A program made the translations under genes and the position numbers. The notes under the pieces are model-generated. The model saw only the letters and a list, made by a program, of their open reading frames with translations. It did not search any database and was not told where the DNA came from. From sequence record NC_047749.1: a stretch of 64,000 nt of DNA, one strand, 5' to 3'. This document shows, one piece after another, positions 1 through 64,000 of this stretch. Position 1 is the first letter of the stretch. Every line of letters starts with the position of its first letter. The DNA is from Escherichia phage DT571/2.

Positions 1-73
1 GCTCACCGCCGGAGGCGAAAATACTTAGTCTGCTAACCGCCACCCCCCGTTACTATTACTCTGCTAACTATTT

Positions 74-102
74 CACCTTGCAACCATTTTAATTGCAAGG
101 TG
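74..102. other. stable hairpin (10-bp stem CACCTTGCAA / TTGCAAGGTG, 9-nt loop)
   Basis: perfect inverted repeat read directly; lies just past the dmp stop. Confidence 0.5.
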
Positions 103-123
103 AAACAAATTCAACTGTAATTA

Positions 124-858
124 TTACGCTACTTTTAATTTCTCAATATATTGTTGTGGGCTGCAACTATATTCTGCGCGCTCCTCCTCGGTCATACCTT
201 CCCAACATAATTGCAAGCGGTCGGCTAGGAACTGATAATCATTATCATCTTCAAGAGATTCATCAATAAAGGTTTCGCCGATCAATGTGACGCCTATTGA
301 TAGAATATCGTTAACGGCTTGCGCGTCCAGCGTTTTAAATCCATATGCCGCCGCCGCTGATAATACGCCTTTATGATCATCAATCATCGTGAAATCAGCG
401 TTCGGATATAGCTGTTTGAATAGCTCAAAATAATGGCTTTTATATATAGCGTCTTTACTGTGGTATATTTCGCTAACCTTATCAGCCGTAAAATATTTGT
501 GAAGTGTATCGCGGGAAAATACGCGGATATTGCTATTCCCACGCCCTCGCAGACCTTGTTTGCGCAAATAATAATAATCCGACTTACTCATCAGGCGAGC
601 GGTGCAAATAATGTTTAACGTGTTGGCGTCATTCATGCATTGGCGCATATAGGTAACGAGCGGCAAAAGCGTATCCTGCATTATTAACTCATGTTTGCAC
701 GCTTCATTTTTATACTTATTTAAATCTAAATCGCCTTCAATATCAAAGCAAGGCGCTACACGGTGGGCGGAGTTAATGATCGTGCCGTCCAGATCCCAAA
801 TCATTACGCGGGAAATATGCGGGTAATTGCGGGAAATATTCTTTTTATCTTGATTCAT
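124..858 (-). CDS. dmp: 5'-deoxyribonucleotidase, HAD superfamily (T5 Dmp-like)
   Basis: 244-aa ORF; HAD motif I DxDGT (MIWDLDGTII) near N-terminus; first gene at left end as in T5. Confidence 0.8.
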   Translation of the reverse strand: MNQDKKNISRNYPHISRVMIWDLDGTIINSAHRVAPCFDIEGDLDLNKYKNEACKHELIMQDTLLPLVTYMRQCMNDANTLNIICTARLMSKSDYYYLRKQGLRGRGNSNIRVFSRDTLHKYFTADKVSEIYHSKDAIYKSHYFELFKQLYPNADFTMIDDHKGVLSAAAAYGFKTLDAQAVNDILSIGVTLIGETFIDESLEDDNDYQFLADRLQLCWEGMTEEERAEYSCSPQQYIEKLKVA

Positions 859-932
859 TTTGTTACGTTCTCCATTAAAGGGATTAAGTTAATTTAATCC
901 AGCCCATACAGTGGGCTGGAGTATTTCAGTCA

Positions 933-1334
933 TTAAAATACCAGACCATAAGCCAAAGCATCAGCGATAACAGTAATATCCTCGCCAGATACACCGGAAC
1001 GAATACCGGCGCATGTAAATACCTTCGCGCTCATTAACTGATCATCAAGACAAGCGGGGCAAGGCGCGACAACTGCGAAAGCTAAACCAGCTTTTGCGGC
1101 GTCAATAATAGTCGTTTCTTGTTTCATCGTATCAATGTAAACGCCTTTCGCCTTGATGCGGCTAGATAGCTTGCCCGTGGTGTAGGCGAAAGTAGTGATC
1201 TGTAGCGCCTCATTAAATTCGATTAAGTCATCAACAACGTGCCCCGCCTCGACGTGATAGCGCTCACCGGTAGAATAAACTAGGACGATTGCAGACTGCG
1301 CGCGATCGAATGGGATACGGTTGTAAGTAGTCAT
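933..1334 (-). CDS. pre-early protein, A2-like by size and position
   Basis: 133-aa ORF between dmp and A1; no motif recognised. Confidence 0.55.
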   Translation of the reverse strand: MTTYNRIPFDRAQSAIVLVYSTGERYHVEAGHVVDDLIEFNEALQITTFAYTTGKLSSRIKAKGVYIDTMKQETTIIDAAKAGLAFAVVAPCPACLDDQLMSAKVFTCAGIRSGVSGEDITVIADALAYGLVF

Positions 1335-1403
1335 GCGTATAACTCCAATTAATTTAATAAACTTTTATGGCGGCGGTATATTTCGCCCGCCCGCCTGATT
1401 TAT

Positions 1404-3068
1404 TTACGCGAAAAATTTGCCGTTTTTAAAGTCGATTAACGTGCGCTGCCCGTTTGCATATGTAATTACATGCGTTTGCGTCCAGCTTGATGCGCCGACG
1501 TTGTAGCCCATATCGAGGCTGCCCGATACGCCAGCAGTATATACGCCGCCGTAAATGCTGGCGGTATGGGTGTGCCCCGTGTTTAATTTGCCCAACTTTT
1601 TAAATTGCTTCGGATTGCCGCGGCTCCCGTTGATGCCGTTGTGACCGTGTACGCCGCACTCAATGCCTGCAATCTTGAATGATTGATCAGTCGTTAGGAA
1701 TATGGCGTTAAACTCACAGCCTGCAACCTTGCGCAGCGCATAATCCAGCACGTTGAAAGTATCGTCATTTTCTGCAATAGCTCCATAGATCGCGGCGTTG
1801 AGGCGGTGATATAGCTCTGCGTTTGCTGGATCGTCTTTAATGTTAGCGTTGCGATCATCCAGCCAACGGGATAACGCCAGATCGTGGTTTGACTCAACAA
1901 TGATTGTTTGCGAGAAATCGCGCTCCATTGATTCCAATACACGCCCCGTGTCGATAAGATCATCTAAAACCTTATCACGTCCGGCGGCGTACTGTTTTGC
2001 TAGGAATACGCCAGATGCGCGATTGTGGTGGTTGCGTGATGTAAAGTCATGCACATCATGCACGAACTGATATTTAGGTTTAAGAATATCAAGCAAACTA
2101 TTTTCGCCCGCCCATGACGCTTCAGCACACGCCTTATCTAATTTTTCAGCGTGCACGTCGCCATACTGTAAACCTAAAACATGCCCCGATGTTTCATAAC
2201 ATCCGGCGGGAGTGGCGCAAATATTCAAATCATAAAAAACGCCGGTTTCATCCATCGTCTCAAGCTGGCGAACAAAAAATGCCCCGTCCTCGTCAAACTC
2301 GACAATCAGCGCGCCAAAGTTATGTAACGCTTCGGCCTTTTGCCCTGCTTTCTGCTGAATGTAGTTTTTTAGCGTTGCCGCTCCCGTTGAGTACATACGG
2401 CGCACTACTTCACCTTTGAGCGCTGGAACGCTTTCTGCGGTGATTTTAGCTGCTCCAATTGCCAAACCTTCAAGATCAAGCGCTGTTGCAGTCTCAGCGA
2501 ATCCAGAAAGCGGGTAGTCTGCCGTTGGCAAAACATTAATCTCAGCCATGAAAGCAAAGCGGCGACTATTTAAAAACACGTTTTTATTACAGATATATTT
2601 ATCAAAAGCGGAATCATATTTGATCCCGTCCGCACCTTCTCCATTCTGGAATCCTTTTTTGTTATAAATGAACTTGCTAACCAGCAAATCAGCGCCGATA
2701 AATTGGGCGTAATGTTCAAGTGAGGCTAAAAAGTTTTTATGCGGGAACGTGTTGTTCTGGATTGATGTTATAATGAAGCGTTTGCCCTGCTTTACTTCCC
2801 ACTGTTCAACCGTGCTAGAAATAATTCCCGCCGCCTCTGGGCGCTCGTCGTTTTTAACGGCTTTTGATGCTTTCGCCTCTTTTGGTTTCGCTGGTTTGTT
2901 TGCTTCCAGCCAATCACAAATTGCGGTCGAATGTTTTGCCGTATCGTACACCGCTTTTGATATATCGTCGCAGACTTCCAATCTAGTAGCGCGCAGACGT
3001 TTACCGTAAAAATTAAAATCAGCGGCCAGCTTCAGGATAACGGTTTGTTTTTCTGCGGAAATAACCAT
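1404..3068 (-). CDS. A1: pre-early protein A1-like, calcineurin-type metallophosphoesterase (probable nuclease)
   Basis: 554-aa ORF; phosphoesterase motifs GDVHAE, VESNHD, GVHGH, GHTHT; size and position match T5 A1. Confidence 0.8.
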   Translation of the reverse strand: MVISAEKQTVILKLAADFNFYGKRLRATRLEVCDDISKAVYDTAKHSTAICDWLEANKPAKPKEAKASKAVKNDERPEAAGIISSTVEQWEVKQGKRFIITSIQNNTFPHKNFLASLEHYAQFIGADLLVSKFIYNKKGFQNGEGADGIKYDSAFDKYICNKNVFLNSRRFAFMAEINVLPTADYPLSGFAETATALDLEGLAIGAAKITAESVPALKGEVVRRMYSTGAATLKNYIQQKAGQKAEALHNFGALIVEFDEDGAFFVRQLETMDETGVFYDLNICATPAGCYETSGHVLGLQYGDVHAEKLDKACAEASWAGENSLLDILKPKYQFVHDVHDFTSRNHHNRASGVFLAKQYAAGRDKVLDDLIDTGRVLESMERDFSQTIIVESNHDLALSRWLDDRNANIKDDPANAELYHRLNAAIYGAIAENDDTFNVLDYALRKVAGCEFNAIFLTTDQSFKIAGIECGVHGHNGINGSRGNPKQFKKLGKLNTGHTHTASIYGGVYTAGVSGSLDMGYNVGASSWTQTHVITYANGQRTLIDFKNGKFFA

Positions 3069-3165
3069 AATATTAAAACTCCATTAAAGGGATTAAGAAC
3101 GTTTGTTATTGGCAAATATTGCCAAATATAACGCTGCTTATTAACAGCGTTATAATTTGCAATAC

Positions 3166-3411
3166 TTAACTGATCGGCATCAGGCTAGAACTAACACCAC
3201 AAACAACGGCGGTAATAAAACAAAATAAGCCTAAACGCTTTGCTAACTTTGATTTGCGTTTAAAGTAATATGAATCCAGATCATTCTGGAAATAAGCGAA
3301 CAATAATGAGGCCGCTACAATAAATAAACCTAGAATTAACGATTCAGTGGGATAAAAGATCATTTTAATAATTCCAGTTAAAGGGAAATTATAGTGGGGA
3401 ATATTCCCCAC
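3166..3411 (-). CDS. small membrane protein
   Basis: 81-aa ORF with two hydrophobic segments. Confidence 0.5.
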   Translation of the reverse strand: MGNIPHYNFPLTGIIKMIFYPTESLILGLFIVAASLLFAYFQNDLDSYYFKRKSKLAKRLGLFCFITAVVCGVSSSLMPIS

Positions 3412-3420
3412 TAATTAAAT

Positions 3421-3837
3421 TTATTCACCTGCGGATTGTTTTACTTCATCTGCTACGCCTAGTAATTGCGCTACGGCGTCCAGCGTTTCTAATTTTGCGC
3501 TTTCCAGACTTGCCAGATCGTCGGCGTCTTTGATAATGCCGGAATCAATGGCATGTTTAGCAATAACGCGCACATAATGCGCCTTGCGGATTGAACTACC
3601 GCCGCCAACTTTGCGCGGTTTATCGCTTTTCTGATACGCTTTTGCGCTGGTCAATTTTGAGCGAACAGACACAGGGGAAGTAGCGCCCACTGTTTTGGCG
3701 ATCTCTTTCAGGCCGTCGCTGTTTGCGAACTCTAAACCGTTTTCATTGATTAATTGCTGATACATAGAAACGGCTTTTTGGGTATTTTCTTCATTCCATG
3801 CAAATTTTGCGGATTTTTCGGTTTTAACGTTAGTCAT
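3421..3837 (-). CDS. hypothetical pre-early protein
   Basis: 138-aa ORF, tightly packed in leftward operon. Confidence 0.55.
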   Translation of the reverse strand: MTNVKTEKSAKFAWNEENTQKAVSMYQQLINENGLEFANSDGLKEIAKTVGATSPVSVRSKLTSAKAYQKSDKPRKVGGGSSIRKAHYVRVIAKHAIDSGIIKDADDLASLESAKLETLDAVAQLLGVADEVKQSAGE

Positions 3838-3937
3838 GGTATAAACTCCAATTAATTTAATTTAAGGGATAAGATTAACATAATGTTAATCGTTATATTT
3901 CCCCAATAGTTCGGGGAAATATAAAGTTAACACTAAA

Positions 3938-4189
3938 CTATGCTACAGCTTCCAATTTTTCGTTACGTTGAACAACTTTTACAACGTCGCCAGATTTAAC
4001 GCGAACACTAAAAACGGTTTTTCCGTTGTTGCTACGTTCCGTTTCTGCATATACTGCATCAATTACATCGAACGGCATGAGCGCCGCGCCTTTGATGCGT
4101 TCGGCCTTTCCGGTTGCCTCGTCTGTTTTAGTAACGAAAGGGATGAAAACGGATTGACCAATTTTTGGCGCGGTGATAGCGTTTTTCAT
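3938..4189 (-). CDS. hypothetical protein
   Basis: 83-aa ORF. Confidence 0.5.
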   Translation of the reverse strand: MKNAITAPKIGQSVFIPFVTKTDEATGKAERIKGAALMPFDVIDAVYAETERSNNGKTVFSVRVKSGDVVKVVQRNEKLEAVA

Positions 4190-4423
4190 GGTATAAACTC
4201 CAGTTATTTGATGGATTGTTCCGCATTACCTGCTAAAAAATAATAACAGGTAATAAGAAAAAATCCGCTCACCGTTAAAATCAATTTAAGGAACTCCACA
4301 CAGGCCGCTATATCCCGTTAGGGGGCGGGGCACATTATGGCAAGTACCGGCCGTCAAATTTTACCAAGTTATCGCTCTTGTTGAATCGGGTACATTTTAA
4401 AGCCTATCGGCTAGGGCGTCAAA

Positions 4424-4594
4424 TTATTTTTCGTTTTCTTTTAAATTAGAATTCTCCCAACTGAATTGCATCTCGCAAAATATTTTCCCATCTTTATGAT
4501 GGTAAGCGATCTCGCTCCCGTGGTTAGCACAGAAAGCGATCACTGCCTCAGCTTGTTCTACCGTGATATTGTTGGCCGTTTCTTTGATTTTCAT
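4424..4594 (-). CDS. small hypothetical protein (56 aa, not in ORF track)
   Basis: manual translation MKIKETANNITVEQ...; AAGGAG Shine-Dalgarno 8 nt upstream of ATG. Confidence 0.45.
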   Translation of the reverse strand: MKIKETANNITVEQAEAVIAFCANHGSEIAYHHKDGKIFCEMQFSWENSNLKENEK

Positions 4595-5220
4595 ATCGTC
4601 GTCTCCTTATAAGGTTAATAAGTTTGCCGCCGATGGGCTTTAAAATGCACCTGATTTTTAAAGAGCGCGGCGGTAAACTTTCCGCCGTGTAGTTCGTCAT
4701 TGCCGCCCTACGAGATAAATAATAGGGAATACCCAAAAAAGGTGCAACCTTAATTTTGTAAAGAAATGTAAAGAAAGCAAATACCCGCACCGCGTCCGGC
4801 GATCGCCCAAGTTTAAAGGAAACAGGCGCGCGGATACCATAAAACCGAGCTGATTGGCAAGTAATTTTTTCATTTTTATTTGCCTTGCCCTACTTGACAA
4901 AACTTAAAAAGCTCGTGGTGACGATAAACGGGCTATCCCTTTATGATGGGATACCTGAAAAATTTACCGCGTTGTAGGACGTTTTAGGCCGCTTATCTTC
5001 GATTTAACAAATATTTAACAAAAGCAAAATTGAAAAATAGTTTGAGAAGGTATTGACTTTTTAAAATCAAGACTAAACGAGTTATTTTAAAAAATTAATT
5101 AATTGACTTTTATTTGTTGTTGTGTAGTAGAAAGATAGCAGACTAATAATTGCTAGAATGATAATCATGCTGGTGATTGTAACAGACTGAACTATTAGCA
5201 GACTACTGATCCCGGAAAAT

Positions 5221-5260
5221 CTCATTAGCCAACTAACTATCTCATTAGCCAACTAACTAT
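5221..5260. repeat. 20-bp direct repeat x2 (CTCATTAGCCAACTAACTAT)
   Basis: two identical adjacent copies. Confidence 0.9.
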
Positions 5261-5270
5261 TTCATAAGTT

Positions 5271-5450
5271 ATAATAACTATAAAAATAATCACCGTTAAA
5301 ATAATCACTATAAAAATAATCACCATTAAAATAATAACTATAGAAATAATCACCATTATAATAATCACCATTAAAATAATCACTATAAAAATAATCACCA
5401 TTAAAATAATCACTATAAAAATAATCACCATTATTATAATCACTATAAGA
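5271..5450. repeat. 15-bp tandem repeat, about 12 copies (ATAATCACYRTTAAA)
   Basis: read directly; the 68-aa ORF 5237..5443 is its translation artefact. Confidence 0.9.
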
Positions 5451-5486
5451 AACTATCGGCTTAAGTGAGAACCACTATCATTTAAG

Positions 5487-5568
5487 TTATCCACAACGTT
5501 ATCCACAGCACAAAATGATTTGACACGATAGGCGGCGATATAAAGATTTATCCACAGACTTATCCACA
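5487..5568. promoter_or_regulatory. DnaA-box cluster, 4 perfect TTATCCACA in direct orientation
   Basis: boxes at 5487, 5499, 5548, 5560; two imperfect boxes follow to about 5600. Confidence 0.7.
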
Positions 5569-5872
5569 GGTTATCCTACTGTATATTTATCCAGGGTAAA
5601 AAGATAGTGTTTACAACTGCAATCAATTTTGAGCGGCCTAAAACGCTTTCTAACGAGCTGATCGCTGTAGGGTAATATTAAAGTAAAGCCTTTACCCGTC
5701 GGCCTAGAGGCTTCGCCGTGTTTTGCTCTTTACTGCACCGCTGCGCGGTTAGCATAAAACTAGGTGTTAGGCAAGAAAAATAAAAAGTAAAGTAAACGTT
5801 GCCCCTAGAAAGAAAATAATTTTACCGGTAACATCGAAAGCGGGTAATAATTAACCTAATGTAAAGTTTTGT

Positions 5873-5901
5873 AAGGCCCGCCATAATCAGCGGCCTTTTT
5901 T
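5873..5901 (+). terminator. putative rho-independent terminator
   Basis: stem AAGGCC/GGCCTT with 13-nt loop followed by TTTTTT. Confidence 0.45.
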
Positions 5902-5965
5902 GTTATACTGCCCTTACACCGTTTAAGGACGGTTAAAAATTTCCCGAAAAATTTGGAGGCTTAAA

Positions 5966-6145
5966 ATGGTTATTTTTCGATCTATTCTGGCGGGTATCTT
6001 GGGCGCTATTTTAACTCTATTTGCTACCGCTTACGGTATTCAAGATTCTTATTGCGGTTTAGTAAATACTAAACCTATGGTTATTATTGGCGCGGGTATC
6101 GCTGTTTTTTCTTATTTGCTGGGCTGCATGAATAAAGGAGAATAA
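5966..6145 (+). CDS. small membrane protein (59 aa, not in ORF track)
   Basis: GGAGG SD then ATG; hydrophobic translation MVIFRSILAGILGAILTLFATAYG... Confidence 0.45.
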   Translation: MVIFRSILAGILGAILTLFATAYGIQDSYCGLVNTKPMVIIGAGIAVFSYLLGCMNKGE

Positions 6146-6147
6146 AA

Positions 6148-6360
6148 ATGATCCGCAACGTTTCTCTTGCTCGTTCCAAAGGTTTTAAGCTGGTGGATGT
6201 AAACACGTTCGAGCGTCCTGGTTGTAAAATCGAATATATAGCGCGGAATAAAAACGCTTTCCGCGTTACAGAAAAGAGATTCGATAAACGCGGCAACGTG
6301 ATAGCTGAAACGGTTAAATATTTTGCCACCTTTTACGCGGCCTTTCGTGGGGTATTATGA
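6148..6360 (+). CDS. hypothetical protein
   Basis: 70-aa ORF with AGGAG SD. Confidence 0.5.
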   Translation: MIRNVSLARSKGFKLVDVNTFERPGCKIEYIARNKNAFRVTEKRFDKRGNVIAETVKYFATFYAAFRGVL

Positions 6361-6482
6361 AGAGCGTTGTTATTGTTATCCTTGCAATGGTTGGCGGTTT
6401 TACCACCACCTTGTTTAGAAATGATCCTCTTTTGCTAGGGATCTTTATGCTTTTATCTGGTTATCTGATCGGGAGGTTATAA
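6357..6482 (+). CDS. small membrane peptide (41 aa)
   Basis: ATGA start/stop overlap with upstream ORF; hydrophobic. Confidence 0.35.
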   Translation: MKSVVIVILAMVGGFTTTLFRNDPLLLGIFMLLSGYLIGRL

Positions 6483-6483
6483 A

Positions 6484-6828
6484 ATGGTGATTTATGAAGG
6501 TGATCGCCTTGTTGCTGATTGCCGTCCGGCATTGTTAGCAAACTACTTAAACCAGCTTTCGCCAGTATATAAAGGCGTTATAAATATTTATGAAGGCGGG
6601 GCGCATTATAAGATTAATGCGGTCGTTGCCCGTGAACTAGCGTTTCAATTTTTAACCTTTTCATCTTGCAATATTCAGGTCATGGGTGAGGCGTTAATTG
6701 CAGAAAATGAAGATGATTTTATTAATATCTTTCGCAAGATATGCACCGAGCGCCTGATAATGAAAGGGGCATATATTCAATCCACTGCGGATAGTATTGA
6801 AACGGCTTTTCGAAAGGTGGCACAATGA
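6484..6828 (+). CDS. hypothetical protein
   Basis: 114-aa ORF with GGGAGG SD. Confidence 0.5.
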   Translation: MVIYEGDRLVADCRPALLANYLNQLSPVYKGVINIYEGGAHYKINAVVARELAFQFLTFSSCNIQVMGEALIAENEDDFINIFRKICTERLIMKGAYIQSTADSIETAFRKVAQ

Positions 6829-6966
6829 AGCTATATATTTTCGCGGGTAATGTTGAGGCTGCAAATGATTCCGCTGGTGGCGATAGCGTTCGCCATTATT
6901 GGCAAAATTATATTTACTAGGCGTAATGATCACGGGGCACAACTATCAGGGAGTGCCCCTGATTCT

Positions 6967-6991
6967 CAAATGAGAATCATTCTCATTTGAC
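6967..6991. repeat. 25-bp perfect palindrome TCAAATGAGAAT-C-ATTCTCATTTGA
   Basis: read directly; shares the AATGAGAATCATT core with the downstream 22-bp repeats. Confidence 0.85.
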
Positions 6992-7209
6992 CGCGCCCGC
7001 GATGGTTAGCACACTAATGATTAGGGTGTTACGTGTCGCCTTGTGTGATCGTTAGCGGGCTAACTAATTTTCAAGCCTCCTCCAGATTTGCCCTTGTTTT
7101 AGTATCCCCATCAAAATAAAACGCGTTAGAAAGCGATTCAGGGCGTTTTAGGCCTATATTAGAATTATTCACTGCGTAGGAATACTGTATATTTATACAG
7201 TAGAATAAC

Positions 7210-7292
7210 CTGGGGATAAGTCGGTGGATAACGCTTCAAAATGGCTAGAATTTTGTCAAGGCAAATCGTGCTGTTGATAAGTCTGTGGATAA
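7210..7292. promoter_or_regulatory. DnaA-box cluster in opposite orientation to 5487..5568
   Basis: GTGGATAAC at 7224 and TGTGGATAA at 7284, plus imperfect TGGGGATAA at 7210. Confidence 0.6.
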
Positions 7293-7299
7293 CTTAAAT

Positions 7300-7590
7300 A
7301 ACAGTGTTTCTCACTTCCGTTTTTAAATGCGAATCATTATCATTTGCATTCCACTTCTTAAATGAGAATCATTTCACTTCTTGAATAGTTCTCATTCCCT
7401 TTCTTAAATGAGAATCATTTCACTTCTTGAATAGTTCTCATTTCACTTCTTGAATAGTTCTCATTCCACTTCTTAAATGAGAATCATTCCACTTCTTAAA
7501 TGAGAATCATTCCACCTCTTAAATGAGAATGATTATCATTCGCATTCCACTTCTTAAATGCGAATGATAATCATTCTCATTCGCATTCCG
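7300..7590. repeat. about 10 tandem copies of a 22-bp unit (CACTTCTTAAATGAGAATCATT / CACTTCTTGAATAGTTCTCATT) with flanking short inverted repeats
   Basis: read directly. Confidence 0.85.
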
Positions 7591-7617
7591 GCGAGCAGGG
7601 CAATTGCCCTGCGCTTA

Positions 7618-8350
7618 TGTGCAAATCCGACAATTGCTCCAAGGGTTACGCGAGGGCATGTATGTGCAAATCCGACCCATTTTTTGGTAGTGTGCAAATC
7701 CGACCCCAAAAATTTATAAATTCGTGAGAGTGACAAATCTGTCTCCCAAAAACTCCAGCAATCACGAACTGCGTTCGAATCCTGTGGGGTATGTGCAAAT
7801 CCGACACGGTTTTTCTAGGATTAAGATGTGCGAATCCGATGAAATTTTTGTGACTTCGATGAGAGGGTGTGTGATTGTATAGGTTTGAGGAGAAGATGAG
7901 AGAGCGAGAAAAATTTTGGGGCTAGAAGTGTATGGGCGCAGGATTGGTGCGGAGCACCTGATTTGCGGGGGTTTTGGGGGATAGTGGAGATAATTTGGGG
8001 AAATTTGAGATAGGTGCAGAAAAAGTAAAATTTTATTAGCTAAAGGGGGCAATATAGCTTGACAATTGAAAATTCTTGTGGCTCTAAAAACTCAGGCAAT
8101 CATGGGCCTTCGGCCCGAAATAATGCTGCTATTTTCAGGAGATTATATGTTCCTAAAAACTTAGGCGTTTGTGCAAATCCGACCATAAATTTCTAGAAAC
8201 ACAATGTGCAAATCCGACAGTAATTCCTGGAAATGTGTTTTCAAAAAATGTCTCCTAGAAATAACCGCCCTCCCTATAACCGCCCTCCCTATAACCGGCC
8301 TAGGTATGTAACGTTGGAGGGAAACTGCCCTAGAATATGTGCAAATCCGA
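7618..8350 (+). repeat. dispersed co-oriented 14-mer TGTGCAAATCCGAC, 8 copies
   Basis: copies at 7618, 7663, 7691, 7792, 7827 (variant), 8170, 8205, 8338; several preceded by CTAGAA. Confidence 0.85.
8261..8297. repeat. 15-bp tandem repeat x2.5 (ATAACCGCCCTCCCT)
   Basis: read directly. Confidence 0.85.
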
Positions 8351-8725
8351 TTAATATTTTTGTGTGATCCCTAGAATTTGTGCTTATCAATTTCCTAGAA
8401 ACTTAGGAGTCTGCTAGAAAGTGTTGAGCCATCCTAGCAGATGAGCGGCAACCGGTGTATCATCTTGAACACAGATATTGCCTTTAAATTTTTATCAGTT
8501 ATTTAAAAGTAAATAGTCCCCCATTTCATGTGAGATTCCTCGTGGGGCGCGTGAGTATTACGGAAGACTTAGTAATTAGATCTATACTCGTGCTGTCGCA
8601 ACGTATAGACGTAATACTAAGTGTAATAATCATCGCCCCTAGAGTTCAAAACAAGAGTTGTTTTTAATCTATGAGATTATTATAACATGTTTGGGTATGA
8701 GAATGCAAGAACTTTTTGTTAACGT

Positions 8726-9082
8726 TTATACTTCCTCCTCGAGATTGGTATTAGGATCGTAAATTTTCTTGGCTCCTGTATTTAATAGGAATCGCTCTGC
8801 AAGTAGTGGGTGAATATCAAAGAACTCTGTGCATCCTTCGAATCCCTTTAAATTACAGCGGTATTTCTTAAAGTAGATATGAGCAGCGGCTTCTAGATCT
8901 CTAGGATTATGGGTTTCATAAATCCCATACACGTATAAATCGTCAAAACCACGATAAACTATATTATCTAAGTTTAGTGTTTGAATCCTATTATGTGGAT
9001 TCACACTGATACCGATCTTTGTTCTTTTAGGGATCTTCGTCAGATCCCTATTTGCAAGAATATATGCTTTATATAGTGACAT
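8726..9082 (-). CDS. T5orf172 / GIY-YIG-like domain protein
   Basis: 118 aa; KIGIS.NPHNRI motif and C-terminal EFF resemble the T5orf172 domain. Confidence 0.6.
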   Translation of the reverse strand: MSLYKAYILANRDLTKIPKRTKIGISVNPHNRIQTLNLDNIVYRGFDDLYVYGIYETHNPRDLEAAAHIYFKKYRCNLKGFEGCTEFFDIHPLLAERFLLNTGAKKIYDPNTNLEEEV

Positions 9083-9809
9083 TCTTTCTAGCCTTTAGAT
9101 AGATTCCTTTAGATGCTAGATAGATATATGTAGCAAGGAATGAAGATGTAGATCCTGTTTCTTCAAGAGTAATAGATCCTTTTGCATAACGCTTAGTTCT
9201 AGGAGCCTGGTTAAGCACAAGTGCAGTGAGACTACCTAATCCTAGCGCATCCATTAAACGTTTGAAGGAGTCCTTTTCATCGTGGATAGCATATAGAATG
9301 TAATCTTCCGCTGTAGTTAGTTCTATATCGCGATGATGTGCCACTGCAATCCGTGCTACTACAGCTCCAATCGTTCTATAAATATCTTCAAACGTAATGC
9401 TAGTTTCAAAAGCTAATGCTGGAAGATGATCGAACTTACATTTCTTAGGCGGAATAAGAAGTTGTTCAGGATAAGCTTCTAGTGCCTGACGAACGTTTGC
9501 TTCTGGGTATGTTGGCAAAGGTTCATCTATAATAACATGTAAGAAATTAGCTCTGTGTCCTTTAGCAGTTGGATCTAAAGACTTCAATACTTTGTTCATA
9601 TCTACGTATGAATACGCTAGATCTGCTTGTGGGGCATTAATATCAAACTTAATCTTCTTACCCTCCCATTTAGCAGGGAACATCTCACAAACAAACATTA
9701 CTGCATGTTTAACCTCTGGCTCCAGCTCTGATAGACATTTGTGATCTGCTGTTACTGCTAGAGCGAGAATATTCTTAAATTTATTAGCTTCTTCAATCAT
9801 ATATCCCAT
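9069..9809 (-). CDS. hypothetical protein
   Basis: 246-aa ORF. Confidence 0.55.
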   Translation of the reverse strand: MGYMIEEANKFKNILALAVTADHKCLSELEPEVKHAVMFVCEMFPAKWEGKKIKFDINAPQADLAYSYVDMNKVLKSLDPTAKGHRANFLHVIIDEPLPTYPEANVRQALEAYPEQLLIPPKKCKFDHLPALAFETSITFEDIYRTIGAVVARIAVAHHRDIELTTAEDYILYAIHDEKDSFKRLMDALGLGSLTALVLNQAPRTKRYAKGSITLEETGSTSSFLATYIYLASKGIYLKARKNVTI

Positions 9810-10138
9810 GCCTGCTGACTATTATCACTAACTTGTGTCTTTTTCTCTCTTCGTGGTTTAAAAGTTCCTGTAGTATTACTTTTACTAGGTTCTAATTTAT
9901 ACCACAGCATTCCTAGCTGGTTAACCATATGAGCAACATTTCTAGGGGTCAATGGCGGTAGGGATTCACAGTTTGATATCTCCCTTAATATATTAAATAG
10001 TTCTGCCTCTTTAGCTTTATTGTTTACTACCACCACGTACTCTAATGTTTCTACCTCAGAATCCTCATCCTTATAGTAGAGGCTAAGAGTAATTAAATTC
10101 TCCCCAGCAGGGGCTATTTTTGTTTTACCAAATATCAT
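9797..10138 (-). CDS. hypothetical protein
   Basis: 113-aa ORF. Confidence 0.5.
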   Translation of the reverse strand: MIFGKTKIAPAGENLITLSLYYKDEDSEVETLEYVVVVNNKAKEAELFNILREISNCESLPPLTPRNVAHMVNQLGMLWYKLEPSKSNTTGTFKPRREKKTQVSDNSQQAWDI

Positions 10139-10734
10139 TAACTACCTCTCTTATCTTCGTTAAGAGCAGCTCCTAGTGCTTCCATAATTGCATCTTCTAT
10201 ACTTCCATGCTTACTAGGATTGCTTAAGTGAATAGTATATGAGTTCCTAGAAACTCCAGAGTCCACAGGTGCTGCGCTTTTCCTATCAGACTCAAAAGCT
10301 TCTTGGGTATGTTTCAACTGTACAGAAGGCCCATAGTCTTCCCCAACTCGATAGGACTGATTAGACGACAGCGTACCACCGCAGGGAACATTGTGCAAAT
10401 CCGATGGATTATTTAATAGTGCAATACCACCTCTTGGCCACGAGTCACTAACATGAGTACTAGGACGGTTAACCTCAGTCTTCACGAGTTTATAACCAGC
10501 ATCTATTAATGCATTAATAAGGTTATCAGCTGGAATGCGAGCCTTGCCAAAAATCTCACGAGCGTTGTTGAGCCTACCTTCAAAACCTTTACATGCTCTA
10601 ATATTAGTGTGTGCAAAGGTTAGCTTCATAGATTTGAATTGTACAGTAGCAGTTAAATCTTTAAAGCTATAATCCCACGTATTCAGTTCATGATCTGGTA
10701 CTACTTGAATAGATTGCTGTGCATATAAAGTCAT
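10138..10734 (-). CDS. hypothetical protein
   Basis: 198-aa ORF; contains one copy of the 14-mer at 10393. Confidence 0.55.
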   Translation of the reverse strand: MTLYAQQSIQVVPDHELNTWDYSFKDLTATVQFKSMKLTFAHTNIRACKGFEGRLNNAREIFGKARIPADNLINALIDAGYKLVKTEVNRPSTHVSDSWPRGGIALLNNPSDLHNVPCGGTLSSNQSYRVGEDYGPSVQLKHTQEAFESDRKSAAPVDSGVSRNSYTIHLSNPSKHGSIEDAIMEALGAALNEDKRGS

Positions 10735-10919
10735 TATTTATTCTCCAGTTTGTCTAACAGCTTATGAGCTGCTAGATTATATTGTTTAAGCTCACGGTTA
10801 AGGCTTTGGTTCTCACTATTTAATTCTAGATTCTCTTTATTAAGAAGATTGCAAATAAATAGAAGTGCTAGTATAACTAGCAGGGAACCTACAAGCATTA
10901 AAAGAAAAAGACTTTCCAT
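10734..10919 (-). CDS. small membrane protein
   Basis: 61 aa with N-terminal hydrophobic helix. Confidence 0.5.
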   Translation of the reverse strand: MESLFLLMLVGSLLVILALLFICNLLNKENLELNSENQSLNRELKQYNLAAHKLLDKLENK

Positions 10920-11461
10920 TATTTTATCTCCAGTCTTAGCTTTGAAAACTTATTATACCAAACTATATGATTATCGTCAATTACAAATTTATGATAACAT
11001 GCTGGTACGGTATAAGTTCCATAATCCGTGACACGCTGCACAACCTTGTGTGCACACAGTCGACATCCATGCCCTTCTAAATGAGATCTAGCAGTCTGCC
11101 AGTAATAGCCCTCGTGATCTGGGCAATAGATTTCGACTTGCTGTTGCATTGTCTTATAATTTACACGTTCATACCCGAAGAAAGCCCCGTGAGCTGCAAT
11201 GGCTTTCTTGATAAATATAAGGTTTAGCGCTTCTTGTTGAAAATCGGGATGTAGCTGCTTAATCTTAGTTCTATTAATAGATCCATCCGATTTGATGAAC
11301 CTATTTATTGGAAAGTTGTTAGCTTCCTCGATTAATAATCCATTTACTTTCTCTCTCATATTAGATACTCTCACAACTAAGATGGAAACATTCGTAAGCA
11401 TCCCCAGTAAACTCTTTATCTTGTAACAAACACTTAGCCTGGTCTTCTGGTACTCCAGCAT
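10919..11461 (-). CDS. Cys/His-rich protein, possible zinc-binding nuclease-like; true start probably internal Met near 11359
   Basis: CPDHEGYYWQTARSHLEGHGCRLCAH cluster; N-terminal 34 aa of ORF look non-coding. Confidence 0.5.
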   Translation of the reverse strand: MLEYQKTRLSVCYKIKSLLGMLTNVSILVVRVSNMREKVNGLLIEEANNFPINRFIKSDGSINRTKIKQLHPDFQQEALNLIFIKKAIAAHGAFFGYERVNYKTMQQQVEIYCPDHEGYYWQTARSHLEGHGCRLCAHKVVQRVTDYGTYTVPACYHKFVIDDNHIVWYNKFSKLRLEIK

Positions 11462-11564
11462 CTAATAATTGTTGTTTACTTGGCTTTTCAGCGAATACTT
11501 TTACAAAATACTCGCCATCCTGATTATACTCATTTATATCTCTAGTAAGGACATATACTTGCAT
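11361..11564 (-). CDS. hypothetical protein
   Basis: 67-aa ORF. Confidence 0.5.
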   Translation of the reverse strand: MQVYVLTRDINEYNQDGEYFVKVFAEKPSKQQLLDAGVPEDQAKCLLQDKEFTGDAYECFHLSCESI

Positions 11565-11620
11565 TTGAAGTTCCTTGAAAACATAAAAGGCCAGAACAAT
11601 TAAGTCCTGGCCTCCTAAAA

Positions 11621-12058
11621 TTAATGAAGTTGTTTACCACTTCTTAACATAGTGGCCGTTTCCATAAGACCTAGCGTAGTATCACGCTTACTGATCTGTT
11701 TACCAAGTTCATCAGTACGTTTACTGATGTAAGCATTAATAGCCATATTCATAGCGGTAGCGAGATCTTCTTTGGTTATCTCTTCATCGTCTAAAGCTAG
11801 TTTAGCTAAAGAATCAAATGTGCTAGAGAGTCCTATAAGGTCTGAGGTTTCTCCAGCCAAAATAGGATTAATATTATCTACTGTTACTTCTAGCATGGAG
11901 TTAACAATATCTTCACCGTCTATTAGACCAAATTCAATATTACTCTCCCACTCCTTCATCTGTTCCAGCAATGGATTTTTCTTTTCTGTCATGATAGAGG
12001 TTTCCTGTGTCAGTTGGTAAGAAGGATGATTGTGTCTTAGGAGGATGTTGTTTAGCAA
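11621..12058 (-). CDS. hypothetical acidic protein (start possibly 11982)
   Basis: 145-aa ORF overlapping upstream gene. Confidence 0.5.
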   Translation of the reverse strand: MLNNILLRHNHPSYQLTQETSIMTEKKNPLLEQMKEWESNIEFGLIDGEDIVNSMLEVTVDNINPILAGETSDLIGLSSTFDSLAKLALDDEEITKEDLATAMNMAINAYISKRTDELGKQISKRDTTLGLMETATMLRSGKQLH

Positions 12059-12401
12059 TCCAGTTAAGAATCAGCACGCGACTAGGAACAATATCGGTAT
12101 TATACCAAAAATCGTGAACCCATTGACGAGCATCTTCAAACTTACCAAATTTATACGCTTTCTTAAACAATTCAAATCCAAAACAATCTGGTGTAAAGTC
12201 TACTTCGCGATATTGAATTACTTTAGAACCAGTTAGGTCTTGGATCGCTGCATTAATTTCTGTATGTGAGAATTTTGTTTCATGAAACTTATTAAAGAAT
12301 CGGTAGTTGAAGCGTCCGTTCGTTTCGACAAATAACTGGATAAAGAGATCGTTAAATTGGTTATCAAACCAGTAATTCTGTAGTTGTTGTAGTGCTGTCA
12401 T
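11940..12401 (-). CDS. hypothetical protein
   Basis: 153-aa ORF. Confidence 0.5.
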   Translation of the reverse strand: MTALQQLQNYWFDNQFNDLFIQLFVETNGRFNYRFFNKFHETKFSHTEINAAIQDLTGSKVIQYREVDFTPDCFGFELFKKAYKFGKFEDARQWVHDFWYNTDIVPSRVLILNWIAKQHPPKTQSSFLPTDTGNLYHDRKEKSIAGTDEGVGE

Positions 12402-12598
12402 TTACGAACCCCGTTAATTGCCACAATGATGCCTTCGTACATAAAAGGAAGTAACCCAGAAGTATAGAATATATTTTCCGTTATTCCTAGATGTCGAAAA
12501 AGTATATTAAATAATGCTGTTAGAAATACAATCTGAGGAAGTAATACAAAATACTCAGTTACAATCTTTGGTGCTTGATAAACAAGACGTTTTATCAT
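12398..12598 (-). CDS. small membrane protein
   Basis: 66 aa, hydrophobic. Confidence 0.45.
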   Translation of the reverse strand: MIKRLVYQAPKIVTEYFVLLPQIVFLTALFNILFRHLGITENIFYTSGLLPFMYEGIIVAINGVRK

Positions 12599-12697
12599 TG
12601 TTTTTAAGTCTCCTTATTACTTTGGCCTGCTCCACAATAATGAAAACTGCGAGCACTAATAGTGCTATTAGCCCCGCAGTAATTGGTACTAAATCAA

Positions 12698-13042
12698 TCA
12701 TGGGAGACGCCATACGTAATTAGCTGTCTGTAGAACTTCGGAAACATCATCATGTTGCATCACTACAGACGTTGGAGAGTAACTATCCGCCAGTTCTGTA
12801 CGAACCATCTCACGTTCTTCTCCAGTATCAATATTTTTAACAATCACTTTCATACTAAGAGGTGTTAATGCAGAAAGTGGTTTCCAAGAATCCTCAAGTT
12901 CAACCCCTACCTTTTTCTCGATTAACATGAGAACTTCTAGTGTATCATCTGGAATACTAATATTATTATTTACAAACTGTAACAGCTCATGCAAAGTATT
13001 TAACTCATTGAAATTAAGTTTCATCTTTAATAATATCCTCAA
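12698..13042 (-). CDS. hypothetical protein
   Basis: 114-aa ORF. Confidence 0.5.
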   Translation of the reverse strand: MRILLKMKLNFNELNTLHELLQFVNNNISIPDDTLEVLMLIEKKVGVELEDSWKPLSALTPLSMKVIVKNIDTGEEREMVRTELADSYSPTSVVMQHDDVSEVLQTANYVWRLP

Positions 13043-13259
13043 TCATATCACAGGACTGTTGCAATTCGTCAGCAATGCGCTTAACATCGGTCTTCGTCAC
13101 TTTACCAATTAACATCACCAGTAACATAGAAAGTATAATAAGTGGTACTGGGATAACAAATAATGCTACCTTAGCTATATTCTTTGGTGTCCAAGTGCGG
13201 TACTTAGTAACTAGAACTCCCACCACGACTAGATAAAATGCTAGAATAAACATTATCAT
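13014..13259 (-). CDS. small membrane protein
   Basis: 81 aa with two predicted TM helices. Confidence 0.5.
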   Translation of the reverse strand: MIMFILAFYLVVVGVLVTKYRTWTPKNIAKVALFVIPVPLIILSMLLVMLIGKVTKTDVKRIADELQQSCDMIEDIIKDET

Positions 13260-13537
13260 TTTTTAATCTCCGTGATTATCTGTGTACGCATTACTTTAGC
13301 AGGTAATTTATTATTCCCAACTATTGCTTCTATATTATTTAATTTTTCTTTAAGAATATCCGAGCGTCTTTGTGCTATTTCAATATCTTGTTCTTGCTCT
13401 ATTAACCGGTGGTGTAGTCCATCATTAGTAATAAGCATACTTTCCATGTTTTTCCGTGCGTTTACAATCCCAATAACTCCACCAATCGCTACTAGCGTAG
13501 TAAGGACCAGTAACCCAATAAGAATTTCAATCAACAT
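13256..13537 (-). CDS. membrane-anchored coiled-coil protein
   Basis: 93 aa; N-terminal TM helix. Confidence 0.5.
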   Translation of the reverse strand: MLIEILIGLLVLTTLVAIGGVIGIVNARKNMESMLITNDGLHHRLIEQEQDIEIAQRRSDILKEKLNNIEAIVGNNKLPAKVMRTQIITEIKK

Positions 13538-13559
13538 TAATTATATACTCCCCTAGCCC

Positions 13560-13829
13560 TTATTTCTTACCTTTCAGTTGCTTAACTTCACGCTCAAAAG
13601 ATGCTGCACGACGTTCGGCGGTTGCCTGATGCTCTTTAGCAAAACGTGCTTCTTGTTTTGCAAGGTTGAATGCCATAGCGTTCTTATTAAGAGAATCGTA
13701 CATCTTTTTCATTGCTGGGATGGACATTTTCATCAGTTGCCCCTCAAATCCTTGCATATCGAGGAGAATTGCCAGAACGTTAGCCATTTCATTTTTAGTC
13801 ATGTTTTCCATTATAATTTCCTCTCTCAT
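13560..13829 (-). CDS. hypothetical protein (real start probably the third in-frame ATG)
   Basis: 89-aa ORF; first ATG lies inside the GAGAGG leader. Confidence 0.55.
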   Translation of the reverse strand: MREEIIMENMTKNEMANVLAILLDMQGFEGQLMKMSIPAMKKMYDSLNKNAMAFNLAKQEARFAKEHQATAERRAASFEREVKQLKGKK

Positions 13830-13842
13830 TAATTTATGAACT

Positions 13843-13872
13843 TATTATACAGAATTTTGAGGTTTAAAGCAA
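13843..13872 (-). promoter_or_regulatory. T5-early-type promoter
   Basis: reverse complement of TTGCTT-spacer-TATAAT followed by conserved leader. Confidence 0.55.
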
Positions 13873-13889
13873 CTGAATTTTTTAATTAC

Positions 13890-14318
13890 TTACCAATCGT
13901 TAACGAAACCTGAGAACTCAGAAGTTAATACTTGTTCAAATTTCTCTGCAATTTCAGGATGATCTTTGCAGATCAGCTCAATACATGCTTCTGGAGTCAT
14001 TCCTTCATCTTCAGGATCACCATAATACTTGTCCCAAAGATCATCAGGGATGATGTGCTCTGCCAAATCTTGGAAATAGACTGCCTGATAACGTGGGGCT
14101 TCTTCAGCAAAGAGTTCTTCGATCTCTTCATCTGCCTCACCTTTGTAATCTGCCATTAATAGGGCATCAGTTGCGTAACACTCCCAAACCATCAAGCGTT
14201 CAGAAATAGGATTAGACTTATCCTGAACGTAAGACTGAAACAGGGTTCGGAAAGTTGCCTTAACTTGTTCAAATTTATCTGCTGCTGCGAAAACTAGAGC
14301 TTTATCAACTTTGTTCAT
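13890..14318 (-). CDS. hypothetical acidic protein
   Basis: 142-aa ORF. Confidence 0.55.
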   Translation of the reverse strand: MNKVDKALVFAAADKFEQVKATFRTLFQSYVQDKSNPISERLMVWECYATDALLMADYKGEADEEIEELFAEEAPRYQAVYFQDLAEHIIPDDLWDKYYGDPEDEGMTPEACIELICKDHPEIAEKFEQVLTSEFSGFVNDW

Positions 14319-14348
14319 TTTTATTCCTTCTCATCAATTTATAAAGTA

Positions 14349-14377
14349 ATTATACAGAAACTTAGGCATTTTAGCAA
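14349..14377 (-). promoter_or_regulatory. T5-early-type promoter
   Basis: RC of TTGCTA-17-TATAAT. Confidence 0.55.
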
Positions 14378-14485
14378 ATAAAACTTTTAATTAAAATGCC
14401 TAGTCCTGTACCAACAGCAATACAAATGATTATAAGTATTGCTACTGCTTGTATGATTCGTTTAATAATAACCTCAGCTATACAC

Positions 14486-15007
14486 TTAGACATTTAACAT
14501 CCAGCTAGTTTTATCCTGAGAAGTATACTTACCACTCATGATGTCTTCCAGGCGTACTGGTGATTTTGCATACTCTACACAAACGTTAATATAACGAGGG
14601 TCTCCCATTAACTCAAAATGGGTATGCCCGTGTAAGTTCTTCTTGCCCCTTAGCTCTCCTGGATGTACTGGAGCGTGGGAAAGCCAAAAGTTTTTATACT
14701 TAACTAGGGATTGTACATTATCTACAATTCCCACTAAGTCTTTGAAAGATAACCCTTCTCGTTCTAAGTCGTGGTTCCCCAAAACTAATGTAGTTCTAAC
14801 ATTGCTAAAGAGTTTTTCGAACTTCTCCAAACCATTTCTAGATACAAATGCATCTCCTAAAATATAAAATACTGTACGCTTATCTTTCATGGATGTAATA
14901 GTATCCATGATAAATTCATCATGCTCTTCCATAGTAGAGAAGATTGGTCTGAATTTAGTAATATTTGCATGTCCTAAATGGAGATCACTCCAAAAGCAGA
15001 CTTTCAT
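14486..15007 (-). CDS. calcineurin-like metallophosphoesterase
   Basis: 173 aa; motifs DLHLGH, GNHD, HGHTH. Confidence 0.7.
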   Translation of the reverse strand: MKVCFWSDLHLGHANITKFRPIFSTMEEHDEFIMDTITSMKDKRTVFYILGDAFVSRNGLEKFEKLFSNVRTTLVLGNHDLEREGLSFKDLVGIVDNVQSLVKYKNFWLSHAPVHPGELRGKKNLHGHTHFELMGDPRYINVCVEYAKSPVRLEDIMSGKYTSQDKTSWMLNV

Positions 15008-15882
15008 TAAAGAATCCTCTGTATGCCACAGCTATCTTCTCGAAGCGTGGTAAATGTTGTGATTTTGCCAGTTTCATCATTAACTTGCGCAACCGTCAAC
15101 TGCCCGTTGAAGACACCGCCAGTATCTAGGTAAACACGATTCTGGTATAAAATAGGGTAAGGTACTCCAGTATGCCCATGAAACACAAAGTCTACTCCAT
15201 TAACTGGAGGTACTTCTACCATGTATTTTTCTTTAAATCCTGCATAACGCTGGAAGTACGGGTGTTCCTCACTATTTTTGGACAAATGGAAGCCTATTTC
15301 TTGTATTACATCTCGATCCCATAAGTATGGTTCAACATGGTATTCAGGATGGTCATGTGGGTCTTCCTTAGCTGCTTCTACTTGTGCAATAAGGCTATCC
15401 CATACTGGGGTTTCTACTTCGTTACCGCATTCTTTGTACGTAAAAGGTACACCACCATGAACAACACCATATTTCTTGCCACGATGCAGCACAGTCAGAA
15501 ATACTGGAAGTTTTTCAGCCATGTCTTCGGCAATATTTTTAATGGTATCTGTATCTAGTTCATTCATAGCCCACATACCACCGTTATACATCCAGTTAGT
15601 CCAATCTCCTCCAATCATAAACTGGTCGTGGTTTCCACGAACGCTACAGAAACGTGGATTATACAGGAATTTGGCTAAAACTTGCAGATTCTGTGTGCCT
15701 CGATCAATTAAATCTCCCACGCATACAACGCAATCTTTCTTGCCGTTATAGCCAGCTAATTGTAGTGCATCTTCTAGCAAATCGTTGCATCCATGAATAT
15801 CACCAACAAAGAATAAGTTAACATCATCAGGTACTACTAGTGTTTTATGTACATTAAATTCTTTTTTCATAATTATTCCCAA
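15007..15882 (-). CDS. serine/threonine protein phosphatase (PPP family)
   Basis: 291 aa; GDIHGC, GDLIDRG, GNHD motifs. Confidence 0.8.
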   Translation of the reverse strand: MGIIMKKEFNVHKTLVVPDDVNLFFVGDIHGCNDLLEDALQLAGYNGKKDCVVCVGDLIDRGTQNLQVLAKFLYNPRFCSVRGNHDQFMIGGDWTNWMYNGGMWAMNELDTDTIKNIAEDMAEKLPVFLTVLHRGKKYGVVHGGVPFTYKECGNEVETPVWDSLIAQVEAAKEDPHDHPEYHVEPYLWDRDVIQEIGFHLSKNSEEHPYFQRYAGFKEKYMVEVPPVNGVDFVFHGHTGVPYPILYQNRVYLDTGGVFNGQLTVAQVNDETGKITTFTTLREDSCGIQRIL

Positions 15883-16118
15883 ATAACATTTAAAATAGTT
15901 GTACCATAGTTATTAGATAGTTTGAGAGTATAACCCTCTTTATAAATGGCTTTCATAGCTTCATAACTAATTTCATCACGGTTAAACTGCACATAAGAAC
16001 CACCAATCTCCACAGAAGAAACTATTCTCTTTTTAACATACTTATATGGTTTCTTTCTACTCTTGAGAAGAGTAGCTCTATTAACCCTAGCTAAATGTTT
16101 TGCTTGTTCCGCTAACAT
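15873..16118 (-). CDS. hypothetical protein
   Basis: 81-aa ORF. Confidence 0.45.
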   Translation of the reverse strand: MLAEQAKHLARVNRATLLKSRKKPYKYVKKRIVSSVEIGGSYVQFNRDEISYEAMKAIYKEGYTLKLSNNYGTTILNVIWE

Positions 16119-16145
16119 TTAATCCTCCTATCAATCTATACAAAT

Positions 16146-16174
16146 ATTATACCAAAATTTTTAGCTGAAAGCAA
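16146..16174 (-). promoter_or_regulatory. T5-early-type promoter
   Basis: RC of TTGCTT-17-TATAAT. Confidence 0.55.
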
Positions 16175-16215
16175 GTAAAATAAAAGCCTGATCCGCTAAG
16201 ATCAGGCTTAATTTA

Positions 16216-16506
16216 TTAATCTTCTGGACTATCATCCAGGAAATTTTTAATGGCTTCGTGCATAGTTTCCTTACGAAGCTGACGTCCAATCAAAATATGA
16301 TTAGCTTCTATTCGACCATTAGGTAAGCGATCTGCCAGAACTACTACAGGTACTTGGCGCACACCAAATTTCTGCATTAATTCTGCATTATCAGTCTCTT
16401 TATGGACTTCCAAATTATAGTCATTGACTACTTTATCAAATACTGGCTCAAACATTTTGCAAGGATTGCAAGTGGAACCTTTTAATAGATATACTAATTT
16501 ACTCAT
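16216..16506 (-). CDS. thioredoxin/glutaredoxin-like protein
   Basis: 96 aa; CxxC active site CNPC. Confidence 0.65.
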   Translation of the reverse strand: MSKLVYLLKGSTCNPCKMFEPVFDKVVNDYNLEVHKETDNAELMQKFGVRQVPVVVLADRLPNGRIEANHILIGRQLRKETMHEAIKNFLDDSPED

Positions 16507-16930
16507 AGTTATTAATGGCCTCTAAGAAGTTTTTCATAGTTTTTACTGTTGCGGTGCTCAGATCAAGATTTACACCCAAACACTCGGTTAGTGCTTCCTG
16601 ATAAGGAGCCTTTAATCTGCCTTCTGGGACTTCTACCTTTTTATATTCTTTATTTTTGACCTTTTTAATCATAGTCTCTAGTACAAGAAGTGGTAATTTA
16701 GCACCTTCAATATCAGTACCCAAAAGTTCAGTTAAAATTTTATTAAGATCAAGACGAGTTAACTTTTTGCCCTTAGACATAGATGCACCTACCTTTGTAC
16801 CAATAGATTTTTCCGCTTTCTTTTCGAGCTTTTTGTACTCAGGAGAGTCATGATCACGGAGTGCAATGTTTAGCTCGTAATGTGGTATACGAAAATGTTC
16901 CGCCATTTGAGTGTAGAAACGATCAGACAT
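16499..16930 (-). CDS. hypothetical protein
   Basis: 143-aa ORF. Confidence 0.5.
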   Translation of the reverse strand: MSDRFYTQMAEHFRIPHYELNIALRDHDSPEYKKLEKKAEKSIGTKVGASMSKGKKLTRLDLNKILTELLGTDIEGAKLPLLVLETMIKKVKNKEYKKVEVPEGRLKAPYQEALTECLGVNLDLSTATVKTMKNFLEAINNYE

Positions 16931-17005
16931 AATATATACCTCTCTTAACTAATTTATGTATATATTATATAATAACTAGGGCTAAAAGTCAACTACTTTT
17001 TTATC

Positions 17006-17422
17006 TTAATCTACTGTATGTATACATCTTTTCCTAACTAGATACATAGTTATTGGGTAAATTGAGTACATAAGTATCGGGGAGAAAAGAGTGAAATATG
17101 CTGTAACTCCCCCAGCTAACATCAAAGGTATTAATGCTAGAGTAAGGGCCATAAGAATCATACCGAATGAAACAGCCAAAGCTATGGATATAGGATTCTC
17201 TAGTTCCACCCATAACCAACAATATTTCGAGTCTCTATGGCAATTGCATTTACAAACGCCGAATGAGCCCATAATTATATACTCTAGTCCGTGAATAACC
17301 TTTATTAATAAGCTATTTCGGGTAGTTAATGCAATGATAGTAAAGACTATCATTAAAACGAATACTACTAGACTTATTTTCCAGATACCTAGCAGTATCA
17401 TAATGAATAGTTCTGCAAACAT
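17006..17422 (-). CDS. membrane protein
   Basis: 138 aa, multiple hydrophobic helices. Confidence 0.5.
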   Translation of the reverse strand: MFAELFIMILLGIWKISLVVFVLMIVFTIIALTTRNSLLIKVIHGLEYIIMGSFGVCKCNCHRDSKYCWLWVELENPISIALAVSFGMILMALTLALIPLMLAGGVTAYFTLFSPILMYSIYPITMYLVRKRCIHTVD

Positions 17423-17500
17423 GTCTTTCTCCTATCTTCAAGAAAAAATTATTAAAGCCCCCTTGACTAAAAGCGGGAATATTCCCGCCTAAGTTATTAC

Positions 17501-17914
17501 TTAAACTAGTTCGACATGACCGCCATCATAGGTACCACGTTTTATTTCGTCGTGATAGTCTCCCGAAGCATTCCAATCAGCACCAAAACGAAGTTTAATG
17601 CCTAGTTCTTTACCAGCTTGTTCAAAAGCCTTTTTAATTGCCCAAAATGCTTCTAAATCATTCCAATCAATTTTGCCATTAATATATGGAGCAAAATCGA
17701 TAGCATCCCCAGTAATATGTTTGCTTTTACTAGGATCTTTTAGAAATGAAGTACCATTAGCAATGTTCTGGGCACTTTGTGCTACTGTACGAATACCTTG
17801 CACGATTGTGAAATCGTACGGAGATAATTCTAAAGCCCTACGAGCTACTTTTTGTAGTTCAGGCTTAACGGTTGCTAATTGTTTTTCGCTATTTTTACCA
17901 AATTTAAAACTCAT
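17501..17914 (-). CDS. endolysin, L-alanyl-D-glutamate peptidase (M15-type, EndoT5-like)
   Basis: 137 aa; LAS/M15 zinc-peptidase motif SKHITGDAID and C-terminal His. Confidence 0.8.
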   Translation of the reverse strand: MSFKFGKNSEKQLATVKPELQKVARRALELSPYDFTIVQGIRTVAQSAQNIANGTSFLKDPSKSKHITGDAIDFAPYINGKIDWNDLEAFWAIKKAFEQAGKELGIKLRFGADWNASGDYHDEIKRGTYDGGHVELV

Positions 17915-18594
17915 ATTGACCTACCTAAAGATCTCTGTTGTGGGGAACAGAGCTTTGCTAAATATTCCTTGAACTGTTCAGAATCGGCTGTATCTACCGG
18001 ATTATCTTTCCAAGCAATACCAATGTACCCAGCATAGATATTATTTAGATTGAAGTATGGACAAGTGTATATGTACTTAAAAGTAACGTTTTTAAACGCA
18101 GGTATATTTAACCCCATATATTTATTTACTCTTACACGTAAATCCGATACGTAGTTAAAGCCCTCTAAATGACGTCTGTATAATTCAGACGTTTTATTTA
18201 CCGCTTTATCGGCCAAGTCAGCCCTATCTAATTGCGCATTACTTTCCCATGCAATAATATTGGAATAATCATTGATAGCATCTGGTTTATACTTGACTAC
18301 AAAAACAGCATCTGCACCCGTCTGAGAGAAGAGAACCATGCTCTTTTCCCTCGCCACATTAGGGAAGTTATCTATCCTCTGGGTTTGTAAATCTTGTAAA
18401 ACTGCAGACGTGGAAAAAGTCTTTAAGAATGACATCACTTCACTAGTATGACTAACAAATAAGAAAATAATGACAGCAACTAAGATAGTTAGCAGACGTT
18501 TAAGAAGCGATGCTGGGTCTTTCGCTTCTTGGAGCAGTACTGTTAATAATTGTAAGAACTTTTCCAATTTGTAACCTCCTCTAACCATTACCAT
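17911..18594 (-). CDS. holin-like membrane protein
   Basis: 227 aa with TM helix, immediately upstream of endolysin. Confidence 0.55.
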   Translation of the reverse strand: MVMVRGGYKLEKFLQLLTVLLQEAKDPASLLKRLLTILVAVIIFLFVSHTSEVMSFLKTFSTSAVLQDLQTQRIDNFPNVAREKSMVLFSQTGADAVFVVKYKPDAINDYSNIIAWESNAQLDRADLADKAVNKTSELYRRHLEGFNYVSDLRVRVNKYMGLNIPAFKNVTFKYIYTCPYFNLNNIYAGYIGIAWKDNPVDTADSEQFKEYLAKLCSPQQRSLGRSI

Positions 18595-18724
18595 TATACT
18601 AATTTTGGAGGAAAATTACAATGTGTTTTTAAAGATTTTCTTTGGAGCACAAAATTATGTCGTTGTCAAGAAGAATTTTAGATAAAAGAAAAGCCAGAGT
18701 CGTTAAACCCTGGCTTAAAATTAC

Positions 18725-19324
18725 TTACTCTTCGTTGTGCTCCTCGGATTGAGGTAACTGAGCTTTATTATATTGCTCAGATCGATATTTTGCCAAGATT
18801 TCAATACGCTTATGGATTTCCTCGCTATCTAGATAGATGTTTTTGTTGTCTTTTACCATCTCGTCGATTTCATCTATTGAGAAGAACGGATAGTAGACAT
18901 CTAGCATCATATCTTCTACGAACTTGTTATAAGATTCATAGGCTTTCTTGATTTCTTGACCTTTCTCACAGAACCCGCCAGAGAACGTGTGTCCCATTAG
19001 CGTAGCATGTGGATGTACTACCCATCCATGACAAGATAAGAAAATTGTGCAGTAAGCAGAAGCACTAGGACCAATCAGGTGTCCTATAACTGTTCCACGG
19101 CAATTAGCAATTAAGTTAGATAACTGTGCAGCGGTATCAACATAGCCCCCAGGGCCATTAATCATCAGATTAATTTCGTCGTCCTCATTTGCCTGCATAA
19201 GTACCATTGATAAATCACGGTATTCATCCGGCGGACCAAGTTCTTCATCAAAGAAAAAGGTATACTCGTTAGATTGGCGAATGGAGTGAAACAGGTTAGT
19301 CTTTTCTTCTTTTTTATTAGTCAT
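18725..19324 (-). CDS. ClpP-like serine protease
   Basis: 199 aa; INGPGG and GPSASAY...HPHATLMGH align with ClpP Ser and His motifs. Confidence 0.65.
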   Translation of the reverse strand: MTNKKEEKTNLFHSIRQSNEYTFFFDEELGPPDEYRDLSMVLMQANEDDEINLMINGPGGYVDTAAQLSNLIANCRGTVIGHLIGPSASAYCTIFLSCHGWVVHPHATLMGHTFSGGFCEKGQEIKKAYESYNKFVEDMMLDVYYPFFSIDEIDEMVKDNKNIYLDSEEIHKRIEILAKYRSEQYNKAQLPQSEEHNEE

Positions 19325-19336
19325 AGCAATCCTTGA

Positions 19337-20089
19337 TTATCCAACTAGTGGTTCTAGCTCTAAGTCACAGAAGTTATATACTTCTAGTTTAAGGTTATTG
19401 ATACCATTGAATTTATTAACTAATTCGTGAGTAATATATTTTGCAGGAATACCACTTTCAGATGAATGATCTGATTTAATAGTGAACTTCTGCTCAGCGG
19501 GCACTATATTTACTAGTAAAGAATCCATATCTAAATGGTTCGTTTCTCTGAGTAATTCTCCTTCATTGGGGAATCTCACATCTGTTATTACGGCGACATC
19601 TGGGTCGTCTTTAGCGATGGATTGCTCCAGAATTATGAGCCAAATGCGTTCATGTACCAGCTGCCTTCCTAGCTCTGTTCCTACGAGCTGTAACATTTTT
19701 CTCGGAGAAATAAATAAACTATAAAGTCCGTCTTCTTTATTCTCTGAGATAAGTTGCTGAGGATTAAGATATTTTTCCTCAAAAATCGGCCAAACGTACG
19801 AGAAGTCTTCAAACTTATTGATACCGTACTTAGACCATACGTCTCTAGCTCGCTCCAATTGAGATTGTGTGATCGTAAACCATTGGTCAATCTCTTTTCC
19901 CCTGCGCTCTCCTAGAAACTCTGGAGTTACACCGAGGATTACGGATGCAAGTTCATAAACGGGCTTAGCAAAACTATAACGACGGGGTAAACACGTTGGG
20001 TACATATCATTACACCAATCGATAATTAATTTTGCAACAGTGTCTTTTCCAGAACCAGCCCCGCCATGTAAACCTACTAATACTGACAT
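19337..20089 (-). CDS. dnk: deoxynucleoside monophosphate kinase
   Basis: 250 aa; P-loop GGAGSGKDT; size matches T5 dNMP kinase. Confidence 0.75.
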   Translation of the reverse strand: MSVLVGLHGGAGSGKDTVAKLIIDWCNDMYPTCLPRRYSFAKPVYELASVILGVTPEFLGERRGKEIDQWFTITQSQLERARDVWSKYGINKFEDFSYVWPIFEEKYLNPQQLISENKEDGLYSLFISPRKMLQLVGTELGRQLVHERIWLIILEQSIAKDDPDVAVITDVRFPNEGELLRETNHLDMDSLLVNIVPAEQKFTIKSDHSSESGIPAKYITHELVNKFNGINNLKLEVYNFCDLELEPLVG

Positions 20090-20442
20090 TAATCTTTCCT
20101 ATTGTTAATTGGTGGATAGTAAACTAAGCAACGTTTTTCTTGTAAATCTTGGCGGTAGAAGCAAACCATACTAGTCAATCGTGAGATATATGAATATTCT
20201 GCCTCCCGGCATTTTGCTAACATATTCCAATCTTTATATGGTACAACAACGACTACGCCATCTTCCCCATTTGTAGCTAATTTCTTTTCAAACTTAAAGT
20301 CAAAGCTACAAGGCTGAAGTCCTTTAGGCCAATCCACATGGGCTGTTGGTAGCTCATGTGATGGCTCTGATACTACCGTTTCTGCACAGCCTGTGATTGT
20401 GATTGCGGCTGCGAGCAGTATTCCACGCTTCCAGAAAGACAT
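20089..20442 (-). CDS. lipoprotein, o-spanin-like
   Basis: 117 aa; signal peptide with lipobox ITGC; overlaps upstream gene end. Confidence 0.55.
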   Translation of the reverse strand: MSFWKRGILLAAAITITGCAETVVSEPSHELPTAHVDWPKGLQPCSFDFKFEKKLATNGEDGVVVVVPYKDWNMLAKCREAEYSYISRLTSMVCFYRQDLQEKRCLVYYPPINNRKD

Positions 20443-20816
20443 GCTAATCTCTCCTCAAATTCTTTACTCTGCTTTTTAGCAATTAATGTAACCAATCCAG
20501 GCTTTGCAGCTATAATATCTTGACGACTAAGTGCTTTATCAAGCTGACTAATTTTCTTGTCTAGATCTGCTTGCGAAACATTATTCATAGTGAAATACTG
20601 ATTCATTCTAGTCTCACGAAGTTCACTCTCAGCCCTCACATTATTAAGGGAGGTTTCTAGAGTAGAGATCTTTTTAGTAGCTACTGCAAGATCACCTGAT
20701 AGAGTCTCAACCTTATTAAGTAAGTGATAAGCACCGAATCCGATGCCTATCGCTAGACCTGCTCCCAGGATAAACCATTTACCTTGCCATAGAGAACTAA
20801 TAAAGTTTTTTATCAT
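20373..20816 (-). CDS. i-spanin-like protein
   Basis: 147 aa; N-terminal TM helix then coiled coil. Confidence 0.55.
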   Translation of the reverse strand: MIKNFISSLWQGKWFILGAGLAIGIGFGAYHLLNKVETLSGDLAVATKKISTLETSLNNVRAESELRETRMNQYFTMNNVSQADLDKKISQLDKALSRQDIIAAKPGLVTLIAKKQSKEFEERLACLSGSVEYCSQPQSQSQAVQKR

Positions 20817-21493
20817 CTTTTCATATTCCTAAAAGAAGTAACAGTATCAAATCCATGTGCTGCTAGGCGGTCTTTATCTGATACAGTAATCATATCAGGC
20901 TCACCAGTACCTAGTACTCCCCAAATATACTGTTCTATAACCTGATGTAAACGGTATAGGTTAGGTTCCACACTCTGCCACGGAATACCTGATAGGTGTA
21001 GACGCGGATTAGTTATAACCTTGAAGTATTTATTGTTATCTTTATCATTTGGAACTAATGAATCTAGAATCGCTAACGGTACTCTTATCTCAGATAATGC
21101 TTCTTTAGCTTTCGGGGTAACTTCCTCTTGCCATGCTAGGATAGACTCTTTTGGCTTCTCCCTATTTATGTCTAGTAAAGAAAATCCTGCTGACCATCCA
21201 TTCTCTTCCAGAACTTCTAATGCTTCATCCAGACTGAAGGTTTTTACTTGGGTATCCAGTACATCAATGTGGTATAACCAGTAAATCTCTCCGGCTAGGA
21301 AGAAAGGCAAAATTTTAAAGTAGCCAATCTTTCCCTCAATACGAGCGACCATACGTTCCTGCATGATCATATAGTTGCCATCATCTGGGGCTTTTATTGT
21401 TAGCTCTTCAGTTTTACGCTCCCAAACACGATCTGAGTCAAATAAACTGTTCTGCAAATCATACACATCTGCAAATTTAGAAATGATTCTCAT
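20813..21493 (-). CDS. hypothetical protein
   Basis: 226-aa ORF. Confidence 0.55.
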   Translation of the reverse strand: MRIISKFADVYDLQNSLFDSDRVWERKTEELTIKAPDDGNYMIMQERMVARIEGKIGYFKILPFFLAGEIYWLYHIDVLDTQVKTFSLDEALEVLEENGWSAGFSLLDINREKPKESILAWQEEVTPKAKEALSEIRVPLAILDSLVPNDKDNNKYFKVITNPRLHLSGIPWQSVEPNLYRLHQVIEQYIWGVLGTGEPDMITVSDKDRLAAHGFDTVTSFRNMKR

Positions 21494-21524
21494 ATTTAAT
21501 CCTCTTGCCTCAATCTATGAATAT

Positions 21525-21553
21525 ATTATACAAAAGTTTGGGCATCTATGCAA
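21525..21553 (-). promoter_or_regulatory. T5-early-type promoter
   Basis: RC of TTGCAT-17-TATAAT. Confidence 0.55.
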
Positions 21554-21647
21554 CTAAAATTTTATCACAAAAATAGCCCAGTCGCAAAAGTGCAAGCTGG
21601 GCTTTGTCATTATTTGCTTTTGCTAGTAAGTTGACTTAGCGTCAATC

Positions 21648-22028
21648 TTATGTAATATTAGTTTCTCTAGCTTTGCGTAGTACCCCTGCATTTCTCCATA
21701 ATTTGATGTTAGCAACTGTTTCTTTATACGGAGCAATAGTAGAACCAATTGGGCCAGCAATTAATAACCCCAAGAACCCTATAATACGTAGGTAGAATAA
21801 ACATTCTTTGGCTGTTAGTTTCTCTATTGCCTTTTTCTGTTTTTCATCCTTAAATTCACGTTCCTGATCATCAATACGAAGGTGTTTGATGAACCATTCA
21901 GCAGAATATTCATCTAAGTGTCTAAGTATGGCTACTGCATACCCAGCACCAATTAAAAACCAGGTGGTAATAAGAATTAATACTATAGTCATATCATCTC
22001 CAGTTAGGGCTAGCAGCCACCTCACCAC
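21648..22028 (-). CDS. membrane protein
   Basis: 126 aa, hydrophobic segments. Confidence 0.5.
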   Translation of the reverse strand: MVRWLLALTGDDMTIVLILITTWFLIGAGYAVAILRHLDEYSAEWFIKHLRIDDQEREFKDEKQKKAIEKLTAKECLFYLRIIGFLGLLIAGPIGSTIAPYKETVANIKLWRNAGVLRKARETNIT

Positions 22029-22102
22029 TCACCGCACTAAGGGGCACGACTCCCTTATCCGTAACAGTTGCAGGTGACGCAACTCGGTCCTACGCGAGTT
22101 CT

Positions 22103-22387
22103 TTAAGTATTCTGCATTTTTGCTCTAAGTCTTTTCATATTACGAGTTTTTCGGTAATAGAAAAATACAGATGCTGGTCCTAGCAGAATATCTATAATAA
22201 ATAGCATAGACATACCACATCTTAGCAGCGTTTTATCATAAAGAGGTGCCAGGTCGGGTGGGCATGTTTTATGTATAATATATAAAAGTACGTCTTTGTT
22301 CTTGGAGATGAATAAATCATCTATTAGATTATAAATAGCAACCACAGAGCCGATGACGAACCAAAGAGCAAATGGAGAGATACTCAT
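22103..22387 (-). CDS. membrane protein
   Basis: 94 aa, hydrophobic segments. Confidence 0.5.
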   Translation of the reverse strand: MSISPFALWFVIGSVVAIYNLIDDLFISKNKDVLLYIIHKTCPPDLAPLYDKTLLRCGMSMLFIIDILLGPASVFFYYRKTRNMKRLRAKMQNT

Positions 22388-22540
22388 TTCAGATCCTTTT
22401 CATTAATTAGAATATCAGTAAACAGAGGGGCAAATTCTAAACTCATAGTAGGTCCAAATGTTTTCATAACTACAGAGTAATCATGCCATCTTTAATTTCT
22501 AGATCATATATCAGCAATTCTTTTAACCTTTCTTGTGTAA

Positions 22541-22948
22541 TCATTCTTCCACCTCAATATCACAATCGTAACGACAAGTAAAAGAACTAGAGCTATTAGT
22601 ACGTTGAGTAGTTATCTCACCACGTTTGCTAACAGTAACAGCCGGAGTAGAGAAGTTTTTGTTAGTATATATCTCTACTTTACCATTACGTTCTTTAACA
22701 TCACGAACTTTACCATATTCGGTAATAATGCCGTTCTGTTGTATCCTAACACTACCGTTTTTCATAAAAACTTTGGTAGATGCTAGAGAACCGAAACTAA
22801 CTGCGGAGATCATCAGTGCAATAATAAACTTATTCATCTTCATCCTCCCCACTACAATCACGACATACATCATAATCGTTGAAGGAATGTTCGTGAGCTT
22901 CACACCACCAGGAGCAGGAATCACAGAGGAATATTTCTGTTTTCTCAA
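22541..22948 (-). CDS. secreted protein (start probably near 22843)
   Basis: internal Met followed by signal peptide MKMNKFIIALMISAVSFGSLAST. Confidence 0.5.
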   Translation of the reverse strand: MRKQKYSSVIPAPGGVKLTNIPSTIMMYVVIVVGRMKMNKFIIALMISAVSFGSLASTKVFMKNGSVRIQQNGIITEYGKVRDVKERNGKVEIYTNKNFSTPAVTVSKRGEITTQRTNSSSSFTCRYDCDIEVEE

Positions 22949-23111
22949 GTGCTTGACCTAAAAGATCATCAGCTTCATCAGCAGTAATCTTCAATCCACA
23001 TACATCTGCCACACGTTCTTTGATTAAGCGACCTGCTTCATGGTAAGACATACAGGTTCCAACAACACTATGCTCGACAACGTGAATAGCACAGTCTAGA
23101 CGATTTTTCAT
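22830..23111 (-). CDS. small Cys-rich protein
   Basis: 93-aa ORF with 7 Cys. Confidence 0.5.
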   Translation of the reverse strand: MKNRLDCAIHVVEHSVVGTCMSYHEAGRLIKERVADVCGLKITADEADDLLGQALEKTEIFLCDSCSWWCEAHEHSFNDYDVCRDCSGEDEDE

Positions 23112-23141
23112 TTCAAACCCCTCTCATCAATTTATATAAAT

Positions 23142-23170
23142 ATTATAACAAGAAAAGAGAGGTTTAGCAA
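23142..23170 (-). promoter_or_regulatory. T5-early-type promoter
   Basis: RC of TTGCTA-17-TATAAT. Confidence 0.55.
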
Positions 23171-23187
23171 ATGAATTATTTCAGAAG

Positions 23188-23535
23188 TTAATCATATGCC
23201 CACCATAACCCACGCTTACGCATGTCATGATCGCGATTATAGTCGTAATTTTCTGGATCTTTCATCACGCGGTGGAGTTCTTGACGATTCCCTTGACGAA
23301 CCATTTTATTAGAATGCCACTTAACATTCTTACTAACAGAATTCCAGTTATAACCATCCTTTTTCTCATTACGAATGGTTGCTTCTTCCATTTCCTGTTC
23401 TACCACATCCCAGGATTTAGCATAAGTAACACGAATCCAGCAGCCACTTGCTTTGAGGAAAGTATATCCCTGGGTGTAATTAGCTTTAGACTTCCACCAC
23501 TGATCACCAGATTGTTTGCGATAAGTACGGCTCAT
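23188..23535 (-). CDS. hypothetical Trp-rich protein
   Basis: 115-aa ORF. Confidence 0.5.
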   Translation of the reverse strand: MSRTYRKQSGDQWWKSKANYTQGYTFLKASGCWIRVTYAKSWDVVEQEMEEATIRNEKKDGYNWNSVSKNVKWHSNKMVRQGNRQELHRVMKDPENYDYNRDHDMRKRGLWWAYD

Positions 23536-23656
23536 ATTACCTCCATTAAGTCTTTTGAATTAACCTAATGTGGATGAATTTTATTATACATAAATTATTT
23601 ACCTGTATACAGAAAAACCCCAGACTACTTATTCAATAGCTGGGGTTTGTTATTAA

Positions 23657-23971
23657 TCACAGATCGGGGTACTTATCTTCTAAACAGTCCGAGCTAATAT
23701 ATTCTTCGAGTCCTACAAAGCCATCAAATTCATCATTTGAAATATCCGTAATCAGTGCTTCCATTTTCCTAATTTCCGAGGTTTTCATGCCTGCTTTACT
23801 ATTCTTAAAGTATTTGCGAGGATTCCCGCACATCCAACAAGAACAGATGCAAGGAGTAGTAGCGATAATACCTAACCGCGTAGGACTTTCTTCATGAGGG
23901 AAGACTGTCCAATACTTCTTGCGGTTGTTCTTTACACGTTGCCGGTGATGACGTCTTAATGCTCGATCCAC
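23657..23971 (-). CDS. small Cys-rich (zinc-binding?) protein
   Basis: 104 aa; CICSCWMCGNPRKYF cluster. Confidence 0.5.
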   Translation of the reverse strand: MDRALRRHHRQRVKNNRKKYWTVFPHEESPTRLGIIATTPCICSCWMCGNPRKYFKNSKAGMKTSEIRKMEALITDISNDEFDGFVGLEEYISSDCLEDKYPDL

Positions 23972-24052
23972 ACATTTCTCCTAAAACTTGGGAGATAAAT
24001 GGAGTTTGCTCGACTACCTTACGTAGTTCGTAGAAACCGTATCCAAGCCCCA

Positions 24053-24421
24053 TTACATCGCCTGAGTAAATGTACGACTAATAACATCGTTCTGCTGTTC
24101 ACGCGTCAGTGCGTTAAAACGTACAGCGTACCCTGAAACACGGATAGTTAATTGAGGGTATTTTTCAGGATGTTTCTGTGCATCCAAAAGCTGATCACGA
24201 CTTAACACATTGACATTTAGGTGTTGACCCCCTTCAATTTGAGGGGCGACTTCCACCTTGACTTCACGAAAGGATTCAGAGTCAAAGTGAGGTGTGATAC
24301 CTTCTAGATCTTCAACTAGAACTTTCTGCTTAAGTTCGCCATCTTTAGAGTACAGTTGAATAATCTGATTATTATGAACAATATTAATCACGCCAGATTT
24401 AAGATTTTGGTACGCTTTCAT
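24053..24421 (-). CDS. autonomous glycyl-radical cofactor (GrcA/YfiD-like)
   Basis: 122 aa; C-terminal glycyl-radical motif RVSGYAVRF. Confidence 0.75.
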
Positions 24422-24528
24422 TAGATCTCCCCGATGTTAGAATTTGGTAGTTAGTAGTGGGTTTGAGTCGCTGTAGTCGTTCCGAGTGCCTTAGATCGCT
24501 GGGCTATCGAAGCATTAGAATATCTACA

Positions 24529-24819
24529 TCATACACTGTCTAAGTAAGAAGTATAATGGAATTTAGTTTCTCCAGTCTTATCTACTTCTACCTCAGTTCG
24601 TGGTACTTGACGAACCACACCATGAATCATCTTATAGCGAGTGCCTTTAGCTGGTTCATAATCTTTTGAGAATACTTGTTTAACCGTTACTACTTTATAC
24701 CCTTCACGCGGTGTTAGCACTACTACTTGATCACCTTCTTTGATTCTCCAAGAAGATGGAAATTCATAGGTGTATCTTTGATCACCAGTTTGGAATACTA
24801 CAGAAAGATAACGTTTCAT
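24529..24819 (-). CDS. hypothetical protein
   Basis: 96-aa ORF. Confidence 0.55.
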   Translation of the reverse strand: MKRYLSVVFQTGDQRYTYEFPSSWRIKEGDQVVVLTPREGYKVVTVKQVFSKDYEPAKGTRYKMIHGVVRQVPRTEVEVDKTGETKFHYTSYLDSV

Positions 24820-24849
24820 TTGGTTTCCATCTCATTAATTTATATAAAT

Positions 24850-24878
24850 ATTATAGCAATAAATAAGAGAGAAAGCAA
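24850..24878 (-). promoter_or_regulatory. T5-early-type promoter
   Basis: RC of TTGCTT-17-TATAAT. Confidence 0.55.
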
Positions 24879-24893
24879 ATGAATTTTTAAATT

Positions 24894-24968
24894 TGGTGCG
24901 GGATACGAGAGTCGAACTCGTGTCTACTGGTTGGAAGCCAGTTATTCTAGCCGCTGAACTAATCACGC
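24894..24968 (-). tRNA. tRNA-Gly (anticodon UCC)
   Basis: hand fold: encoded CCA, perfect T-arm ACGAG/TTCGACT/CTCGT, anticodon arm ACTGG-CTTCCAA-CCAGT. Confidence 0.7.
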
Positions 24969-24979
24969 ATTAATTTGGT

Positions 24980-25057
24980 TGGCAGGGGATATTGGATTTG
25001 AACCAATGATCTCGACTTCAAATGCCGTAGCTTTAGGCCAAGCTAAGCTAATCCCCA
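24980..25057 (-). tRNA. tRNA-Gln (anticodon UUG), U1-U72 mismatch
   Basis: hand fold: CCA, G73, T-arm ATTGG/TTCAAAT/CCAAT, anticodon loop ATTTGAA. Confidence 0.55.
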
Positions 25058-25063
25058 ATTGTT

Positions 25064-25139
25064 TGGCAGAAGGTAGTGGATTTGAACCACTGATCAGGGT
25101 TTCAGAGACCCCAGCCTTAACCGACTTGGCTCAGGTTCT
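25064..25139 (-). tRNA. tRNA-Gln (anticodon CUG), imperfect acceptor stem
   Basis: hand fold: CCA, G73, D-arm resembling E. coli tRNA-Gln, anticodon loop CTCTGAA; 5' boundary uncertain. Confidence 0.5.
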
Positions 25140-25303
25140 TCAAGGCGCTTACCTTCATGATCTACTCGAATGAGTCCACATCCTTCGCAAACCACAACTG
25201 CACCATAACCTTCTTTGACCTCAGCTTCTGTAATCAGACCAGAAAGATCACCAGTATCTCTGCCCCACATATCAATGGAGCATTGTTTGCAGAAATCAGC
25301 CAT
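25094..25303 (-). CDS. small zinc-ribbon-like protein; 3' end overlaps tRNA-Gln
   Basis: 69 aa; CxxC...CxxC (CKQC, CEGC). Confidence 0.4.
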   Translation of the reverse strand: MADFCKQCSIDMWGRDTGDLSGLITEAEVKEGYGAVVVCEGCGLIRVDHEGKRLEEPEPSRLRLGSLKP

Positions 25304-25305
25304 AA

Positions 25306-25533
25306 TTAATCCTTATTACAAGTGGTAGAGAGGATGGTACGATCGGAGATCCAACCGCCAGTGTAAGCACCATTGACTTTATATTCAGTCAAAGTACCGT
25401 GACCACGAATAGCGAAAACTGTTAGGGTTTTCGTGCCCCCATAACCATCTTTAACAGTTACGGTACAATCTAATGATGTGCCGATAGTGCAGCCAGCTAA
25501 AGTCAGAGCAGCAATCAATACTAAGTATTTCAT
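25306..25533 (-). CDS. lipoprotein
   Basis: 75 aa; signal peptide with lipobox LAGC. Confidence 0.55.
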   Translation of the reverse strand: MKYLVLIAALTLAGCTIGTSLDCTVTVKDGYGGTKTLTVFAIRGHGTLTEYKVNGAYTGGWISDRTILSTTCNKD

Positions 25534-25556
25534 GTTGTTATCCTTGTTAAGTTAAT

Positions 25557-25631
25557 TGGTGCATCCTCAGGGAATCGAACCCCAATCGTAAAGTTCGTGG
25601 CTTTACATTCTTTCCATTGAAATAAGGACGC
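25557..25631 (-). tRNA. tRNA-Arg (anticodon ACG)
   Basis: hand fold: CCA, perfect anticodon stem TAAAG/CTTTA, loop CCACGAA (C at position 33). Confidence 0.65.
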
Positions 25632-25637
25632 AATATT

Positions 25638-25714
25638 TGGGGTGGCTAGTGGAATTCGAATCCACATAGGCCTGATTCACAATCAGGATCATTAACCAAT
25701 TATGATATAGCCAC
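25638..25714 (-). tRNA. tRNA-His (anticodon GUG)
   Basis: hand fold: perfect acceptor GTGGCTA/TAGCCAC, T-arm GTGGA/TTCGAAT/TCCAC, anticodon loop TTGTGAA, CCA encoded. Confidence 0.8.
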
Positions 25715-25938
25715 AATTGAAAACTCGCAGGGTTAGCGAAACCATCCTCAATTAGCATGTTCTAGAATACTAATCAAGTTATCTCCTATTGCACGCAGCT
25801 CAAGACGAGTACGAATTTTCAATTGTGGCGGCTCTCAGAAACTCTTCTATTCTAGCCTCAGAAGCTTACCCCCGAACGCATGTCGGGAAAGTCTTTCCAA
25901 GAGCATCAAATAGCACCGTTACACTTTGAGCCATTATT

Positions 25939-26033
25939 TGGAGGTAGGTAAGGGGATCGAACCCTTACACCGTATCACTACGATCAACCGATTTCAAGTC
26001 GGAGTCCAGCGCCAGCCGTTGGATTGACCTACC
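25939..26033 (-). tRNA. tRNA-Ser (anticodon UGA), class II
   Basis: hand fold: perfect acceptor and T-arm, anticodon loop CTTGAAA, long variable arm. Confidence 0.7.
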
Positions 26034-26045
26034 ATATAAATTGTT

Positions 26046-26136
26046 TGGCGGAAGAGGAGAGATTTGAACTCTCAAGCCGTTTTACCAGTCAGCCACTTTC
26101 CAAGCGGTTTTCGTCGCCAATTCGATTTGCTCTTCC
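26046..26136 (-). tRNA. tRNA-Ser (anticodon GGA), class II
   Basis: hand fold: perfect acceptor GGAAGAG/CTCTTCC, T-arm GAGAG/TTCAAAT/CTCTC, loop TTGGAAA. Confidence 0.65.
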
Positions 26137-26172
26137 AATAATAAGATGATGCCTCTATCACGCCAGGCAGTT

Positions 26173-26245
26173 ACGCCTCGCTGGGATTCGAACCCATTAA
26201 AACAGCTCAACCGAGATAGTAGGTTTAATTTACTCTGACCATCAA
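26173..26245 (-). tRNA. tRNA-like element (T-arm only, no acceptor pairing found)
   Basis: canonical T-arm TGGG/TTCGAAT/CCCA at 26181..26197 but no complementary 5' acceptor located. Confidence 0.3.
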
Positions 26246-26248
26246 ATT

Positions 26249-26325
26249 TGGTGCGTGACAAGGGATTCGAACCCTCAAAACCCGACTTCTAGGGACGGTA
26301 TGTATGCCAATTCCATCAATCACGC
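26249..26325 (-). tRNA. tRNA, anticodon not confidently assigned (loop CCTAGAA would give UAG)
   Basis: hand fold: CCA, good acceptor and T-arm, anticodon stem with one U-U mismatch, D-arm unclear. Confidence 0.55.
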
Positions 26326-26330
26326 GTATT

Positions 26331-26405
26331 TGGTGGAGAAAGAGGGAGTTGAACCCTCGTCTTCTGCGTGCAAAGCAGATGTTCTACCATTAAACTATAT
26401 CCCCA
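26331..26405 (-). tRNA. tRNA-Ala (anticodon UGC)
   Basis: hand fold: CCA, T-arm GAGGG/TTCAACT/CCCTC, perfect anticodon arm TCTGC-TTTGCAC-GCAGA. Confidence 0.65.
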
Positions 26406-26642
26406 AATTCTTTAGTTTACTAAGGCTATTAGCTCGGCGTAACTACAGCACCTTCACTTCGAGCGGAAGGAACCGCGTCATCTCGCAAACCCGATACACT
26501 ATTCAGTTGCCGCTGAATCTAGTGGACTAATCTAGAACCTCCCCCAAATTGTAGGGATCGTGCTTTTTGGCAGCCAGTCCTAGGTCGAGCTAATACCTTA
26601 GTGAACTATGATGAGGATTTCTCCCCATCAATTTATATAAAT

Positions 26643-26671
26643 ATTATAACAAGAAATTAAGCATCAAGCAA
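26643..26671 (-). promoter_or_regulatory. T5-early-type promoter driving the tRNA cluster
   Basis: RC of TTGCTT-17-TATAAT; no ORF downstream, leads into tRNAs. Confidence 0.55.
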
Positions 26672-26772
26672 ATGAGTTTTTCCTTGAAATTGGTAGCGGG
26701 TTCCAGTACTGCCCTGGACTTACTTAGCTTATGAGACTAAGAAGAACTCTATGCCTTCCACCCGCAATTGTT

Positions 26773-26836
26773 TGGTCAGTGCGGCAGGACTCGAACCTGC
26801 GACCTGAAGCATCCAAGGCTCCCACGCTACGCACTG
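26773..26836 (-). tRNA. atypical 64-nt tRNA-like element (no room for a D-arm)
   Basis: CCA, perfect 7-bp acceptor CAGTGCG/CGCACTG and perfect T-arm GCAGG/TTCGAGT/CCTGC, only 29 nt between them. Confidence 0.4.
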
Positions 26837-26844
26837 AAAGTTTA

Positions 26845-27192
26845 TTAGTTTAACCGTAAAGTATTATCTACTTCACCATTAATTGTTCGGCATTCCTCTG
26901 GGATTGTCGGAGTGGCCTTGTATTCCCACCACTCAGCACCGTCATATTCCCCACGTTCTAGCCAAGTTCCATCGGCAAACCATACATTACCATAAAGTAA
27001 TTGTCCACCGTATCCAGAATCATATTCAAAGTCTAGGTTATTAAGAAAATCCTCAATATCTTCTTCTGTATAACCTAAAGGTAATACCCAGACTTTTTTA
27101 TCCCCATAATACCCGAATTCTATTTTAATACACTTAACTTTAGAATTGGTATTTTTTAAGGCGAGTAATAGCTCTTCTTTAGCATTACGCAT
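26845..27192 (-). CDS. hypothetical protein
   Basis: 115-aa ORF. Confidence 0.55.
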   Translation of the reverse strand: MRNAKEELLLALKNTNSKVKCIKIEFGYYGDKKVWVLPLGYTEEDIEDFLNNLDFEYDSGYGGQLLYGNVWFADGTWLERGEYDGAEWWEYKATPTIPEECRTINGEVDNTLRLN

Positions 27193-27217
27193 AGTATATT
27201 CTCATACTGAGTTAATT

Positions 27218-27291
27218 TGGCGCGACCGATGGGATTTGAACCCACATTCCCCGTGACAGGGGAGTACCATTACCAAGCCAGCCCCTGTCGC
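27218..27291 (-). tRNA. tRNA-Asp (anticodon GUC)
   Basis: hand fold: CCA, T-arm, anticodon loop CTGTCAC. Confidence 0.7.
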
Positions 27292-27300
27292 ATAATTCAT

Positions 27301-27486
27301 TTACTCATATTTGAGTTTTTCAATAGCTGCATTAAGTTCTTTTAGAGCTTCACGACGTTCTACCTGACCTTGAAGTTCTTCAAGAAGTTCCGCTTTCAGA
27401 GTCTCAATAATTTTACCACGAACCTTGATATTATTAATCAGATTATCACGATCAGCTTCTAGTCGAGCAATTGCATGAGTTGTCAT
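27301..27486 (-). CDS. small coiled-coil protein
   Basis: 61-aa ORF. Confidence 0.45.
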   Translation of the reverse strand: MTTHAIARLEADRDNLINNIKVRGKIIETLKAELLEELQGQVERREALKELNAAIEKLKYE

Positions 27487-27513
27487 ATCTATTTCCTCAG
27501 TTATTAATGAAAA

Positions 27514-27586
27514 TGGTATCTGTGGCTGAATTCGATGTCAGCAATGATAGCTGGTTGGCTACCGGTTTACTTAACTCTACACAGAA
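27514..27586 (-). tRNA. tRNA-like element with non-canonical loops (possible pseudo-tRNA)
   Basis: CCA plus 6/7 acceptor pairing, but T-loop and anticodon loop are 8 nt. Confidence 0.3.
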
Positions 27587-27588
27587 TT

Positions 27589-27666
27589 TGGCGGGCCGTG
27601 TAGGATTCGAACCACCAACCCCGAAGGGCACGGATTTACAGACCGCTGCAATAGCCATTCTGCCAA
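27589..27666 (-). tRNA. tRNA-like element with Tyr-like anticodon loop CTGTAAA (degenerate)
   Basis: CCA, weak T-stem, variable-arm hairpin CCC-TTCG-GGG, no acceptor pairing found. Confidence 0.35.
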
Positions 27667-27750
27667 CGATGTATATTTAAAAGTATTCAAATACTTGTTT
27701 AAACACTTTTAAATATGTTTCCAACTTAGATAACTATTATATCTAGGTTT

Positions 27751-27792
27751 AAGGCACTGAGCAAGTCAGATTTTGAAGAATTTGCTCAGTGC
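27751..27792. other. stable hairpin (11-bp stem GCACTGAGCAA / TTGCTCAGTGC)
   Basis: read directly; lies in leader between promoter at 27868 and tRNAs. Confidence 0.6.
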
Positions 27793-27867
27793 TATATTAG
27801 TTAGTCGAACTTAGGAGTAACAATTAAAGAGAATGGGAGTTCGAAAACTTCATCAATTTATATAACT

Positions 27868-27897
27868 ATTATATCAGAAATTTAAAGCAAAAGGCAA
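27868..27897 (-). promoter_or_regulatory. T5-early-type promoter (tRNA leader)
   Basis: RC of TTGCCT-18-TATAAT with conserved leader. Confidence 0.45.
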
Positions 27898-27927
27898 GTA
27901 CTTTTTTAAAAATTCTGTTTGGAGGAG

Positions 27928-28134
27928 CTAAACTCCAGATTCTTCAGCCAAGTCTAGACTAATAAGAGTTATAGCCATAATTGCCGCACCGTGTTCTTTT
28001 TCTCCGGTGTTTTTAGCAGAGTCTATAATACCCTTAATCTGTTCGTAATAACTTTTTACTTCTTGTTCAATGCCGGCCTCGGCTATCATGCCTTTAGTCA
28101 TGAGTCGTTGCATGGTAATTTCACGGTTAGCCAT
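27928..28134 (-). CDS. hypothetical protein
   Basis: 68-aa ORF. Confidence 0.45.
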   Translation of the reverse strand: MANREITMQRLMTKGMIAEAGIEQEVKSYYEQIKGIIDSAKNTGEKEHGAAIMAITLISLDLAEESGV

Positions 28135-28309
28135 GATGTTTCTCCAGTTTCATCTTTAATAGTTTACAAATGAAGTCAATATCTTCATCCGTGCCTAGAT
28201 CTCTATCTTCAAGAGTTGCCTTGAAGTTTTTAGTCAACTCCATAAGGATGACTTCCCTAGAACGACGTGTTGGCGGAGGTGGATGTCTATACATCTTATT
28301 TCCTTAATT

Positions 28310-28384
28310 TGGTGGGTCGGAGGAGAATCTAACTCCTACTCGTTAGCTTATGAGGCCACCGCTTTAACTTTAAGCTACCGACCC
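28310..28384 (-). tRNA. tRNA-Met (anticodon CAU)
   Basis: hand fold: perfect acceptor GGGTCGG/CCGACCC, perfect T-arm, D-stem GCTT/AAGC, loop CTCATAA. Confidence 0.75.
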
Positions 28385-28390
28385 TATGTT

Positions 28391-28479
28391 TGGCGGAAGA
28401 AGCGGGAATCGAACCCACAAGGCTATATTTCAAACCGACAGATTAGCAATCTGCTGCAATACCGTTATGCTATTCTTCC
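28391..28479 (-). tRNA. tRNA-Ser (anticodon GCU), class II
   Basis: hand fold: perfect acceptor GGAAGAA/TTCTTCC, anticodon arm GCAGA-TTGCTAA-TCTGT, long variable arm. Confidence 0.7.
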
Positions 28480-28500
28480 GAATTTATAAGATATATTATA

Positions 28501-29037
28501 TTAGAAATTTAGCTTCATAGCAAGAAAATTTTTCAAGTTTTCGGTAGACATCTCATCCACATCTACAGGAGAAACAAACCCATCTAATTGTCTAGCAAAT
28601 TTTTCACCGGCAGGATCATTATCCCCAACAGCTACCAATTTAAAAGGTAGTAATTTCAATTGCTTTAACAACGCTTTTCCGGGGGAAGAACCCAACATTG
28701 CTAGGGCAGGATAACCAGCATTATGTAATGCTACAGCCTTAAATACAGATTCAGCAATCAATACTACTTTTTCATCCCCATTGAGAGTTTCTAGCCCCCA
28801 TACACACTGTGTGGTAGAATAAGTAAAATATCTAGCTTCAGAGGGGCACTTACCATGACCTTTTGGAGCAGAAGGATTATAAATCTGATAGCCTCTCAGC
28901 ATCCCAGAGAAGTCGTACAATGGGACTGTTAGCCATCCCTCCGGGCTTAACCAGCAATGATATTTATCTGTATCAAACCCTCTGGATAAGAGATGTTCTG
29001 TTAGTTCATCAACAGTCATATTAGATTCCTCTCTCAA
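28501..29037 (-). CDS. small Toprim-like domain protein
   Basis: 178 aa; LIAESVFKA and VAVGDNDPAGEKFA resemble Toprim E and DxD motifs. Confidence 0.5.
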   Translation of the reverse strand: MREESNMTVDELTEHLLSRGFDTDKYHCWLSPEGWLTVPLYDFSGMLRGYQIYNPSAPKGHGKCPSEARYFTYSTTQCVWGLETLNGDEKVVLIAESVFKAVALHNAGYPALAMLGSSPGKALLKQLKLLPFKLVAVGDNDPAGEKFARQLDGFVSPVDVDEMSTENLKNFLAMKLNF

Positions 29038-29048
29038 ATTATAAATAT

Positions 29049-29077
29049 ATTATACAGAGAATTTAGCATTCAAGCAA
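29049..29077 (-). promoter_or_regulatory. T5-early-type promoter
   Basis: RC of TTGCTT-17-TATAAT. Confidence 0.55.
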
Positions 29078-29163
29078 TTGAATTTTTAAACTTTTTAGTG
29101 GAAAATCTCAAGACATTTAATGGCAGCACGTTGTTGCTGTAATAAGAGTATATGGTTCTAAAG

Positions 29164-29206
29164 AACCAAACAATAAAGCCCTGCGCTCTCCAGGGAACGC
29201 AGGGCT
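29164..29206 (-). terminator. rho-independent terminator
   Basis: 9-bp GC-rich stem AGCCCTGCG/CGCAGGGCT followed on the minus strand by a U-rich tract. Confidence 0.65.
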
Positions 29207-29230
29207 TACTTCAGAGATTACATGCGGGTG

Positions 29231-30178
29231 TTATTTGTTACGCATGTCCATGATCATCTGGCCATCGTAACCAGTTCCCACAACTGTTTGCGGTACACCA
29301 CCTTGATACTTCTGAGCACGAATCATTTCAACTTCTAGTTGTTTCCAACGAATCATCTCAGGAGTAATGGTACGTTGCAGAGCGGCGTTAGCCTCAGCTT
29401 CTTTCTTAGCTGCGTACAGTTTAGCATCTGCATCACGTTCGTTTGCAATAGCTTGGTTGTTACGAGCTTCACGATCTGCTTCTGCTTGTTTAACCTTCTG
29501 CTGTGCTTCTTGTTCAACACGAGCCAACTCAGCTTTCGCAGCATTAACTTGTTCTTCACGAACTTTGGTATTCTGTACCTGTTCCATGATTACAGGCGGC
29601 AAAGTAATATCCTGAAGGAACACTTGCTTAACTGTGTAACCATAAGGGCGTGCATACTCTTCAACTTCCTGTTGAATTGCAGTTTGTAATTGAGCCTGAA
29701 TTTTAGCATCAAACAAATCTTGTGCTTTAGGAACAGACTTGCCGAACTCACGAATAGTAGACAGTAATTTTTCAGTTACATATTTGTCTAACGCTTGATC
29801 CTGAGTACCTGCATTAATACGGTTAATCGGTGCCTTAGAACCATCAAATTGTAACATAACAGTCAGGTCAACAGTGGATTTAAACTTATCCTGACTAGGA
29901 ACCTGAAGTTTATCTAATTTTACAGCAATATCTTTTGTACTAAAAGTATCGAAAGATGCAAAGGGGTTTACAAGATGGAAGCCAGGTAATACTGGGTTAG
30001 GATCTACTTTACCAAGAAATGTTTGGGTTTTAACCGTACCATCGGAAACAATAGTATATGAATTAAAAGCTAGGATTAAACCTGCTAAACCAACTACAGC
30101 ACCAATACCCCAACGTTTAATAGTGCGCATTACTTTTTGCTCAGAAGTCAGTTCTTTCATATTTTTAGTATTAAACAT
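29231..30178 (-). CDS. SPFH/band-7 (HflC/prohibitin-like) membrane protein
   Basis: 315 aa; N-terminal TM helix, SPFH-like core, Ala/Glu/Lys-rich coiled-coil tail. Confidence 0.7.
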   Translation of the reverse strand: MFNTKNMKELTSEQKVMRTIKRWGIGAVVGLAGLILAFNSYTIVSDGTVKTQTFLGKVDPNPVLPGFHLVNPFASFDTFSTKDIAVKLDKLQVPSQDKFKSTVDLTVMLQFDGSKAPINRINAGTQDQALDKYVTEKLLSTIREFGKSVPKAQDLFDAKIQAQLQTAIQQEVEEYARPYGYTVKQVFLQDITLPPVIMEQVQNTKVREEQVNAAKAELARVEQEAQQKVKQAEADREARNNQAIANERDADAKLYAAKKEAEANAALQRTITPEMIRWKQLEVEMIRAQKYQGGVPQTVVGTGYDGQMIMDMRNK

Positions 30179-30212
30179 GTATTTCCTTTGTTTTAGTTAC
30201 AGTTAATAAAAT

Positions 30213-30287
30213 TGGCCGAGGTGACAGGATTCGAACCTGCATAAAGGAATTTAGAAGACTCCTGCCTCTCCCTTAGACTACACCCCG
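30213..30287 (-). tRNA. tRNA-Arg (anticodon UCU)
   Basis: hand fold: CCA, acceptor with one G-U, T-arm, anticodon arm GGAGT-CTTCTAA-ATTCC. Confidence 0.65.
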
Positions 30288-30788
30288 TTTAAGTATTTTT
30301 AAGAACTCTCGTAAAAACTCTTAAAAATACAGACGATACCGGGAGAGTCATAAGTCTCACTCATTAAGTATTTCAAGACAAAATACAGTAACGTCTATTA
30401 TTTTCCAGTTTAAGTCAAGGTGACTTAGTGGTTATGCCCTGCGGTATACTGAGGACTCGGTTAGGCTAGGGTCATGACTCCCCGCTTTTTGCTGCTACTC
30501 AACAGGAATTATCGCGAATTACCTGTGCTATTGTGCACCATTAGTGGCATCTCTCATGCCAGCATTTCCCACTTTGTGGATAGTTTGAAAAACTACTCCG
30601 ATATGGAGGGAGAACTTCACTATCCTAGAATACCTTCTAAAGTTCTTCTTTAGCCTGGACATAGTTAAATCGTAATAAAACTATTCAGCAGACTGGTTGG
30701 TTAGCCTGGAACCAACTACCGCGTGGTTTAGGCAGTGCGCAACTAACCTCGGAAGCTTTTACGTTAAAAGCACCAGTTATCCAGTTCT

Positions 30789-30860
30789 TACCGATCGTAG
30801 GATTCGAACCTACATCTTCCACCAGTTACGGCTTGATAATACCGTTTATACTAGATCGGC
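30789..30860 (-). tRNA. tRNA, CCA not encoded, anticodon undetermined
   Basis: perfect T-arm GTAGG/TTCGAAT/CCTAC and 7-bp acceptor with one G-U. Confidence 0.5.
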
Positions 30861-30935
30861 AGTGTTACTACATAAGTGATTTCCACACCCCACTATCAAT
30901 AAATTAGGGAAGAATTACTCTCTAATTTATGAATA

Positions 30936-30964
30936 TATTATACAGAATATATAAGCATTTAGCA
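30936..30964 (-). promoter_or_regulatory. T5-early-type promoter (leads into tRNA at 30789)
   Basis: RC of TTGCTA-17-TATAAT. Confidence 0.55.
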
Positions 30965-30973
30965 AATGAATTT

Positions 30974-31408
30974 TTAGAAAAATTCACTAGCAATCAGAGC
31001 GGCTGTTTTACCATCATAACGCCCTGGAAACTCTGCCTTAACAGTTTTCATTAAGAGAGCTTTGGTAATACCTGGGTTTAGCTTAACCAATTCTGCAAAA
31101 TATTTACGAATTTCAGTTTCAGTCAGTTGACTTGGCTGATACTCTTGCAGCATGAAATAAAGCAGTTGCTCGTAGTCTACATCAGTAGGAACTTTCGTAC
31201 CAACTTTAATAGCACGCTGCTTTGCAGTTTCTAGAGCTTTAATCTGGGCTTTCAGATAAGCTACGAACTCGGTTCGAGTAACAACGTCTTTATTAATGCG
31301 TTGCAAGTCACCAATCATAGTCTGGAGATTGATTGCCCGCTCTTTGTCACCGTGGATACGTGCTAGACTAAGCAGTCCACGAAGGGTCATTAGAATATTT
31401 TCACCCAT
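30974..31408 (-). CDS. hypothetical protein
   Basis: 144-aa ORF. Confidence 0.55.
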   Translation of the reverse strand: MGENILMTLRGLLSLARIHGDKERAINLQTMIGDLQRINKDVVTRTEFVAYLKAQIKALETAKQRAIKVGTKVPTDVDYEQLLYFMLQEYQPSQLTETEIRKYFAELVKLNPGITKALLMKTVKAEFPGRYDGKTAALIASEFF

Positions 31409-31578
31409 TATTTCATCCCCAATGCTTGGTTGAAAGATTGTTCTGTCATAACTGCTGAGACTTTGGCGAAATCAAACTTTTTAGGGTTCGTAGTGATCTC
31501 AGCAACGTTGGAAGTTTTAACAGTTTTCGTAGTACGAATACCGCGAGTGTTAACACCAATAATTACAACTGATTTCAT
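31408..31578 (-). CDS. small hypothetical protein (56 aa, not in ORF track)
   Basis: manual translation MKSVVIIGVNTRGIRTT...; GAGAGG SD; TAATG overlap with downstream gene. Confidence 0.45.
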   Translation of the reverse strand: MKSVVIIGVNTRGIRTTKTVKTSNVAEITTNPKKFDFAKVSAVMTEQSFNQALGMK

Positions 31579-31609
31579 ATTTCGCTTCCTCTCATTAATT
31601 TATGAAAGT

Positions 31610-31638
31610 ATTATACAGAAGTTTAAGTATTTAAGCAA
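31610..31638 (-). promoter_or_regulatory. T5-early-type promoter
   Basis: RC of TTGCTT-17-TATAAT. Confidence 0.55.
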
Positions 31639-31646
31639 ATAAATTT

Positions 31647-32096
31647 TTAAGTTTTAGTGACAGCAGGCTTATAAAATGTATGTCCCTTAATCTTGGTTGT
31701 TTTCTTAAACTTCTTTGTCCAGTATGGTTTATCTTTACCACTATGGAAGTATAAGGCCCCATGTGTAGGATCTTGTGGTAAATCAACGTAGTATATCACT
31801 CTAGCTAAATTCTTGGCGGTTTGCCAAGCCTCATCGGTTTTATCAACTTTTGGTCTCTTAGATACCCAAGAGAACTGGTTAGACTGATATACTACTTTAC
31901 AGTAGGAATCTGGGAATTTACCGGAGTTTACACGGTTTTTAGTAACGTGTGCAATCGCCGTCATTCCCTTTATGCCCTCACCACGACTTTCGAAATAGAT
32001 ATTTTTAGCAATGCAATCTATTTCTTTTGCATCGTGCGATGCTTGACTACTAAAGCTGAAGGTAAGGGCAGCTACTAAAAGCAAAGCTGCCTTCAT
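31647..32096 (-). CDS. secreted cell-wall hydrolase (SleB/CwlJ-like)
   Basis: 149 aa; signal peptide; NIYFESRGE and VTKNR motifs. Confidence 0.6.
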   Translation of the reverse strand: MKAALLLVAALTFSFSSQASHDAKEIDCIAKNIYFESRGEGIKGMTAIAHVTKNRVNSGKFPDSYCKVVYQSNQFSWVSKRPKVDKTDEAWQTAKNLARVIYYVDLPQDPTHGALYFHSGKDKPYWTKKFKKTTKIKGHTFYKPAVTKT

Positions 32097-32102
32097 TCTT
32101 TT

Positions 32103-32420
32103 TTACTCCTGCCAATCGTATTCAATACGATTGGGGTTTTCTTTGTATCCCAAGTCAAGCAAATCATTACGCATAGTTTGCTTAGCTACGGGATTCGAGG
32201 TTACTAGTACCACTTTCTTTGGTCTCTGCCCAAATTCTAAGAGTAAACGAAGAATTTGATAACCTTCCATACCATCTACAGCCAAATCGTTGTCGAAATA
32301 AACAAAATGGCCAGTGGTATCAGTCTTATTCAGAAACTCAACAGCGGCTTCTGGGGTTCGAATGATAATGTCCATTCCGTGAAGATTACGCACATCATCA
32401 ATCAAAATATGAAAAGTCAT
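32103..32420 (-). CDS. hypothetical protein
   Basis: 105-aa ORF. Confidence 0.55.
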   Translation of the reverse strand: MTFHILIDDVRNLHGMDIIIRTPEAAVEFLNKTDTTGHFVYFDNDLAVDGMEGYQILRLLLEFGQRPKKVVLVTSNPVAKQTMRNDLLDLGYKENPNRIEYDWQE

Positions 32421-32450
32421 AATAGCCTCGTTTCATCAATTTAAAAATAT

Positions 32451-32479
32451 ATTATACAGAGAACTTAATAAATTAGCAA
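32451..32479 (-). promoter_or_regulatory. T5-early-type promoter
   Basis: RC of TTGCTA-17-TATAAT. Confidence 0.55.
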
Positions 32480-32862
32480 ATACATTTTTAAATTGTGAAA
32501 CTAGTAAACCGATAAACAGCCTAGGGGCGCCACAGGCCATATCTTACGAGCCATGTACCTTTGATCTAGGGTTTGAATCATCAACGAATACTTTGCATCT
32601 TTTAGCTTTAGAAGTTTAGAAGTTTGAGTTCTTTAAACTTTTCAGCTTTCATACTTAAATGTTGATCTTTGAAGTTGTGTCGGTAATATCAACGACTCTT
32701 TGTTTTTACGTGTCAGATTAAATGTCCGATGTAATAAACATAATCTCCAATAGATTATACTTTATAGTATGGTCAGCGGTCTTATTTAACCTCGTATTTC
32801 AACCGCTGCTGCGAGGTAAGATGCTTGGGCTTTCGTCTACCGATTTACTAGCTTTTAAATTA

Positions 32863-33501
32863 TTACTCTACTTCAATGAAAGTAGAGGCGTTAGACTCGG
32901 ACAGAACAAAGTCAACATTAGTTGCAAAGTCCTGATATTCCTCGTCATGTTGTTTAATCAGCTTCTCCAGTTCCAGCGGATCAATCAAGAATGGGGTATT
33001 CTTGAGTTCCAACAGGTTGAGCTGCATTTTAACTTCATCTTCGGAAGTTTTCTTATCGCGGGTAGCCATGCTATCCTGCAAACGCTCATATTTAGCATCA
33101 AACTGTGCTTTCTGCGTATTAAACTTAACCGTAGCGGCATGGAACTGCTTACGCATATTAGCCAGCAACTGAGCTTTAAGCTCCATAGAACGCTTAGCTT
33201 CAATTGCTTCTGCAACAGTCATTTTACGAGAGCCAATCTCAACGATTGTTTCCGCATTGCTCTTAATCAATGCTGCTTTGATACGATCACGCTGGGACAT
33301 CATATCCAGCAGAGACTGGAAATCTGTCTTAATACGATTAGACAGATCTTCTACTTCGATTGCAGCGCCAACTACAACCTTATTTTTATCCTTACCTTCA
33401 CCAACAGCGATCAGAAGCTGTTGTTCAGTAGCTTTACGGATTTTAGCTTCCAGAGATTTGATGGTTGCCAGAGCACGAGTTTTAGAGATACGAGCGGGCA
33501 T
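32863..33501 (-). CDS. hypothetical coiled-coil protein
   Basis: 212-aa hydrophilic ORF on the strand shared with neighbours. Confidence 0.6.
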   Translation of the reverse strand: MPARISKTRALATIKSLEAKIRKATEQQLLIAVGEGKDKNKVVVGAAIEVEDLSNRIKTDFQSLLDMMSQRDRIKAALIKSNAETIVEIGSRKMTVAEAIEAKRSMELKAQLLANMRKQFHAATVKFNTQKAQFDAKYERLQDSMATRDKKTSEDEVKMQLNLLELKNTPFLIDPLELEKLIKQHDEEYQDFATNVDFVLSESNASTFIEVE

Positions 33502-33553
33502 TGTTTATTCCTTACATGAAGTTTAAGATTTGAATTTGTTTAAAGTTGGTCTA

Positions 33554-33736
33554 TTACAGACCCATTGCCAGTAAGGTACGCAGAACAGTATCTTTACTGT
33601 TATCAATTTTAGGATTAACACGATTTAGCAGATCAAAGATTTTCTGGACACCTGATTGACGTTCAGCCATACGACGGATACCCAGATTACGAGTAGCTTT
33701 CTTACCATTTTTACGGACATTTTTAGATACTGGCAT
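33554..33736 (-). CDS. small basic protein
   Basis: 60-aa ORF rich in Lys/Arg. Confidence 0.5.
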   Translation of the reverse strand: MPVSKNVRKNGKKATRNLGIRRMAERQSGVQKIFDLLNRVNPKIDNSKDTVLRTLLAMGL

Positions 33737-33763
33737 ATTTGTTTTCCTTTTGTTGTTTTCTCA

Positions 33764-33815
33764 AATTTATGAATATATTATACAGAATTTATGAATATAT
33801 TATACAGAATTTTGG
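33764..33815. repeat. 26-bp tandem duplication (ATTTATGAATATATTATACAGAATTT x2)
   Basis: read directly; duplicates the -10/leader part of the promoter. Confidence 0.85.
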
Positions 33816-33827
33816 AGCCGGAAGCAA
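33799..33827 (-). promoter_or_regulatory. T5-early-type promoter
   Basis: RC of TTGCTT-17-TATAAT. Confidence 0.55.
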
Positions 33828-33828
33828 A

Positions 33829-34530
33829 TCAAATTTTCATTTTTTCGATCATAGCTGCAACACAATAGCTCTCAACTAAGGCATCGAATGCTGGGTCGTG
33901 CTTAACCGGATATATCCCGTAACGAATGGTGTCCATCTTCTCCATCTTGGCTTTTGCCCAGCTAATACCTTCGGTCTCTAGAGCCTTATAACTGTATCCA
34001 GCTTGCATCCAGAGATTACGAAGAGATCGAACATTACCCAAATTCCAGAATTTCCACGGAACTATTTCTTCATTGGTTCCAGCATGGAAAGTGTTTGCAG
34101 AGTAGATAGTCATATCAAACTCTGGGCCATTGCCGTAATATAAAGCATTTTCGCCTAGAGCCAACTCCATAATATTTTGGGTCATAGAGAAGGCAGCATG
34201 GTTAGAGCCGAGCTTATTAGTACAGTGATGTTTACCATCTCGAAAAGCAATCAGCTTTGGATTATGCTCATTCATAGCTTCCATAATGTGGAGAGCAGAC
34301 GGACTATTTTTAGCTTGATCCATCCAGAATGCTAGAGTAGATGCCGTAACTTTAGCTCCAGAATTAAGCTGGTCTTGCACATCCAAAGTAACAAACACTA
34401 GATCAGGGTCTTTATCAATTCCATGCATAGCCACAAAAGCGAAGGAAGGCATTGCGATATGAGTAGTACCACAATCTCCTGGAGTTCCTAGAGATTCAAT
34501 ATCTAACATACCAAATGGTTTTACTTTCAT
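33829..34530 (-). CDS. putative DnaQ-like 3'-5' exonuclease
   Basis: 233 aa; N-terminal Exo I-like motif MLDIESLG. Confidence 0.5.
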   Translation of the reverse strand: MKVKPFGMLDIESLGTPGDCGTTHIAMPSFAFVAMHGIDKDPDLVFVTLDVQDQLNSGAKVTASTLAFWMDQAKNSPSALHIMEAMNEHNPKLIAFRDGKHHCTNKLGSNHAAFSMTQNIMELALGENALYYGNGPEFDMTIYSANTFHAGTNEEIVPWKFWNLGNVRSLRNLWMQAGYSYKALETEGISWAKAKMEKMDTIRYGIYPVKHDPAFDALVESYCVAAMIEKMKI

Positions 34531-34558
34531 AACTTATCCTTTATTGTGTAGAAAACTA

Positions 34559-34795
34559 TTAAAGAGCTGTCTCTTTAATAGACTCCCACTTCTTGGGGTC
34601 TTTAAAACCAGGAAGCATATCTTCACTAACATCCCAGTTTTCTTCCGTAGAAAAGTCTGGCCATTCATTCCAGTTACCTTCCAGCTCTTCATACCAGGTA
34701 TCCATTACCTCGCGATTAGAAAGTCGTGTATAGTCTCTAGCGGACTTATGAGTGCTAGCACGGTTAAAATCATTCTTTGCTACAAAATTACGCAT
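34559..34795 (-). CDS. hypothetical protein
   Basis: 78-aa ORF. Confidence 0.5.
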   Translation of the reverse strand: MRNFVAKNDFNRASTHKSARDYTRLSNREVMDTWYEELEGNWNEWPDFSTEENWDVSEDMLPGFKDPKKWESIKETAL

Positions 34796-34837
34796 AGTTT
34801 CTCCAAAAATATGAGGGGCTTTCGCCCCTCTTATCTA

Positions 34838-35353
34838 TTACTTCGCTTTACGTTTACGAGCTGGTTTAGCAGATTTACGAGCAGAATCACCCGTAAATTT
34901 AATACCCACACCATAGCACAGAGCACGAACGTTATCTTTGCTATATTCTACGCCGAAGATATTTGGCTTAACAGAACCAAACTGGCCACGAGTATCACGC
35001 AGTACATCTGCCGTTGGTTTACGCTTCTGGTTAACTGCTTTTTCGTAATCTTTCATGGCCATGCCATTACGAGGGAACAATTCAGCTCCAGCATTGAAAC
35101 TCAGTGTTACTGGAACAGATTTGTGACCGTAACCCTGTACATAGGTTACGAGGCGGACTACAGAACGAGTAGCATTCTTAGCCTTCGGCTTTTGACGAAT
35201 CGGAGCCGGACGATTCAGTGCCTGTGCAGCTTGAGCATCAGTAGGATGCTTGCGCAGGTGGCGTTCCAGACGAGCTTTGCGGTTAGCCTCAGTCTGTGGG
35301 AAAGTTTTAACTGCCGGAGCTGCTTGAGTTTTTGCGTTTTTCTGCTTAGCCAT
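34838..35353 (-). CDS. basic hypothetical protein
   Basis: 171 aa, Lys/Arg-rich termini. Confidence 0.55.
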   Translation of the reverse strand: MAKQKNAKTQAAPAVKTFPQTEANRKARLERHLRKHPTDAQAAQALNRPAPIRQKPKAKNATRSVVRLVTYVQGYGHKSVPVTLSFNAGAELFPRNGMAMKDYEKAVNQKRKPTADVLRDTRGQFGSVKPNIFGVEYSKDNVRALCYGVGIKFTGDSARKSAKPARKRKAK

Positions 35354-35391
35354 TATTTGTTTTCCTTTTTGTTTATCAATTTATGAAGTAT

Positions 35392-35420
35392 ATTATACGA
35401 GAATTTGAAGCGTTCAGCAA
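35392..35420 (-). promoter_or_regulatory. T5-early-type promoter
   Basis: RC of TTGCTG-17-TATAAT. Confidence 0.5.
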
Positions 35421-35436
35421 ATGAATTTTTTAAAAA

Positions 35437-35715
35437 TTATCTGCCAACCATCTTAGCTTGTTCGGCATCTGAGACATATTGATACGCTCCTTTATTATAC
35501 GCTGGAGCAGTACACATTTTCTTACGCTCAATCTCTTCTTGAGCTTTTCTTTCGCGTTCAGCTAATTCTTCATCCAGATAAACTAAACGTTGTTCTGGAG
35601 GAGGTGGAAGACGTGTTTCTGGCTCACCAATATTAGCCTTTCTTATTTGACGAGGTGATTGTGCACGTTTTCTCAACGGTTTAAATCCTAATGAATTTGA
35701 GTTATAAATTCGCAT
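35437..35715 (-). CDS. hypothetical protein
   Basis: 92-aa ORF. Confidence 0.5.
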   Translation of the reverse strand: MRIYNSNSLGFKPLRKRAQSPRQIRKANIGEPETRLPPPPEQRLVYLDEELAERERKAQEEIERKKMCTAPAYNKGAYQYVSDAEQAKMVGR

Positions 35716-35742
35716 AAAGCCCTCCTCACTTTCAATACGAAT

Positions 35743-35771
35743 ATTATACTAAATTAGAGGGCTTTAAGCAA
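35743..35771 (-). promoter_or_regulatory. T5-early-type promoter
   Basis: RC of TTGCTT-17-TATAAT. Confidence 0.55.
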
Positions 35772-35791
35772 CTGAATTTTTAAATTATTTA

Positions 35792-36280
35792 TTACATCTC
35801 CGCAAGTTCTTGCTCAGTAATAACTGTATTACACAGTGCATCTACAGCTTCATTACCACTAATACCAGAATGTCCTTTAACCTTAATAAAGGTAGGATTA
35901 GTATTGTGAAAGTTGATATACTGCTGTGTTAATTTAAATGCTTCCTGCCAAAGTTCTAGATTAAGAGGAACCTCACCATCTGCTTTCTTCCAGCCTTTCC
36001 TTTGCCAAGAAAACATCCAGCTTTCCATGCCATTTTTGCAATAAGCAGAGTCAGTATAGATAACAATTGGTCTATTATCCTTTTTAACGGACCAACGTAG
36101 AGCTTCTACAATAGCTGTGAGTTCCATCTCATTATTTGTAGTTTTAGGACTATAGCCAGATTTAGAGCCTAGACGATCGTCATTATCATCATAGACAATA
36201 AAACCCCAAGCACCGGGACCTGGGTTGGACTTACAAGCACCATCTGTGTAAATGTGGAAAACCGACATTATTTGCTCCAA
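35792..36280 (-). CDS. rnh: ribonuclease H
   Basis: 162 aa; RNase HI motifs YTDGAC, TNNEMELTA, YTDS, GHSG. Confidence 0.85.
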   Translation of the reverse strand: MEQIMSVFHIYTDGACKSNPGPGAWGFIVYDDNDDRLGSKSGYSPKTTNNEMELTAIVEALRWSVKKDNRPIVIYTDSAYCKNGMESWMFSWQRKGWKKADGEVPLNLELWQEAFKLTQQYINFHNTNPTFIKVKGHSGISGNEAVDALCNTVITEQELAEM

Positions 36281-36328
36281 TTAATAGTTACCCAATAGCC
36301 TTCACGCTAATTACGATCAAGTAAAATA

Positions 36329-36358
36329 TATTATATTTGAAATTATACCTAATAAGCA
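36329..36358 (-). promoter_or_regulatory. T5-early-type promoter within a 20-bp inverted repeat
   Basis: RC of TTGCTT-18-TATAAT. Confidence 0.45.
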
Positions 36359-36378
36359 AGTATAATTTCAAATATAAT

Positions 36379-36395
36379 AGCCCCGAAGGGCTATT
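36379..36395 (-). terminator. hairpin after thyA (AGCCC-CGAA-GGGCT)
   Basis: GC stem with tetraloop, AT-rich flank. Confidence 0.4.
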
Positions 36396-36399
36396 TAAG

Positions 36400-37239
36400 T
36401 TAAGAGGACATTTTAGCTTTAAGAGCTGGATGAGGATCGTACCCCTCTAAGTGGAATGACCAGGCTGCTGTATTATTTTCTAATAAGTCGTAAAGATCTA
36501 CAAATTCTGGCATTACTAGAGTTGGTAAAGAACGAGGTTTACGTTTTACCTGTTCTTCTACCTGTTCCATGTGGTCATTATAGATATGAGTATCACCGCC
36601 ACTAAAGATAAGATAACGAGGTTTTAATCCTGTCAGTTTTGCTAATATATGCGTTAATAAAGCATAACTAGCGATATTGAAAGGTAAACCGAGGAAACAA
36701 TCCACAGAGCGTTGTGTCCATTTAAGATCTAAGTACCCATCATTACTTACATAGCACTGGAAGCCGTAGTGACAGGGTGGTAATGCCATTTTATCAAGTT
36801 CAGCTACGTTCCATGCAGAAACTAGATGTCTGCGGCCATGTGGATTATTCTTGAGTCCTTCAATAAGTTCTAGAATCTGATCTCGCCCACCAAAGTTACG
36901 CCACTGTTTACCATATACTGGTCCTAGATTACCATTATCATATCCCATACTTATAGCTTGGTCTTCATAATTTGGAGTCCAGATGGTCCACTGTCCTTCG
37001 TCACGACCAAATGTGAATACACGTAGATCATGAAGATTTGTGGAACCAGACAAGAACCATAAAAGTTCTCCAACTACCGATTTCCAAGCTAGACGTTTAG
37101 TAGTTACAGCCGGGAACCCGTCACGTAGATCGAACTTAGCATAGGAATCAAAAATTGAAACTGTGCCTGTTCCTGTACGGTCATTACGGGGTTCACCTAG
37201 TAAAATTACATCTGTCAAAATTTTTAAGTATTGTTGCAT
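36400..37239 (-). CDS. thyA: thymidylate synthase
   Basis: 279 aa; active-site LPPCH motif and other ThyA blocks. Confidence 0.9.
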   Translation of the reverse strand: MQQYLKILTDVILLGEPRNDRTGTGTVSIFDSYAKFDLRDGFPAVTTKRLAWKSVVGELLWFLSGSTNLHDLRVFTFGRDEGQWTIWTPNYEDQAISMGYDNGNLGPVYGKQWRNFGGRDQILELIEGLKNNPHGRRHLVSAWNVAELDKMALPPCHYGFQCYVSNDGYLDLKWTQRSVDCFLGLPFNIASYALLTHILAKLTGLKPRYLIFSGGDTHIYNDHMEQVEEQVKRKPRSLPTLVMPEFVDLYDLLENNTAAWSFHLEGYDPHPALKAKMSS

Positions 37240-37772
37240 TAATAAGTAACCAATTCCTGTACAAATCGCAGGCTGTTATCACTGTTTGCGCCAGTTGCGT
37301 AAACTAATCGAGTAGATTCATAGTTGTAATCTAGAATCGTATTATCCAGATGTACATCTGCCTCTAGCTTCTGTTCGCTAAAGATTGTAGATACAAAAGC
37401 ACTTTCTATATGCCCATGTTGGTACATCTCTAGAAGAAGATTAGCTCCGCCTAGAACTACTGTTTGCTGATCTTTTAAGAACGTGGGCAATGTATCCCCA
37501 ATCTTAGAAATTGGGGTGTAAATATCATGTGTAATATCGTCTGGCAATGGACGATCAGCACGAATAAATAGGTCAGAAGTTCCAATCATACGTTCCCTAA
37601 CGGCGTATGGAAGAGCTAAATAAGTACCAGCACCAATAATAATATTATTAGGATTTAGTACATCTAATTGTGAATAAAAAGCACCTAGTTCTTCTTTAAA
37701 AGAACCCCAGGGAAGCTTACCTCGGAGGCCGAACTCCCCATTCGGCCCAACTGCATACATTGCTGTAATCAC
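37239..37772 (-). CDS. frd: dihydrofolate reductase
   Basis: 177 aa; DHFR-like N-terminus; adjacent to thyA as in T5. Confidence 0.75.
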   Translation of the reverse strand: MITAMYAVGPNGEFGLRGKLPWGSFKEELGAFYSQLDVLNPNNIIIGAGTYLALPYAVRERMIGTSDLFIRADRPLPDDITHDIYTPISKIGDTLPTFLKDQQTVVLGGANLLLEMYQHGHIESAFVSTIFSEQKLEADVHLDNTILDYNYESTRLVYATGANSDNSLRFVQELVTY

Positions 37773-38914
37773 AGGAAATCTCCAAATTCATTGCCCAGAT
37801 CTTTCAGAGTATCAGTAGAAGTCTCAGTTACCTGACCTACACGATAGGCTGCACCAATCTGGATTTCTTGTGGAGCAGGCTGTAGAGAAGTAGTATCCAA
37901 CCAGTTCATGATCCACGGAATAGGGTTTTTAGTGATTACTGGTAAGTGACTAGGCCATTCTACGCCAATGTGCATAAACGCGTTGCGTCCTACAAAGTAC
38001 AGGTACTCTTCTAACAGTTCTGCATTCAAACCAATCAGGCTACGACCGTTGAAAATGAAATGACCCCATTCAATTTCAGTTTTCAGAGTTTTCAGGAGCT
38101 GTGCTGGTGCTTTAGCCACTGCTTCATCTACCAGATCTTTGTCAAACTGCTGGAACATAATCTGGATGATTGTTTTAGACATCTGAGTATGTAAGGCTTC
38201 ATCTTTAGCAATCAATTGCAGATTTTTAGCAATACCTTGCAGAATATCGTTCTCTGCTAACGCAAAGGTACATGCAAAGGATGCGTAAAACTGCATTGCT
38301 TCCAGACCGTAGATTGCAAAATAAGCATCTAACAGTTTAGCCTGAGTTTCACGCTTAACTTCAGGGAACTCAGTTTCTGGATACGTATTGTCACCACGAT
38401 GATCACGTACTGCGATGAAATACTGACCTAACTGGTACAGTTCATCAAACAGTTCAACAGAATCTGCGATACGTGCGAATGCTTCTTGGTTTTTGGTTAC
38501 AGAATCAATAAATTCTGCTGGATCAGTCAGCACATTACGAATAATATTACTATATGCACGGCTATGCAGATCTTCGAAGTAGCTCCACTGCTTGAGCATA
38601 CCTTCCAATTCTGGACGGCTTACCAGCGGCATAATAGCTGCTTCAGGCGCTCGACTGATAAAGGAATCAGTTTGAGTCTGCCATGCTAAGTTCAGGAGTG
38701 TGATTTCCTGAATTTCACGTGGGAGATTGGGCCATTGTTTCTTATCGGCTTCTAAACTGATTTCTGTCTCAGTCCAAAATTGAGAGCGAGCTAATAACGC
38801 CAGCCTTTCCAGCTCTGGATGGGCTACTCGTACATAATCTGCGATACCTAGAGAATCACCGAGAAATAGATCTTTATTGGTATGATCCCAGTTTAAGTTA
38901 AGTAAAGTTGTCAT
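37769..38914 (-). CDS. nrdB: ribonucleotide reductase class Ia beta subunit
   Basis: 381 aa; di-iron ligand blocks including EALHT. Confidence 0.9.
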   Translation of the reverse strand: MTTLLNLNWDHTNKDLFLGDSLGIADYVRVAHPELERLALLARSQFWTETEISLEADKKQWPNLPREIQEITLLNLAWQTQTDSFISRAPEAAIMPLVSRPELEGMLKQWSYFEDLHSRAYSNIIRNVLTDPAEFIDSVTKNQEAFARIADSVELFDELYQLGQYFIAVRDHRGDNTYPETEFPEVKRETQAKLLDAYFAIYGLEAMQFYASFACTFALAENDILQGIAKNLQLIAKDEALHTQMSKTIIQIMFQQFDKDLVDEAVAKAPAQLLKTLKTEIEWGHFIFNGRSLIGLNAELLEEYLYFVGRNAFMHIGVEWPSHLPVITKNPIPWIMNWLDTTSLQPAPQEIQIGAAYRVGQVTETSTDTLKDLGNEFGDFL

Positions 38915-38922
38915 TAGTTCTC

Positions 38923-39438
38923 CTATTTATCTGTGTTTCTAAGTAGTGTTGGATCTTTGGTTATAGAGAGGATTAAAGAATCTCGATACTCTATCGCCTC
39001 TTCTAGAGTTGGAAGAGTTTTCACGTATTCTTTTCCGTTAATGGATTTTCTAACTTGAAATCCAGACCCTTTCTTCCGAATATTCTTAGTACCCAATATA
39101 TTGTTTTTACTGGTTTTTCTATTTTGACTATTTAACTGCCAGTCTGCTTCTCTTAGATTAGTCCACTTATAGTTTAGTGGATCTCCATCTATATGGTCAA
39201 CCATAACTTTGGGTAAGTTTCCTGTCATGTACAGAAAAGCAATATTTTGTGCAGGGTACTTCTTACCCTTGATTTGTATTACTAAGTCTTTTCGGTTAGG
39301 ATCTACTGAGTGTGGTTTTAAACAACCAGCAGGTAGTCCTCTTACTTTATTGTGTACTTCTTGGTTATTTAACCAAGTAAATGTTCCTTCATCTGGATTA
39401 TACTCCAGAATCCTTTTTAATTCATCTTGTGTTATCAA
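38923..39438 (-). CDS. HNH homing endonuclease
   Basis: 171 aa; HNH motif VDHIDGDPLNYKWTNLR followed by AP2-like region; sits between nrdB and nrdA. Confidence 0.8.
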   Translation of the reverse strand: MITQDELKRILEYNPDEGTFTWLNNQEVHNKVRGLPAGCLKPHSVDPNRKDLVIQIKGKKYPAQNIAFLYMTGNLPKVMVDHIDGDPLNYKWTNLREADWQLNSQNRKTSKNNILGTKNIRKKGSGFQVRKSINGKEYVKTLPTLEEAIEYRDSLILSITKDPTLLRNTDK

Positions 39439-39539
39439 AACTAATCTCCTTAACTAATAGAGATATTATAGCAAATCAGATAGCGATTAGCAAGTAAAAT
39501 TTCAAAGAAAAAGGAGACCCGAAGATCTCCTTGTTTTTA

Positions 39540-41975
39540 TTAAATAGTACAACCGCCTGATGCACAACCGGCTGCTTCTTCACCAGCCCCACCACCATTT
39601 GCAGTGTTGAAGTTAGCATAATACCAAGTTTTCCACCCGTATTTAACAGCAGTCATGAAATCACGAACTACTACTGGGCCAGGAATAATTTCATTCTCAA
39701 ACTTGGTGTAGTCATAGTACATATTCGTACTGATAGACTGACTGAAGAATTTCTGCATAGTTGCTACCCATTTGATCCATTCAATACGATCCACATCGTA
39801 AGCCAGTTTATAGCTCATGAGAGTATCCCAATCAGTTGCACCTGGAGCGATTGCAATTACTTTATTCACTGCACTACCCTTAATAGATACAATCTTACGG
39901 GGTGGTTCAATAGAGTTAGTAACCCCTAACAGAACGGAAGAACTTTCTCCTGGCATCTGAGCAGTCAGAACAGAGTTACGCATACCGTATTTCAGAATAT
40001 CTGCACGCAGAGATTCCCAATCCATTTCTAGACCTACTGATACCAGCTCATCAACAGTTTTCTTGTACGTGTCGATTACCAGAGTTCCTTTGGATGGTTT
40101 AGTACGATTAAACCATTCACATGCACCTTGCTCTTTGGCTAGACGTACAGAGGCTTTATGCAGGAAGTAAGACAGTTTTTCAGCTTCACGATGAATCCAG
40201 TTACGTGCTTCAACGCCTTCATAAGCCAAACCTTCCGCCGCCATTGCACCTGCTGCGTTCATCAGACCAATACCAACGTTACGACGTTTCTTAGCTGTAT
40301 ATTCCATAGTTGGGAACGGATAATCCTGAATTTCAATAATTGTATCAACGAATTTCAGGAGGATGTAGCAAGTTTTTTCCCACTCAGCCAGAGATTCCAT
40401 GCGTCCAAGTACAACACCACCTAAGTTACACAGAGATACTTCACCAATATCCTCCGGCTTCATTTGATCAAGTTGTTCTTTTGTTTTATACAGCTCTGTA
40501 ATGTGGTGGAATGGGCGTGTAGGCTGATTAATTTCAAGGCATAAATTACTCATACGGATTGGATCAAGGAAGTTACCGTGACGATTAGATTCCCCGATGT
40601 GGTGCGCATACATACGTCCTGTTTCCATTCTGATACGTAGCCAAGTATCTAGGATTTCTTTTGCAGAGACTTTAGGAGCTGCTGGAACTGTTTTTCCTTC
40701 ATGGTCGATCTTTGTAAGAGATGCCACACGTTTCTCCGCTGCCACATAGATTTCTTCAAATTTAGCCTCGTCATCACTATAAAACGCTTCATGAACTTCT
40801 GGAGCATAGAAGTATGACATTAGCGTAATATCTTCATTTTTCAGATAACGTTTTAACAAAAGATTATTAAAGTTCAGAGAATAATCCATCTTATCGATTT
40901 TATTCTCGTCTGTAGCACGTTGCTGCTTAACCTGCATCAATTGGATGATTTCAGGGTCAAAGTAAGGATAGGATACAGTAGCAGAACCACCACGAGTTTG
41001 CTGAGTATTAGCCTTTACTGATCGGTCAATGTGTCGATAATATGGCAGTTTTCCGGAATGCGGGAATGCCCCGTTTCGCACCGGATCAGCAATTGATCGG
41101 CTTTCAAGATGATACCCGATTCCCGCTCTGGCTGCAACCATTTTGAAGACGATGTGTTCGGCTGTGTCGATTGAATCCAATGTGTCAGTGGAATCAACGA
41201 GGCAACAACTAGCAAATCCACGGTCACTAGAGCGCAAGCCAACCAATGGCGGCGTAGGAACGTTGATCTTGTGGAGCGACATTGCATTGTAGAGATCGAT
41301 TGCATCTAGAATTGTCCAATTAGGTTGAGATAACATCGCCATTGCCATACCCATATAGGCAAATTGCGGGGTTTCGTAAATTTCGCCAGTTGCGATATTA
41401 CGACGGGAATACTTATCAAAGAATTGTTTCAGTCCTCCACTAGTGAAAAGACGGTCGCGATCATGGTCGATAACCTGATTCAGAGCTTCAAATTGCTCAT
41501 CGGTAATCCATGCACTCATGTCTTCCCATGCACCTACACTAACCATATGATCGTGGAAGAAGCGTAGGGAAGGTGGTTCGAAGGAATCATAAAGACGTTT
41601 ACGCATCTGCGCAAGACGTAATTCCTTTGCGGGCACGTCGTATGCTGGGTTATCTTTGATAAGACTTTCAGCAGCTTTAATTAACGCATCCATCAGAGTA
41701 TCGGAATCTACAACCCCTTTAGGTAGAGTTTTTTGAGCAGCCATAGTAATGGCTGACCAACTTACATCAACTGTTTTGCAACCATACTCTGCCCAACCAT
41801 TGAGTTTTTCAGGAGCAAAGTCTTCTACAGTACCGTCACGTTTAATTACTTTTTCAATGCGATGGCTCATTTGGTTTTCCTTTTTATGGTTATCAGGATT
41901 TAGGAAATAGTTTACTTTATTCTCAGTCATTTGGCAAATAAAATTTTCTGATAGAAAAGGCCCGAGTATTTTCAT
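39540..41975 (-). CDS. nrdA: ribonucleotide reductase class Ia alpha subunit (start may be an internal Met)
   Basis: 811 aa; ATP-cone VIKRDGT, catalytic Cys blocks, C-terminal CxxC tail. Confidence 0.9.
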   Translation of the reverse strand: MKILGPFLSENFICQMTENKVNYFLNPDNHKKENQMSHRIEKVIKRDGTVEDFAPEKLNGWAEYGCKTVDVSWSAITMAAQKTLPKGVVDSDTLMDALIKAAESLIKDNPAYDVPAKELRLAQMRKRLYDSFEPPSLRFFHDHMVSVGAWEDMSAWITDEQFEALNQVIDHDRDRLFTSGGLKQFFDKYSRRNIATGEIYETPQFAYMGMAMAMLSQPNWTILDAIDLYNAMSLHKINVPTPPLVGLRSSDRGFASCCLVDSTDTLDSIDTAEHIVFKMVAARAGIGYHLESRSIADPVRNGAFPHSGKLPYYRHIDRSVKANTQQTRGGSATVSYPYFDPEIIQLMQVKQQRATDENKIDKMDYSLNFNNLLLKRYLKNEDITLMSYFYAPEVHEAFYSDDEAKFEEIYVAAEKRVASLTKIDHEGKTVPAAPKVSAKEILDTWLRIRMETGRMYAHHIGESNRHGNFLDPIRMSNLCLEINQPTRPFHHITELYKTKEQLDQMKPEDIGEVSLCNLGGVVLGRMESLAEWEKTCYILLKFVDTIIEIQDYPFPTMEYTAKKRRNVGIGLMNAAGAMAAEGLAYEGVEARNWIHREAEKLSYFLHKASVRLAKEQGACEWFNRTKPSKGTLVIDTYKKTVDELVSVGLEMDWESLRADILKYGMRNSVLTAQMPGESSSVLLGVTNSIEPPRKIVSIKGSAVNKVIAIAPGATDWDTLMSYKLAYDVDRIEWIKWVATMQKFFSQSISTNMYYDYTKFENEIIPGPVVVRDFMTAVKYGWKTWYYANFNTANGGGAGEEAAGCASGGCTI

Positions 41976-42014
41976 ACCCAGGCCTTCTGTGTTGTCAGTC
42001 TAGTTTTTGGCCAC

Positions 42015-42212
42015 TTAAGTTCTCAGCAGAATATCTATTGAGGTACTTAGTTCATTATAATTGAAGGGCCGATTTGGATTTGAGGTTACAATTTTCCACG
42101 CTAGGGTAGTCTTAGGACTATCTTCCCCTTCCTTACGTGTAATCATATTAGCAGCACTCAATGAGGTATGATGAATTTTAGTTTTTCGGCGTAGATGTAC
42201 AACGTTTCCCAT
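42015..42212 (-). CDS. small hypothetical protein
   Basis: ATG immediately after phoH stop; the longer track ORF 42015..42281 overlaps phoH. Confidence 0.4.
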   Translation of the reverse strand: MGNVVHLRRKTKIHHTSLSAANMITRKEGEDSPKTTLAWKIVTSNPNRPFNYNELSTSIDILLRT

Positions 42213-42213
42213 A

Positions 42214-42975
42214 CTACACCTTCCCCATGTCTTTAAAAATATCGTAGAATGCTTTAGACTCAGCAGAACGAACGTTATCAATCAATTCGATCATTGAGAA
42301 TGGGGCATTTTCATACTTCTCATAAACTTCCATAAGAAGTGCTAGACCTGAGTCACCTTTAATGTCTTTTTGGGCTATATCTCCGCAGATAATTAAACGG
42401 CAGTCTTGTCCTACACGAGTTAGGAGACAAACCATTGCCTCAACGGAAATATTCTGAGCTTCATCGACAATTACATAGGAGTTGTTGAAAGTTCTGCCAC
42501 GAGCATGTTCTATAGCCAAAAATTTAATTTTCTGACGTTCGACATATCCCTTATAGGCGTGATCACCGATGGCCCATTTCATACCATCAGCTATTGGCTC
42601 CAACCAAGGCTCTAGCTTTTCTGCTAGATCACCAGGAAGCATACCAAGAGACTTACCTAGAGGTTCATTAGGACGGACGAGAATCACTTGCTCAATATCT
42701 GAGTGAATGTCTACGAGTTCCTGAGCTGCAAGAACGGACGGAATAAAGGTTTTGCCAGTACCTGGCTCACCGATACCCACAGTCACTGTGTTGTTCTTGA
42801 TCATATTGATATATGATTTTTGCTCGCGGTTTTTACCTACTAGGGATTTAGCAACTGGGTTGACGTAATCATTAGAAAAATCAGCCTGAATTACGTTACT
42901 CTCATATTTGTTGCCACGCTTTCTTGAACCATTGCGGTTCTCTCTTTTTTGACGTGCTTTTCCCATAAATAACAC
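42214..42975 (-). CDS. phoH: PhoH-like ATPase
   Basis: 253 aa; Walker A GEPGTGKT and PhoH blocks. Confidence 0.85.
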   Translation of the reverse strand: MLFMGKARQKRENRNGSRKRGNKYESNVIQADFSNDYVNPVAKSLVGKNREQKSYINMIKNNTVTVGIGEPGTGKTFIPSVLAAQELVDIHSDIEQVILVRPNEPLGKSLGMLPGDLAEKLEPWLEPIADGMKWAIGDHAYKGYVERQKIKFLAIEHARGRTFNNSYVIVDEAQNISVEAMVCLLTRVGQDCRLIICGDIAQKDIKGDSGLALLMEVYEKYENAPFSMIELIDNVRSAESKAFYDIFKDMGKV

Positions 42976-43041
42976 TCCTATAGTGTACTTTGCTTCTAAC
43001 AGAGGATCAACAAAAGATCTTGTTTATCAACTTACAAATAT

Positions 43042-43070
43042 ATTATACCAGTATATACAGTAAAAAGCAA
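43042..43070 (-). promoter_or_regulatory. T5-early-type promoter for the phoH-nrdA operon
   Basis: RC of TTGCTT-17-TATAAT. Confidence 0.55.
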
Positions 43071-43207
43071 CTACAATTTTAAATAAGCCTATGATATTGC
43101 ATTTAAATAAAAAATTTGCTTGCTTATAAAGGTAAAAGTATGATACTAGATAATCATTTATTTATACGCGAAATACTACAGTATTAGATGGCGAAAGAAA
43201 AATTTAA

Positions 43208-43236
43208 TTGACATAGTGGGTAATATTTAGTATAAT
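43208..43236 (+). promoter_or_regulatory. consensus sigma70 promoter TTGACA-17-TATAAT
   Basis: perfect -35 and -10 hexamers with 17-bp spacer upstream of nrdD. Confidence 0.65.
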
Positions 43237-43370
43237 AAGTGTAAAAATTCTGAGGAGAAAACTAACCCACAGTAACTACTGTAAAGAGTAGAACTGTCAG
43301 TACAGAAGTTTTAACGGGGGTATAGAGGTCCTCGGTACTGTAGCTACAAAATTTATAGAGGAAATAATTA

Positions 43371-45197
43371 ATGACAGAGAATGAATTAATTGAGAATTGC
43401 AAAGGTCTGCTCACTCTAACTGCGGATAAAGACTTACAACATAATAATGCTAATAAGCCTAGTGAGATGTTCCATACTCAAAGAGACTTATTGGCCGGAG
43501 AAATCAACAAGTATCTAGTATCGCAGGAATTACCCAAACATCTATTAGACGCCCATAATCTAGGTAAGATACACATTCATGATATGGATTACAGAGCACA
43601 GGGGTACACTAACTGTTGCTTAGTAGACCTTGGTGGCATGCTGAAGAATGGTACTAAAATTGGTAATGCAAATATTGAAACTCCTAAATCCATAACTACT
43701 GCATGTGCAATCACTGCTCAGATTATTGCACAAGTATCTGGTGCTCAGTATGGTGGCACCTCTATTGATCGTATCGACGAGGTTCTAGCCCCGTATGTCA
43801 GAAAGTCTTACAATAAACATCTGGGTCGTGGTCTACGTTGGCTCAAGGATGAAAGAAAAGCTGCCGTGTACGCTACTGAGCTTACTGAAAAAGAGTGTTA
43901 TGATGCATTCCAAGCCCTAGAGTATGAAACTAATTCATTATTTAACTCTAACGGACAGACTCCTTTTGTTACGCTTGGCTTTGGGCTAGGACAGGGGTGG
44001 GAGGAAAGGATGATTCAGAAAGCCATCCTCCAAAATCGTATTAAAGGTTTAGGTGCTGCTGAGTCAACCCCTATCTTCCCTAAACTAGTATTCTCAGTTA
44101 AAGAAGGATTAAATAAAAATCCAGGCGATCCTAACTACGATATAAAACAGCTAGCACTTGAGTGTTCTGCTACCCGTATGTACCCGGACTATTTAAGTTA
44201 CGAGAAAGTTGTAGCTGTTACTGGTGATTTTAAAGCTCCTATGGGTTGTCGTAGTTTTTTATCTGCTATCCCCTCTGGAGAAATTGCAGGGCGTAATAAT
44301 TTAGGTGTAGTGTCTATCAATCTACCTATGGTTGCTGCTGAGGCAGATGGAGTTTTTGAAGATTTCTGGGATATTCTAGACAAATATGTGGATGAGGCTT
44401 TTGAAGCACATGACTTCTTCTTAAACAGACTGAAGAAAGTTAAGGCTAAACAAGCCCCTATTCTTTATATGCACGGTGGTTTTGGTGTACGTTTAGATGG
44501 GGAAGAGTATGTATGGCCTATTTTTGAAGGTAGATCCTCTGTATCTCTTGGGTATATTGGGGTCTATGAGATGTGTCAAATAATGTTTAGTTTACCACAG
44601 ACTCATAGGGACTGTATTGAATTTACAGAGGAGGTTCTCACTCACCTAAAAAATCGTTGCGAAGTTAAAGCTAATGAGACTAATCTTGGGTTTAGCTTGT
44701 ATGCAACTCCTAGTGAGTCTCTATGTAATCGCTTTAATAAACTACTGGAACGTAGGTTCCCTGAGTATTCTTGGCTAACAGATAAAGGTTATCTCACTAA
44801 TAGTCATCATTTGGACGTAAGGGAGAAGGTAGCTCCAGATACTAAATTTGAGTATGAAGCTCATTTCACCAAAATAGCTAATGGTGGTAATATATCATTT
44901 GTGGAACTACCACAAATGAAAAAGTTCCATAAAGCTCTTGAATACGTAGTAGATAAGGGACTAGAATGTAGCCATTATATTGGTGTTAATATACCGATTG
45001 ATGAGTGCTTCAACTGTGGGTATATGGGTGAATCTGTTGCCTCTGAACGTGGGTTTGTATGTCCGAGTTGTGGATCTGAAGAAATAGAGGTTACACGTAG
45101 GGTTTGCGGGTACCTGGGGTCCCCGGGCAGTAGGCCTTTCAATTCTGGGAAACAAAAAGAAGTGCTTGGTAGAGTAAAACACTTAAATCTTAAGTAA
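43371..45197 (+). CDS. nrdD: anaerobic ribonucleoside-triphosphate reductase
   Basis: 608 aa; C-terminal glycyl-radical motif RVCGYLG and zinc ribbon CFNCGY...CPSCGS. Confidence 0.9.
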   Translation: MTENELIENCKGLLTLTADKDLQHNNANKPSEMFHTQRDLLAGEINKYLVSQELPKHLLDAHNLGKIHIHDMDYRAQGYTNCCLVDLGGMLKNGTKIGNANIETPKSITTACAITAQIIAQVSGAQYGGTSIDRIDEVLAPYVRKSYNKHLGRGLRWLKDERKAAVYATELTEKECYDAFQALEYETNSLFNSNGQTPFVTLGFGLGQGWEERMIQKAILQNRIKGLGAAESTPIFPKLVFSVKEGLNKNPGDPNYDIKQLALECSATRMYPDYLSYEKVVAVTGDFKAPMGCRSFLSAIPSGEIAGRNNLGVVSINLPMVAAEADGVFEDFWDILDKYVDEAFEAHDFFLNRLKKVKAKQAPILYMHGGFGVRLDGEEYVWPIFEGRSSVSLGYIGVYEMCQIMFSLPQTHRDCIEFTEEVLTHLKNRCEVKANETNLGFSLYATPSESLCNRFNKLLERRFPEYSWLTDKGYLTNSHHLDVREKVAPDTKFEYEAHFTKIANGGNISFVELPQMKKFHKALEYVVDKGLECSHYIGVNIPIDECFNCGYMGESVASERGFVCPSCGSEEIEVTRRVCGYLGSPGSRPFNSGKQKEVLGRVKHLNLK

Positions 45198-45204
45198 GCT
45201 AATC

Positions 45205-45240
45205 AGCCAGGTTGCTAGTCGACCTGGCTTTTATTTTATT
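45205..45240 (+). terminator. rho-independent terminator after nrdD
   Basis: 8-bp stem AGCCAGGT/ACCTGGCT then TTTTATTTTATT. Confidence 0.7.
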
Positions 45241-45268
45241 TGCTTTCAGCCAAAAATTTATATATAAT
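45240..45268 (+). promoter_or_regulatory. T5-early-type promoter
   Basis: TTGCTT-17-TATAAT then GAGAGG leader. Confidence 0.6.
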
Positions 45269-45296
45269 AGATTTGTAAATTTGAGAGGAGAAAGCT

Positions 45297-45509
45297 ATGA
45301 GGATTCATAAGGTAGATAAAGATCGTATCTATTTTGTTATGGACTCCGGAGCATATGGATCTATTCTAAGAGAAGATGTTACTAAATTTTGCTTAATAAA
45401 TACTTGGATGGATAAGGAGAAGATTGACCCTAGATCAGGCATATGCTTATCGGAACCAGCTCTTTTAATTGCAAATGCAGAAATTGAATTGTTTGAGGAC
45501 ATAGAATGA
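45297..45509 (+). CDS. hypothetical protein
   Basis: 70-aa ORF. Confidence 0.5.
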   Translation: MRIHKVDKDRIYFVMDSGAYGSILREDVTKFCLINTWMDKEKIDPRSGICLSEPALLIANAEIELFEDIE

Positions 45510-45736
45510 AAAACGTAAAACACCTTAAATATCGCTTAATTTATAACGGACGTATGGAAACAGAAGAGCTAGCTCAATTAGCTATTAACTCTAATGAGGT
45601 TATGGTGCGTGCGCTAGCAATTGAAAAGTTGCGTGCTTCTTATGAAAGCCGTATTATGCGGCTGGAGGAAACCCTTTATGGACTTCTTGAATCAGAAGCT
45701 AGAAGCAACCCAGAGGACAGGCCTACTAAGCAATAG
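45506..45736 (+). CDS. hypothetical protein
   Basis: 76-aa ORF. Confidence 0.5.
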   Translation: MKNVKHLKYRLIYNGRMETEELAQLAINSNEVMVRALAIEKLRASYESRIMRLEETLYGLLESEARSNPEDRPTKQ

Positions 45737-45789
45737 AAGGTATGTATATAGGGAGTAATTTTACCTCAAAACATTATCGAAGGATTTAA

Positions 45790-46629
45790 GTGAGGAATTG
45801 TACAGTGCGTAGATTAATTATTATTAGCGGTGCAGGTTTGAGTGTTGAAAGTGGTGTACGAGCCTTCCGTACTGATACTGCTAGTGGTAAAGCATTGTGG
45901 GATGATTATGATCTAGAAGAAGTATGTAATATTCATGCCTTTCGGGGTAATTTTTACCATAAAACCCACACGTTTTACAACAAACGTCGTGAAGAGTTAG
46001 AAACTGTTGAACCCAATCTTGCACACTTGCGTATTGGTGAATGGTATAAGAAATACCCAGGTCAAGTAGTAAACTTGACTACTAACGTTGATGATCTTAT
46101 TGAGCGTGCTGGCGTTCCACATAGTGACATTCTGCACATTCATGGATACTTAAAGGAGGTTGTTGTAGCTGATAGCTACAACAGTAGTAATAAACGAATT
46201 ATTGATGTTGGGTATAACTCTATTGACCCAGATGATTATAAATGGGTTAAACCTAATGTAGTCTTCTTTGGTGAGCATGCTCCAGCGTACGCAGAAATGT
46301 ATAATATTTTTGATGGTATTACCAGTCAAGATATGATCATTATGGTTGGTTGCTCTAACCAAGTAATTAACTTCTACTGGGAATTATTCCCTGTTCTTAA
46401 TCTGACTGCTGCAAAACTTATGGTGGTTAACTACTACGATAGTGCTCTAGCGGTGGGACCAGGCTATCAAGGTATGACTCGTAGTGAGATGTACCAACTG
46501 GAAGAACGGGGTATTCCTTACTGGGGTAAAGGTGCGGTAGATGCTTTCAGTGACCCTGATTTTATTGCTCGTGTGGAAGCCCATCTAGAGGGTAGACCTT
46601 ATATGCCGGGAAAACAGATATGTCCATAG
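45790..46629 (+). CDS. Sir2-family (sirtuin-like) NAD-binding protein
   Basis: 279 aa; GAGLSVESGVRAFR, TTNVDDL, HIHGYL, VVFFGE; no zinc-ribbon Cys. Confidence 0.75.
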   Translation: MRNCTVRRLIIISGAGLSVESGVRAFRTDTASGKALWDDYDLEEVCNIHAFRGNFYHKTHTFYNKRREELETVEPNLAHLRIGEWYKKYPGQVVNLTTNVDDLIERAGVPHSDILHIHGYLKEVVVADSYNSSNKRIIDVGYNSIDPDDYKWVKPNVVFFGEHAPAYAEMYNIFDGITSQDMIIMVGCSNQVINFYWELFPVLNLTAAKLMVVNYYDSALAVGPGYQGMTRSEMYQLEERGIPYWGKGAVDAFSDPDFIARVEAHLEGRPYMPGKQICP

Positions 46630-46802
46630 TTAAATCTGTGTATACACATCCCGATGATATATTTGTATGGGCGGATGGTAGTTGGTGTTATCGATGTGAG
46701 TTATGGGAAATGGACTATAAATCCGATGACTATGGTGTCATATATGTTGATACGGTTGAGTATGATATGTTCTTAGAAAGGAACAAAAATGGAAATAAGT
46801 AA
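46620..46802 (+). CDS. hypothetical protein
   Basis: 60-aa ORF. Confidence 0.45.
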   Translation: MSIVKSVYTHPDDIFVWADGSWCYRCELWEMDYKSDDYGVIYVDTVEYDMFLERNKNGNK

Positions 46803-47295
46803 TACTCCAATTATTTTTCTAGACATTGATGGGGTGCTCAACTCGAGCATCTCCCATCACCATGCACCTGATGATGAAAAGATTTTCTTTGGAAGTGACT
46901 GGGTTTTTAAACCGCTTCTCAAGGCTTTTCAGGACTTTATTCGTCCTTCTCCAATAATGATTGTTGGGGTATCTTCATGGTTCTCTGTCAGGAATGAGGT
47001 GGAGAACGTTCAGATTATGACCAGATTAGATCTTATCGATCGTTTTCTTGGTATAACGGATTTTACTGGTGGTGGGCTATCTAGGGGTAATTCTGTTCTT
47101 CGCTTCGTCGAAAAGCATAAGCTCAAACATTGGTGTGTGCTGGATGATGCTGGTGCTATGATGTATCAGTATCCAACAGTTATAGTCAACGGTAGAACTG
47201 GAATAAATCTTCAAGACTTAAGAGCTGTTAGCTATATGTTAGAATTTAGTCCAGATCTTGAAATGTGTAAAGCCCTACAACAATTTAAGGTGTAA
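46789..47295 (+). CDS. HAD-like hydrolase
   Basis: 168 aa; motif I FLDIDGVLN, later VLDDAG. Confidence 0.6.
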   Translation: MEISNTPIIFLDIDGVLNSSISHHHAPDDEKIFFGSDWVFKPLLKAFQDFIRPSPIMIVGVSSWFSVRNEVENVQIMTRLDLIDRFLGITDFTGGGLSRGNSVLRFVEKHKLKHWCVLDDAGAMMYQYPTVIVNGRTGINLQDLRAVSYMLEFSPDLEMCKALQQFKV

Positions 47296-47297
47296 AT

Positions 47298-47726
47298 ATG
47301 TTCAATAATGTATTCTCTAAAGAAGCTAACCCAATATTGGTTAATTTTTGGCGTACTCTTCCAGCCAACCTGTACAATGAGGCTATTAATGCTCTGAAAA
47401 TATGGTGTGAGAATAATGAAATCTCCTTTGCTTTTAAGGATGAGATTGAAGAAGCTCCCTGTATTGGTTTAATTGTGCAGGTAGAGGATGGCTTTGAAGA
47501 GATTATCGGATGGAAAGAGCTGGATGAAATGGGATTGGTTTTTGCATTAAACTATAAGCTATTTATGCCCAATAAACACCGTATTGTTGTTAATTATAAA
47601 ACCAGTGAATCTCCGGGCTTTCAAGTTAATGAACATTACGGTTGGTCTTACTCACCGGAAGAAGTAAATGATGGTATCCAAAGACTTCGTCGTTTTGGTT
47701 ATCAAATTCCGGGTTTAACCGCCTAA
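47298..47726 (+). CDS. hypothetical protein, tandem paralog A
   Basis: 142 aa; shares blocks with the next ORF. Confidence 0.55.
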   Translation: MFNNVFSKEANPILVNFWRTLPANLYNEAINALKIWCENNEISFAFKDEIEEAPCIGLIVQVEDGFEEIIGWKELDEMGLVFALNYKLFMPNKHRIVVNYKTSESPGFQVNEHYGWSYSPEEVNDGIQRLRRFGYQIPGLTA

Positions 47727-47735
47727 GGGGACACA

Positions 47736-48128
47736 ATGGAACAAGTATATTGGCGTCAGATTGATCCTAGTTTGGTGAAGAGTGCGGAGAAGCTGCTACA
47801 ACGTTGGTTGGGGGTAAGACAAGCCTCCTTCACTTTTCCGGAGCAGCAAATAGACGATCCCTGTGTTGGTGTTTTCCTATCAGGCTACGCTAGGGAAGTG
47901 GAATTGGATTGGAATGAATTGTCTGCTATGGGTTTAATTGTTGCACTAAATTTCTCTTTGTTCCATCCACGTGGGTTGGCAATATGTCGTGTGCCTGATG
48001 ACGGTTGTTCGCCCCATCTTTTACAGGTGGAAGATGATATTTGGGAGTACCCTCCAGATATTCTCAAAGAAGCTAAAGAACAATTAAATCGTGTTGGGAT
48101 TTATGTTCCAGGCCTGAATGATGAATGA
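47736..48128 (+). CDS. hypothetical protein, tandem paralog B
   Basis: 130 aa; similar to upstream ORF. Confidence 0.55.
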   Translation: MEQVYWRQIDPSLVKSAEKLLQRWLGVRQASFTFPEQQIDDPCVGVFLSGYAREVELDWNELSAMGLIVALNFSLFHPRGLAICRVPDDGCSPHLLQVEDDIWEYPPDILKEAKEQLNRVGIYVPGLNDE

Positions 48129-48219
48129 TTTTTATTAGCTGAACTCTGATTACCGAGTCATTTTGGCTCGGTTTTCTCTATGCTCAAAGACACTGGTAGC
48201 AGCCCCTGGAAAAATTTAC

Positions 48220-48248
48220 TTGCTTGATGCTCAAAATCTTGATATAAT
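48220..48248 (+). promoter_or_regulatory. T5-early-type promoter with no ORF for about 600 nt
   Basis: TTGCTT-17-TATAAT plus leader AATTGAGAGAC but no start codon. Confidence 0.6.
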
Positions 48249-48842
48249 ATTTATATTGAATTGAGAGACATTAGTAAAAATTGATTTTGCTAATTTTTCT
48301 TAGTGAAGCTGACAAGGGATTTACGGCGAGAGGAATCGATGACCCGTAAATAGCTGCATAAGGTACGTTGCTAGAGCTTTACGAAAAAGTTTTTTCTTGT
48401 TTACAATCCGCGATACGGAACAGTTAGGCTGCCCCATTAAGGGTTGTTTTAACTATTACTAGTGTTTATATTGCATTAGTTAACCTTCAATTAAGTGATC
48501 TGTGTACCCTGAATTCGGAAAGGTAAATCCAAACCGTGCATATTTAGCTCGTTATATAGGCAGAGCTTTATATGGGGGTGCGAACGAAAAGAGCAGCGAA
48601 TGGCGGCACGTACAGTAGTCACCTACCAATAGGATAGTGAGGACAAGTAGAATCGGCTTAGCGGCCAATGACCTAGGTTCTATTCTGTATAAGAGCGAAG
48701 AGAGCACAGCACTGAGATATGATAACTTATTCATATTGTTTGATGATAATTGATGTTTACGTAAATAGTAGTAATAGTTGTTCTATTCTTTCTGAATAGT
48801 CCTAAAGAAAAGATTTCGATTAACCAACACAGGAGTATTATT

Positions 48843-51632
48843 GTGTTTTCTATCCTCCAAGGTCACGCCGGGTTTTCTCGTGATTTAGCAACAGGTATTT
48901 GGCGAGAAATCAAAGCGGGAGATTATACCTTTGCCAAGCGATTCTCGAAAGAGCATCCAGAAGGTAAACCAGCTTCTATGCCCTTCAAATTTGATGTAAT
49001 AGAAGAGCACGACCCACAAAGCCTTGCAGAAATGTTACCACTTATGAGACGTTTAACGTCTGACCCTCATATCGTTGCGGTACGAGGTCGATGTCTTGCA
49101 CCTAAAAATAATGTGCGACGTAAGAAAGATAACTTTAATGTATCTAATCCTAGTAATATTATTGCTATGGACGTGGATGGTATCCTAGATACCGGTGGGT
49201 ACGACAAATTTAATCTTGTTGGTATGGCCCGCCACATTATTAAGATGTTGAATAGTATTAGTGAGGATATGTTTCCTCTTGATGCAGGCTTTATAGCTCA
49301 TGCATCATCTTCGGCTGGGCTAAAACCAGGTATCCGAATGCACTTAATACTAGAATCTAACGTCAAGGTAACTCAGGGTCAGCTAAAGTTCTTATTTACA
49401 TCTATCAATGATAGTAGTAAGCAAAAATTTGGTTTTGATATTGCCGACCTAGCTTATTACTCATCTGTCCAGCTCCACTATTTTGCCGACCCCTTATTTA
49501 GCGATGGTATTGTTGATCCGTTTAAAGCGGAGAGTAAGCCACGTCTGGTGTATGTTAAAGGCTCAAAAGTAAACTTACCTAATAATCTAGTTGACTATGA
49601 AACAACTAGAGGAGAGTTTAAAGAGGAATTCTACTCTTTACTCGATCAAATTAAAGGCAAAAAGATTGCTTCTGATAAAGTAGAAGAAACCATCAGCGAG
49701 TTAGAAGAGGCTGATGATGGAGTGTACTTGCGTATTATCCCCAAACTATACCATAGAGCATTAGAGGATGGTGTTGATTTTGAATGGCTAGAACGTGAGA
49801 TTAAACCAGCTTTATCTGAATATATTGCAACTAAAGATAACAGTCGTAATATTCAAGATTACTTTAATAACGGTCGCAAGCAGGCTCTCAAAGCGTTTGT
49901 TAATAATTCTAAACGTGAGATTCCACCAAATCTGAAAGGTGTTCCACTTAAGAAATTAGAAGTGGATTCTCCACCAGAAGTTCCGTACCTGAAGATTAAC
50001 ATTGTGCCCCCAAAAGGTCATATAACATTTGTTAAGGCAAGTCTTGGTACGGGTAAAACTACGGCAGTAACTAAATGGCTGGACGCAGGTGTTCTTCCGG
50101 GCAACTTTTTAGCAGTTACAAATACTAGAGCACTGGTATCTTCAAATGCCAAGAAATTTAGTGCAGGACAATACGATAAGTCTGTAGATATGCTCAACTT
50201 TAAACGTGGGGCTATTGATCGTATGTCCACAACTATTCACTCTTTGCATAAGTTCAAAAGTTTTATTGGGCAAATAGACACCATTTTTATTGATGAATGT
50301 GACGCTGTAATGAATGACCTATTATTCGCCCCTGTTGTTAAACAACGTCGCGAGTGTATTCAAGTTCTACGTGACATCCTCATGACAGCTAAGACTGTAA
50401 TCTTATCCGATGGTGATATTAGTGCGGAAACAATTGAAGCATATGGTTCTTTGATTGAGTTCGATAAACCAGTTGCATTTTACAATCACCACCGTAAAAT
50501 GTTATCAAAGGCTCATGCTTATGAATTCCCTGATGAATCCAGTATTTGGGTTGCACTTCAGACTTCTCTAGAGATGGGTGAGAAATCTATTCTAGTATCT
50601 GATTGTGGTCCTGATGAGCTGAATGAGAAGGGTATGGCACTACGTCGTAATACTGGTGCATTAGTTAAAGAAATCCATTCAAACTCCACTTCAGATGTGG
50701 ATATTCGACGTATTCTGGATTATACAACTAATGAGCTAATTGATCAACAAATTGATTGCTTATTATGTAGTCCATCCGTAACGAGTGGAGTTGACTTTAA
50801 CTATTTTGATAACGTATTTGTTATTACTAGAACCAGTAATCAGGCGCCAAACATGCGTTTTCAAGCAATCAGGCGCGACCGTGGTGCTCAGAATATCTAT
50901 TATTTTATTGATAAATCCACTAGTGGATTCTCTGCGGGTTCTGAACAATATAATATCGATGAAGGTTGGCTGGAGTTAGCACAGCAATTATATGCACGTC
51001 GCAGGGAGCTGGAGTCTAGGAACTATACTAGTACTTTACGTTATTACTTGCTTGATCAGGGTGCAACTATTGATATTTTCAGTGAAAGCTGGGGAACTAT
51101 TGAAGGTGCTGGTAAAGAATACACAGAAGAGCGAATCAAAGCTATTCTACATTCAACTCCTGATTATTGTGCTCCACGTCATGCGGATGCGTATGAGGCT
51201 AAACTACTTATTGTTCGCTATTATCATCTTGAGTCTATTAAAGATGTAACAGTTGAGCATGTTGAACAATATATCAAAGATAAGCCGAATGATCGAGCTG
51301 CATTCTTCCATAAGATGCACGAGATGTTCTGGGAAGATATTAAGAAGTGTTCAAATGTGACCATTAAACCATTCATAGAAGCTCTGAAAGGTAAGAAGAA
51401 AGATTTCTTCCTTAAAACAGGTCAGAGTGCTAACCCAAAATATGCTAGAATGTATCTTGGTATGATGGGTATTGGTAAAGATATGAACACGGAGAATATC
51501 GTAGACTGGTATAGAACCTACTGCAAAATCGAATGTATGCCAATCCCTCTCAAATTCATGACTGAAGAAGAGAAGGCTATGGCAGAAGAAGCAATGTCAG
51601 AACTAGGTGCTAGAAATGACAGTGAAGAATAA
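48843..51632 (+). CDS. large P-loop NTPase, helicase or origin-binding-like (GTG start)
   Basis: 929 aa; Walker A GTGKTT, Walker B IDECD; AGGAG SD before GTG. Confidence 0.7.
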   Translation: MFSILQGHAGFSRDLATGIWREIKAGDYTFAKRFSKEHPEGKPASMPFKFDVIEEHDPQSLAEMLPLMRRLTSDPHIVAVRGRCLAPKNNVRRKKDNFNVSNPSNIIAMDVDGILDTGGYDKFNLVGMARHIIKMLNSISEDMFPLDAGFIAHASSSAGLKPGIRMHLILESNVKVTQGQLKFLFTSINDSSKQKFGFDIADLAYYSSVQLHYFADPLFSDGIVDPFKAESKPRLVYVKGSKVNLPNNLVDYETTRGEFKEEFYSLLDQIKGKKIASDKVEETISELEEADDGVYLRIIPKLYHRALEDGVDFEWLEREIKPALSEYIATKDNSRNIQDYFNNGRKQALKAFVNNSKREIPPNLKGVPLKKLEVDSPPEVPYLKINIVPPKGHITFVKASLGTGKTTAVTKWLDAGVLPGNFLAVTNTRALVSSNAKKFSAGQYDKSVDMLNFKRGAIDRMSTTIHSLHKFKSFIGQIDTIFIDECDAVMNDLLFAPVVKQRRECIQVLRDILMTAKTVILSDGDISAETIEAYGSLIEFDKPVAFYNHHRKMLSKAHAYEFPDESSIWVALQTSLEMGEKSILVSDCGPDELNEKGMALRRNTGALVKEIHSNSTSDVDIRRILDYTTNELIDQQIDCLLCSPSVTSGVDFNYFDNVFVITRTSNQAPNMRFQAIRRDRGAQNIYYFIDKSTSGFSAGSEQYNIDEGWLELAQQLYARRRELESRNYTSTLRYYLLDQGATIDIFSESWGTIEGAGKEYTEERIKAILHSTPDYCAPRHADAYEAKLLIVRYYHLESIKDVTVEHVEQYIKDKPNDRAAFFHKMHEMFWEDIKKCSNVTIKPFIEALKGKKKDFFLKTGQSANPKYARMYLGMMGIGKDMNTENIVDWYRTYCKIECMPIPLKFMTEEEKAMAEEAMSELGARNDSEE

Positions 51633-51849
51633 AAAATGGGAAACAAGGAAGTTTCCAGTAAAAGAACGTAAAGTTCCTGTTTATGATACTTCGGAGAAGC
51701 TATGTAGGGTGGTTCCTGCTAGACTAGCAGGTATCCCTAACATATCCGAGTGGTTACTTAAACAACGGAGGACTAGCGTATCCCTTCGCATAGGGTTTGA
51801 GTTGGATAAAGTATATGCTGAACTTTCTTCTTTGCTCAAGGAATCATAA
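51607..51849 (+). CDS. hypothetical protein
   Basis: 80-aa ORF overlapping upstream gene end. Confidence 0.4.
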   Translation: MLEMTVKNKKWETRKFPVKERKVPVYDTSEKLCRVVPARLAGIPNISEWLLKQRRTSVSLRIGFELDKVYAELSSLLKES

Positions 51850-51858
51850 AAAATTTAC

Positions 51859-51887
51859 TTGCATAGTTCAAAAAATTTCTGTATAAT
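51859..51887 (+). promoter_or_regulatory. T5 PN25-like promoter
   Basis: TTGCAT-17-TATAAT in a context matching the T5 PN25 sequence as recalled. Confidence 0.7.
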
Positions 51888-51918
51888 AGATTCATAAATT
51901 TGAGAGAGGAGTTTAAAT

Positions 51919-52623
51919 ATGGCTGGTTCTCGCAGAAAGAAACATATCCATGAAATCCCGGATGAAGTCTTTAAAAAAGTTATAGAGCATCTGGAGAACG
52001 GTGGTACTAAGAAAGCAGCATGTGAGATGCTCGGCGTATCATCCAATCCGACTATGGAAAGGATGATAGAAGAGTGGCAAGATCGCCAAATTCAAGTTGC
52101 CGAGATGAAGAAAAAGAAACGTGGTACACTCATTGAAGGCATCGAGTTAGCTAACGTTATTGAACAGTATTTATCCGGTGATTCTTTTGAAGAGATTGCC
52201 GATCGTAATTATCGCTCTGTAGCAATGGTTAAATCTGTTCTGGAACGATATGGTGCTCTACTTCGTTTGAACGATATTGTAGACCCGTTGAATCCACCAA
52301 TTATTCCTGATGATGCTGTAGCAGAAGAATTTGAAGTAGGTGAGCTAGTTTGGGTTCCTGGATACCAGTGTATCGGTGAAATCAAAAAAGCAATGGATAA
52401 CCCTGTTGGTTGTTACCGTGTATGGCTTCTATCAGAAGGCAAACAACAGAATGTTCATTATATGAATTATGAATTAGCTTCTGTAAAGCATTTAGAAAAG
52501 CTAGGGGTTGACGTAAAATCTCTGGGGTATAAATGGTCCCGGGAAGAAGTTATCACACTGATTAACGAAGCTGTTAAGGCTGCCTTGAAACTTGATAAAG
52601 AAAAAGGAAAACGCCGTGAGTAA
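51919..52623 (+). CDS. putative DNA-binding regulator (HTH-like)
   Basis: 234 aa; HTH-like segments, basic termini. Confidence 0.55.
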   Translation: MAGSRRKKHIHEIPDEVFKKVIEHLENGGTKKAACEMLGVSSNPTMERMIEEWQDRQIQVAEMKKKKRGTLIEGIELANVIEQYLSGDSFEEIADRNYRSVAMVKSVLERYGALLRLNDIVDPLNPPIIPDDAVAEEFEVGELVWVPGYQCIGEIKKAMDNPVGCYRVWLLSEGKQQNVHYMNYELASVKHLEKLGVDVKSLGYKWSREEVITLINEAVKAALKLDKEKGKRRE

Positions 52624-52867
52624 ACTAACTGATTTGCTTAAAGATGGGGAAGTAAAAACACTATATCGTAGAAGCTGGGATAACGATAATAACGGCTTAG
52701 TGTTACTAACTTTAGATGCTGACTCGGATGTAGCTACTCAACATACCTGGGTAGCGGGCAACTATCCATATAGCGAAGTTGTTTCATTAACAGTATGCGA
52801 AGCTGTTGCAGACGATTGGGAGATTGCCAGCATTGATGATATGCTCGCTGTTGGCCTGGTGGAGTAA
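52592..52867 (+). CDS. hypothetical protein
   Basis: 91-aa ORF. Confidence 0.5.
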   Translation: MIKKKENAVSKLTDLLKDGEVKTLYRRSWDNDNNGLVLLTLDADSDVATQHTWVAGNYPYSEVVSLTVCEAVADDWEIASIDDMLAVGLVE

Positions 52868-52884
52868 CTACTTAAAAATTTCAG

Positions 52885-52913
52885 TTGCTTAATCCTACAA
52901 TTCTTGATATAAT
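52885..52913 (+). promoter_or_regulatory. T5-early-type promoter
   Basis: TTGCTT-17-TATAAT. Confidence 0.6.
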
Positions 52914-52970
52914 ATTCTCATAGTTTGAAAGAACTATTCTGTTTAATTCTTAATTAAGGAAATATAAAAT

Positions 52971-53381
52971 ATGACTACTCCAACTCAGTGGACTGATGAA
53001 CTGTTCGAAAAAATGTCTTCCGAATACGTTGCTCGTATGGAGCAATTCCCAGAGGATGAACGTCCGAGTGTTAGCATGGAAATTGTTAGTGAAATTGCCC
53101 AGGAAAATGGTGTAACTCCGAACGGTTTTCGTATGAAGCTGACTAAAGCAGGTTTGTATATTAAGAAAGCTGCTGGCTCTGCTTCTAAATCTAGTGCATC
53201 TACTGGAGAAAAAGCTTCCGGTGGTTCTCGTACCTCCAAAGCCCAGGCTCATGCCGACCTTCGTTCAGCGTTCTCTGATGCTGGCTTAGCACCAGATTTT
53301 CTGGATGATGCAATTATCGACAAACTGACCGGTAAAGCGGCTGCTCATCTGGCAGAAGCAATCCGAGCTATCACTAAGTAA
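52971..53381 (+). CDS. hypothetical protein
   Basis: 136-aa ORF. Confidence 0.55.
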   Translation: MTTPTQWTDELFEKMSSEYVARMEQFPEDERPSVSMEIVSEIAQENGVTPNGFRMKLTKAGLYIKKAAGSASKSSASTGEKASGGSRTSKAQAHADLRSAFSDAGLAPDFLDDAIIDKLTGKAAAHLAEAIRAITK

Positions 53382-53395
53382 TAGGGAGATTATAC

Positions 53396-53683
53396 ATGAA
53401 TAAACAAGAAATTATCTCCGCATGTGAAGCCCATAATGAGTTCTACCTTCATTATGAGAAACTACGCCAAAAGGGTACTACATACCTTCAGGGTACTATG
53501 GATTTTTCTGATAAGTACCTAAGTAAACGTTTTGCTCAGGAGCGTATCCGTCAACCAAAAGATGACGAAATTCTAGTGTTTAGTCGCACTAATGACAGCT
53601 TCCGATTTATTCCTGTTGCGAAAGTTCGTCGCATTACGAGCCTTCAGTCAGAGTTAGATCGTGCTTCTCCAGTAGGCCGATAA
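53396..53683 (+). CDS. hypothetical protein
   Basis: 95-aa ORF. Confidence 0.5.
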   Translation: MNKQEIISACEAHNEFYLHYEKLRQKGTTYLQGTMDFSDKYLSKRFAQERIRQPKDDEILVFSRTNDSFRFIPVAKVRRITSLQSELDRASPVGR

Positions 53684-53733
53684 GAAACCAATTAGCCCCT
53701 ATATGGGGCTTTTTGTGTATTTGAGAAACGTAA

Positions 53734-54042
53734 ATGAGCGATCAGGTAAACCAAAACTATGAAGGACACGTTGATGATCAGTCAATCCTTCTATGGGAAA
53801 GAGAAGGGGAACAAATAAGATTGACAGTATCTGAATTTCGTGGGAATCTATACATGGGAATTAGGTATTGGCTCCAGGATATTACTGGAGAATGGTTTCC
53901 AACGAAATCCGGCTTCTCTTTTCCGTACACTCTAGAAACTACTTCACAGCTATTCTATGCTTTTACGCAAATCCTTAGTGAATCTGAGGTTTTACATGAA
54001 GTACAGAAACGAGCTGAAGAACTCAAAGCCAAGAATGCCTAG
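53734..54042 (+). CDS. hypothetical protein
   Basis: 102-aa ORF. Confidence 0.55.
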   Translation: MSDQVNQNYEGHVDDQSILLWEREGEQIRLTVSEFRGNLYMGIRYWLQDITGEWFPTKSGFSFPYTLETTSQLFYAFTQILSESEVLHEVQKRAEELKAKNA

Positions 54043-54069
54043 TTCTTGGCTTTTTCTTTATAAATGTAT

Positions 54070-54098
54070 TTGCTTTCAACTCAGTTTTGTTATATAAT
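54070..54098 (+). promoter_or_regulatory. T5-early-type promoter
   Basis: TTGCTT-17-TATAAT then leader. Confidence 0.6.
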
Positions 54099-54112
54099 AT
54101 TTATATAAATTA

Positions 54113-54328
54113 ATGAGAGGATCAATCATGGCAATGACAATAACACTTCCCAAGATTCAAGCAAAACTTAATCTACTTTCCACAGCACGCATTAATTATC
54201 AAGATAACATAGGCACAGTAAATCAAAAGGCGTACAAAGATGCGTTTCTGAAAGAATCTGCTGATTTGATGGATATGGTTACACAATATAATAAAGAACT
54301 CAAGATGGAAATCGCCGATGATGACTAA
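54113..54328 (+). CDS. hypothetical protein (true start probably ATG at 54128)
   Basis: first ATG lies inside the RBS-like TAATGAGAGG leader. Confidence 0.5.
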   Translation: MRGSIMAMTITLPKIQAKLNLLSTARINYQDNIGTVNQKAYKDAFLKESADLMDMVTQYNKELKMEIADDD

Positions 54329-55292
54329 TGTAAAAGAATTTATTAAACGCTGTCAAGAAGCATATTATCAAGGCATGTCTTTAATCTCTGATGAAGAATA
54401 TGATCGCCTGGTAAAACGCTTCCCGTTAGAGGAAGAGATCGGGCCTAAGGGTGATATTCCACATCTATACCGTATGTATTCTTTACAGAAAGTTTATTAT
54501 AATCGTGGAGATAAACCCCCATTTAACCCGTTAGGTCAAGTAGAAACTGATAAGTTAGATGGTTGTGCAATTTCCCTGCTATATATTAATGGCGAATTTG
54601 TTCAAGCACTAACTCGTGGTAATGGTATTCTGGGAAATGATGTCACAAGCAACGTAAGATTGCTGAACATCCCTAAAAAGATTTCTCAAAAAGTACCTAC
54701 TCAAATCACTGGTGAAGTTCTAATTACAAAAGAAGTAGAAAATAAACGTAACTTTGCCTCTGGTGCTATTAACCTCAAAGATAGTGATGATTTCGTACAG
54801 CGTATCGGGGAAGGTGGTTTAATCTTCGTTGCATACGGTATCCAGTGTTCTGCTGAATCTGTAGGTATTACAGAAGCGTATTTAAAAGATATGCTTTGGC
54901 TAGAGAATGAGAACTTCTTAACAGTTGTTAATGTACGTTCCTTCTTTAAATGGATTCCAACGGACGGTAAAGTTGTTCGTATTAATGATAACAACAAATT
55001 CTTCCGTGAAGGCTGGACTAATAAATTTCCTCGCGGTGCATTTGCTATTAAAGAGGATGAAGAAGGTGAGACTACAACTCTTACTAAAGTTGAATGGAAT
55101 GTAGGGGCTTCTGGTAAAGTAACTCCAGTCGGTTATTTTGAACCAGTAATTATTGATGATGCTACAATTGTTAAAGCGACTCTTAATAACGTTGATTATA
55201 TTAACTCTCTCGATCTAGAGATCGGTTGCCAGATTCGAGTGATTCGTGCTGGTGGTGTAATCCCGTGCATAGTAGAACGAGTATACGATTAA
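54318..55292 (+). CDS. NAD-dependent DNA ligase, N-terminal adenylation part
   Basis: 324 aa; adenylation motif KxDG (ETDKLDGCAIS). Confidence 0.8.
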   Translation: MMTNVKEFIKRCQEAYYQGMSLISDEEYDRLVKRFPLEEEIGPKGDIPHLYRMYSLQKVYYNRGDKPPFNPLGQVETDKLDGCAISLLYINGEFVQALTRGNGILGNDVTSNVRLLNIPKKISQKVPTQITGEVLITKEVENKRNFASGAINLKDSDDFVQRIGEGGLIFVAYGIQCSAESVGITEAYLKDMLWLENENFLTVVNVRSFFKWIPTDGKVVRINDNNKFFREGWTNKFPRGAFAIKEDEEGETTTLTKVEWNVGASGKVTPVGYFEPVIIDDATIVKATLNNVDYINSLDLEIGCQIRVIRAGGVIPCIVERVYD

Positions 55293-55435
55293 TACATAAC
55301 CCTTTGCTACCCATTTACCATATCGGAATTATAAAGTGGTTATTGACATTTTCGCCGCTTAGGTATATACTATTATCATTCAGTTGAGGGATAGAAAGTT
55401 ATGGCGAGGGTAAGCAAAGTTAGTTAAAATTGTAG

Positions 55436-55474
55436 TTGCTAAATGCTTAAATACTTGCTATAATATTTATATAA
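55436..55474 (+). promoter_or_regulatory. promoter with extended -10 (TGCTATAAT) inside the ligase split
   Basis: read directly, followed by consensus leader and ATG at 55492. Confidence 0.5.
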
Positions 55475-55491
55475 ATTGATAAGGAAGAAAT

Positions 55492-56274
55492 TTGATGAAA
55501 ATCGAAATTCCAACACAATGTCCCTCTTGTGGTTCTAAGCTAGATCTTGTCAACGGACAATTATTCTGTCGTAATAAGTCCAACTGTCCAGCGCAATCAA
55601 GTAAGTTAATTGAGAACTTCTGTACAAAAATGAAGTTAAAGGGCTTTGGCCCGAAAACTATTGAGAAGCTGGAGCTGACGAAGATTTCAGAACTATTTTA
55701 CCTAACCGAAGAAGATTTGGTTAGAGCCGTGGGTAGCAAGGTTGCCGCTAAGTTAATTAGCGAATTAAATACTAAAGTTCGCGGAGACATTGACTTTGGT
55801 TCAGTTCTCGGTTCTTTAGGAATCCCTCTAATTGGAGAGGTTGCAGCAAAGAAATTATCCCAAAATTGCACTAGCTTCCACGATGTGAAGGCTGACGGCA
55901 AGGCTGGAGAAAACTATAAAGCCTGGCTAAATTCCCCACAAGGCAAGGATGTTATCGAATTACCGTGGAAATTCTCAAATGGTATTAAAGGTGCTAAAGC
56001 TGACATCATCATTACAGATGAATTAGTTGCCCCGCCAAATGGAATCACGGTGTGTATTACCGGATCTTTGCAAGATTTTGCAAATCGAACGGATGCAACA
56101 AACTATCTAGAAGGTCTAGGGTATACTGTTAAAAAATCAGTTACCAAAGACGTTAAATACCTCATCTGTGAGGATGAATCTAAGCGTTCTTCCTCATCTT
56201 ATAAGAAAGCCGAAACGAATGGGATAGAAATCCTGTCGATTAAAGAACTATTGGAGAAAAATAATAATGTCTAA
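55492..56274 (+). CDS. NAD-dependent DNA ligase, C-terminal part (Zn finger, HhH, BRCT-like)
   Basis: 260 aa; four-Cys zinc finger CPSCGS...CRNKSNC. Confidence 0.8.
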   Translation: MMKIEIPTQCPSCGSKLDLVNGQLFCRNKSNCPAQSSKLIENFCTKMKLKGFGPKTIEKLELTKISELFYLTEEDLVRAVGSKVAAKLISELNTKVRGDIDFGSVLGSLGIPLIGEVAAKKLSQNCTSFHDVKADGKAGENYKAWLNSPQGKDVIELPWKFSNGIKGAKADIIITDELVAPPNGITVCITGSLQDFANRTDATNYLEGLGYTVKKSVTKDVKYLICEDESKRSSSSYKKAETNGIEILSIKELLEKNNNV

Positions 56275-57034
56275 ACTGAACTGGAACGTAGAAGGTGTAA
56301 CCGAGTCTCTGAAAGCAAAAGCCACTGCTCTGGGTGTTGCTGTAATCTCTCAAGAACAAGTAGCTGCTATCGCTGCTGAACTGGCTGCTGAAACTGGCAA
56401 AGACGTTACCGCTCGCTCTGTTGGCTCTAAGCTGCGTAAAGAAGGTTTCGAAGTACAGAAAGCTAACGAAGTACAGAAATCCCCGTGGACTCCTGAGCAG
56501 GAAGCTGAACTGGTTGATTTCCTGAACTCTCATGCTGGTCAGTATACTTATGCTGAAATCGCTGCTGCTGTAGCTGGTGGTCAGTTCGGTGCTAAACAGG
56601 TACAGGGTAAGATCCTGAGTCTGGAAATGACCGCTTCTGTTAAACCAACTGAAAAAGCTGCTGCTGTTCGTTCCTTCACTCCGGATGAAGAAACTGATTT
56701 TGTTAATCAGGTTGTTGCTGGTGCTACTATTGAAGCTATCGCTGCCCACTTCGGTCGCAATATTAAGCAGATCCGTGGTAAAGCTCTGAGTCTGCTTCGT
56801 GAAGGTCGTATCGCTGCTATGCCGGTACAGGAAACTTCAAGTGCTAAAACTCGTGAAGATCTGCTAGAAGGTCTGGATCTGGCTAACATGACTGTTGCTG
56901 AGATCGCTGAGAAAACTGGTAAGTCTGAGCGCGGTGTTAAATCTATGCTGTCTCGTCGTGGTCTGGTTGCTAAGGACTATGATGGTGCCGCTAAGCGTGC
57001 TAAACTGGATGCAAAAGCTGCGGCTGCTGAATAA
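56267..57034 (+). CDS. Ala-rich abundant protein, possibly T5 D5-like DNA-binding protein
   Basis: 255 aa; strongly biased codon usage; followed by terminator. Confidence 0.55.
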   Translation: MSKLNWNVEGVTESLKAKATALGVAVISQEQVAAIAAELAAETGKDVTARSVGSKLRKEGFEVQKANEVQKSPWTPEQEAELVDFLNSHAGQYTYAEIAAAVAGGQFGAKQVQGKILSLEMTASVKPTEKAAAVRSFTPDEETDFVNQVVAGATIEAIAAHFGRNIKQIRGKALSLLREGRIAAMPVQETSSAKTREDLLEGLDLANMTVAEIAEKTGKSERGVKSMLSRRGLVAKDYDGAAKRAKLDAKAAAAE

Positions 57035-57051
57035 TCTGGTAAATTAAACCT

Positions 57052-57084
57052 AAGGGGAGGGGGCTATGCTCCTTCCCCTTTTTG
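57052..57084 (+). terminator. rho-independent terminator
   Basis: stem AAGGGGA/TCCCCTT then TTTTT. Confidence 0.6.
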
Positions 57085-58589
57085 CATTTAGAAGGCACGA
57101 AAGCGTGCAAAGGAGAATGACCTTGTTTAACGTGCAAGCTGTAGTGTTGAAGATGCTTCTAGCTTCAGAACAGAAGCAAATAGCATTGGAAACATTCTCA
57201 AAACTGCATAAAGATCATTTTAATGACGCTTTCTCCTCAATTTACCAAGCCGTCCAGAATTATTATAAAAAGTATAACACAATGCCGTCCATTGACGCAC
57301 TGATGCTTGAGGCTAATAGGAACGCCCGCCTTTCTCAAGCTCTAGTCGTTTTAGCTAACACTCAAATTCCAGAAGTTAGCATGGAACAGGCACTTGAAGT
57401 CCTAGAGGCCGAGTATACACAGGATTTATTCCTGAAGCTTCTAGAAACAGACGTGCTTCAAGATTTAACAATGCTGGATCAGGGAGAAATTCTTAACCGA
57501 GTTGCCTCCCTTCACTTAAAATTAGAAGAGAAAGTAACGAATACTGGAAAAGTATTCAACGCAGATAACATGCGTATTTTCCAGAGAGAAGAAGATACCA
57601 AACTGAACTTAATCGCTCTTGGTATTTGTAATGAGTTCGACGCTCAAATTGGTTTAGCTCGCACAGAAACGTTACTGCTTGGTGGTTGGCGTGGTACTGG
57701 TAAATCCATTATCTGTTCAAACATACAGGTTCAGCAATATTTGAATGGAGATATTGCTCCATACTTCTCAATTGAGATGAAAGAACATGAAGTATTTAGA
57801 CGTAATCTAGCTATGTTAGCTGGTGTATCAGCACTAGCAATGCGTAATAATACTCTAGAAGGTGCAGCTCTGTTGAGATTAGCCAGAACTAGAGCTAGGA
57901 TGTTTAACGGTGGTGAAGAGCTTTTCGATAACTTCGTTAAACAGTATACAATGGCTAAGATGTGTGATTTCTACGATATGGAAAGTAAGCTAATAGAAGG
58001 GTATGAGCTACATACTCCTATGATTATTGTTTATGATCCTGAGCTGTCTATTACAACAGTTGACGTAGAATTAAATAAATTAGTTGCTAGATACGGGGAT
58101 AAAGTTACAGTAGCTTTACTAGACTATATTAACCAAACCCGACTTCCAGACTCTAAAACCATTGATATGTATGACTGGAAAGAACAGATGGTTGTTAGCT
58201 CGTCTTTCAAATCTATCTGCCAGAAACATAACGTGGCTGGTGTAGCTCCTTACCAGATCGATCAAGATGGTAGAACACGTATGTCGAAGGGGATTCTTGA
58301 TTCCGCAGACATGGCTGCTAATCTTAATGCTGCAAAAGCTGATAATGGTCAAGGTGCTATTATGTTTGACTTCGTTAAGACTCGGTCTTCTGATAGCGTG
58401 AAGTTTATGCCTAAAATGAACTGGGAAACCCTGCGGATGGATAACACTACCAACCTAGCAATGGAAGATATATCTCAAATGGAAGCTGAGTTCGTTATCC
58501 CTATTGAGAAGGATAAGCCGGCTCAATCCAAACGTGCTAAGAAAGACAAAGCTGAAAATTCAACAGGTGAACAGGCCAGCGATATATGA
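57066..58589 (+). CDS. DnaB-like replicative helicase (true start probably ATG at 57117)
   Basis: Walker A GGWRGTGKS; track start lies inside terminator hairpin; AGGAGA SD precedes 57117. Confidence 0.8.
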   Translation: MLLPLFAFRRHESVQRRMTLFNVQAVVLKMLLASEQKQIALETFSKLHKDHFNDAFSSIYQAVQNYYKKYNTMPSIDALMLEANRNARLSQALVVLANTQIPEVSMEQALEVLEAEYTQDLFLKLLETDVLQDLTMLDQGEILNRVASLHLKLEEKVTNTGKVFNADNMRIFQREEDTKLNLIALGICNEFDAQIGLARTETLLLGGWRGTGKSIICSNIQVQQYLNGDIAPYFSIEMKEHEVFRRNLAMLAGVSALAMRNNTLEGAALLRLARTRARMFNGGEELFDNFVKQYTMAKMCDFYDMESKLIEGYELHTPMIIVYDPELSITTVDVELNKLVARYGDKVTVALLDYINQTRLPDSKTIDMYDWKEQMVVSSSFKSICQKHNVAGVAPYQIDQDGRTRMSKGILDSADMAANLNAAKADNGQGAIMFDFVKTRSSDSVKFMPKMNWETLRMDNTTNLAMEDISQMEAEFVIPIEKDKPAQSKRAKKDKAENSTGEQASDI

Positions 58590-59476
58590 GTAGAATAACA
58601 GAACTACTTGATCTGAAAGGCATTGAGTATAAAGACACAGGTGGGGACATCCTCATCTGTTGTCTCAACCCAGATCATGATGATAAACACCCAAGTTTGC
58701 GTATTGACCCTGAAACAGGTATTATGCACTGCTTGAGTTGTGGCTTCGGTAAAGGTATACCGAGCATTTACCATTATTTTAATGAGACTCAGTACCGACA
58801 GTCCCCAAGACTATCCCAAGTACGTAAAAAGATTTCAGAGATTAGAAATGGATCTACAAATCTTGCAATCCCAGAATCTGCTTTTCTTTTTGAAGGTGAT
58901 TTCCGGGGTATCAGTTCTAAGACCTTAAAGAAATATTTTGCTTTCCAACACCAAGAGGACTGGGAGGGCAGAATTGTATTCCCAATCACAGATGCTGTTG
59001 GACGCAATATCCTATTTTTGGGTCGTTCTATAAACAGTTCTGCCCCTCCTAAATACTTAGTAAAACCAAAACAAGTTTCACCACCAATTTTCCCTGTACG
59101 ATATAATACTCCAGTTCTTATTCTAGTTGAAGGCATCTTTGATATGCTGAAGCTAGAGGATAATGGTATAGACTATGCTTCCTGCTGCTTTGGTACACAT
59201 CAGTTTACTTCTGATAACATTGCAGATAAGTTCAGTCCTTATATTATTGCCGGCGTAAAAGTTGTTGTTATCTTACTAGATAATGATGCTTCTGGTAATA
59301 AAGCTGCACAAGCACTGGCCAAGCTAATTCGTACAAAAACGCGTTTAACACCTGTAGTTGCTAACTTTCTTCTGCCTGAAGGTAAAGACCCTGGTGATTT
59401 AAATAAAGAAGAAGTCGATACGTTAGCAAAACGTATTGAAATTTTAGTTGCTGAATCACTTAAAGATTTGGTATAA
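58586..59476 (+). CDS. DNA primase (zinc finger plus Toprim)
   Basis: 296 aa; CCLNPDH...CLSCGFG zinc finger; Toprim EGIFDMLKL and LDNDASGNKAA. Confidence 0.8.
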   Translation: MSRITELLDLKGIEYKDTGGDILICCLNPDHDDKHPSLRIDPETGIMHCLSCGFGKGIPSIYHYFNETQYRQSPRLSQVRKKISEIRNGSTNLAIPESAFLFEGDFRGISSKTLKKYFAFQHQEDWEGRIVFPITDAVGRNILFLGRSINSSAPPKYLVKPKQVSPPIFPVRYNTPVLILVEGIFDMLKLEDNGIDYASCCFGTHQFTSDNIADKFSPYIIAGVKVVVILLDNDASGNKAAQALAKLIRTKTRLTPVVANFLLPEGKDPGDLNKEEVDTLAKRIEILVAESLKDLV

Positions 59477-59477
59477 T
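59448..59477 (+). promoter_or_regulatory. promoter with extended -10 (TGGTATAAT) for the polymerase gene
   Basis: TTGCTG-18-TATAAT overlapping end of primase gene. Confidence 0.5.
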
Positions 59478-59538
59478 ATATTGGTAAGTTAGAGAAGAAA
59501 CACTGAAGTTATACTTACTTACCAAGAGGAGATTAAAT

Positions 59539-62106
59539 TTGAAAATCGCAGTAGTTGATAAAGCTCTAAACAACACTCGTTACGATAAACATTTCCAGCT
59601 ATACGGCGAGGAAGTTGATGTATTCCATATGTGTAACGAGAAGTTGTCCGGTCGTTTGCTCAAAAAGCATATTACTATCGGGACCCCGGAAAACCCATTT
59701 GACCCGAATGATTATGATTTTGTTATACTGGTAGGTGCCGAACCTTTCCTGTACTTTGCGGGTAAGAAAGGTATTGGTGATTATACTGGTAAACGTGTAG
59801 AGTATAATGGATATGCTAACTGGATTGCTAGTATCAGCCCAGCCCAGCTACACTTTAAACCTGAAATGAAACCAGTTTTTGATGCAACAGTAGAGAATAT
59901 CCACGATATTATCAATGGTCGTGAGAAGATTGCAAAAGCTGGTGATTACCGTCCTATTACTGACCCCGACAAGGCAGAAGAATATATCAAGATGGTGTAT
60001 AATATGGTTATCGGACCTGTCGCATTCGACTCCGAAACCTCAGCACTATACTGTCGAGATGGTTATCTGCTTGGTGTTTCTATGTCTCACCAAGAGTATC
60101 AGGGTGTATATATCGATTCTGATTGTCTTACAGAAGTTGCAGTATATTATCTCCAGAAAATTCTGGATAGTGAAAACCATACTATTGTTTTTCACAACTT
60201 GAAGTTTGATATGCACTTTTATAAGTACCATCTGGGACTTACTTTTGATAAAGCACATAAAGAACACAGGCTCCATGATACCATGTTGCAGCATTATGTT
60301 CTAGATGAACGTCGTGGTACTCATGGCTTGAAATCTCTAGCAATGAAGTATACCGATATGGGTGACTATGACTTCGAACTAGATAAGTTCAAAGATGATT
60401 ACTGCAAAGCACATAAAATCAAGAAAGAAGATTTCACCTATGATTTGATTCCATTTGATATTATGTGGCCTTACGCTGCAAAAGATACAGATGCTACCCT
60501 ACGTTTACACAACTTCTTTTTACCAAAAATTGAGAAGAATGAAAAACTTTGCAGTCTGTATTACGATGTTCTAATGCCTGGTTGTGTATTCCTACAGCGT
60601 GTCGAAGATCGTGGCGTACCTATCTCTATTGATCGTTTGAAAGAAGCTCAGTATCAATTGACTCATAATTTGAATAAAGCCCGTGAGAAACTGTACACTT
60701 ATCCAGAAGTTAAACAGCTAGAACAAGATCAGAATGTAGCATTTAACCCGAACTCTGTTAAACAACTTCGTGTTCTTCTATTCGATTATGTTGGTTTGAC
60801 TCCAACTGGTAAGTTAACGGATACTGGTGCAGATTCTACAAACGCAGAAGCTCTGAATGAACTGGCAACCCAGCATCCGATTGCTAAAACTCTTCTAGAG
60901 ATTCGTAAGCTGACTAAGCTGATCTCTACTTACGTTGAGAAGATTCTACTGAGTATTGATGCAGATGGTTGCATTCGTACTGGTTTCCATGAACATATGA
61001 CTACTTCTGGTCGTCTGAGTTCTTCTGGTAAACTGAACCTGCAACAGCTACCTCGTGATGAATCTATCATTAAGGGTTGTGTAGTTGCACCACCTGGATA
61101 CCGTGTAATCGCATGGGACTTAACAACTGCGGAAGTTTATTATGCTGCTGTTCTATCTGGTGATAGAAATATGCAACAAGTATTTATTAACATGAGAAAT
61201 GAACCTGATAAATACCCTGACTTCCACTCTAACATCGCCCACATGGTATTTAAATTGCAATGTGAACCTCGTGATGTTAAAAAGTTATTCCCAGCTCTGC
61301 GTCAAGCAGCTAAGGCAATTACCTTTGGTATTTTGTACGGTTCTGGCCCGGCTAAAGTAGCACATTCTGTTAACGAAGCATTGCTAGAACAAGCAGCCAA
61401 AACTGGGGAACCATTTGTTGAATGTACTGTTGCAGATGCTAAAGAGTACATTGAGACTTACTTTGGTCAATTCCCACAGCTTAAGCGTTGGATTGATAAG
61501 TGCCACGATCAGATCAAGAATCATGGATTTATCTATAGTCACTTTGGTCGTAAACGTCGTCTGCATAATATCCACTCCGAAGACCGTGGTGTTCAGGGTG
61601 AAGAAATCCGTTCTGGATTTAACGCAATCATTCAGTCTGCTTCTTCTGATAGTCTCCTTTTAGGTGCTGTAGATGCAGATAATGAGATCATTTCTCTTGG
61701 CCTAGAACAAGAGATGAAGATTGTTATGCTGGTTCATGACTCCGTAGTTGCTATTGTTCGTGAAGACTTGATTGATCAATACAATGAGATCCTGATTCGT
61801 AATATTCAGAAAGACCGTGGTATCAGTATTCCTGGCTGTCCAATTGGTATTGATTCAGATTCTGAAGCTGGAGGTTCTCGTGACTATTCTTGTGGTAAGA
61901 TGAAGAAACAGCACCCATCAATCGCTTGTATTGATGATGACGAATATACTCGTTACGTTAAAGAAATGCTTCTTGATTCTGAATTCGAGTATAAGAAATT
62001 AGCTGCAATGGATAAAGAGCATCCAGACCACAGCAAGTACAAGGATGATAAGTTTATTGCTGTATGTAAAGATCTGGATAACGTGAAAAGGGTTCTCGGT
62101 GCTTAA
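59539..62106 (+). CDS. family A DNA polymerase (T5 DNA polymerase-like, TTG start)
   Basis: 855 aa, the size of T5 Pol; 3'-5' exo motif FDSETSAL and Pol A motifs. Confidence 0.9.
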   Translation: MKIAVVDKALNNTRYDKHFQLYGEEVDVFHMCNEKLSGRLLKKHITIGTPENPFDPNDYDFVILVGAEPFLYFAGKKGIGDYTGKRVEYNGYANWIASISPAQLHFKPEMKPVFDATVENIHDIINGREKIAKAGDYRPITDPDKAEEYIKMVYNMVIGPVAFDSETSALYCRDGYLLGVSMSHQEYQGVYIDSDCLTEVAVYYLQKILDSENHTIVFHNLKFDMHFYKYHLGLTFDKAHKEHRLHDTMLQHYVLDERRGTHGLKSLAMKYTDMGDYDFELDKFKDDYCKAHKIKKEDFTYDLIPFDIMWPYAAKDTDATLRLHNFFLPKIEKNEKLCSLYYDVLMPGCVFLQRVEDRGVPISIDRLKEAQYQLTHNLNKAREKLYTYPEVKQLEQDQNVAFNPNSVKQLRVLLFDYVGLTPTGKLTDTGADSTNAEALNELATQHPIAKTLLEIRKLTKLISTYVEKILLSIDADGCIRTGFHEHMTTSGRLSSSGKLNLQQLPRDESIIKGCVVAPPGYRVIAWDLTTAEVYYAAVLSGDRNMQQVFINMRNEPDKYPDFHSNIAHMVFKLQCEPRDVKKLFPALRQAAKAITFGILYGSGPAKVAHSVNEALLEQAAKTGEPFVECTVADAKEYIETYFGQFPQLKRWIDKCHDQIKNHGFIYSHFGRKRRLHNIHSEDRGVQGEEIRSGFNAIIQSASSDSLLLGAVDADNEIISLGLEQEMKIVMLVHDSVVAIVREDLIDQYNEILIRNIQKDRGISIPGCPIGIDSDSEAGGSRDYSCGKMKKQHPSIACIDDDEYTRYVKEMLLDSEFEYKKLAAMDKEHPDHSKYKDDKFIAVCKDLDNVKRVLGA

Positions 62107-62596
62107 TTTCAAATTGCCCGTCTATGCGTTACGGGCGTTTGTATCAATTGAGCAAGAAGGTGATTATTCCGTAATTACAACAAGATATAATAAATATGTG
62201 CTAGATAACAGGAAGTTGCCTGGCACGTTTTCTCAACGTAGGCTTATTCTATTTGAGAAACGGAAAGAATTACCATATAAGCTCTATCCTATTAGAGGTA
62301 GAATATCAATGTTGTCTCAATTAGTTGGGTCAAAGCGTAACCAATTTGTAGATTCTGATGGAAATCTTATTAATTGGAAGAAAACTACGTTCTATGATGT
62401 TGTCACCTCTAAAGTTTTGCATTCAGCTAGAATTTACAATGGAAAATACCAATGCTATGTGGCTAAAGTCCCTTATCCATTTGTATTATCCTATGTTCCA
62501 GCTTATATAAGCTATATTCTGGTAAATAATAGCCCTGTTATTTATCAAGTCCATCAAGAGGAGCCTGAAATTCCTAGACTTAGAATAAAATTATGA
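62099..62596 (+). CDS. hypothetical protein
   Basis: 165-aa ORF between polymerase and helicase. Confidence 0.5.
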   Translation: MLNFKLPVYALRAFVSIEQEGDYSVITTRYNKYVLDNRKLPGTFSQRRLILFEKRKELPYKLYPIRGRISMLSQLVGSKRNQFVDSDGNLINWKKTTFYDVVTSKVLHSARIYNGKYQCYVAKVPYPFVLSYVPAYISYILVNNSPVIYQVHQEEPEIPRLRIKL

Positions 62597-63945
62597 AGGT
62601 TGTTATATCTAATAAAGCCTATTTCAAGCCCGATGATGAACTTTGGGATTATTGTAGTAAGCAAACCACTTACCACATAGAGACAATGACTAGTAAATAC
62701 CCTATTATGTATAAGAATAGTGGTGTTGTTGCCAAAGAGATTAAGTGGATTCCTATTACACGTCTGGATTTACTAGATGCTAAAGGAATAAAATACGAAT
62801 TAGTTGATAAACGCACGTTAGCTCCGGTAGATATACCAAAACCGTCGTTTAAACTGCGTGAAGAAGATCAGCTTCCAATATATGAAGAATGCGATGATAC
62901 CTGCATTATTAATGGTAAGCCTGGGTTTGGTAAAACTATCCTAGCCCTTGCACTTGCGTATAAATTTGGCCAGAAAACTTTGGTAATCTGTACGAATACA
63001 TCCATTCGTGAAATGTGGGCAGCAGAAGTTCGTAAATGGTTTGGGTTTGAACCGGGCATCATAGGTTCTGGGAAATACAATATCGATCCACCAATTGTAG
63101 TCAGTAATATTCAAACAGTGAATAAACATGCGAATAATCTTTCTAAAGTATTCGGTACTGTTATAGTTGATGAAGTTCACCATTGTGTGGCTACAACTTT
63201 CACTAACTTCCTAGAAATATCATGTGCTCGCTATAAAATTGGACTATCTGGTACGTTAAAACGTAAGGATGGCTTGCAAGTTATGTTCAAAGATTTCTTT
63301 GGATATAAAATATTTAGCCCGCCGGTTAATAATACTGTTGCACCTACAATCCATAGGTACTCCGTACCAGTTGAATTGTCTGGAAACCAAAACGTACCGT
63401 GGGCATTACGTGCTAACGATGTGTATAACCACCCTGAATATCGAGGAGCTATTATAAACCTAGCACATTTATATGTGAATATGGGACATAAAGTACTCAT
63501 TGTAAGTGATAGAACAGAGTTAATCCAAACAGTACTAGAAGCTCTTACGCAGCGGGGTGTCACAACATATGAAATTATAGGGGCAACCCACTTAGATGAC
63601 CGATTAAAAATTCAGGAAGATATAGCAAAAGGTGGGCCTTGTGTACTTGCAGCAGCTCAAAGTATCTTCTCTGAGGGTATTTCCCTTAATGAGCTATCTT
63701 GTTTAATAATGGGAAGCCTCATTAATAATGAATCTCTCATTGAACAGCTTGCAGGCCGTGTTCAACGTATTGTCGATGGTAAACTCGACCCTATTGTTGT
63801 AGATCTAATTATGAAGGGGGGCACTGGACTAAGACAGGCTTCTGGACGTATGGCAGTATATCGTAACAACGGGTGGAAAACTATTACTATGACTCCAGAG
63901 AAAGCAGTTCAATTAGCTAAAATTGCATTTGGCAACAGCTCATAA
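62593..63945 (+). CDS. SF2 helicase (T5 D10-like)
   Basis: 450 aa; Walker A GKPGFGKT, DEVHH box. Confidence 0.8.
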   Translation: MKVVISNKAYFKPDDELWDYCSKQTTYHIETMTSKYPIMYKNSGVVAKEIKWIPITRLDLLDAKGIKYELVDKRTLAPVDIPKPSFKLREEDQLPIYEECDDTCIINGKPGFGKTILALALAYKFGQKTLVICTNTSIREMWAAEVRKWFGFEPGIIGSGKYNIDPPIVVSNIQTVNKHANNLSKVFGTVIVDEVHHCVATTFTNFLEISCARYKIGLSGTLKRKDGLQVMFKDFFGYKIFSPPVNNTVAPTIHRYSVPVELSGNQNVPWALRANDVYNHPEYRGAIINLAHLYVNMGHKVLIVSDRTELIQTVLEALTQRGVTTYEIIGATHLDDRLKIQEDIAKGGPCVLAAAQSIFSEGISLNELSCLIMGSLINNESLIEQLAGRVQRIVDGKLDPIVVDLIMKGGTGLRQASGRMAVYRNNGWKTITMTPEKAVQLAKIAFGNSS

Positions 63946-64000
63946 ATGATGTATAATATATACATAAATTTGAGAGAGAAAGTTTCGGATTGATAAGAAA

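Follow-up and report, generated by a model that had tools for sequence, protein, structure and literature searches.

Evidence for a conserved structured RNA upstream of the D2 helicase gene in T5-like bacteriophages

Phage T5 is a long-established model, and phages related to it are widely isolated for therapeutic use. RNAs of more than ~400 nt in which covariation supports a dense structure are rare in bacteria and phages, and to our knowledge those characterised so far were identified as ribozymes, scaffolds of ribonucleoproteins or unusual assemblies; large RNAs of this type often form oligomers. Among the leaders of phage transcripts, those processed by RNase III, namely, the lambda N leader and the sites in T7 early mRNA, contain single hairpins of ~20–30 bp. 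Transcript-primed origins are represented by ColE1 RNA II, the T7 primary origin and T4 oriF/oriG. As far as we know, the origins of T5 and its initiation mechanism are still unknown in the field.

The interval upstream of the D2 gene in T5-like phages shares features with each of these systems. As in lambda N and T7, an early phage transcript carries a long imperfect stem 5' of a gene, and cleavage of this stem would remodel the ribosome-binding region; however, the predicted T5-like stem encloses a branched core of 300 nt, the loops of which are conserved. Like ColE1 RNA II and the T7 and T4 origins, the interval combines a promoter with a folded RNA of ~500 nt, the structure of which is kept while the sequence diverges, beside replication functions. 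Unlike ColE1 RNA II, it has no antisense promoter of the RNA I type apart from one weak match and no DNA signature of an origin, and the RNA continues into a translated gene. The E. coli rpoS 5' leader (PMC2831331) is similar in being several hundred nt long, with predicted pairing of the ribosome-binding site and a long duplex that is a potential RNase III target; in the T5-like leader, covariation supports far more structure and the apical loop is invariant, whereas no sRNA partner is known for it and occlusion of the Shine–Dalgarno (SD) sequence is weakly supported. The phage-borne GOLLD and ROOL RNAs (PMC5737381) are likewise hundreds of nt long, with a complex multi-stem structure and an unknown function, but they are located near tRNA genes and not in 5' UTRs, whereas the T5-like RNA is associated with a single gene of a single phage family and has no similarity to any Rfam model. 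The ARRPOF, PAGEV and GEBRO elements (PMC5737381) are structured, 220–350 nt in size and located beside replication genes, and their role as RNA or ssDNA is uncertain; their hosts and architecture differ from those described here, and the sole ARRPOF match, of 12 bits and located over the promoter, was due to chance.

The analysed window is a stretch of 64,000 nucleotides from Escherichia phage DT571/2 (NC_047749.1), the genome of which is of the T5-like class (Tequintavirus). Its region 48129–48842 is bounded by a DUF7415 gene on one side and by the D2 helicase gene, with its GTG start, on the other and contains, in this order, a terminator, a T5-type early promoter, ~588 nt without a conserved ORF, an SD sequence and the GTG codon (Table 1). 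A GTG-initiated gene of 929 aa encoding a putative origin-binding NTPase had been proposed in a preliminary description of this DNA, and this was borne out by GTG at 48843, AGGAG at 48831–48835 and the Pfam domain Herpes_ori_bp found in the D2 product. D2 has been characterised biochemically; it is a UL9-like helicase and has been proposed to initiate T5 replication (PMC3632103). The leader RNA presumably serves D2. The gap upstream of it was seen in 522–538 phage records and is not a chance feature; among the 538 records, no T5-like phage was found in which the interval was absent and D2 had a short leader. In the genome records of T5 relatives, the interval is blank or holds spurious small ORFs. 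The homologous locus of T5 lies at 58.9–59.5 kb of 121.75 kb (~48.5% of the genome). The region had also been described as GC-richer, which did not hold, since its GC content was 0.37–0.39 versus 0.38–0.45 in the adjacent sequence.

The terminator of the upstream operon is annotated in T5 (NC_005859) and BF23 and is kept in relatives. The early promoter previously noted at 48220 (−35 TTGCTT, 17-nt spacer, −10 TATAAT) has an annotated counterpart at the homologous site of two T5 GenBank records. An A-tract is located 5' of the hexamers and ATTGAGAGA is located 3' of them, and transcription presumably starts at ~48255. Relatives share both hexamers and the initial transcribed sequence without change but vary in the spacer. 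A generic TTGACA scan misses this promoter because TTGCTT agrees with the consensus at only three of six positions. Promoter-only BLAST matches in Proteus and Providencia phages were discarded, being other promoters in tRNA regions.

Table 1. Features of the D2 upstream region (positions in the window)
Feature	Position	Strand	Details
Upstream gene (DUF7415)	ends at 48128		
Intrinsic terminator of the upstream operon	48152..48176	+	ACCGAG...CTCGGT and T run; terminator scan, 48152-48172 with T run after it
T5-type early promoter	48210..48254	+	A-tract; -35 TTGCTT 48220-48225; 17-nt spacer; -10 TATAAT 48243-48248
Invariant initial transcribed sequence	48255..48302	+	AU-rich hairpin UUAGUAAAA/UUUUGCUAA (~48271-48293), then UUUUUCUU
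Optional module, ~97 nt	48303..48393	+	Own stem-loop; flanking direct repeat TTTTTCTT (8 bp)
Conserved 5' domain	48394..48447	+	UUCUUGU (48394-48400); helix 48403-09/48441-47 around invariant hairpin CAGU-UAG-GCUG (48421-31)
Large closed domain (predicted)	48450..48780	+	Imperfect long stem P1-P5 around multi-branched core; RNAalifold, pair counts
Closing stem, P1	48450-61/48769-80		
Closing stem, P2	48463-69/48761-67		
Closing stem, P3	48473-82/48747-56		
Closing stem, P4	48487-90/48740-43		
Closing stem, P5	48494-505/48704-13		
UAGC hairpin	48646..48684	+	Apex GGCU[UAGC]GGCC (48655-66); CUUAGCGG 48657-64; asymmetric 3' internal loop; covarying outer stem
3' branch hairpin	48716..48737	+	Covarying stem; 5/5 pairs changed on both sides
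Terminal hairpin	48783..48812	+	CUAUUC-UUUCU-GAAUAG (48783-99), then invariant single-stranded UCCUAAAGAAAAG
SD and start of D2	48829..48845	+	ACAGGAG with SD AGGAG 48831-35; 7-nt spacer; GTG of D2
D2 helicase gene, 929 aa	48843..51632	+	GTG start; GenBank 'replication origin binding protein'

On the + strand, the predicted fold of the leader comprises, from 5' to 3', a hairpin, an optional 97-nt stem-loop, a 5' domain, a closed domain of ~330 nt, a terminal hairpin and an A-rich tail. The initial transcribed element had 95–100% identity in seven relatives and a single occurrence in the window; its AU-rich hairpin was present in the minimum free energy (MFE) fold, with U-G replaced by U-A in phiR2-01. 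The optional module is missing in T5, BF23 and most relatives, and it folds as a hairpin, in which a compensatory change from G-C to A-U was found between the window and bastian. It was present in 49 records, in one copy each and at this locus every time, and its interpretation as a multi-copy mobile element was therefore rejected. The identity of the 5' domain was 92–99% versus 76–92% in the flanking genes, and its GAACAGUnnGGCUGC was also retained in Sugarland, My1 and L067. Stems P1–P5 are predicted to form one coaxial imperfect stem of ~45 bp, and P1 and P5 show compensatory changes across genera. The core of the large domain belongs to sequence type A in the window and to types B and C elsewhere, and the loop of the 3' branch hairpin is RGUUGCCA in most non-A lineages. 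The block with the terminal hairpin had 98–100% identity in all Markadamsvirinae compared; this hairpin has no U run and is therefore not regarded as a terminator, and none was called at 48783–48812 by the terminator scan.

It is very probable that the leader is a conserved structured RNA. In 13 lineages, 92.3% of cells at 38 predicted pairs were paired, versus 81.4% in shuffles and 37–55% with slid partners; compensatory double changes were found in 19 of these pairs, which was equalled by none of 500 shuffles, and the covariation score was 0.401 versus 0.192. Among the 21 leaders of type A, 139 pairs were 99.7% paired (34–51% when slid), with double changes in 12 pairs (0–1 when slid) and with 17 pairs that varied on one side only, all of which were still paired. 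Type B, analysed on its own, had 156 pairs (99.8% paired) and shared the overall layout with type A. Thus, compensatory substitutions, by which a conserved structured RNA is recognised, were found in excess of both shuffled and slid controls. Cells with G-U outnumbered those with A-C (93 versus 11), as expected of a strand-specific RNA fold, with the reservation that the structure itself was predicted on the + strand. The MFE was lower on the + strand in 12 of 13 sequences, and its z-score ranged from −1.9 to −2.4 on the + strand and from −0.6 to −0.8 on the − strand; the values for the leader are moderate, and the RNAalifold energies obtained with the crude 13-sequence alignment were similar for both strands. 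The covariance model of type A (R1) was too narrow, with 0.89 effective sequences, and recovered only the UAGC hairpin in types B and C and in Sugarland, giving noise when the filters were off, and the 3' arms of the hairpin could not be aligned by MAFFT. Therefore, helices common to different types were analysed by scripts and by RNAalifold on a crude alignment. The alternatives of a structured ncRNA and a long regulatory 5' UTR had been offered for this region: the structure is strongly supported by covariation, G-U pairs and the lack of an ORF, and these analyses do not separate the two. The proposed covariance-model search returned no Rfam family.

Conservation along the leader is uneven. 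Identity was 92–100% in the 5' hairpin and in the 5' and 3' blocks, compared with 76–92% in the flanking coding DNA, whereas the core of ~300 nt occurred as at least three mutually unalignable sequence types with helices in common. The core differed between phages with 90% identical D2, and the structure and the invariant loops were retained. For an RNA, such an exchangeable core between fixed flanks is evolutionarily unusual and calls for an explanation. Across genera, the start codon followed the 5' motif at a distance of 403–429 nt, and in Markadamsvirinae, Sugarlandvirus, Myunavirus, Priunavirus and Novosibvirus the D2 homologue was directly preceded by the RNA. The UAGC hairpin occurred in 13 sequence variants, among which the outer stem took at least nine different forms, and the hairpin with the CU[UAGC]GG apex recurred in T5-like phages of Klebsiella, Pectobacterium, Proteus, Providencia and Aeromonas. 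In the Aeromonas phages, the D2 homologue was preceded by a gene-free gap of at least 1.3 kb with two copies of the hairpin motif; their RNA, if it is a homologue as a whole, possibly exceeds 1 kb. A pattern scan of viral sequences with the 5' motif gave mainly chance matches, in addition to My1, IME260, Sugarland and L067, and the extra copies found in metagenomes were all of type B or of the Sugarland type. In Vibrio phages and Serratia phage Kamaji, the motif was not found, and z-scores were near zero.

The leader RNA was absent from the RNA database, genome annotations and literature searched. The search against Rfam 15 (4227 families; gathering and E ≤ 10 thresholds) covered the window and the homologous regions of 14 relatives, and the leader matched no family. 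At the gathering level, only tRNAs located elsewhere in the window were found; within 48050–48950, matches at E ≤ 10 had 12–17 bits versus thresholds of 36–127, and nothing relevant was found in the relatives. Accordingly, Rfam did not assign the leader to riboswitches, T-box, RNase P, tmRNA, 6S or group I/II introns, nor to GOLLD, ROOL, OLE, HEARO, raiA or ARRPOF. A likeness of ACAGAAC..CCGGCU to RNase P CR-V, noticed by eye, was rejected, as the RNase P family gave no score at E ≤ 10. The paper on the anti-retron Rad was found to be unrelated to the leader RNA.

Since no terminator was found between the leader RNA and the SD sequence in the terminator scan, we infer that the RNA is part of the D2 transcript. 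The reading of the region as a promoter and the 5' leader, 588 nt long, of the mRNA for the D2 helicase has, in our estimation, an even chance of being correct, and the function most likely to be exerted by the leader is control of D2 expression or processing in cis. According to the mechanism that we tentatively propose, at somewhat below even chances, the leader would set the amount of D2 in cis: the invariant loop and the conserved blocks would serve as binding sites for a factor of phage or host origin, or, alternatively or additionally, a double-strand-specific nuclease, e.g., RNase III, would cut the long stem. Binding or cleavage would alter the stability of the mRNA or the accessibility of its ribosome-binding site, and the pyrimidine strand 48394–48400 might pair either with the SD sequence or with the A-rich tail. 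In the RNAalifold structure of type A, ACAGGAG (48829-35) pairs with UUCUUGU (48394-400) over 7 bp; within this type, the helix is invariant except for a change from G-C to G-U in seven sequences, so that covariation is uninformative there, and one covarying pair was found across other genera. In the partition function, the SD pairing probability was 0.4–0.5, mainly with local partners, and the UUCUUGU/ACAGGAG helix was not dominant; the closure predicted for type B was different (UUUUCUU with AAGAAAA). SD sequestration was thus not robust in the ensemble calculation. The predicted P1–P5 stem exceeds the ~20 bp expected of an RNase III-processed leader, and the literature search revealed nothing on RNase III cleavage in T5. 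Also counting against a cis-acting leader are its ~140 bp, which is far above the structure of most known cis-regulators, and the cassette-like replacement of the core, which is not expected from a simple operator model.

Other explanations of the region were weighed against the same data. A small, frameshifted or intron-interrupted protein-coding ORF might be concealed there, as ORFs of 33–43 aa are annotated at this site in some GenBank records and a 60-aa ORF is present in the window (48552–48734, − strand), but we consider this extremely improbable. Every frame of the leader 48255–48842 contains 8–19 stop codons; the longest ORFs in the 13 lineages (36–77 aa) differ in strand, position and length, and the comparison revealed no conserved ORF; the three core types are mutually unalignable yet retain base pairing; the pattern of substitutions matches pairing and not codons; and no Rfam family, including introns, was matched. 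The statement that no credible ORF follows the promoter therefore stands, and a hidden frameshifted or intron-containing ORF, named in advance as one finding that would overturn the preliminary description, was sought and not found. The mosaic composition of the region (the optional 97-nt module, alternative cores and adjoining homing-endonuclease insertions) might rather suggest a non-functional spacer or recombination debris separating two transcription units; this is only slightly less improbable, since parts of the region exceed the adjacent genes in conservation, dozens of compensatory changes keep the pairing, and the RNA is kept in at least five genera or subfamilies. A replication origin had been named as a further possibility: the transcript would be a pre-primer or would form an R-loop at an origin beside the initiator helicase gene, the RNA structure being needed for the hybrid. 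Consistent with this are the strong promoter leading into a structured RNA of ~500 nt that adjoins the gene of the UL9-like proposed initiator, the conserved polypurine stretch AAAGAAAAG at its 3' end, the position of the locus in T5 (at ~48.5% of the genome) and the divergent cores on a conserved structure, which recall ColE1-like incompatibility-type variation. However, the region contained neither iterons nor, apart from the helices of the RNA, inverted repeats that might act as binding sites (short two-copy repeats only), nor an AT-rich unwinding element or an inflection of the cumulative skew (GC 0.37–0.39, as in the surrounding genome), so that an origin of the iteron/DUE type was not recognised. 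The only candidate antisense promoter was one weak 9/12 consensus match (48866–48837), and the abundant G-U pairs indicate an RNA fold and not a DNA site. Moreover, published data on T5 describe multiple origins and a recombitron strand bias that suggests dominant replication from one genome end, and they do not indicate the site considered here. Nothing was thus found in support of an origin, which we regard as improbable.

A greater, although still rather low, probability is given to the folded domain being an ncRNA with a function of its own (a scaffold, decoy, anti-defence RNA or ribozyme) that shares the early promoter of D2 and is freed by cleavage of the closing stem. Its size and complexity (139–156 pairs, multi-branched) are nearer to those of large phage ncRNAs than to those of operators, P1 closes the domain as a discrete unit, and the core is swapped or diversified among phages with 90% identical D2 while the structure and invariant loops are kept. 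The long gene-free region with two copies of the hairpin motif in Aeromonas relatives points in the same direction, as does the nrdC terminator hairpin elsewhere in the genome (16186–16211, − strand), which is tipped by the same loop (UUAGCG here and UUAGCU in four relatives) and hints at a factor acting at several sites. On the other hand, the RNA is always located directly 5' of D2 and never at other loci, it has no terminator of its own, and known large-RNA families give no match. It is likewise doubtful, if conceivable, that the leader is the first representative of a new class of large, structured RNAs of phages whose action extends beyond control of translation, be it as a processed RNA acting in trans or as the RNA component of replication initiation together with D2; such a class would be defined by a length of ~450–590 nt here, a Demerecviridae-wide distribution, one genomic address, a cassette-like core and the invariant UAGC hairpin.

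The RNA lies directly 5' of the gene of the proposed T5 initiator helicase and can easily be mutated; it therefore gives concrete access to D2 regulation and possibly to initiation.

The region between the DUF7415 gene and the D2 helicase gene of Escherichia phage DT571/2 (NC_047749.1, positions 48129–48842) contains a real feature, which is very probably a conserved structured RNA of the + strand; the leading readings of the preliminary description, namely, a structured ncRNA or a long regulatory 5′ UTR, were right in substance. Megablast of the interval 48100–48900 matched 522 phage records, all T5-like (Tequintavirus and Epseptimavirus, with Klebsiella and other hosts at lower coverage), the top match being Salmonella phage Kenya-K44 (97%); T5 and BF23 also showed 97%, with an indel of approximately 100 nt. 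In T5, the locus is bordered by T5p105/T5.107 and D2 (T5p106/T5.108), the latter being labeled in GenBank as a "putative DEAD/DEAH box helicase" or "replication origin binding" protein. D2 has been characterized as a bipolar SF2 helicase related to herpesvirus UL9, and the role of a replication initiator has been proposed for it (PMC3632103). The features of the window are listed in the table.

Features of the D2 locus and other elements of the window (window positions)
Feature	Position	Remark
Terminator of the nrdC-like thioredoxin gene	16186–16211	− strand; intrinsic
tRNA gene cluster	24894–30861	− strand
61-nt tRNA	26776–26836	called by Rfam, not by ARAGORN
tRNA-Ser	30788–30861	ARAGORN call; unusual anticodon ACU
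HAD_SAK_2 ("Swiss Army Knife RNA repair") domain protein	46789–47295	precedes the DUF7415 paralogue pair
Two neighboring paralogous genes	47298–48128	142 aa and 130 aa; two DUF7415 repeats each; directly upstream
DUF7415 protein gene	47736–48128	upstream of the region
Intrinsic terminator	48152–48172	T run after
Early promoter, TTGCTT	48220–48225	17-nt spacer follows
Early promoter, TATAAT	48243–48248	
8-bp direct repeat TTTTTCTT	48295–48302 and 48391–48398	bounds the 97-nt module
Pyrimidine strand UUUUUCUUGU	48391–48400	
P1, outermost helix of the closing stem	48450–48461/48769–48780	
Invariant island GGCUUAGCGGCC	48655–48666	UAGC-capped hairpin
AGGAG (SD)	48831–48835	7 nt ahead of the D2 GTG
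D2 ORF, 929 aa	48843–51632	GTG start; downstream of the region; Pfam Herpes_ori_bp

The early promoter reported at 48220 is indeed present, with an A-tract upstream and a ATTGAGAGA motif downstream; it was missed by a generic scan because TTGCTT matches TTGACA at only three positions. A promoter is annotated at the homologous site in both T5 records, and in 15 relatives both hexamers and the first ~40 transcribed bases were invariant, with a variable spacer. The earlier statements that no credible ORF follows and that the next gene is GTG-initiated also held: 8–19 stop codons were present in each of the six frames (~48255–48842), a conserved ORF in the leader was not found among 13 lineages, and an SD precedes the D2 start. 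The description of the region as GC-richer was inaccurate (GC 0.37–0.39 versus 0.38–0.45 around it). It should be noted that the D2 promoter, together with its first ~15 transcribed bases, has nearly identical counterparts within tRNA regions of T5-like phages of Proteus, Providencia, and Klebsiella (Proteus and Providencia phage loci L078 and L079, ~1501–1575); it is an early-promoter cassette common to these phages. In 3sent1 (L013, 316–768), Kenya-K34 (L012), and SHSML-45 (L015, 116–568), the terminator–promoter interval or its immediate vicinity has received an HNH homing-endonuclease gene and, with it, a duplicate of the promoter and the 5′ leader hairpin; the leader motif occurs twice in SHSML-45.

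Comparison with relatives revealed that the leader begins with an invariant segment, an AU-rich hairpin followed by UUUUUCUU. Next comes an optional 97-nt insert with the direct repeat TTTTTCTT on both sides, present in the window, K44, bastian, phiR2-01, and SP3 and absent from T5, BF23, and most others. Each of the 49 records with the insert has one copy of it, invariably at this locus, which ruled out a dispersed repeat, and its presence does not track genus boundaries; slippage or recombination at the 8-bp repeat could account for its gain or loss. Independent folding of the module and a single compensatory change, G-C to A-U, between the window and bastian give it the look of an optional RNA domain. 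It is followed by a conserved 5′ block and a core of ~300 nt, after which a conserved 3′ block and a short stretch of variable sequence lead to the SD. At least three core types were distinguished: type A (window, T5, BF23, bastian, and GSW6), type B (SP3, chee24, DaisyDussoix, Th1, and 3sent1), and type C (phiR2-01). These are mutually as unlike as unrelated sequences (64–70% when aligned globally under lenient settings, a level also seen between genera), and only 5–34% of the core is alignable locally between types. The D2 N-termini of phages with other core types are ~90% identical to that of the window, and type A occurs in both Tequintavirus and Epseptimavirus; the core must therefore have been exchanged between lineages or have diverged extremely fast on fixed flanks. 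Identity to the window was 95–100% for the 5′ hairpin, 92–99% for the 5′ block, and 98–100% for the 3′ block, versus 76–96% for the last 300 nt of the upstream gene and 76–97% for the first 300 nt of D2; by this measure, the flanks of the core are more constrained than the neighboring genes.

The argument for an RNA fold is carried by covariation and not by thermodynamics. A plain MAFFT alignment of 13 lineages (types A, B, and C, Sugarland, IME260, My1, and the My1-like UViG L067) was analyzed with RNAalifold, which recovered the long-range helices despite the poor core alignment. In an independent count over 38 pairs, 92.3% of cells were paired versus 81.4 ± 0.9% in column shuffles, falling to 37–55% when partners were slid by 1–3 columns; both sides had changed in 19 pairs (shuffle mean 10; 0 of 500 shuffles reached 19), and the covariation score was 0.401 versus 0.192. 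The sequence of closing helix P1 differs lineage by lineage: UAACUAUUACUA/UAGUAAUAGUUG in type A, UAACUGUUAC/GUAACAGUUG in type B, UAACUAUUAUCAUU/AAUGAUAAUAGUUG in type C, GGUUAUUAUAUAACUU/AGGUUAUAUAAUAACC in My1, and GAUUAUUAUACAG/CUGUAUAAUAAUU in L067. Among 21 distinct type A leaders, RNAalifold gave 139 pairs with 99.7% of cells paired (34–51% when slid), double changes in 12 pairs (0–1 when slid), and pairing retained in all 17 pairs varying on one side. For type B (18 leaders), 156 pairs were obtained (99.8% paired, 7 double changes) with the same layout: 5′ hairpin, 5′ domain, long closing stem, Y-shaped sub-domain, UAGC hairpin, 3′ hairpin, and terminal hairpin. The structure is a property of the + strand: in the 13-lineage set, G-U cells numbered 93 versus 11 A-C cells, and the + strand folded better by 7–35 kcal/mol in 12 of 13 sequences. 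Its z-scores were moderate (−1.9 to −2.4 versus −0.6 to −0.8 on the − strand). Structure prediction was itself performed on the + strand, and, on the crude alignment, RNAalifold energies were similar for both strands.

The only long invariant island within the variable core, GGCUUAGCGGCC, forms a 4-bp stem (G-C, G-C, C-G, U-G) capped by UAGC, below which lie an asymmetric 3′ internal loop and an outer stem of 7–9 bp. At least nine different outer-stem sequences occurred among 13 sequence variants (e.g., UAGAAUC/GGUUCUA, UAGAAAU/AUUUCUA, CAGAAUC/GGUUCUG, CAAAUCU/GGAUUUG, AUUGAGG/CCUCAAU, GUGCGGGU/ACCCUGCAC, CACCU/AGGUG, and CCACG/CGUGG), and the first two inner pairs covary too. Built on type A alone, a covariance model still detected this hairpin in type B, with all pairs intact, as well as in type C and Sugarland, where one or two pairs were non-standard. 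The same CU[UAGC]GG apex occurs in the terminator of the nrdC-like gene (AAGCCUGAUCU[UAGC]GGAUCAGGCUU, then a U run), where, in four relatives, the loop is constant (UUAGCU) and the stem covaries (CCUGAUC, CCAGAUC, CCUAGUC); the resemblance may be coincidental or may mark a further site of the same putative factor.

RNA annotation at the locus was absent from every GenBank record inspected, and the annotation of relatives is inconsistent: some records call small ORFs of 33–43 aa in the leader (vB_SenS-3, Sugarland, PMBT36, chee24, and Th1 were checked), and some set the D2 start 135–325 nt downstream of the conserved SD/GTG. The covariance-model search proposed earlier gave no Rfam match in the window interval or in the homologous regions of 14 relatives, and no mention of a structured RNA or long leader upstream of D2 was found in the full-text literature searched. 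Within the limits of that literature, the D2-leader RNA is an undescribed family akin to structured leaders and large phage ncRNAs; a new mechanism is not demonstrated.

No terminator was found between the folded RNA and the D2 SD, so the D2 mRNA must carry the leader, and a cis-acting leader is the simplest reading. In the type A prediction, the pyrimidine strand UUUUUCUUGU would pair with ACAGGAG, SD included, and in the type B prediction, alternatively, with AAGAAAA of the invariant tail; these competing partners make a two-state arrangement possible. In an ensemble calculation including the start of the coding region, the pairing probability of the SD was only 0.4–0.5, with local partners. 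The predicted closing stem is imperfect (~45 bp). RNase III cuts such stems in the early transcripts of lambda and T7; cleavage here would both free the ~300-nt core and remodel the 5′ end of the D2 mRNA. The invariant UAGC apex, like the single-stranded blocks of invariant sequence, resembles a site contacted by a protein or engaged in tertiary interactions. No particular function can be assigned with more than low confidence. A simple operator accounts less well for the size of the fold and the exchangeability of its core than does a folded RNA with a function of its own, and the latter is therefore given substantial weight beside the cis-acting leader. For the third reading, a replication origin, a function as primer or R-loop former resembling that of ColE1 RNA II has a low probability; at the DNA level nothing supports it, no iterons, AT-rich element, or skew inflection being found in the region, and the available accounts of T5 describe multiple internal origins (EM), with a recombitron strand bias suggesting replication dominantly from one end.

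In more distant phages, the UAGC apex was found upstream of the D2 homologue in Providencia (loci L124 and L125) and Proteus-type phages (L122 and L123), with D2 54–62% identical, and in two Aeromonas T5-like phages, with D2 26–28% identical. In the latter, the apex occurs twice each, with stems differing between the two phages, within a gene-free region of at least 1.3 kb (vB_AdhS_TS3, L049, 1–1308; L137, 200–1600); this gap, with two U[UAGC]GG hairpins and an MFE z-score of about −4.1 on both strands, may represent the D2-leader RNA in a far larger form. The apex was not found before the D2 homologue in Vibrio phages or Serratia phage Kamaji, which have gene-free gaps of 430–1100 nt there. 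The Vibrio Demerecviridae gaps, those of JSF10 (L048, 271–1371; 1.1 kb, 49–50% GC) and Brizo (L047, 705–1416; 0.7 kb), gave weak z-scores, and that of Brizo carries UGAUCUCUG(U/A)GGGAGU in two copies. In two uncultivated AT-rich relatives (L129, 1270–1600; L130, 40–385; D2 45% identical), the gap of ~320 nt (24% GC) had no predicted structure and contains the tandem 14-mer AGAATTTTTGAAAG; this gap seems to be a different solution, closer in character to an origin or a promoter.

Follow-up and report, generated by a model that had tools for sequence, protein, structure and literature searches.

The window analysed here is a stretch of 64,000 nucleotides from Escherichia phage DT571/2 (NC_047749.1), which belongs to a T5-like phage; the region described below shares 99.1% identity with Escherichia phage DT57C. 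Two adjacent genes on the same strand, ligA and then ligB, are followed by the gene for the DNA-binding protein D5 (Table 1), which is the synteny of the T5-type split ligase. The predicted products, one of ~320 aa (Ia-NTase-OB) and one of ~250-260 aa (Zn-HhH-BRCT), match the PHROG 3359/3498 pair of that ligase. The gene pair is annotated as ligA and ligB in DT57C and as dnlj1 and dnlj2 in T5, and one or other of these pairs of names is found in the GenBank records of T5, DT57C, and hundreds of relatives. These annotations, together with the coordinates and the Pfam domains, bear out an earlier note made from the sequence of the window, which had described an NAD-dependent DNA ligase encoded as two separate ORFs. 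We consider it very probable that ligA and ligB constitute the two-subunit NAD+-dependent DNA ligase of T5-like phages (family Demerecviridae).

Table 1 Features of the split-ligase locus, with positions in the 64,000-nucleotide window.
Feature	Position	Strand	Basis
Terminator-like hairpin closing the upstream unit	54025..54053	+	12-pair stem and T run; T5 rho-independent terminator at the equivalent place
Likely early promoter (T5P35 equivalent) for the small ORF and ligA, TTGCTT-17-TATAAT, then ATTTATATAAATT leader	54070..54098	+	Read from sequence
Small ORF, phrog_8267, function not known	54128..54328	+	Stop codon overlaps ligA start; absent from T5
ligA: domain Ia, adenylation domain, and OB fold	54318..55292	+	Pfam, PHROG 3359, TIGR00575, 9hu3_A
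ligA-ligB spacer, non-coding, 202 bp, no terminator, no Rfam match	55293..55494	+	Stop codons in all three frames
Upstream spacer promoter (T5P36 equivalent), TTGACA-17-TATACT	55343..55371	+	Sigma-70 scan 11/12; T5 annotation
Downstream spacer promoter (T5P37 equivalent), TTGCTA-17-TG-TATAAT	55436..55464	+	Scan 10/12; T5 annotation
Shine-Dalgarno AAGGAAG, 7 nt before ligB ATG	55481..55487	+	Sequence
ligB: NAD+-dependent DNA ligase subunit B, Cys4 zinc finger, HhH, and BRCT	55495..56274	+	Pfam, PHROG 3498, TIGR00575, 9hu3_B
D5 DNA-binding protein gene	56267..57034	+	PHROG 323 'transcriptional regulator, D5-like', E 2e-71
Terminator-like hairpin closing the ligB-D5 unit	57052..57080	+	13 pairs, 8 G-C, then T run

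The split ligase itself is already known and is no discovery of this study. Its annotation goes back to the T5 genome paper of 2005, and a passage of PMC1684257, with reference to Wang et al. 2005, states that a split NAD+-dependent ligase was first found in T5. In the searchable literature, we found neither biochemical nor expression data on the ligase of DT571/2 or of T5. Our analysis makes modest additions, namely the apparent extent of the split across the clade, the constant presence of a promoter before ligB, and the occasional colonisation of the gap by a GIY-YIG gene. These comparative results may be of use for studying why the enzyme stays split, or for the engineering of T5-like phages.

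The ligA ORF (324 aa) may start at its second ATG (54321), as in T5. As the earlier note had stated, the ORF ending at 55292 carries the KxDG motif of the adenylation domain, here KLDG at residues 79-82. The adenylation domain was recognised by Pfam (DNA_ligase_aden; E 2e-23, 83.5 bits, cut-off 27) and is followed by an OB fold at residues 252-322 (DNA_ligase_OB; E 6e-22, 77.7 bits, cut-off 32.9), and phrog_3359 aligned with the protein over positions 1-325 of 325 (E 2e-175). Alignment with E. coli LigA paired K79, D81, R100, E133, D216, and K245 with K115, D117, R136, E173, D285, and K314, respectively. Of the nucleotidyltransferase motifs, I (with the lysine of KxDG), III, IV, and V are all represented, with K79, D81, E133, and K245 as the residues of motifs I, III, and V, and Asp216 as that of motif IV. 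The one deviation is Arg221 at the motif IV lysine position (E. coli K290), and this arginine is invariant in the clade. The six aligned residues showed no variation across seven genera, in a comparison that took in Tequintavirus, Sugarlandvirus, Novosibvirus, Shenzhenvirus, and Vibrio phages. At the N-terminus, domain Ia (AYYQGMSLISDEEYDRL, ligA residues 15-31) aligns to PEIPDAEYDRL of E. coli and yields D25, Y28, and D29. Residues corresponding to the NMN-binding set (E. coli Y22, D32, Y35, and D36), associated with NAD+ specificity, are thereby present in ligA, with the qualification that this alignment segment scores weakly and that the YY pair was placed by inspection. Residues Y16, S24, Y28, and D29 of ligA are invariant.

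The Cys4 zinc finger, HhH region, and BRCT domain were found on the LigB rather than the LigA chain. The earlier note had this second part restart at 55492, and an ORF is indeed present from 55492 to 56274, but its start is most likely the ATG at 55495 and not the TTG at 55492, because of the AAGGAAG Shine-Dalgarno sequence at 55481-55487 and because a 780-nt form is annotated in T5. At this site, GAGGAA is kept in Klebsiella and Aeromonas phages. The BRCT domain of ligB exceeded its Pfam cut-off (E 1e-8, 35.4 bits, cut-off 21.3); the HhH matches fell below theirs (24.4 vs. 27), and this region aligns to E. coli residues 433-529. The zinc cysteines C9, C12, C25, and C31 correspond to C408, C411, C426, and C432 of E. 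coli and are invariant across the phage groups compared for LigA. The phrog_3498 profile covered ligB over positions 1-255 of 256 (E 2e-136).

Placing both proteins on full-length LigA profiles showed that ligA extends to position 378 of TIGR00575 and ligB covers 388-651, while the corresponding segments of phrog_3869 are 9-381 and 388-654. Nothing is missing, since the halves abut on these profiles and a linker of only 6 to 9 positions is absent between them. In alignment with E. coli LigA (2owo), ligA reaches about residue 393 and ligB takes over from about residue 400, which places the break exactly in the linker between the OB fold and the zinc finger. The models that expect all modules on one polypeptide (TIGR00575, NF005932) find them here on two cistrons, and the halves scored 172.7 and 107.9 bits against the equivalog models, both under the cut-off of 444.45. 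Judged by homology, the ligA/ligB pair is a member of the LigA superfamily in a two-chain form.

Structures of a homologue are consistent with joint action of the two chains. Two chains are present in each of the PDB entries 9HU3 and 9I5I, one of 339 aa named 'DNA ligase (NAD(+))' and one of 248 aa named 'DNA ligase subunit B'; chain A of 9HU3 matched ligA with E 6e-103 and chain B matched ligB with E 2e-79. Chain B of both entries has 100% identity to a protein of Providencia phage PR1/PSTCR5. Our literature search found no publication on 9HU3 or 9I5I, and we take the presence of both chains together in these entries to indicate a complex. This supports the proposal of the earlier note that the enzyme is assembled from two polypeptides. 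When a one-chain NAD+ ligase is cut after the OB fold, self-adenylation is kept and ligation is lost (PMC1684257). In the mechanism that we propose, LigA (domain Ia, nucleotidyltransferase, and OB fold) would bind NAD+ and adenylate itself on Lys79, and LigB (zinc finger, HhH, and BRCT) would serve as the DNA-clamping and nick-binding module, equivalent to the C-terminal part of one-chain LigA enzymes. The two would associate non-covalently on nicked DNA for AMP transfer and phosphodiester formation, and their task would be the sealing of Okazaki fragments and nicks in phage replication. The DT571/2 pair presumably joins nicks.

The earlier note described a 200-bp spacer with a promoter between the two genes. 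The spacer does bear promoter sequence, but its length becomes 202 bp once the ligB start is moved to the ATG at 55495, and it contains two promoter-like sites and not one. In the T5 record, the same spacer is annotated with the putative early promoters T5P36 and T5P37. Both hexamers of the upstream site are kept in Klebsiella and Aeromonas phages, and the downstream site has an upstream TG, the ATATT discriminator of the early class (a signature reported in PMC7472727), and the 'repeat b' leader. Just 0.2% of 5000 shuffles of the spacer produced two separate sites of 10/12 or more, and on its + strand the whole 64-kb window has only four sites of 11/12 or more. Across the 3.3-kb region, the scan found 6 sites vs. 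7.0 expected from shuffles, and what speaks for the promoters is their score, position, and conservation, not the overall number of sites. A sigma-70-like promoter with a 17-nt spacer is located directly before ligB in 18/18 diverse relatives. We infer that the spacer promoters are used in vivo.

In 204 phage records, the spacer sequence reaches an identity of 99% or more, with the flanking genes at ~94-96%. A special non-coding element was considered for this conservation and was ruled out in favour of promoter constraint: other promoter-bearing gaps are equally or more conserved, and no Rfam match was found in 55200-55600 at E values up to 1. In the comparison with phage HdH2, the intergenic gaps at 52868-52970, 57035-57065, and 59477-59538 were all 100% identical. 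A mini-ORF of 8 codons within the spacer (55402-55428) showed no conservation in the Klebsiella phage.

Transcription of ligA would begin at the early promoter upstream of the small ORF. This promoter is a putative one that lies under the scan threshold (3/6 in the -35 hexamer); at the equivalent place, the T5 annotation has T5P35 and 'repeat b copy 4'. The small ORF itself is only 72.5% identical to its copy in HdH2. Since no terminator follows ligA, its transcripts would read through into ligB, and the two strong tandem early promoters of the spacer would supply additional transcripts for ligB together with the D5 gene, which overlaps it. The ATG of D5 lies within the last codons of ligB (8-nt overlap, ATGTCTAA), and the two genes are therefore probably carried on a shared transcript and translationally coupled. 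A gene follows ligB in the same manner in six other genera, and ligB is the head of a conserved ligB-D5 transcription unit. The unit would end at the downstream hairpin, at the equivalent of which a terminator is annotated in HdH2. It is possible that the position of the promoters mainly serves to raise ligB-D5 expression. A more elaborate reading, which we consider unlikely, is that the strong promoters at their fixed position within the ligase are a regulatory device, by which LigB is made with D5 and in excess of LigA or on a different schedule. If this were true, ligase activity could be titrated by the supply of LigB, or a further function of LigB could be that of a nick-binding BRCT scaffold, and either could help to explain the site-specific nicks that are left unsealed in packaged T5 DNA.

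Separate ligA and ligB genes were present in 80/80 IMG/VR relatives, down to 36% identity, and none of these loci had a fused gene; gene order and strand were constant. The earlier note had left room for the two halves to act separately. LigA would then be a minimal NAD+ ligase, comparable to the entomopoxvirus enzymes without zinc finger and BRCT, and LigB an independent DNA-binding or scaffold protein co-expressed with D5. This would be consistent with the strong promoters that ligB has of its own, with its coupling to D5 and not to ligA, with a gap that varies from 65 to 1359 nt across the 80 loci, and with the up to three unrelated genes found between ligA and ligB in some Vibrio phages. 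However, both chains are held in 9HU3 and 9I5I, and one-chain enzymes truncated so as to be without zinc finger, HhH, and BRCT adenylate themselves but fail to ligate (PMC1684257). The invariable co-occurrence of the two genes, and their matching evolutionary rates (dN of ligA and ligB track each other across lineages), also argue against it, and we regard separate action as very unlikely when compared with a jointly acting two-subunit ligase.

A mobile element could also have made the split or could maintain it, whether as a homing-endonuclease gene, a degenerate intron, or a split intein (the intron or intein would restore a single chain by splicing). The homing endonuclease footprint for which the earlier note suggested a search was not seen in the window, but relatives did show an endonuclease gene at this spot. 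In Salmonella phages SP3 and vB_Sen_SG_WM_RUS_R2, a 218-aa GIY-YIG ORF lies directly after ligA, and the 3' end of ligA beside it has fallen to 68-72% identity, which together mark a site used by homing endonucleases. Nonetheless, this gene was found in only these 2 distinct phages, where it lies upstream of both promoters, which are intact, and it is best read as a recent insertion into a pre-existing gap. The ORFs between ligA and ligB in other genera (Proteus and Vibrio phages) had no endonuclease matches, and one of them is DprA-like. The spacer has no Rfam intron match, so that no group I/II intron RNA was recognised in it, and at the split ends LigA and LigB abut on the LigA profile, with no surplus residues for intein blocks or halves. 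The solved homologue, moreover, consists of two separate chains. A mobile origin or maintenance of the split seems highly improbable to us.

Each of 428 phage records covers at least 80% of the 2.4-kb region, so that about 430 records have this layout, and dN/dS was 0.03-0.13 in both halves, which indicates purifying selection. The split is universal and apparently ancestral in the whole Demerecviridae-like clade, and these comparisons point to an old and fixed feature of the clade, not to damage. The idea that a one-chain ligase was split by a frameshift in sequencing or assembly, or is decaying as a pseudogene, has nothing in its favour but the fact that a normally single gene is seen as two ORFs, and it has next to no chance of being correct, being refuted by the comparative data: the 202-bp spacer is non-homologous and holds 6, 5, and 6 stop codons in its three frames, and the frames of ligA and ligB differ, so that no single frameshift could join the ORFs; hundreds of phages that were sequenced independently share an identical layout; the low dN/dS holds for both halves; and the loss on the profiles is limited to the linker. 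The sequencing error that the earlier note had wanted checked is accordingly absent.

The closest known system is the LigA/LigB pair of T5, which is the same gene pair (protein identity 98.8% for LigA and 97% for LigB) with the same 202-bp spacer, the same T5P36 and T5P37, and the same neighbouring D5 gene. It differs only at the strain level, in that a 71-aa ORF located just upstream of ligA in the window is not found in T5. The Providencia phage PR1/PSTCR5 subunits A and B (9HU3, 9I5I) form an orthologous two-chain enzyme with the same chain boundaries but from another genus, with ~54% identity for LigB (tblastn). One-chain bacterial LigA (E. coli 2OWO; Thermus filiformis 1DGS/1V9P) has the six modules in the same order and has in common with the phage pair the motif I, III, and V residues, the motif IV Asp, and the Cys4 zinc site. 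In the phage, by contrast, two cistrons encode the chain, which is interrupted in the linker between OB fold and zinc finger, Arg takes the place of E. coli K290 in motif IV, and the halves are divergent enough to fall under the equivalog cut-offs. The nearest phage relatives of LigA outside the Demerecviridae were those of phiKZ-like phiHQ (680 aa) and YerA41 (637 aa), with 29-31% identity, but in these outgroup phages the ligases are unsplit and consist of one chain. Enzymes that are single-chain elsewhere also occur in pieces in the T4 topoisomerase (gp39/gp60/gp52) and in the split DNA polymerase gene 43 of some T4-like phages, where separate cistrons encode parts that reassemble non-covalently. 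Those proteins are unrelated to the ligase, and mobile elements are linked to several of the T4-type splits, a link that is not apparent for ligA/ligB.

Over 2.4 kb, the ligase region of the window shared 99.1% identity with Escherichia phage DT57C (Tequintavirus, T5-like, Demerecviridae), and the 2.4-kb query around ligA and ligB matched 514 phage records, 428 of them with at least 80% query coverage. The earlier note had read this locus as an NAD-dependent DNA ligase that two separate ORFs encode, and our ORF calling returned both where it had placed them (see the table below). The second ORF is present, but its proposed start at 55492 probably needs a small shift: the most likely start of ligB is ATG 55495, which has an AAGGAAG Shine-Dalgarno sequence 7 nt before it and gives the form annotated in T5. 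ligA may begin at its second ATG (54321). A small ORF of unknown function (phrog_8267; 54128–54328) overlaps the ligA start; it is missing in T5 and has diverged far more than the genes beside it (72.5% identity with the copy in phage HdH2 vs. 96% for ligA). Both the observation and its interpretation in the earlier note are right, and the finding is a known one, of low interest. PMC1684257, with a citation of Wang et al. 2005, speaks of a split NAD+-dependent ligase discovered in T5, and later T5 papers and genome notes name the subunits A and B.

Features of the ligA–ligB region and correspondences of its products (window coordinates unless another record is named; T5P names are promoters in the T5 GenBank record; L034 is the comparison locus of phage SP3)
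Feature	Position	Strand	Detail or counterpart	Basis
Terminator-like hairpin before small ORF and ligA	54025–54053	+		scan
Likely early promoter	54070–54098	+	counterpart of T5P35	sequence, T5 annotation
ligA ORF	54318–55292	+	324 aa	ORF calling
Upstream spacer promoter, TTGACA-17-TATACT	55343–55371	+	11/12; T5P36	sigma-70 consensus scan
Downstream spacer promoter, TTGCTA-17-TATAAT	55436–55464	+	10/12, TG upstream; T5P37	consensus scan
ligB ORF, as called	55492–56274	+		ORF calling
Overlap of ligB stop and D5 start, ATGTCTAA	56267–56274	+		sequence
Strong terminator-like hairpin after D5	57052–57080	+		scan
GIY-YIG ORF in Salmonella phage SP3	MG387042 64007–64660 (L034:3184–3840)		corresponds to window ~55265–55317	
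TIGR00575 (652 positions)	LigA up to 378; LigB 388–651			profile search
phrog_3869 (656 positions)	LigA 9–381; LigB 388–654			profile search
LigA motif I KLDG	K79 / D81		E. coli K115 / D117	alignment
LigA	R100		E. coli R136	alignment
LigA	E133		E. coli E173	alignment
LigA	D216		E. coli D285	alignment
LigA	K245		E. coli K314	alignment
LigA domain Ia	D25, Y28, D29		E. coli D32, Y35, D36	alignment
LigB	C9, C12, C25, C31		E. coli C408, C411, C426, C432	alignment

The split is real for five reasons. Stop codons occur several times in every one of the three frames of the 202-bp spacer, ligB lies in a different frame from ligA, and the two genes are likewise separate in T5 and in Klebsiella, Proteus, Vibrio, and Aeromonas phages. 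When IMG/VR was scanned with a LigB alignment, all 80 loci obtained (identity down to 36%) had a separate ligA ORF ending 65–1359 nt upstream of ligB, and none had a fused ligA–ligB. The nearest phage relatives outside the clade carry one-chain ligases (phiKZ-like phiHQ, 680 aa; YerA41, 637 aa). Purifying selection on the two halves is strong (dN/dS of 0.03–0.13 vs. T5, HdH2, and HMD-P3), and their dN values keep in step in more distant comparisons (0.22/0.23, 0.38/0.41, 0.47/0.47). A pseudogene or a sequencing frameshift, the latter raised as a check in the earlier note, is excluded by the stops in all frames, the shared layout, and the low dN/dS.

By Pfam, the first ORF contains the NAD-ligase adenylation domain and the OB domain, and the second contains HhH and BRCT; each protein has a PHROG family of its own. 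LigA and LigB were complementary on full-length ligase profiles, and in alignment with E. coli LigA (PDB 2OWO) LigA ended at ~residue 393 and LigB started at ~residue 400. Since their ends abut in both comparisons, the cut is a clean one in the OB-to-zinc-finger linker, with nothing lost. The tabulated residues were invariant in alignments of Tequintavirus, Sugarlandvirus, Novosibvirus, Shenzhenvirus, and two Vibrio phage groups. One deviation stood out: residue 221 of LigA (R221; codon 54978–54980) is arginine, where LigA enzymes have a lysine in motif IV (K290 in E. coli). The seven Demerecviridae genera in the alignment all share this arginine.

Nick binding and clamp closure are the established role of the zinc finger, HhH, and BRCT module. 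In keeping with this, a one-chain NAD+ ligase cut after the OB fold still formed the enzyme-adenylate and lost ligation (PMC1684257). Because such an enzyme adenylates but cannot ligate, LigA alone would adenylate itself using NAD+, and LigB would be required for the DNA steps. In both PDB 9HU3 and PDB 9I5I, one chain of 339 aa is named "DNA ligase (NAD(+))" and matches LigA (E 6e-103), and another of 248 aa is named "DNA ligase subunit B" and matches LigB (E 2e-79). The subunit B chain is 100% identical to the Providencia phage PR1/PSTCR5 protein; our literature search found no publication on either entry. The halves of this homologue appear to come together, and the reading of a ligase assembled from two polypeptides is supported.

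With regard to expression, the earlier note proposed one internal promoter with a consensus leader. The consensus scan found two such sites, not one. Both are already marked in the T5 GenBank record as putative early promoters, and T5P37 has a conserved "repeat b" leader there. The downstream site also has the ATATT discriminator, which PMC7472727 describes as the hallmark of T5 early promoters. It is unlikely that the two sites arose by chance; two separate sites of at least 10/12 occurred in only 0.2% of spacer shuffles, and the + strand of the whole 64-kb window holds only four sites of at least 11/12. Hexamers and 17-nt spacing of both are kept in Klebsiella and Aeromonas phages (LigA identity of 72% and 49%), and in all of 18 diverse relatives the gap contained, immediately upstream of ligB, a predicted sigma-70-like promoter with 17-nt spacing (two promoters in enterobacterial lineages, one in environmental relatives).

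The spacer was at least 99% identical in 204 records, with flanking genes less conserved. An extra element was considered on this account and rejected: other promoter-bearing gaps are equally conserved (96–100% identical to HdH2) and an Rfam search of the spacer gave no match, so ordinary promoter constraint accounts for the conservation. The promoter-bearing gaps 52868–52970, 57035–57065, and 59477–59538 were 100% identical to HdH2 and their adjacent genes 94–98%; among these phages, conservation is higher in regulatory than in coding DNA. Between the spacer promoters (55387–55428), GAGGGA is followed 9 nt on by an 8-codon mini-ORF (MARVSKVS), which is probably not coding, as a Klebsiella phage has TTG for ATG and a different frame.

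The order is hairpin, early promoter, small ORF, ligA, two spacer promoters, ligB, D5, and hairpin, with the DnaB-like helicase, primase, and DNA polymerase genes following. D5 is a DNA-binding protein made early and in abundance. Given the spacer promoters before ligB and the ligB–D5 overlap, ligB is thus predicted to be the first gene of a ligB–D5 unit, which read-through from ligA would also reach; the scan found no terminator-like site after ligA. A gene lies directly behind ligB in all genera examined, and in several that gene is D5 or bears the name D5 or DNA-binding protein. We infer that a conserved transcription start, rather than a property of the enzyme, keeps the halves as separate cistrons. 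That LigB supply regulates ligase activity through the separate promoters, or that LigB has a second role, is the one reading with some novelty, and is unsupported and unlikely. The loop of the hairpin after D5 contains ATG 57066 of the helicase ORF, so that terminator and next gene's start overlap.

No trace of a homing endonuclease, for whose footprint the earlier note advised a comparison with relatives, was found in the window's spacer. None of the ORFs that separate ligA from ligB in Proteus and Vibrio phages is an endonuclease, and one is DprA-like. In Vibrio phage Direpillow8 a DprA-like gene occupies the ligA–ligB gap, whereas in Proteus phage M4H10_20 such a gene directly precedes ligA (DprA-like loci L007:4127–4687 and L004:1872–2504). 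A 218-aa GIY-YIG ORF (Pfam E 1e-5), homing-endonuclease-like, directly follows ligA in only two distinct Salmonella phages, SP3 and one other, upstream of both spacer promoters, which are intact. Beside this ORF, identity of ligA to the window drops from about 96% to 68–72% over the final ~150 nt of the gene, a pattern resembling a co-conversion or recoding tract. Our reading is that the GIY-YIG gene probably represents a recent invasion of a pre-existing gap and not the cause of the split.

Elsewhere in the window, a 171-aa HNH endonuclease ORF (phrog_99, E 3e-46; 38923–39438, - strand) lies between nrdB and nrdA, a position at which HdH2 has just a 107-bp gap. The DnaB-like helicase and primase genes, which directly abut in the window (58586–58589), are separated in HdH2 by an HNH endonuclease gene (L009:24472–25005 in the HdH2 comparison locus). 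The region of nrdD, for the anaerobic ribonucleotide reductase (43608–45197), aligned only partially with HdH2 (55–57% coverage, 63–69% identity), which suggests a mosaic replacement; nrdD is annotated as two ORFs in HdH2.
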